Assembly: GCF_016433145.1 (NCBI RefSeq)
Contig: NC_058131.1
Span: forward strand, 724,459,938 to 724,523,937
Direction: 5' to 3'
Source of the DNA: Gracilinanus agilis
Lineage: Eukaryota
DNA: 64,000 nt
A program made the position numbers and the translations under genes. Shown piece by piece: positions 1 through 64,000 of this stretch. The notes under the pieces are model-generated. The model searched no databases and was not told the DNA's origin. It saw only the letters and a program-made list of their open reading frames with translations. Every line of letters starts with the position of its first letter. Position 1 is the stretch's first letter.

Positions 1-12659: not shown

Positions 12660-13850
12660 TTGTTATTATTATCATTTCCATATTTTATTTTGTCTTTCTT
12701 TTTGTGGTTTTTAAATATTTTATTTTCTCAATTACACACAATAAAAATTTTCAACATTTTTTTTCTAAAATTGTGAGATCCAAATTCTCCATTTTCTCCT
12801 TTTCTTCCCCTCTTCCCTGATATGGTAAGCAATTTTATCTGGATTATACATATATAATCATGTAAAACTTATGTCCTTATTGGTTATTGTTGTGAAAGAA
12901 TACTCATATAAAAACAAAACCCCCAAATAAAATGCAAAATAAACTAAAGGTGAAAAATATTATGCTTTGGTCTGTCTTCAGACTCCAATAATTCCTTCTC
13001 TGGAGGTAAATAGCATTCTTTGTCATAAGTCCTTCACAATCTTCTTGGATCATGATATTATTGAGAAAGCTAAGTCTTTCACAGTTGATCATCTTATAAT
13101 ATTGCTGTTACTGTTTACATTGTTCTCCTAGTTCTATTTACTTCATTCTGCATCATTTCATTTAGGTCTTTCCATTTTTTTCTTTCTGAAATCATCATAC
13201 TCTTAATTTCTTATAGCATAAATGTATTTCATCACAATCGTATACCACAATTTGTTCAGCCATTTCTTAAATGATGGATATTCCTTCAGTTTCCCATTCT
13301 TTGCCACCACCAAAGAGTTGCTACAAATCTTTTTGTACAAATAGGTCTTTTGTCCCTTTTTGGATCTCTTTGGGATATAGACCTAGTAGTGGTATTGCTG
13401 GATCAAAAGTATGCGCAAATTTGTAGCCCCTTCGGTATAATTCCAAATTGCCCTCCAGAATGGTTGCGTAAGTTAACAACTCCTCTGACCATACATTAGT
13501 GTCCCAATTTAGTCACATCCTCTCCAACATTTATCACTTTTCTTTGCTGCTGTATTAGCTATTCTGAGAGATGCAAGGCAGTACTTCAGAGCTGTTTTAA
13601 TTTCCTTAATCAATAATGATTTAGCATATTTTTTCATACAATTATTGATAGCTTTGATTTCTTCATCTGAAAACTGTCTGCTTAACCTTCAGCCATTTGT
13701 CAATTGGGGAATGACTATTTTTTTATAAATGTGACTCAGTTCTCTATATATTTGAGAAATGGGGCCTTTATCAGAGAAATTTGCTATAAAATTCCCCCAG
13801 TTTATTGTTTCCCTTCTAATCTTGTTTACATTGGTTTTATCTAAAGCTTT
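12660..13850 (-). mobile_element. Marsupial L1 3' portion (ORF2 C-terminus and 3' UTR)
   Basis: Reverse L1 motifs: gatatagacctagtagtggtattgctggatcaaa, ttccaaattgccctccagaatggttg, cacatcctctccaacattt. Confidence 0.85.
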
Positions 13851-13869
13851 ATGAAAATTCTCTGTTAAT

Positions 13870-14345
13870 AACTAGAATGTGAAACCAAGGTTCTACTTCA
13901 TATCCATCAAATTAGAAAAGTTGAGAGAAAAGGAAAATTATAAAGCTGGGGATGCTGTGAGAAGGTAGGTACAATAATATATTGTTGGTAGAATCATGAA
14001 GTGGTCTGGAAAGCAGTTTGGAATTATATCCAAAAATTATTATATATATTGTATATTCTCTTTGCCACAGCAATACAAATATTAGGTCCAAATCCCAACA
14101 ATGTCAAAGAAAGGATCATGATGAAACACATTCCCACTTTCTAAAAGCAGTGATAGACTCAGAATGCAGATTGAGAAATGTCTTCATTTTAGATATGGTC
14201 AGCATGGTGATTTATTCTTTTTGACTTCACATTTGAAATAAGGATTTTGTTTTTCTTTCTTTTTCAGTGGGGCGAAGAGCAAATCAGGAGAAGAAAAAAA
14301 CTGATTTTCATTCATTGAAAAATTAAAGTTAAATAAAATTTTGAA
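13870..14345 (+). mobile_element. Old L1 3' end fragment
   Basis: attgttggtagaatcatgaagtggtc...ggaaagcagtttggaattatatccaaa, then an A-rich terminus. Confidence 0.6.
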
Positions 14346-14454
14346 GCACTAAAAATAATCTAATAGACAAAAGGTCACATGGACTTCACTTGATGACTTG
14401 TAGGGTGGGGGAACCCACTGTATCCTTTCTATTTTGTCTGTCTCTAGTAAACTC

Positions 14455-14690
14455 TATATTACATTATGTTATATTATGTTATACTATGTTATATTATAAA
14501 TTACATTATATTAATTCTATTAATACATTATATTAATTCTATTCTAATTATATAATATTCTAATATATTATTCTATTGTTAGACTATATTATATTTTAAA
14601 TTATATTACATTAATTCTATTATCGAATTCTACTAAATCTAAAATATTCTATCTAATATATGTGTTATATTCTGTTATGTCATGTTATGA
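14455..14690. repeat. AT-rich low-complexity degenerate pentamer repeat (TATAT/TATGT/ATATT)
   Basis: Direct. Confidence 0.85.
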
Positions 14691-14770
14691 TATTGGCATT
14701 TGCGTCGCCACCTTTATGTCTGAGAGACCAGGAGATTTTCATAGACACAGGTCTCTAAAAGTAGAGGTTG

Positions 14771-15401
14771 TAGATAAACAGACTTGTACAAAAATATTTT
14801 TAGCTGCGCTCTTTGTGGTGGCAAAAAACTGGAAAGCGAGCGTATGCCCTTCAATTGGGGAATGGCTGAACAAATTGTGGTATACTTTGGTGATGGAATA
14901 CTATTGTGCTCAAAGGAATAATAAACTGGAGGAGTTCCATGTGAACTGGAAAGACCTCCAGGAAGTGATGCAGCGCGAAAGGAGCAGAACCAGAAGAACA
15001 TTGTACACAGAGACGGATACATTGTGGTAAAATCGAATGTAATGGATGTCTGTACTAGCAGCAATGCAATGACCCAGGACAATTCTGAGGGATTTATGGA
15101 AAAGAATGATACCCACATTCAGAGGAAGAAGTACAGGAGTGGAAACACAGAAGAAAAACAACTGCTTGAACACTTGGGTTGATGAGGACACGATTGGGGA
15201 TGTAGACCCAAAAAGACCACACCAATGCAACTATCAATAATATATAAATAAGTCTTGACTGACCACACATGTTAAAACCAGTGGAAATGCCAGTTAGCTA
15301 AGGGGGGGGGGGTTGATGGGGTGAAGGGTAAAGTAAAAACATGAATTATGTAACCATGGAAAATTTTTCTAAAAATAAAAAAAATTTCAAAAAAAATTAA
15401 A
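14771..15401 (+). mobile_element. 5'-truncated marsupial L1 with TSD
   Basis: ORF 14662-15030 translates the L1 ORF2 C-terminus (TCTKIFLAALFVVAKNWK...CPSIGEWLNKLWY...EYYCA), followed by the 3' UTR and A tail; 15-bp TSD taaaagtaga(g/a)gttg at 14756-14770 and 15402-15416. Confidence 0.93.
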
Positions 15402-15842
15402 TAAAAGTAGAAGTTGAAGTGCCTTTGGAGTCTATTGAGTCCACTCAATTTTATAGATGAAGAATTTGGGGCTTAGAAAGGGGGATGACTTGCTCATAGC
15501 TATACAGGAAAAATTGATAGAGGGAAATTTTGAACTCAGATCCTCCGACTAGAGATAAAGATAAATTGGTCTTACTCTGGAGACATTTCAGTATTGTCTG
15601 GCTCCCAGCACTGAAAAAAGTGCTCTGCACAAAACTGGAATTTCATAAATGTTTGTTAGTTGGACAAGTGAATAAATTCATGAATTCTTTCTTACAAAAA
15701 GTCTCTCTACTTTTCTTGAATTTCCCTCTCTATTCCTACCCATCTTTTGAGGGGAGGAAAGTGTGCAATAATGACCTCCATGTTCCCACAGTCTCTGGGT
15801 ACTGGACCAAATGTTCACATGTATATGCTTAGAAAATAACTC

Positions 15843-16045
15843 GAGGGGGCAGCTGGGTAGCTCAGTGGATGGAGAGCCAGGCCTAGAGACTGGGAGGTCC
15901 TGGGTTCAAATATGGCTTCAGACACTTCCCAGCTGTGTGACCCTGGACAAGTCATTGCCTACCCTTACCACTCTTCTACCTTGGAGCCAATACACAATTG
16001 ACTCCAAGACGGAAGGTGAGGATTTTAAAAAAGAAAAAAGAAAAA
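15843..16045 (+). mobile_element. Near-full-length opossum SINE1 (SINE1_Mdo-like)
   Basis: tRNA-like head ggggcagctgggtagctcagtgga...ggttcaaat, CORE segment and A-rich tail; TSD agaaaataac at 15831-15840 and 16046-16055. Confidence 0.92.
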
Positions 16046-17871
16046 AGAAAATAACCTCAAGGCCAAGGAAAGTAAGCTTACATGGCTAAGGACAACAAAT
16101 AAGCAGAGTCACACTTGATATTGTGTGTTTTTTGGCCATCTTGAATTCATGAGCTTCTCCACACATACAGTCAATTTCTGGACTATTCCTATGGCCAAAG
16201 GAACATGTTGGTCTTTTGACAGGCCCCCCAGTCAGTTGGAAGAGTTGGAGTGTTGAGCCTGCTATTGTTTCACAGTAATTCTGTTTGCCTCTTGATGCAG
16301 CTGTGGTAATCATGGCCCAACTGGGAGTGTTTGGCATTAAAGCATTGGCTGCACTGTGCCAAGAGTTGAACTGTGTTGGTTCCCCCCCACACACACACAC
16401 ACACTCTACATAACCCCAGACATCTAGATATTTCAAGACAACTGTATGAATGGATGAATCTTCCAATCTGTACCCCAAAGTTAGGTGCCATCCATGTACT
16501 TTAGCTCCCAGGCCTAGAGGTGCGATTCCATTGGACTACCCAGGCTAGAGAGGTTTGGCCTGACCATTATCCCATCCTGTCTTTATGGCATCTACAGTGC
16601 CTTTATAGAACCAAAATGCATGTTTGTTATACTTGGTCCACGACTGTTCCAGTACACTGCATTTATTAGATACTTACTCTTGTCTCAGGCGCTGTAAGAA
16701 GCATTGAGAATACAAATAAAAGTGAGGGATATTTCAGGCTGATCAGGCCACAAGGGTGGCAGAGGATGTTTCAGGGGAACAAAGCCCCAGGAGCTGAAGG
16801 AAGTTTCAGGACAAGCCAGAAGCTCGTATATTTGTTTAGGCTTTTCTCAGTCATGCCCAATTCTGTGCTCTCCTTGGGGAAGATACCAGGGGCAGGGGCT
16901 GTAGTCTACTATTTCCTTGTCCAGATCATTTTTACAGATGAAGAAAGTGAGGCAAACAGGACTAAATGATTTACTGAGGGTCACAATGTTTGAAGCCTGG
17001 TTTGAACTCTAGAAGATGAGTTTTCCTGACTCCAGATCCTATAGGATAGGGCCTATACTAGGCCCTGTGACACCTGGCTGCCCCAAGGAATGGCTTTGAA
17101 GTCCAAGACATCAGTCATGGGTCAGGGTTGGCCCATAGGGTTCAAAAGCTTTACCAAAGGTACATGCATAGTCACTGGCAGAGTCGGGTCTGAAGCCAGG
17201 CTGTCATTACCCTTCAGGTTTCACCCTGATGCCTCTCTCCAAGGTACCTCTTCTCATTCGCTTTTGTTCCAGTATTTCTATAGGTCAATTGTGCTCATCA
17301 GCAGGGGAAAAGTTGTAACTCCAGGACTCCTTGGCTATGATGATGCTTACTGATATCTTTCTCCAAATTCTTCACAGTAGATCCATCCAAAATGAAGAGG
17401 GATTATACATATATTTTTCCTATGTTAATTGGGAAAGGGGAGATGTCTTTAAATATTACGTGGTACTTTCTTTAATGAGGCAACTGAATGAAAAATAAAC
17501 CAACAATACCAATTTCACTACAATGAGAGTCAGAATGTGTACCAGAGAAGACACTGGAGTTGGAGTTGGATGACTCGGGTTCATAAACTCCCTGGACCAA
17601 TGACTAGTTATGTGGTCTTGAGCAAGACACTTGACCTTTTTGAGCACAAGGCTCATTATCTACATAACAGAAATGACAACACTTGTATTGCCTGCTGCCC
17701 AGAATTATGACCAGGGGAGTGTTTTGCAAACTTTAAGGTGTTTCAGTAACCTGACTCATGGATATTCCAACCTCAGCTTTTAATATTGAAAGAGCTGTCT
17801 GAGTTCAATGAGGGAGGCTAAAGCTCCCACTTTGGGATTCATGGATAAATTTAGATATAACTTTTCCAATG

Positions 17872-18000
17872 NNNNNNNNNNNNNNNNNNNNNNNNNNNNN
17901 NNNNNNNNNNNNNNNNNNNNNNNNNNNNNNNNNNNNNNNNNNNNNNNNNNNNNNNNNNNNNNNNNNNNNNNNNNNNNNNNNNNNNNNNNNNNNNNNNNNN
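17872..18000. other. Assembly gap (N run)
   Basis: Direct. Confidence 1.
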
Positions 18001-18419
18001 TCTCTCTCCCTCCCCAAAACATGTTTATAGTAGGGGTTTTTAACTGCATAAGATATCAAATACATAGGATCATAAGAAAAAGCAATTACCTTGAAGTATA
18101 GTTTTTTTTTTAATTTAGGAACTCTAGTTAAGAAACCTTGTTTTAAATATATAGATGCTAGGCAGATAGAAATGTATATATTTAATGGAACTTTTCATTT
18201 CACTAATGTAAAGAACTCTCAAGGAAGAAAACCTTTAAGAATGCAAGTCATCACCTAATAAATAGCTAAATTATGGCTTTAGAAAGTTGCCTAGGGCACC
18301 GAGAGGGCAAATGCCTTGTTTAATGTCACCTAGTACCTACATGTTTAAGGAGCAATTGAACTCAGGCATTCTTCAGGCCTCTACCCATTATATCACAACA
18401 CCTTTCGAGTAAAGCCAAG

Positions 18420-18552
18420 TATTTTCTTGTTCTTTTCTTCCTTCCCTACTTTTCTCTTTTCCATTCTTTCTCCCCCTCCCTTCCCTTCCCTCCCTCCTTT
18501 CCTTCCTTCCTTTTCCCTCCCTTCCTTCCTCCCTTCCTCCCTTCCTTCCACC
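18420..18552 (+). repeat. (CCTT/CTTT)n pyrimidine-rich simple repeat
   Basis: Direct. Confidence 0.9.
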
Positions 18553-18999
18553 ACGCAGTCCGAGCTCCTCTTGGCCGAAACCATTCAAATACTGTCTTGG
18601 CTGCTTAGGTCCCTGTAATGGCAGGACTCTAATCCGTCTATATTAGCTTAGTTGAAGGAGGTCAGTGCTATTTATAACTCTAGCCATTAGGCTGAGTTTT
18701 CTTTCAGGGCCGTATGTCCTGTTATGTAGAATATTCAGGAGTCTCCTCTGAAGTGACCTCCTCCGACAGTGTCACGGTATGGAGGAGACCCTGATTTCTT
18801 TCAGCACCAGCCAGAGTACCTTAGGCAGGGAAGGTGCTGCCAAGCGCATTGAGATCTTCCTGGCAGAGGAAGGATATTCTGGGTTGCATTTCCGGACCAG
18901 CCTGCTTACTGATAGTCAAGGCTGGATATCTGGGCCTTCCTCTGTTCAATAAGGTTTACTAAGGTGTGGAATTCCCGCCATGGGGGTCATGCAATGAGC

Positions 19000-21238
19000 A
19001 CTCGCCCTCAGGTTCCTTTCTGGTGTTTTGCCACACAAGCTACATGACCAAAGTCGCTCATGCTGTCTTAAAAAGACGTTCGTCTTCCTTTGTCCATGCA
19101 GCGTACGACGAGAGGCACTGAAGGGTCAGGAATCGACAGCCGGCATCAAGTTCACGCGCTGCCTCTGACACAGCCTTGCTGGGTGACCCTGAGCAAGTCA
19201 TTTAGCCCTTTAGCGCCCAAGGTAGCTCGGCAGAACCTCCACTGGGCATTTGTCACAAGAATGGAATACTAGATGGGGTCAAACACAAAGGAGCGAACAA
19301 GGAGAAGGTTTGAACCGAGACAATTTGACAAGCTTCAAAGGCCCTCCGCCCTAGAGGATTCTGACTTTCACCTGGGCCCAGGTTCTGGTGGCTGGAAGCA
19401 GAGAAGCCGGACATCTCTCAGGGAGGCCCGGCCATCAGCACCTGACATCTTTGGGAAAGAAAAAGAGAGCCAGGAGGAGAGCTTTGCTTTGTCCCATTCG
19501 CTTTCTGTGTCCTTCATCTTGTCCTCTCCAGTGCCAGGTTGTCCACCACTCTCACTACGTAGATGCCCGATTGCTCACTCCTTCCAAGAAAAACTGGCTG
19601 GGGGGAGCAGACAGTGGCCAAGCCCCCTCCCAGCTCTCAGCTCAATGAGATTCTCCTTGGCATGCCTCTTCCCATTGGAAGGGAGGACTCTAGGGCCATT
19701 TTCCACCTCTCTGGGCCCCGGGTATGAGGTGGGGAATGTCTCCCTTTGGGCCTGGGGAGGAATCTCCTTGGAATGTTTCCTTTGTGAGCGTTTGTCCAGG
19801 AGATCCAGGCCAGGGCAGTGCCAGGCGGCAGCCGTGCCCGCTGCTTTACAGAAATCATGACAATGTCTTCATTTTGATGGGATTCTCGCCTTTTTGCTTG
19901 GAGGAAGGAGCTCTCAGAGGACTCCAGGGCCAGGGCGGGCGGTGAAGAATCAGGTCTGGGAGAGCCCCAAATAGGCTTTGGGACCCGAGCGTCCGTGCCC
20001 CCAGCCTCCATCCTCCGGTATGGATGGGAAGGCTTCTCCGGCCCCCTTCAAGACTCCGGGCAGGGGAGGCTAAAGACTCCTGACCTCGCGTACTACGGTT
20101 CAGGGGGCCTTCGTTAAGGATGCCCACACCCACCTTTCCCGGGCCTGCCTCTCTCATGTGACTTTCTTAAGCCTCCTCTCAGCCCCCCTTTATGGGTTTC
20201 CGTTGATACACAATTAATCTGTTCTCTGGCGAGGGGAGAAAAAGCAGGCAGCACCTGAGGAGGACGAGTGTCAGATTCTAATCACCCTCAGCAGCTGTTG
20301 TCTCGGCATCACCTCTGGCCGACATGGGGGATGCTGCGAGTTACCACTCCTCGCCACAGCCCACCTCATTAGACTTGACCTGCCCAGCTGGGGATTTCAT
20401 TTGTGTTTTTTAATGGGCCCGGAGCCCGCACATCACGACACCTTATGCAGCCGGGCTCCTTTGTATCTCGGACAAAAGAGAACGAGGCGATTTGAGGAAA
20501 ATCAAAATTGAGGCCCGATCCTCGTGGCTGGTGGGCTGCCCACCGGAAGGGAGAGAACCTTCTCAGCTGCCCACTGTGGAAGGCAGAGCCGGGCTGCCTC
20601 TCGGAGAAGATAAATGCCTCTCCTGGCTTTGAAGCTCTCCGAGTTTGTACATCGCCTACAACAAACCGTCATTACGGGGCCCTCCGTGCATTTGGCAGCG
20701 TGAAGACAGTCCGCACATGGCCCCGGCTTCAGTCGGCACTTTCTGGTTTCCAGAGAATGTAGACCCCCCCCCCAAAAAAAAAGAGCCCGGATTCCTTTCT
20801 GTTGGACTATTGGCCACCCGAGAAGAACCCCGGTCCAGGCGGAGGTCAGAGTCTGTGGAAGAGGAGATGCTAAAATGGTGAGGAGGGCGAGGGGGGAGCT
20901 CGAAAAGAATAAATATCGCTGGTTCCTTTTCCCCTTTCCATTTATGTTTGTAATAAACTCACTCTCATACAATTAGCCTCAATTGTTTTGCTATCTTCAG
21001 AGGCAATAATCTGGGAAGCCTGGGGATTCGGGGAGTAATCCGTCTACCTGTGTTCATTTACCCAAATCACTATGGTTACAGGCAGGGCCAAGTGTTGGCT
21101 GGGAGGATCCTGGGAGCCCCCTTTCCCGCTCCTAATGACCTTTCTGCTCCTCCAATAACATCCCCCAGCCGGGGAGGCCGCCCGGCCCATTAAAGCCAAT
21201 TGCCTCTCTAGTTACTGAGGGACCTGGGCTTTTCCTCA
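19000..21238. promoter_or_regulatory. GC/CpG-rich candidate regulatory island
   Basis: CpG visibly denser than in the flanking TE-rich DNA; mostly unique sequence; ends in a gap. CpG o/e not computed. Confidence 0.4.
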
Positions 21239-21394
21239 NNNNNNNNNNNNNNNNNNNNNNNNNNNNNNNNNNNNNNNNNNNNNNNNNNNNNNNNNNNNNN
21301 NNNNNNNNNNNNNNNNNNNNNNNNNNNNNNNNNNNNNNNNNNNNNNNNNNNNNNNNNNNNNNNNNNNNNNNNNNNNNNNNNNNNNNNNNNNNNN
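21239..21394. other. Assembly gap (N run)
   Basis: Direct. Confidence 1.
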
Positions 21395-22839
21395 TGGCAG
21401 CCCAAGTCCCAGCAGGCCACACTCATCTGAAGCTGAAATCCAGACACTTGGACAGTGGAGGAGAGGCAGCGTTAGCAACCATCGGGCCGGTAATAAGCTT
21501 TGCATTAATTTTTTGTTTCTTAAAGGCACACCGCCAGGGTTGGCAGAGCCCAGGCAGCACACTGCCTGGAAGAAAGGTGAGACGTCTTCAGTCTGGGATG
21601 GGCTTGGGAGATGCCACCCAGCGCAGGCTCCCCAAAGAAAGGCGAGCCCCTCGTCCCCTGGTCCCTACCACAAGCACCCCAGGATCCCCGTCACTATGCC
21701 TAGGCTGGTGTAGGGCTGCCTTAGGGGTGCCGGGCGAGAAAATCCCAGTGAAGGAGAGGATTGGAAACTGAGGCCCGTTATGGGCTTGGGGGTGGCTTGC
21801 AGGGCACCAGGAAAGGCTGAAGATAACTCTGGATGTGGAGAGCCAAGTGGAGAAAAATGCATCTTTGGCCTATTTTCTCAGAATGCACAAACTCCCTATT
21901 AATTATGCATAGCCGTGCTTAATCAAGCTTCTTTTGCTGTGTTGACTGTAACCCCTCATTTGCTCCGTTTCAGGGGGGCAGGTTCAAAGGGGGATGGGAG
22001 TGACCCAGCCAGTCCAGGGAGGCTATAAGGGCCAGAAAAGAGAAAAGAGAGACCCCACGGACCTAACAAAGCCATCTGTGGCCCAAGGGTAGGGAGGGCT
22101 GCCCACTGCCACTGGGCTCATTCAGGGATCTGTTTTTCTGCTCAGGCATCTGCCTTTTAGTTTTATTTTCATTAAACGGGGAGAAAAAAAATGAAATGGA
22201 ATTTGTGCGGCAGAGTCAAGCCATTGAGGGGTGCCTCTGTGGGTCTGCAGGGAAAATCGTCACAAAACCAATATTATTAGCAATTAGGATAATCACAGCA
22301 ACAATGACAGCAAACCACTTGGATTTTGGCAGCACTTGGAGGCATACAGACCCTTTTCTCCATAGTGTACAGGACGATGCCCATTTGAGGGATATGGAAA
22401 ACCGGCCTCAGAAAAGAGAAGGGACTTGCTGGGTCAGATTGTTAATAAGTGTCCGAGCTGGAATTTAGCCTTGGGGTCAATTTTGTGGGATCAGAGGGTT
22501 CCATGGGGGGGTGGCGGTGAGCAAGAAGATCATGGGGAGACCAGAGAGTTTCAGCAATGTGTTCTTGCTTTGGCATCTCTATTTAGGCTGGAGGGCCCAA
22601 TCTCAGCTAACACATGTTCCTTGCTCCCAATAAAATTGTAATTGCAGCTTTAATGAGTAAATTTGTTAATTATTGCTCCTTACTTTTGGCATTCGATATG
22701 CTCAGCCTTTCATTCTTATGTGCATTGTTGAAGATTTATTTGGGAAAAGAAACTCCTCTGCCCCCAAGGGTTCCGTGGCCAGCGGCTGAGTCCCAAACCT
22801 ACATAGTTATCCCTAATCAGTCTCCAAGAGGGCGAGCCC

Positions 22840-23240
22840 ACATTGCCAATCATCTGGTGGATGCATCTTCCTGGACATCCTGTGGCATCTCAGATTCAGC
22901 ATGTCCAAAATGGAGCCCATCCCCTTCTCCACCAAATCTTCCCTTCTTTGAGGAGAGGAACAACATCCCCAAAGTCCTCCAGGTCTCTGCAGTCTCCGAG
23001 TCATCCTCAATTCTCACCTCTTCCTCATGATCCATCTCCAATGGGACATAATGGCTGGCATATTCCACTTCTCCAGCCTCCCTCGTGTCTGTTGTCTTTC
23101 CTTCACTTGCAAAGCCACATTTTCCCCTTGCTCCACGTATTGGTGACGCCATCTGAAATCCGGAGTGTTCCTAAAAACAGGGCTCAGCTGCTTCCTCGAG
23201 GCCTTTCCTGCTCTGCTTCCCTTGGAAACGGGGCTACAGC
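22840..23240 (+). mobile_element. L2 LINE fragment
   Basis: catctcagattcagcatgtccaaaatggagc...gagtcatcctcaattctcacctc is typical of the L2 3' region. Confidence 0.7.
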
Positions 23241-23428
23241 CTTCTTTTTCAAAAACATACCTTGCTTAGGCTCTATTGGATCTCCCCCTTTCCCCAAAAG
23301 GAAGCAAGCTGCTTGGAGGTAGGAATGGGGGGAAGCTTTGTTTTTTGTTTGTTTGTTTTTGTATGCCCAGTGTCTGACACCTGGGATGCCGTTACTAATC
23401 CAATCAGTCAATCAATAATCATCTACAA

Positions 23429-23620
23429 CGGTCATTCCCAAACTTTTTTGGCCTCCCGCCCCCTTTCCAGAAAAAATATTCCTTAGCCCCTGGAAATTAA
23501 TTTTTTTTAAATTTTGATAGCAATTAATAGGAAAGATAAATGCACCTGCGGCCATCACCGCCTCCCTGGATCACTGCAGCACCCACCAGGGGGCGGTGGT
23601 GCCCACTTTGGGAATCACTG
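23429..23620. mobile_element. Complete hAT-Charlie MITE (192 bp) inserted in an L2 tail
   Basis: TIRs cggtcattcccaaact (23429-23444) and actttgggaatcactg (23605-23620; reverse complement cagtgattcccaaagt); 8-bp TSD atctacaa/atctacag at 23421-23428 and 23621-23628, resembling the Charlie NTCTAGAN target. Confidence 0.9.
23583..23595 (+). promoter_or_regulatory. CTCF core motif CCACCAGGGGGCG inside the MITE
   Basis: Exact match to the 13-bp core of the canonical CTCF consensus (TGGCCACCAGGGGGCGCTA). Binding not shown. Confidence 0.65.
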
Positions 23621-23732
23621 ATCTACAGCTCCAGTATGCAAAAGAGACAAAAGACAGCCCCTTCCCCGAGAAGCTCACAACCCAAAGCGGGAGACAACAT
23701 ACAAACAAGTAGCAAGCTACATATGGGTTAAA

Positions 23733-23950
23733 TTGTTGTTCAGTCATTCAGTCATGTCCAAATCTGTGTGACTCTGTGGACCATAACACACTAATACCAT
23801 GCAGTGGGTTTTCTTGGCAAAGATACTGGAGTGCTTGGTCATTCTTTTCTCCAGTGCTATGTGACCCTGGGCAAGTCACTTAACTTCTGTTTTAATTAAT
23901 GCACTGGATACCAGATTTAAATCCAGGTCTCCTGACCCCAGGCCCAGCAC
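23733..23950. mobile_element. MAR1/CORE-SINE fragments
   Basis: ttgttgttcagtcattcagtcatgtcc...ttttcttggcaaagatactggagtg (RTE-like MAR1 tail, reverse) plus CORE pieces. Confidence 0.7.
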
Positions 23951-23989
23951 TAGACCCTGAGCCTCTTAGCTGCCTCTATGAAACAAATA

Positions 23990-24570
23990 GGAGATAAACA
24001 ATAAAAGAAGGCACCAGAATTAAAAGGGGCAAAAGAAGGAGTTCCTGAAAAAAAATCAAATTTTATTTGGGAATTAAAGGAAGTCTGGAAAAGCATTAGG
24101 TGGAGTTGAGATGGGAGAGCTTGCAGGCATGGAGGACAGCTTGAGAAAATGCTCAGAACCAAAAGATGGAGAGGCTTGTTCATGCAACTGTAAGAAGTCA
24201 AGAGCCATTTGATTGAAGTGTAAGGCTAGAAAGGGAGGAGATTAAGGGTTTGGAATGCAAAATGGATCATTTGGGATTTAATTTTGTAGGAGATAGGGAG
24301 CCACTGGAGTTTACTGAGTAAGGGAGTTACGTGGTTGGAACTGCACATTAGGAAAATCACTTAGTGGCTAAATGGAAATTGGATTGGAGTAGGGAGAGAC
24401 TTGAAACAGGCAGATTCCCAGCAGCTATTGCAACAGTCCATGGGTGAGATGATGAGAGTCTGCACCAAAATGGGGGTGGTGTCAAAGGAGAGAAGAAGAC
24501 ATCTTAGGGAGATACTGCAGGGGTCAAGTGGACCAGATTGCTCATAGAATTGGATTGAATTAGATTGAAT
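23990..24570 (-). mobile_element. L2 LINE fragment
   Basis: ggagccactggagtttactgagtaaggg...ttaggaaaatcactt...ggattggagtagggagagacttga...ggctattgcaacagtcca-type reverse L2 sequence. Confidence 0.75.
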
Positions 24571-24655
24571 ACATGTTGAGTCATGCTGGTTGGATATAAG
24601 TTCTCTGAGGGTAGAAACTGGCTTGTGTCTGCTTTTACATCCCATGATTCTAGAA

Positions 24656-24731
24656 CTGGAGTCAGCCACTAGGGCCTATGGGTCCAATCCAGCCTGCCCC
24701 TGCTTTTGGGTGGCTCACAAGCTAAGAATGG
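24656..24731 (+). mobile_element. MER58-like hAT-Charlie 5' fragment
   Basis: ctggagtcagccactagggcctatgggtccaatccagcctgcccctgctttt...gctaagaatgg resembles the MER58A left end; preceded by the Charlie-type target ttctagaa (24648-24655). Confidence 0.6.
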
Positions 24732-25399
24732 AAGAGAAAAACAAGAACTTAGGTGTGACAAACAAGAGAAGAAAGGGTGATTTGGGAAAACAAGGAGCAG
24801 CTACAACAGAGAAGAGAGAATTGGGAATGGGTGATTAGAAATAAAGAGGAGGGAGATGAAGAAGCAAGGCAATGACCCATGGCCCAGATTTGTTCCTAGA
24901 ATTTCCTCATTTGACAGTGACAACAACAATGAGAGCCAGGGAAGACTAGCAGGGACAAATTTGGAAGATGGAAAGATGTGCTCAGGCAGTGACCACTGAA
25001 GGGAATGTTTGCAATTTCTGCTAAACTTTTTGATCCCCCATCATATGTGATTTACATTAGACCTGGAAGAAAAATTTGGTATACAAAATCAGGAAGACCT
25101 GGATTCAAATCCTCCCTCAGATTCCTATTAGTTCTGTGGCTCATGGCAAGTCATATAACTTATCTCGCTCTGCCTCAGTTTCTTCATCTATAAAGTGACT
25201 GACGTTGGACATGAGCAACTCTACGGATGCTTTTGAGATCTAGATCTAGAGGACTGGGAGAAGGAAAGCTGAAATTTATACCTACTGATGTTCTTGGGCT
25301 ATCTGTCTAGGAAATACACTTCAGGAGTGACTAAACTAATGATCTCAAACTTGTTACGTTAAAAACAAACAAACCTTTCATTAGCTTCCTCCCCAACTA

Positions 25400-26400
25400 G
25401 ACCCCCATTCCTAGCTTTTTGTCCTATAGAAACCATCACCACTGACACCCTGGATTGCAGCTTTTGTGACATCCTCTGGTCTCCTCTCTACCTCGCTCCT
25501 CATTTTTAATCAGTGGCCCAAGCTTGTCAGTTCTACCTTGTACTTCTTCCCCATTCATTCTTGGTCCTACATTCATGTGGCTCTCACTTTAGCTCAGGGT
25601 CTCATCACATCTCTACCCCTGAGGCCAGCAGCCTCCTTCCTGCTTTCCTGGACTCCTAGCTCCACTCTCTCCCAGCCATTCTCCACAGAGCCTCTAAATT
25701 GATATCCATGAATGAAGCCCAAATTCCACCGAAGAAGCTGCAGTTGGTCCTTCTTGGCTCTAGGAGAAAATGAAATATCTTTTGTTTGGCATTTAAGGCC
25801 CTTTGTAGCCTGGCTCTAGGCTCCCTCTCCATGCTAAGTGCACATTATCCATTGGTCCATCCAATAATAATGAGCATATTAGATAGAGGGATAAGAGCTG
25901 ATACTGATCTGTTCTATAACCCTTAATCTTGAAATTATCTGGGACTTGAAAGTGTGAGTGAATTGACTTGCCAAGGTCACATGGCCAATGGATGTCAAAT
26001 TCTAACATAGTTCTTCCTGACTCCAAGTCCAGAACTCTGTCTTCTACACTAGCAGCCTCAAATTGGTCCCTTTGCTACTCCCAACAACACAGACAACATT
26101 CCATCTCTGATATCCATGCCTATGAATAAGCCATTCCTGATTCTGAGCCCATTGTTCTATCCTTCTTATCTAACTTTTCTAGATTTGGGGGGGATTCTTT
26201 CAAGGCTCAGCTCAAGCACTTCTTCCTAAGGAAGACCTATTTGGATTCACCAGTCATCCAATGTATTCAATCTTCAAGTCTCCAATGTATTTTGCATTTA
26301 CTCTGCATATATTTTAGTGCCTTATCTTTGTCTATATTATCCCTACCCACAAACCACACTGAGTATAAATTCTTTGAGGGACTGAGTTGCCTCTATCAGC
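25400..26400 (+). mobile_element. L2 LINE 3' fragments with an embedded MIR (~25930-26060)
   Basis: gccaagcttgtcagttctacct-type sequence, ggcatttaaggccc, caaggctcagctcaag, gtataaattctttgagggg-type L2 landmarks. Confidence 0.65.
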
Positions 26401-26937
26401 CTTGGCCTTGGTCAAAGAACTTGTTTCTGATGGTCTTCTATGCCATACCCAGGCTCCCTTGAATACAAAGTTAGGACTCCCGGTGCCTGTCACCTCCTCT
26501 CTGGGCTTACCAAACTCACAGAACTGGCAGAAAGAGACCTCAGGGGCCATCTTGTTCAACCCAAAGTTCTACAAATATCTAGTCTATAACCTTCCTGAAA
26601 CATGCTGCTTCCAGGATGCTTCCATAAGAAGCCAGAGTGTACTCTCCTCAAGGGCAGGGATAGTTCCATTCTTTGCCATTGTTTCTGAAGGACCCAGTAT
26701 AGTGAAACAAAGCAGAGACAGTTCATGTCGATTGATTTCTCCTCATTGCTTTGGTCTGCTCTGTGTGGGATAAAGAAACCTAGAAAATAATAATTAATAA
26801 TAGGAGTCATAGTAGTAACAGTAATAGTGGTGGTGGTGATGGTAATACCATTTTATAGCATCATAAGGTTTGTAAAGCACTTTATAAATATTATCTCATT
26901 ATTCTCCTAAAAACCTTGGGCATCAGTGCTTTTATTG

Positions 26938-27075
26938 GGTAGCTTGGTGGTACAGTGGATAGAACAATGGGCTTAGAATCAAGAAGATGAATCTCCCTGA
27001 GTTCCTCTGACCTCAGGCATTTAATGGCTTTGTAACCCTGAGCAAGTCACTTAAAACTGCCTCAGTTTCCTTTTT

Positions 27076-27134
<59 letters not shown>

Positions 27135-27421
27135 AAGTTTAAGAAGGAAATGACAANNNNNNNNNNNNNNNNNNNNNNNNNNNNNNNNNNNNNNNNNNNN
27201 NNNNNNNNNNNNNNNNNNNNNNNNNNNNNNNNNNNNNNNNNNNNNNNNNNNNNNNNNNNNNNNNNNNNNNNNNNNNNNNNNNNNNNNNNNNNNNNNNNNN
27301 NNNNNNNNNNNNNNNNNNNNNNNNNNNNNNNNNNNNNNNNNNNNNNNNNNNNNNNNNNNNNNNNNNNNNNNNNNNNNNNNNNNNNNNNNNNNNNNNNNNN
27401 NNNNNNNNNNNNNNNNNNTTT

Positions 27422-27477
<56 letters not shown>

Positions 27478-27575
27478 AAGTTTAAGAAGGAAATGACAAA
27501 ACATCCTAGCATCTTTGCCAAAAAAACCCCCCACAAAACCCAAATGGCGTTATGAAGAGTCAAACACAATGAAAT
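26938..27575 (+). mobile_element. MAR1 SINE containing a (TA)n expansion and an assembly gap
   Basis: Head gggtagcttggtggtacagtggatagaac, CORE, then tail gaaggaaatgacaaaacatcctagcatctttgccaa. Confidence 0.75.
27157..27418. other. Assembly gap with duplicated flanks
   Basis: (TA)n-aaacaagtttaagaaggaaatgacaa occurs on both sides of the gap. Confidence 0.95.
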
Positions 27576-27749
27576 CAATTAACTCCCCATTTTGTTGTTC
27601 AGTTGTGTCTATGTGACCGCATGGATTTTTGTCTTCCTGACTTCAGGTGTACTGCTCTATCCATGATGCCACCTAGCTGCCCATATATCATTGATGTTGT
27701 TCAGTTGTTTCAGTTGTGTCTGACTCTTTGTGACCATTTTTGAGCTTTT

Positions 27750-28628
27750 CTTTTTTTTTTTATCAATTAATTAATTAAGAATATTTTTCCATTGTTACAT
27801 TATTCATGTTTTTTCCCTCCCCTTCTCCCTCCCCCCTCCTGTAGCCAATGCACAATTCCACTGGGTTTTACATGTGTCATTGATCAAGACCTATTTCCAT
27901 ATTATTAATGTTTGCAATAGAGTGATCCTTTAGAGTCTACATCCCCCATCATATCCCATGGACCCATGTGATCAAGTATTTGTTTTTCTTCTGTGTTTCC
28001 ACTCCCACAGTTCTTTCTCTGGATGTGGATAGTGTTCTTTCTCATAAGTCCCTCAGAATCATCCTAGATCAGTGATGGGCAAACTAGGGCCCAAGTGCCA
28101 GATGCAGCCCTCTGAGATATTCTATCCCACCCTTTGGCATTATTCCTAATCTGAAGAAATACAATGAGTAGCATACAATACAATGAAACTTCGAAGGAAT
28201 TGCCTTAGAAACAGACCTACAGATGAGCATTTCCTTTCCTTTGGCCCCCTCTTTAAAAAGTTGCCCCTCACTGTCCTAAATCATTGCACTGCTGCTAGCA
28301 GAGAAGTCCATTACATTTGATTGTGTCACAGTGTATCAGTCTCTGTGTACAGTGTTCTTCTGGTTCTGCTCTTTTTTCGCTGCATCAATTCCTACAGGTT
28401 GTTCCAGTTCACATGGAATTCCTCCATTTCTTTATTCCTTTAAGCACAATAATATTCCATCACCAACAGATACCAGAATTTGTTTAGCCATTCCCCAATA
28501 GATGGGCATCCTCTCATTTTCCAATTTTTTGTCACTACAAAGAATGTGTCTATAAATATTTTTGTACTAGTATTTTTCCCTATGATCTCTTTGGGGTACA
28601 AAGGTATGGCTTGGGCATAGTTCTGAAT
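27750..28628 (-). mobile_element. 5'-truncated marsupial L1 with TSD, itself interrupted by a MITE
   Basis: ORF 28440-28673 gives KIFIDTFFVVTKNWKMRGCPSIGEWLNKFWYLLVMEYYCA; 15-bp TSD catttttg(a/g)gctttt at 27735-27749 and 28629-28643. Confidence 0.92.
28070..28273 (+). mobile_element. Complete hAT-Charlie MITE (204 bp)
   Basis: TIRs cagtgatgggcaaact and aagttgcccctcactg; 8-bp TSD tcctagat/tcctaaat at 28062-28069 and 28274-28281. Confidence 0.93.
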
Positions 28629-29864
28629 CATTTTTGGGCTTTTATTGACAAACTTAGCAGAGGAATTTGCCATTTCTCCAGCTCATTTTACAGATCAGCC
28701 AACTAAGGCCAACAGGGTTAAGGAACTTGCTCAGGATTACATAGTTAGTAGAGTCTGAGGCTAGATTTGAACTTAGGAAGATGTTTTCATGACTAGGGCT
28801 CTATCTACTGGGCTACCTAGTTGCCCCATGTCCATTTTATAGATGAAACTGAAGCAGACAGAGGAAAAGTGAATTATCTGTGTTCACCCAGAAAGTAACT
28901 GAAGCAGAATTCAAACTCATCTCTTCCTGACTTTAGGTTCAGTGTTCTATCCCACTGTACCACCTAACCACATGCCCTTATTTTACAGATAAGGAAAATG
29001 ATGCTGAAAGTGGGGAAATGATTCCCTCAAGCTCTTGCAGGTTTTAATAGTAATAGTAATGACAACAATAACAACCCACATTTATATAATCTTTAAAGTT
29101 TTCCAGGAACTACCTATATTCTCTTCTGAGACAATAACATCAAGGCAAGTGCTATTATGAACCTCATTTGATAGCTTTGGAGCAGGAAACCAAAGTAGCT
29201 CGCCCACTCTGGATTCCAGACCCAGTGATCTACACACAAAACCAGTAGAGATCAACCCCTAAAGAAGCCTGTCTGTCACCAATCTCTGTCTGGTTCTTTG
29301 ATGAGTCCCCTCCTTCTAAACTTCTTTGAGTAGAAGTTGTTTATTTGCCTTTAAAGTGGCAATTACAATAGCTAGAATACCTTTTCCCCCAGGGTTGCTC
29401 TGAAGTTTCAAAGAGATCCTGTCTGTTAGGTGTTCTGCAAACCCTCAAAGACTGTGCAAATATCGTGATGATTATTGTCATTTCAGTGTGTATTCCCATC
29501 CTGGTAGATATTCCACTAAGCTCTGATTTCATTGGAAAGGCTCCAAGAGAAGGCATCAGGAAGGACCGCATCTGGGAGATGGGGCATTCGGGTCCCTAAA
29601 TGCTCCTATATAACATTGAGTCCCAATTCACTATTTTGAAATGAGTTGAGGAGGTGCTTATTCAGTAGCTAAGCTTGTCCCAAGGCCAGGCTGATTGGTC
29701 AATGAGCCATTCTGGCCACCTCCTCTCTCATCTGATTGCAGCAGAGAGAAAATAGAGCCAGAGAGACATTTTAGGAATATATTGTACAAATTAAGATAAA
29801 ACATCATTCTGGCTGCTGTTTCCAAAATGTGTTGCCTGGTGCCCAGAGAAGGAGTATTATAGGT

Positions 29865-30020
29865 TGAGAGACAGAGAGAAAGAGAGAGAGACAAAGAGAC
29901 AAAGAGACAAAGAGAAAGAAAGACAGGGACAGACAGACTGATAGGCACAGATAGAGACAGTCAGAGAGAGATAGAGGGTGGGAAAGGGAGAGAGATGGAG
30001 ACAAAGAAAGACAAAGACCT
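29865..30020 (+). repeat. (GA)n/(GACA)n purine-rich simple repeat
   Basis: Direct. Confidence 0.9.
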
Positions 30021-32929
30021 AAAGAGAACCAGCTAATGAGTTCAATTCTTATCTTCAGTGCTGGATGCTGGGTTTGTGGAGGGGTGAACTTGGGTGGGTG
30101 GAGGTGATGCTCTTTCAGACACTCACAGAGGAAAGGAAAAGAAGATGAGATCTCTGAGAGAAGCGAGGGATTTTGGTGAATCCTGAGTGTTTGGCTTCCC
30201 TCCAACCTACTGTTTATGTTCCTGCAGAGGTAGAACTGTTAGTCAGTAAACAACTAGCCCTGGGCTTGGGAAGCTACTTCCCCTCTGTCTCCATCACCTG
30301 TCTCTGTCCATGGCCTATCTCAGTGACCCTCTCCAGAGCCTAGCCTGATGCAAACTTGACCAGGGAGTTTCCCTGGCCTCTCTGTTCTCAGAGCTCTGTG
30401 CCATCTCCCTTGCAAGGCATGGTGAAGGACAGTCTTCAAAGATAGCAAGGAGAAAAAGCAAACGGCCCTTTCAAAAGAAGAGTCATCATTCCTTCTTTTA
30501 GAAAAGAGGGGGAATAAAAAGATTCTTATTGATCCTGAGGGACTTGGAGCTTATAAAAAGCCGAGCTGAACTTTTCCCAGGGCTCATTAGTGACTGGGGG
30601 GTGCCCAGATCCCACAGACAACAGTAGGAGACGTACAACCGGCTTGTGAGGGATTATGGGCTTCTCTTCTTTATCCTTGAATTGCAAAATAGAAGACACT
30701 TTCCTACACACTACTTGCTATTCCTCCTCCCCCACCCTCTTCCAGCGTGTCCAATGAACACACACCCTTTGGTTTCCAAAGACTATAGGCCGGAGTAAGC
30801 TAGCTTCACATTGGGTTCACAGCTGGAAAACTGGGGGGACCAACCCCCTGTGTTGTTCTTTCCCTTTGCAATCTCCCATGGCCCTGAGACTGATAAGAGC
30901 TCCATGTGCTGAGCTCTTGGTCTGGCACCCTCATGTGGAAGAAAATAGTGGTCCTGCAGCCTTATTCCTTGAGTCAGTCATGCATACTCCCAGCAAGAAG
31001 CAGCCCTCTTCTGCTCTCCAGATGTTCTCTCTTCATCAGCTTGTTCTCTTACTTTGCCAATCAATTCCCCTGCCTCCTCCCCCGTTTCCTCAATGGTCCA
31101 TAATGCCACACCTCATCAACCTAGGGTAGGCTCCTTATGATAAACAAAGAGACTAGGATAATTGAAGTCCTTTCCAAAGAAGGCCTTAATATATGTGGCA
31201 GCTCTTTGTCAATCCAACTCGATCTGACAAGCGTTTATTAACCAGTGACCCCATGCCAGACACTGTCCTAGGTGCTGGAGATATAAAGACAAAATCAAAA
31301 CAGTCCCTGACCAAGAGGGCTTGCTCAGAAATTTTGCCCTGAGCCAAGTGGATCAGAGCAAGGGCACGGAATTGCTGAGAAAACCAATAGAATCAGAGAT
31401 TCGGGACTGGAGTAGCCTTCAAAGCCATCCAGCCTGACCAACCCCTTTTATACAGATGGCAACTGTGGCTCAGAGAAAGCAGAGAATCATAGAAGTAGAG
31501 CTTCTCCGTACCAGGGCTGTGCAGAGGATCAAACAGCTAACATAGGTAAAGCACTTAGCACAATGCCTGAGGGCACAGAGGGGGCACAGATGTCACTACA
31601 GAAATACTCCTCCCTTTCTTGAAGGGCTGTGAGATACCTTCCAGTCCTACCTCCTCATTTTCAGTGTGTTGGGGGATCTTAGGGCTTTATGGAAATTTCC
31701 TATTTATTTATCTTAGTGCATGTGTTTCCTTCAATAGAAATTAAGCTCCCTGAGGGCAGGAACAATTTCAATTTGACTTGGTATCTCCAGTGATTGCATT
31801 TCTCTGCCTGGATCTATCCTTTCAGTGATGTAGGGACTCTAAATGAAGCCTCTCCACCAAGGACTCTGCTATTTTTAGCCTTAAAGATTTGACTGGAGCC
31901 CCAAGAAGTTGAGAGATTATTTAAAATAAAACAGTGGGAAGGGGTCTGAAGTCATCAACTCTTACCTTCCTATCTCTGAGACTGATTCTCTCTATCTCCT
32001 GTCACAATGCCTCTTGCCTGCCCAAAGTAGACATTTAATGATGAATGAATGAATGAATGAATGAATGAACTTACCCAAGTGTATGTAATATGTAAATGAC
32101 AGTGTTATAATTTGTTTTCAAATCTAGCTTCTTTTCAAACTTATTAAAAATAGTCACTTGGAAATGCCCCACTTTAAAATCAACACACATTAATCAATCC
32201 CAGTTTCAAAACTCAGATCCATTTTACCAAAAGGTTAATATGACCTATGTGTGTCCCCTTGAGTACTCTCAAGTATGTCCTGTTGGGAATTTCTCCTCCA
32301 TTCATCATTAAAAATGGTTCTAGTTCATTGCCAACCTCTCATTGTGGAAGGTCACATACTTAGGGACCTTTCTTCAAGGCCCTAGGGTCAGCTGAGCAGA
32401 TCCTTTTCCCTGTCAGGAAGTGGCACCCCAGAGCTCTGCAACTTACTGGGGACATGGAGACCTGCCATGGTGGCCTCGAATGACCTAAGACTCATAGTTT
32501 AGTGGCGGCATCAGAAGCAAGATTCACCCCATTTTGTTGAGAGCCAGTGAAAAGGGAGGCCATAGACTATGAGGGTTTCATGGTTAGACCTCTACCTGAG
32601 ATTGTTGGGCATATGGCAGTCTTCCCATCTGGTGCTGGGAACCAGGCAGAGCACAAACCAGAAAGAAAAGAGCATTTTTCTTTAAGCTGAACATTGGTCT
32701 CTAGTCAACAGAGAAGCAAAATGATATAGGCTTTGCCCTCATGGAGCTTCCAGTCTAATGAGTTACAGGGGTGCTAGGGACACATATTTCAGGGTCTAAA
32801 TCACTGAGAGACAAGACTGGATGGAGGAAGAACAAAGGAAGGCCACAGATGGAACATTGCTAAAGATTGGAGGAAGAAGTAATCATCTTTACATAGCAGC
32901 AGGTGTGTATGTCTTGGAGGGGGTCAGTC

Positions 32930-34110
32930 CACTGGTGAAAATCCATTTAATTAAGTGCCTACTATGTGCTAGATGCTGGGAAATGAAGAAAGTAAAAAAG
33001 ATAGCCCGTGGTCTCAAGGAGGTCACGCTCTGATGGGGAAGCCAACCTTCAGATGACTAGGTATAAACAGCCTCCAGACAGGAAGAACTGGAGATAATCT
33101 GTAGAGGCAAGGCATTTGAATGAAGAGGAAGGTCAGAAAAGGCTTCCTGTTGAATGATGAATTTTACCTGAAACTAGAAGGAAGTCTGTAGACAGAGATG
33201 GGAAGGGAAAGAAGCTATGGAGGACAGTCACAGAAAATGACCAGAGCTGAGAGATGAGATGAAGTGAAAAATAGCAAGGAAATCAGTGACACTGGGAGGA
33301 GGGTATGAAGGGCTTTGGATGCCCCAAAGAGGATTTTTAAATTTATCCTTAAAGTGACTCTGGAGTTTATTGAATGAGTGGAATGACATGATCAGAGTTG
33401 GCTTTAGGAAGGGAGGAAGAGAGATCAACAATCAAACTGTTTTAATACTCTAGTTGTGAGCTGATGAAGGCCCATATGAAGATGGTAGCAATGCCAGAAG
33501 AGAGAAGGGAGTATATCTAAAGACTTGGTAACAGAATGGATCTGGGCAGAAGTGAGAAAGAATGAGGAGTGACTGGGATAATGTTGGCGCCCTTAAGAGT
33601 AATAGGGAAGTTAGTAAGAGGAGAAGATTTTGGTGGGGAAAGATAATGAACTCAGTCTTGGAGATGTTGAATTTAGGGTGTCTGTGGGATTTCTCCTTGG
33701 AGATTTCTGATAGATCAGCAGCAGATAGTTAGGGGCTGGATGAGTTAAATTGGGAATCATCAGTGTAGAGATGATAACTGAAGCAATGGGAGCTGATGAC
33801 ATCATCGAGCGACATAATTTAGAGGAAGAAAAGAAGGCAGTCCAGAAGACAGTTCTAGGGGATGGATACTCATGTTAGCTTATATGAACTGGATATAGAT
33901 CAAGTAAAGGAAGCAGAGAAGGTAGGAAGAGAACCAATAAACCACTTATCAAGTGCCTACCTACTATGTGCTTCCTTCTGAAAAATAGTAAGAGAAGAGA
34001 ATGATAGTGTCAAAGCCCTCAGAGAGGTCAAGAGGATGAGGTTTGAGAAAAAGCCAATAGATCTGATAATTAAGGGATCCTATTTGACTTGTCCCATGAA
34101 GAAAAGGAAG
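32930..34110 (-). mobile_element. L2 LINE fragment (~1.2 kb)
   Basis: catttaattaagtgcctactatgtgc tail; gaatgacatgatcagag; gggaaagataatgaactcagtcttggagatgttgaattt; ctgaagcaatgggagctgatga. Confidence 0.8.
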
Positions 34111-36499
34111 GATGTAAAGACTTGGAAGTTGAATGGAGGTGGCGGAGTAGGGCTTGGAGGCAAGAAGGATGATTGCTTCAAGGAAAGGTGTGGAGGTGAG
34201 AAAGAGTAGAGATGGGAAGAATACAGGAAGGGAAGAGGGTTAGGAAGGGGTGAGATAATGAAGGGATTTTAACAAATGTCATATTATTTTGTCTTTGTTT
34301 AAGAGTTACCTTCTGTAAAACAGCACACTGGGAAAACATGGCACTGGATGCAATAACCCCTTGATCTCTCTATACTCACATGGTCCACCTTGAAGCACAC
34401 TCAATGGATTCTGAGGACTTGTCTGCTTTTCCAGCTGATCACATGGCTTAAGCTACTTGATCACCTGACACAGGATTTCTGAGCTGAAATGAAATTATAA
34501 ATTGTAAAGCTTAGGCCCTTTTCATATTCTTAAGGAAATGGGTCCAGAAAGGGGAGGGACTTGCCCAAGGTCAAACGGCTAGCTAGAGGTAACACTCATT
34601 CCCTCATTTCTTTGGTTGTTTTTGTCTCTTTTCTTTTCTGCTTTCCATTTCACCCATCTCATTCATTCAGTTTTCTGGCTATCCCCACGCTTAGAACTCT
34701 TCCCTCCTCCACTGTGCCTTTCCTGGCTCTGTTAAGTCCCAACTTAAACCTTTTCTTTTACAGGAAGCCTTCCTCAACCTCTCTTAATTCCAATGCCTTC
34801 CTCTATAGTAATTATTTCTAGTCTTCCTGCATGTAGCTTATTTTATGTATTATGTATTATATATGCAATATGAGACGTATGTACGTATTACATATGTATA
34901 TATAATGTTTGCATGCTGTTTATCCCATTAGCTCCTTGAGGGGAGGGCCTATCTTTTGCCTCTTTATTATCATTAAATTATTATTAAACATCTCTAGCAC
35001 TTAGGACAGTAGCTGTCACATAGTAGGCGCTTAATAAATGTTTGTTGAAGGATTAAATGGTTCAAGTGCTCTACTTGGTGACAATATGATCTGGGTCGGA
35101 ATCCTATCTCTTAAGTTGCTTTTATATGGTAATCTGGACAAGCCAACCTTTCTGAAACTTAGTTTTCTCATCTATAAAATGGACATTATGTGTTATCTCC
35201 AGCTCTCAAGGTTATTACAAAGATCAAATGAGATCACGTATGAAAGTAAGTCCAGTCTTTGTCCATGTATTGTCTGAGTTCTCGGAGATGCTGCCCAGAG
35301 AAGACAGATTTGGGGTTCATTGTCATTCACCCTCTCGTTTTATTTCGATATAGTTCAGATAAATAGTCAGTCACGTTGCTAGCTTACTCTTATCCCTTTA
35401 TGTTTACAGTTTCATAATTCTGCCTTATGGCAATGGTTATGATCGTCATTTCTAACCAAATCTGGGAAAGAAGTCTGGGAAGAGGAGTGAGGATTCACTT
35501 ACAGCTTTCTATGGTTTTTAAAAATGTGTTTGTTTGTTTTATTGCCAGTGCCTCGCCAATAGCAGGTCAATGTCTGCTGAACTGAGTTCTTCTAGAAGTA
35601 CACAGGAAGCCAGGCCAGTGTATTGATACCCAAGCACCCATCTCATTTCAGCAGAAACCTTATGATTTCAGATAACTCATTGGTGTCGAGTACTTAGCAG
35701 TGTTGGCCTTAAAAAATTACTAATAGCCATTCTGAGCCTCATTTTCCTCATCTGTAAACTGGGGATGTGGTAGTCTAGGTGACTTCTAAGGTCCCTTCTG
35801 TATCTAAAATTATGATCCTATGACTTTTCCCAGATGAGTCAAAATCAAATCAATTAAAGGGAGACGGGCAGTATTTTCTGTGTATAGACTCTCTGTGATA
35901 TTACTGGGGGGGGGTGAGGGGGAGAGAAGTGTAGATACGGCACATTCTTTGGCCATCATGGATTTGGCGAGTGGCAGATCTCGGGTTGGAAGTGACACCT
36001 TTTGTCTCCCGAGGTGGCATTCTTTCTTTGACACTACAGAATTGTTTTAAAAAACATCCAAAGTTAAAGCGAGTCAGAAAGACACATCCTCTCTACAACA
36101 TGGTAGTTTAACCAGTTTAGGAGTATGGAGGAGGGAGGGAGCAATATGATTTTCCTGGACCTCTTTTCTATGTGATATTATTTGGCTTATGATCTAGCAG
36201 TAACCTTACTTATATGAGATCTTTCCTTCTTATCTGACAGAGAGATTGCTACCACAGAAATATCCACGTTATTGCAAAGGGTTAAGGCGCCCTTAGTTCT
36301 GGATGTAATCTAGGAAAAGTAGTCTGAGCCCCCCGCTACACTGAAGCCCAAGATCAAGCCAGCTTCTTACTGTGATTCTTCATTCTTTTTTTGTATTTTT
36401 ACAGACTTAGTGAGAGTGTGGGAGGCCCCTTTATCCTCCCTTCTGCCCCTCAATGATTCTTTCCCACTCCAGTTTTGATCCCATTTGATGGAGCCAGAA

Positions 36500-37200
36500 G
36501 AGAAGAGAGAAATTGGCAATTCCCTGGATGGAGTGATGGGAAATTTGGAGGCGATTGGATGATTTATGGGGGCATCAATGTGTGCACCATTACTGTTAGG
36601 GCTACATCAGTACCTCCATTGAAAACCCTTATTTTCATATAACAGAGCCATAAAAAAATTACTCCAGATTGAAACTTGGCATGTTGGCTCAGAGTAGGAC
36701 CATTTTAAAAAATTCAATAAAATAATAAATGTACTCTCTGCCCCAGACCGCTTTAGCTGTTCTTATGAAGAAAGAATGGAGAAGACTCGTCGAGCACATT
36801 CATTTTCTTCTTTTCTAATGCTTAATCTGAGTTGTCCAATTAAGTCTATTTTGATTTGGCTTACAAGCCAGGGTAATGTCCTAATAAATGAGGGGTCATG
36901 TGGAAGTGTTTGTCTTTTTTCTTGATTTTCCGAAAAGGCTTGCATATAATAAAGCTTGTTTATGGCTGAGAAATCAAATGCAATTTGAGTTTTAAAAGTT
37001 GGCTGTTGTAACTCCTCTTCAACTCCATTCATAATGAAATATGTAACACATTCCATAGATCTTAATACATGGAGCACATCATAATGGTATGACGGAACTG
37101 CTTGTTCCAAGCCCTTCTCAGCTGCGAAGATCAATGAGATGGAGGCATACTAATGCAGAATGCATATGTTCAAACTACCTTTAAAGCCATATTTATCCAA
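36500..37200 (+). mobile_element. Very old LINE reverse-transcriptase fossil (CR1/L2-like clade)
   Basis: Degenerate motifs in the expected order and roughly the expected spacing: PDG-like (~36525), PIFKK-like (ccattttaaaaaa ~36700), FLDFPK (~36918), FKSWL (~36991), KINE (~37127). Frameshifted throughout. Confidence 0.4.
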
Positions 37201-37479
37201 CTGTCGGCACTGATGTGGAGGATGGATTCCCATCTATTAGTTACACTGTACCCTAAAAAATGCCATTGCAGTCTCTGAGCTACAATGATGTCTTCCCCAA
37301 ATCCACTTTACCACTCACTTCTTCTTGCTGGAGCCTGAATGGGTGCAGTTTTGTGTCTTTGTTTATTTCTGTTAGACTCACAGAACAGGAATCCGGGAGT
37401 CCAAACCCCAATATTAACTTCAACCACTTTCTTATCTGACCTGCTATTGAACCATTCTGCTGGATGGAGACTGTCCTCG

Positions 37480-37655
37480 TTCTCCCTTTCCCTCTGTTCT
37501 TCTCTCCCTTCCTTTCCCCTTTTATTTCCTTTGTTTCCACCTCTTCTTCTTCCTTCTTCCTCCTCCTCCTTTCCCTCATTCCCTCCTCTTCTTGCTTTTT
37601 CTTCTTTTTCTTCCTTCCTCCTTTTCCTTCATCTTTTCCTTTCTCCTCCAGGTCT
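37480..37655 (+). repeat. CT-rich low-complexity tract
   Basis: Direct. Confidence 0.85.
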
Positions 37656-37774
37656 TCTTGATGTCCTCTGAGTTCTGAGTTCCTGACCTTTCTCAGCCAC
37701 CTAGTTTTTGAAAAGATAAGGTTGTGGAACCCCTTTATCTGGGCAACTTTGCCATTTCGCTTGGTGGGTAGAGA

Positions 37775-37802
37775 TGTGTGTGTGTGTGTGTGTGTGTGTG
37801 TG
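37775..37802 (+). repeat. (TG)n microsatellite
   Basis: Direct. Confidence 0.95.
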
Positions 37803-63529: not shown

Positions 63530-64000
63530 TATGGGGAAAAAATGAAACTCTGACAGAATGCTAATGTACTGGCAAGAGCTTATAATCTAATGGAGGAGAG
63601 AAAATGGAGCGAACTTTATTCAAACTAGCTATAAACAATTAAGAAATAATTAAGAGAAAGAAGGCACTAGAATTAAGAGGGATTGGGAGAGGCTTCTTGT
63701 AGAAGATGCGATTTTTAGCTGGGACTTGCAGGAAGCCGGGGAATTCAATAGATGGAGCAGAGGAGAGAGATCATTCCAGGCATAAGGGACAGCCAGAGAA
63801 AATCCAGGAGCCAGGAGATAAGAGTGTTTTATTCATAGAACAGCAAGGAGACTGGTGTCGCCTGAACAGTGAGTACACAAAGGGGAGAAAAATGTAAGAA
63901 GCCTGGAAAGCTCAGAGGGGGCTGGGCTACGAAGGCCTATGAATGCCCAAAACAACATTTTGCATTTGCTCCTGGAAGTGACAGAGAGCCACTGGAGGTT
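63530..64000 (-). mobile_element. L2 LINE fragment
   Basis: gagcttataatctaatggagga, gaaggcactagaattaagagggattggga-aggcttcttgtagaagatg, cctggaagtgacagagagccactggag. Confidence 0.8.

What the first reader, a model, noticed from the sequence alone, without database searches (positions are those of the whole stretch)
23429..23620. Intact hAT MITE carrying a perfect CTCF core plus an inverted CTCF-like twin: a possible transposon-spread insulator cassette
Seen: 16-bp TIRs, an 8-bp TSD (atctacaa/atctacag), CCACCAGGGGGCG at 23583-23595, and an internal inverted repeat caccgcctccctgg (23556-23569) versus ccagggggcggtg (23586-23598). The inverted repeat places a second, degenerate CTCF-like motif on the minus strand in divergent orientation. 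Known: TEs have spread CTCF sites in mammals (SINEs in rodents and opossum; the hAT element MER20 in eutherians), and divergent CTCF pairs mark domain boundaries. Inferred: this marsupial DNA-transposon family may have seeded insulators, and this copy sits among candidate enhancer blocks. I cannot name the family or say whether this link is already described.
Basis: partly seen in the sequence, partly recalled or inferred. Interest (0 to 1): 0.7.

Follow-up and report, generated by a model that had tools for sequence, protein, structure and literature searches.

The report
Transposon relic carrying a CTCF motif
A 192-base relic of a cut-and-paste (hAT) transposon carries a textbook binding motif for the genome-folding protein CTCF, but the motif is part of the transposon's own end structure, is already present in close relatives found in arthropod DNA, and is not shown to act as an insulator here.

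Summary
Window 23429-23620 is a real 192-bp hAT MITE with an 8-bp TSD (7/8), 16-bp TIRs (13/16), an exact CTCF core (CCACCAGGGGGCGGT, 23583-23597) and an internal inverted repeat.

New here: a metagenome scan with the 19-nt end found about 620-bp relatives in arthropod-like DNA. That DNA has CpG o/e 0.83-0.97 and a Pao retrotransposon. The window element is a clean internal-deletion derivative of these relatives (85% identity). The TIR, TSD and size match the "hAT1_NA" family published for Rhodnius, Bombyx and Hydra, so this is a family that moves between phyla, not a marsupial invention.

Six of nine distinct arthropod-hosted insertions carry the same exact CTCF 15-mer. Its G-rich half (AGGGGGCGGT) is the mirror copy of a subterminal repeat (ACCGCCCCCT) that sits 30 bp from both ends.

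The "twin" is another copy of that repeat. It is more than 3 mismatches from the CTCF consensus, so it is not a second site.

This scan has flagged the same family dozens of times elsewhere in this genome. TE-borne CTCF motifs are a known kind, so interest is modest.

The parts
23421..23428 (.). Left target-site duplication, ATCTACAA
   Evidence: It fits the family's target preference (T2, T4, A5, A7), which is seen in 36 distinct related insertions: T4 in 33/36, A5 in 29/36.
23429..23620 (+). 192-bp non-autonomous hAT element (MITE), an internal-deletion derivative of a ~620-bp element of the hAT1_NA type
   Evidence: Alignment A1 and blastn E 1e-17 to 1e-30. Identity to the consensus of five arthropod-hosted relatives is 163/192 = 85%. 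No ORF of note.
23429..23444 (+). 5' terminal inverted repeat, CGGTCATTCCCAAACT (two changes from the relatives' CAGTGGTTCCCAAACT in the first 5 bases)
23455..23463 (+). 5' subterminal repeat CCCGCCCCC (ancestral ACCGCCCCC), with its GCCCC starting 30 bp from the 5' end
   Evidence: the same repeat is at position 30 from the 5' end in all five full-length relatives.
23537..23538 (.). Internal-deletion junction. About 420 bp of AT-rich interior present in the relatives is missing between these two bases.
   Evidence: Alignment A1, columns about 142-592.
23556..23569 (+). Left arm of the subterminal inverted repeat (CACCGCCTCCCTGG). It is a further copy of the GCCCC repeat, decayed at 23563 (C to T).
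   Evidence: Not within 3 mismatches of the CTCF consensus.
23583..23597 (+). Exact CTCF core consensus CCACCAGGGGGCGGT. Its 3' two-thirds (AGGGGGCGGT) are the mirror-image copy of the 5' subterminal repeat, 30 bp from the 3' end.
   Evidence: Identical in 6 of 9 distinct arthropod-hosted insertions. 15/15 to the relatives' consensus.
23605..23620 (-). 3' terminal inverted repeat. It reads CAGTGATTCCCAAAGT on the minus strand, with an exact match to the published hAT1_NA TIR CAGTGATTCCCAAA.
   Evidence: PMC3845634 Table 1.
23621..23628 (.). Right target-site duplication, ATCTACAG

Best explanation
The feature is a dead, internally deleted copy (a MITE) of a Buster-type hAT transposon. It belongs to the family published as hAT1/hAT1_NA (TIR CAGTGATTCCCAAA, 8-bp TSD). 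This family occurs in insects and Hydra and, by inference, entered the opossum lineage by horizontal transfer some tens of millions of years ago. About 30-47 My is a rough upper-bound estimate from 10-15% divergence and a marsupial neutral rate of 3.21e-9 per site per year.

The element keeps 109 bp of the 5' end and 83 bp of the 3' end, the parts a transposase needs. These ends carry a short repeat, (A)CCGCCCCC(T). It occurs 4-6 times per full element and only near the ends, and one copy sits exactly 30 bp from each end in mirror orientation.

The 3' mirror copy reads AGGGGGCGGT on the + strand. Together with the preceding CCACC it spells the CTCF core consensus.

So the CTCF motif is inherited transposon end architecture (shown). 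The repeats are probably transposase-docking sites (inferred from how hAT/Buster ends work). Each insertion of the family therefore drops one oriented, ready-made CTCF motif 24-38 bp inside its 3' end (shown for the sequence). Whether CTCF occupies this copy is unknown. I put that at roughly 1 in 4, and a real insulating role at this locus at about 1 in 10.
For: - Anatomy and chance.
- Relatives: the 19-nt end gave 62 metagenome loci. Thirteen of them, making 9 distinct insertions, match element positions 110-192 at 83-90%. Six of the thirteen loci also match positions 7-114 at about 80%.
- Five distinct full-length copies of 576-638 bp have TSDs matching at 8/8 (four) or 7/8 (one).
- The alignment shows a clean internal deletion.
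- The host DNA of those contigs is not vertebrate-like: GC 34%, CpG o/e 0.83-0.97, no Alu-like hits, a Pao/BEL retrotransposon, and nearest Atlas clusters that are mostly Arthropoda. The window itself has CpG o/e 0.25.
- Published family: hAT1_NA has TIR CAGTGATTCCCAAA, an 8-bp TSD with TA at +4/+5, is 619 bp in R. prolixus, and has autonomous copies of 2,889 bp in R. prolixus and 2,916 bp in Hydra (PMC3845634).
- It is not OposCharlie1, whose TIR is CAGGGGTCCTCAAACT (PMC3621081 supplement 1).
- Repeat architecture: 4-6 GCCCC/GGGGC sites per element against 0.24-0.31 expected, at position 30 from both ends.
- Motif present in 6 of 9 relatives.
- The dyad folds better than shuffles in the window copy and in relatives: z -3.7, -2.3, -3.4.
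- Buster-type hATs need subterminal sequence beyond the TIR to transpose and carry family-specific subterminal repeats (PMC12637253; PMC4298943).
- hAT families are known to have entered opossum horizontally (PMC3621081; PMC11614815).
Against: - No opossum copy other than this one could be examined. Family-wide statements for opossum therefore rest on unchecked scan notes.
- I could not obtain the published hAT1_NA consensus, the autonomous element or a transposase. Family assignment rests on TIR, TSD, size and host match, plus 85% identity to unnamed metagenome copies.
- The hosts of those contigs are inferred, not named.
- That the repeats bind transposase is inference.
- Zhang et al. state that hAT1 is absent from deuterostomes, which conflicts with membership unless their criteria missed short MITEs.
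- A perfect core with a surviving CpG is also what a bound, protected site would look like.
Confidence: 0.8

Rival explanations
1. This copy has been exapted. CTCF binds the core in vivo, and the site works as a loop anchor or insulator between the CpG-rich region about 2.5-4 kb upstream and downstream sequence.
For: - The motif is an exact 15/15 match and the only strong CTCF motif in 64 kb.
- The core CpG survives, while 3 of 6 ancestral CpGs in the element are lost.
- TE-borne CTCF sites, including hAT-derived ones, are bound and used in other mammals (PMC7156512; PMC13399162).
- Schmidt's species-specific-word method could miss a family that carries a canonical word. Diehl et al. raise the same concern.
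Against: - There are no binding, methylation, Hi-C or orthology data.
- Core preservation is not beyond chance: 0.85^15 to 0.90^15 gives 9-21%.
- The motif came with the transposon, so its presence needs no selection.
- The opossum liver ChIP-seq study reported only MAR1 SINEs as lineage-specific carriers, with bound events 'in the hundreds'.
Confidence: 0.12
2. The element is a two-site 'cassette'. The main motif and the inverted twin are bound as a divergent CTCF pair.
For: An inverted repeat does exist and is conserved in relatives.
Against: - The twin (reverse complement ATCCAGGGAGGCGGT) lacks the CCAnnAG half of the core. It is not among the sites within 3 mismatches, which themselves occur at the chance rate.
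- It is one of several copies of the subterminal repeat.
- The two centres are about 28 bp apart, less than one CTCF footprint (general knowledge).
- The same dyad is present in arthropod-hosted copies.
Confidence: 0.02
3. The G-rich subterminal repeats are bound in the host by other GC-box or zinc-finger factors (SP/KLF-type, or a repressor that targets the transposon), so any regulatory effect of the copy does not depend on CTCF.
For: GGGGGCGG contains the GGGCGG core of GC boxes (general knowledge). The repeat occurs three times in this copy.
Against: Nothing was tested. The element lies in ordinary CpG-poor DNA, with CpG o/e 0.19-0.34 around it.
Confidence: 0.06

Closest known systems
hAT1 / hAT1_NA of Zhang et al. 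2013 (Genome Biol Evol, PMC3845634): Bombyx mori, Rhodnius prolixus, Heliconius, Manduca, Hydra, Mengenilla
   Same: The TIR CAGTGATTCCCAAA is identical. Both have an 8-bp TSD with TA at positions 4-5. The metagenome relatives (576-638 bp) match the 619-bp R. prolixus non-autonomous form in size. Non-autonomous copies arise by internal deletion. The distribution across phyla is patchy.
   Different: This copy is 192 bp and sits in a marsupial. The paper says the family is absent from deuterostomes. I could not align to their consensus, because no supplement is held.
Horizontally transferred hAT families of opossum (SPIN, OposCharlie1, hAT1, ExtraTerrestrial; Pace 2008, Gilbert 2010, as cited in PMC3621081 and PMC11614815)
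   Same: These are hAT elements shared between opossum and the blood-sucking bug R. prolixus. They form MITEs of about 190 bp, are about 10% diverged in opossum, and transferred 15-46 My ago.
   Different: It is not OC1: the TIR and body are different. Whether it equals Gilbert's 'hAT1' or SPIN could not be checked, because those papers are not held.
TE families that spread CTCF motifs: rodent B2/B3, dog SINEC_Cf, opossum MAR1_Mdo (Schmidt 2012), and hAT/TcMar-derived CTCF sites in human and mouse (Diehl 2020; PMC13399162)
   Same: A repeat whose consensus carries a CTCF core (M1 only) seeds many oriented motifs through a genome.
   Different: Those families have ChIP evidence, and this one has none. 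Here the carrier is a cut-and-paste MITE of foreign origin, and the motif is part of its terminal repeat architecture rather than SINE body sequence.
Subterminal repeats of Buster-type hAT elements (Buster1 TGGGTCGCG, Buster2 TGCGGCTC; PMC4298943)
   Same: Short family-specific repeats are confined to the roughly 100 bp inside each end, and ends longer than the TIR are needed for transposition.
   Different: The repeat here is (A)CCGCCCCC, and one copy happens to complete a vertebrate CTCF core.

Membership tests
hAT superfamily, non-autonomous (MITE) | 8-bp target-site duplication | tested here: met
   ATCTACAA / ATCTACAG, 7/8. The full-length relatives have TSDs matching at 8/8 (four distinct copies) or 7/8 (one).
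hAT superfamily, non-autonomous (MITE) | Short TIRs beginning CAG / ending CTG | tested here: met
   The 3' end is exact (…CACTG). The 5' end is mutated to CGGTC. Overall 13/16.
hAT superfamily, non-autonomous (MITE) | Derivation from a longer element by internal deletion, and no coding capacity | tested here: met
   A1: 109 bp + 83 bp of about 620-bp relatives. Stops in all six frames.
hAT superfamily, non-autonomous (MITE) | Cognate autonomous element encoding a hAT transposase | not testable with these tools
   No transposase ORF in the 62 loci. Published autonomous copies of 2,889 and 2,916 bp are known only from PMC3845634.
Buster-type hAT | Target preference nnnTAnnn | tested here: met
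   T4 in 33/36 and A5 in 29/36 distinct insertions that share the TIR. The window TSD has TA at positions 4-5. That this preference marks the Buster group is from the literature (PMC4298943 and my own knowledge).
hAT1_NA (Zhang 2013) | TIR CAGTGATTCCCAAA with 8-bp TSD | tested here: met
   Exact at the 3' end and 12/14 at the 5' end; Table 1 of PMC3845634.
hAT1_NA (Zhang 2013) | At least 80% nucleotide identity to the family consensus | tested here: inconclusive
   85% to the consensus of unnamed metagenome relatives of the right size. The published consensus was not obtainable.
OposCharlie1 (OC1) MITE | TIR and body of OC1 (CAGGGGTCCTCAAACT…) | tested here: not met
CTCF-binding site | Match to the core motif | tested here: met
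   15/15 to CCASYAGRKGGCRSY, and unique in the window within 1 mismatch.
CTCF-binding site | In vivo occupancy by CTCF and cohesin, with an unmethylated core | not testable with these tools
   No ChIP or methylation data are reachable.
Insulator / domain boundary | Insulation in Hi-C, or enhancer blocking | not testable with these tools
CTCF-spreading repeat family | Motif present in the family's ancestral or consensus sequence | tested here: met
   6 of 9 distinct arthropod-hosted insertions carry the exact 15-mer, and so does the relatives' consensus. For opossum copies there are only unchecked scan notes.
CTCF-spreading repeat family | Enrichment of the family in CTCF ChIP peaks | not testable with these tools
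   Schmidt 2012 tested only families tied to species-specific words and reported MAR1_Mdo.

The most novel reading that the evidence does not exclude
A hAT family that moves between phyla (arthropods, Hydra, opossum) arrived in the didelphid lineage already carrying a perfect CTCF core in its terminal architecture, and scattered thousands of oriented motifs. A sizeable subset is bound by CTCF and cohesin and has reshaped opossum chromatin loops. The 2012 opossum ChIP-seq analysis would have overlooked this because the family uses a canonical, not species-specific, motif word. That would make it a case of horizontal transposon transfer importing 3D-genome regulatory sites.
Probability: 0.2. Interest if true: 0.6.

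Novelty: new member of a known kind. Interest (0 to 1): 0.3.

Why it matters
Repeats that spread CTCF motifs are an established route for rewiring chromatin loops, so one more carrier is not a surprise by itself. What this case adds is the origin of the motif. It is part of the transposon's own mirrored subterminal repeat, and it is already present in arthropod-hosted relatives. Two consequences follow. First, a perfect motif in such a copy is no evidence of selection or function. This matters for the dozens of similar flags in this genome. Second, if the copies are bound, horizontal transfer would have delivered ready-made architectural sites to a mammal. That can be tested directly with existing opossum CTCF/STAG1 ChIP-seq data.

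Tried and rejected
So there is no paralogue pile-up and no check of the orthologous site in the related organism.
- A search for other copies in the window (blastn, TIR pattern) found none.
- I tried to reach opossum copies by searching the 52-aa ORF of the MITE in the protein collection. There were no candidates.
- OposCharlie1 was considered and rejected from the published consensus.
- Gilbert 2010, Pace 2008 and Gilbert 2012 are not held. The Zhang 2013 and assassin-bug supplements hold no usable sequence. So the Repbase/Dfam name, and whether this is Gilbert's hAT1 or SPIN, stay open.
- The sample ids of the metagenome contigs are not mentioned in any held paper.
- I tested whether a subterminal hairpin is universal among TIR-sharing families. 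Only 6 of 20 ends fold clearly better than shuffles, so I do not claim that.
- No PWM (MA0139) scoring was done, because I had no reliable matrix. I used the IUPAC consensus instead.
- None of the fetched contigs looked human: no Alu-like hits. The MDSQ/MDSP contigs and L031 have CpG o/e of about 0.41 and unknown hosts. I used them only in the end listing and looked at L031's truncated copy.

Full report
**1. Observation**

The sequence is as described.
- An 8-bp duplication, ATCTACAA (23421-23428) and ATCTACAG (23621-23628), flanks a 192-bp element at 23429-23620.
- The element's ends are inverted repeats. The 5' end is CGGTCATTCCCAAACT and the reverse complement of the 3' end is CAGTGATTCCCAAAGT, 13/16.
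- CCACCAGGGGGCGGT at 23583-23597 matches the 15-nt CTCF core consensus CCASYAGRKGGCRSY exactly. It is the only site in the 64-kb window within one mismatch, where 0.31 are expected.
- The internal inverted repeat 23556-23569 / 23586-23598 exists (13 pairs, one bulge). The 50 nt inside the 3' TIR fold as DNA at -15.7 kcal/mol, z = -3.7.
- No second copy of the element lies in the window.

**2. What it is**

Paralogues in the same genome were therefore out of reach.

A scan of metagenome contigs with the 19-nt 3' end (CAGTGATTCCCAAAGTGGG, which does not overlap the CTCF core) returned 62 loci.
- Thirteen loci, making nine distinct insertions, match element positions 110-192 at 83-90%. Six of those loci also match positions 7-114 at about 80%, roughly 420 bp further along.
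- The six full-length loci give five distinct elements of 576-638 bp, with 8-bp TSDs matching at 8/8 (four) or 7/8 (one).
- The alignment (A1) shows that the window element is the first 109 bp joined to the last 83 bp of such an element. It is a clean internal deletion at 23537|23538.
- Identity to the relatives' consensus is 163/192 = 85%, and 75/83 in the 3' part.

**3. Whose DNA the relatives sit in**

- Those contigs have GC 34% and CpG o/e 0.83-0.97, with no Alu-like sequence. The window itself has CpG o/e 0.25.
- One contig carries a Pao/BEL retrotransposon (Peptidase_A17, E 2e-50). Its nearest Atlas clusters are mostly Arthropoda (a lead only).
- No held paper names the samples.
- A full-text search for the TIR found one paper: Zhang et al. 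2013 (PMC3845634). Their 'hAT1_NA' has TIR CAGTGATTCCCAAA and an 8-bp TSD with TA at +4/+5. It is 619 bp in Rhodnius prolixus and 546 bp in Bombyx mori. Autonomous copies of 2,889 bp (R. prolixus) and 2,916 bp (Hydra) are known. The authors argue that it was transferred horizontally among insects and Hydra.
- The window TSD fits the target logo of 36 distinct TIR-sharing insertions: T4 33/36, A5 29/36, T2 22/36, A7 26/36. This is the Buster-type preference.
- It is not OposCharlie1, whose published consensus starts CAGGGGTCCTCAAACT.
- Opossum is known to have received several hAT families horizontally 15-46 My ago, shared with R. prolixus (PMC3621081; PMC11614815).
- 85% identity over non-coding DNA between a marsupial and arthropod-like hosts cannot be vertical inheritance. 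I therefore infer horizontal transfer.
- With the marsupial neutral rate quoted in PMC3621081 (3.21e-9 per site per year), 10-15% divergence gives roughly 30-47 My as an upper bound.
I did not verify it.

**4. Where the CTCF motif comes from**

- In the full-length relatives the pentamer GCCCC (or GGGGC on the other strand) occurs 4-6 times against 0.24-0.31 expected. It occurs only within about 60 bp of the 5' end or about 110 bp of the 3' end.
- In four of the five full-length relatives, one copy lies at position 30 from the 5' end (ACCGCCCCCT) and one at position 30 from the 3' end in mirror orientation (AGGGGGCGGT). In the fifth (L039) the 3' copy is mutated to GGGGGTGGT.
- The mirror copy plus the preceding CCACC is the CTCF core.
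- Six of the nine distinct arthropod-hosted insertions have the exact 15-mer, and the others differ by one to a few bases.
- The motif is therefore inherited terminal architecture of the transposon.
With the mirror copy it forms the dyad, which also folds better than shuffles in the relatives (z -2.3 and -3.4).
- By the CTCF consensus the twin fails. It is not among the 46 window sites within three mismatches, and that number equals chance.
- Its centre is about 28 bp from the real motif, too close for a second CTCF (general knowledge).
- Buster-type hATs need subterminal sequence beyond the TIR to move and carry family-specific subterminal repeats (PMC12637253; PMC4298943). The likeliest role of the repeat is transposase docking. 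This is inferred, not shown.
- An earlier follow-up in this scan reached the same reading on another copy (s1-176222).

**5. Is this copy a working CTCF site?**

This is unknown.
- The core is 15/15 identical to the ancestral sequence, but at this copy's divergence that happens by chance 9-21% of the time.
- Three of six ancestral CpGs survive, including the core one. This is not remarkable.
- Schmidt et al. 2012 did opossum liver CTCF and STAG1 ChIP-seq and reported only MAR1_Mdo SINEs as lineage-specific carriers, with bound events 'in the hundreds'.
- Their screen started from species-specific motif words. A family using the canonical word could be missed. Diehl et al. 2020 raise the same concern, and they find hAT and TcMar elements enriched for CTCF sites in human and mouse. 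A 2026 study also finds hAT subfamilies enriched at human CTCF sites.
- I put occupancy of this copy at about 25% and a real insulating role at about 10%.

**6. Comparison and novelty**

- As a kind of feature (a repeat family that carries and scatters a CTCF core) this is known.
- My searches found no paper tying this family to CTCF.
- This scan has already flagged the family many times on other DNA of this genome: 33 notes hold the words hAT, MITE and CTCF. The follow-ups all concluded 'real motif, known mechanism, binding untested'.

**7. Verdict**

It is a new member of a known kind, of modest interest. The most novel reading still open is that a horizontally transferred transposon imported bound CTCF sites at scale. 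Existing ChIP-seq data would settle that.

Noticed in passing
window 19200-21500: A GC-rich stretch (GC 0.53-0.56, CpG o/e 0.56-0.61 against 0.25 for the window) lies 2-4 kb upstream of the MITE, with a masked N block at 21239-21394 inside it. It may be a weak CpG island or promoter.
   Followed up: no
They lie 234 bp downstream of the MITE. I sent nothing from them to search tools.
   Followed up: no
L001-L062 (metagenome loci), the 3' ends listed: At least a dozen different hAT families share the identical 19-nt end CAGTGATTCCCAAAGTGGG but have unrelated subterminal sequence. Many have a C-run/G-run palindrome 5-30 bp inside the TIR (for example ACCCCTGGGGGGT, GGAACC..GGTTCC). Only 6 of 20 representative ends fold clearly better than shuffles.
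   Followed up: partly
PMC3845634 compared with window 23429-23620: Zhang et al. 2013 state that their hAT1 family is absent from deuterostomes. This marsupial MITE has the same TIR and TSD and is 85% identical to relatives of the size they report for R. prolixus. The statement probably reflects search criteria aimed at long copies.
   Followed up: partly
L039:9570-13229 (- strand): A 1,220-aa open Pao/BEL retrotransposon polyprotein (Peptidase_A17, Integrase_H2C2) lies on the same contig as a hAT1_NA-type copy. It was used only to judge the host.
   Followed up: partly
window 14662-15230 and 51270-51980: ORFs with the look of LINE-1 ORF2 C-terminal fragments (…VAKNWK…EWLNKLWY…). Seen in the ORF list only and not tested.
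   Followed up: no
L031:412-515: A truncated 3' fragment of the same family lies in a contig with CpG o/e 0.42 (host unknown, possibly a methylated genome). It shares the window-specific variants GGCCATCA and GCAGCAC, but its CTCF core is destroyed (TCACGGGGGGGGCGC).
   Followed up: partly
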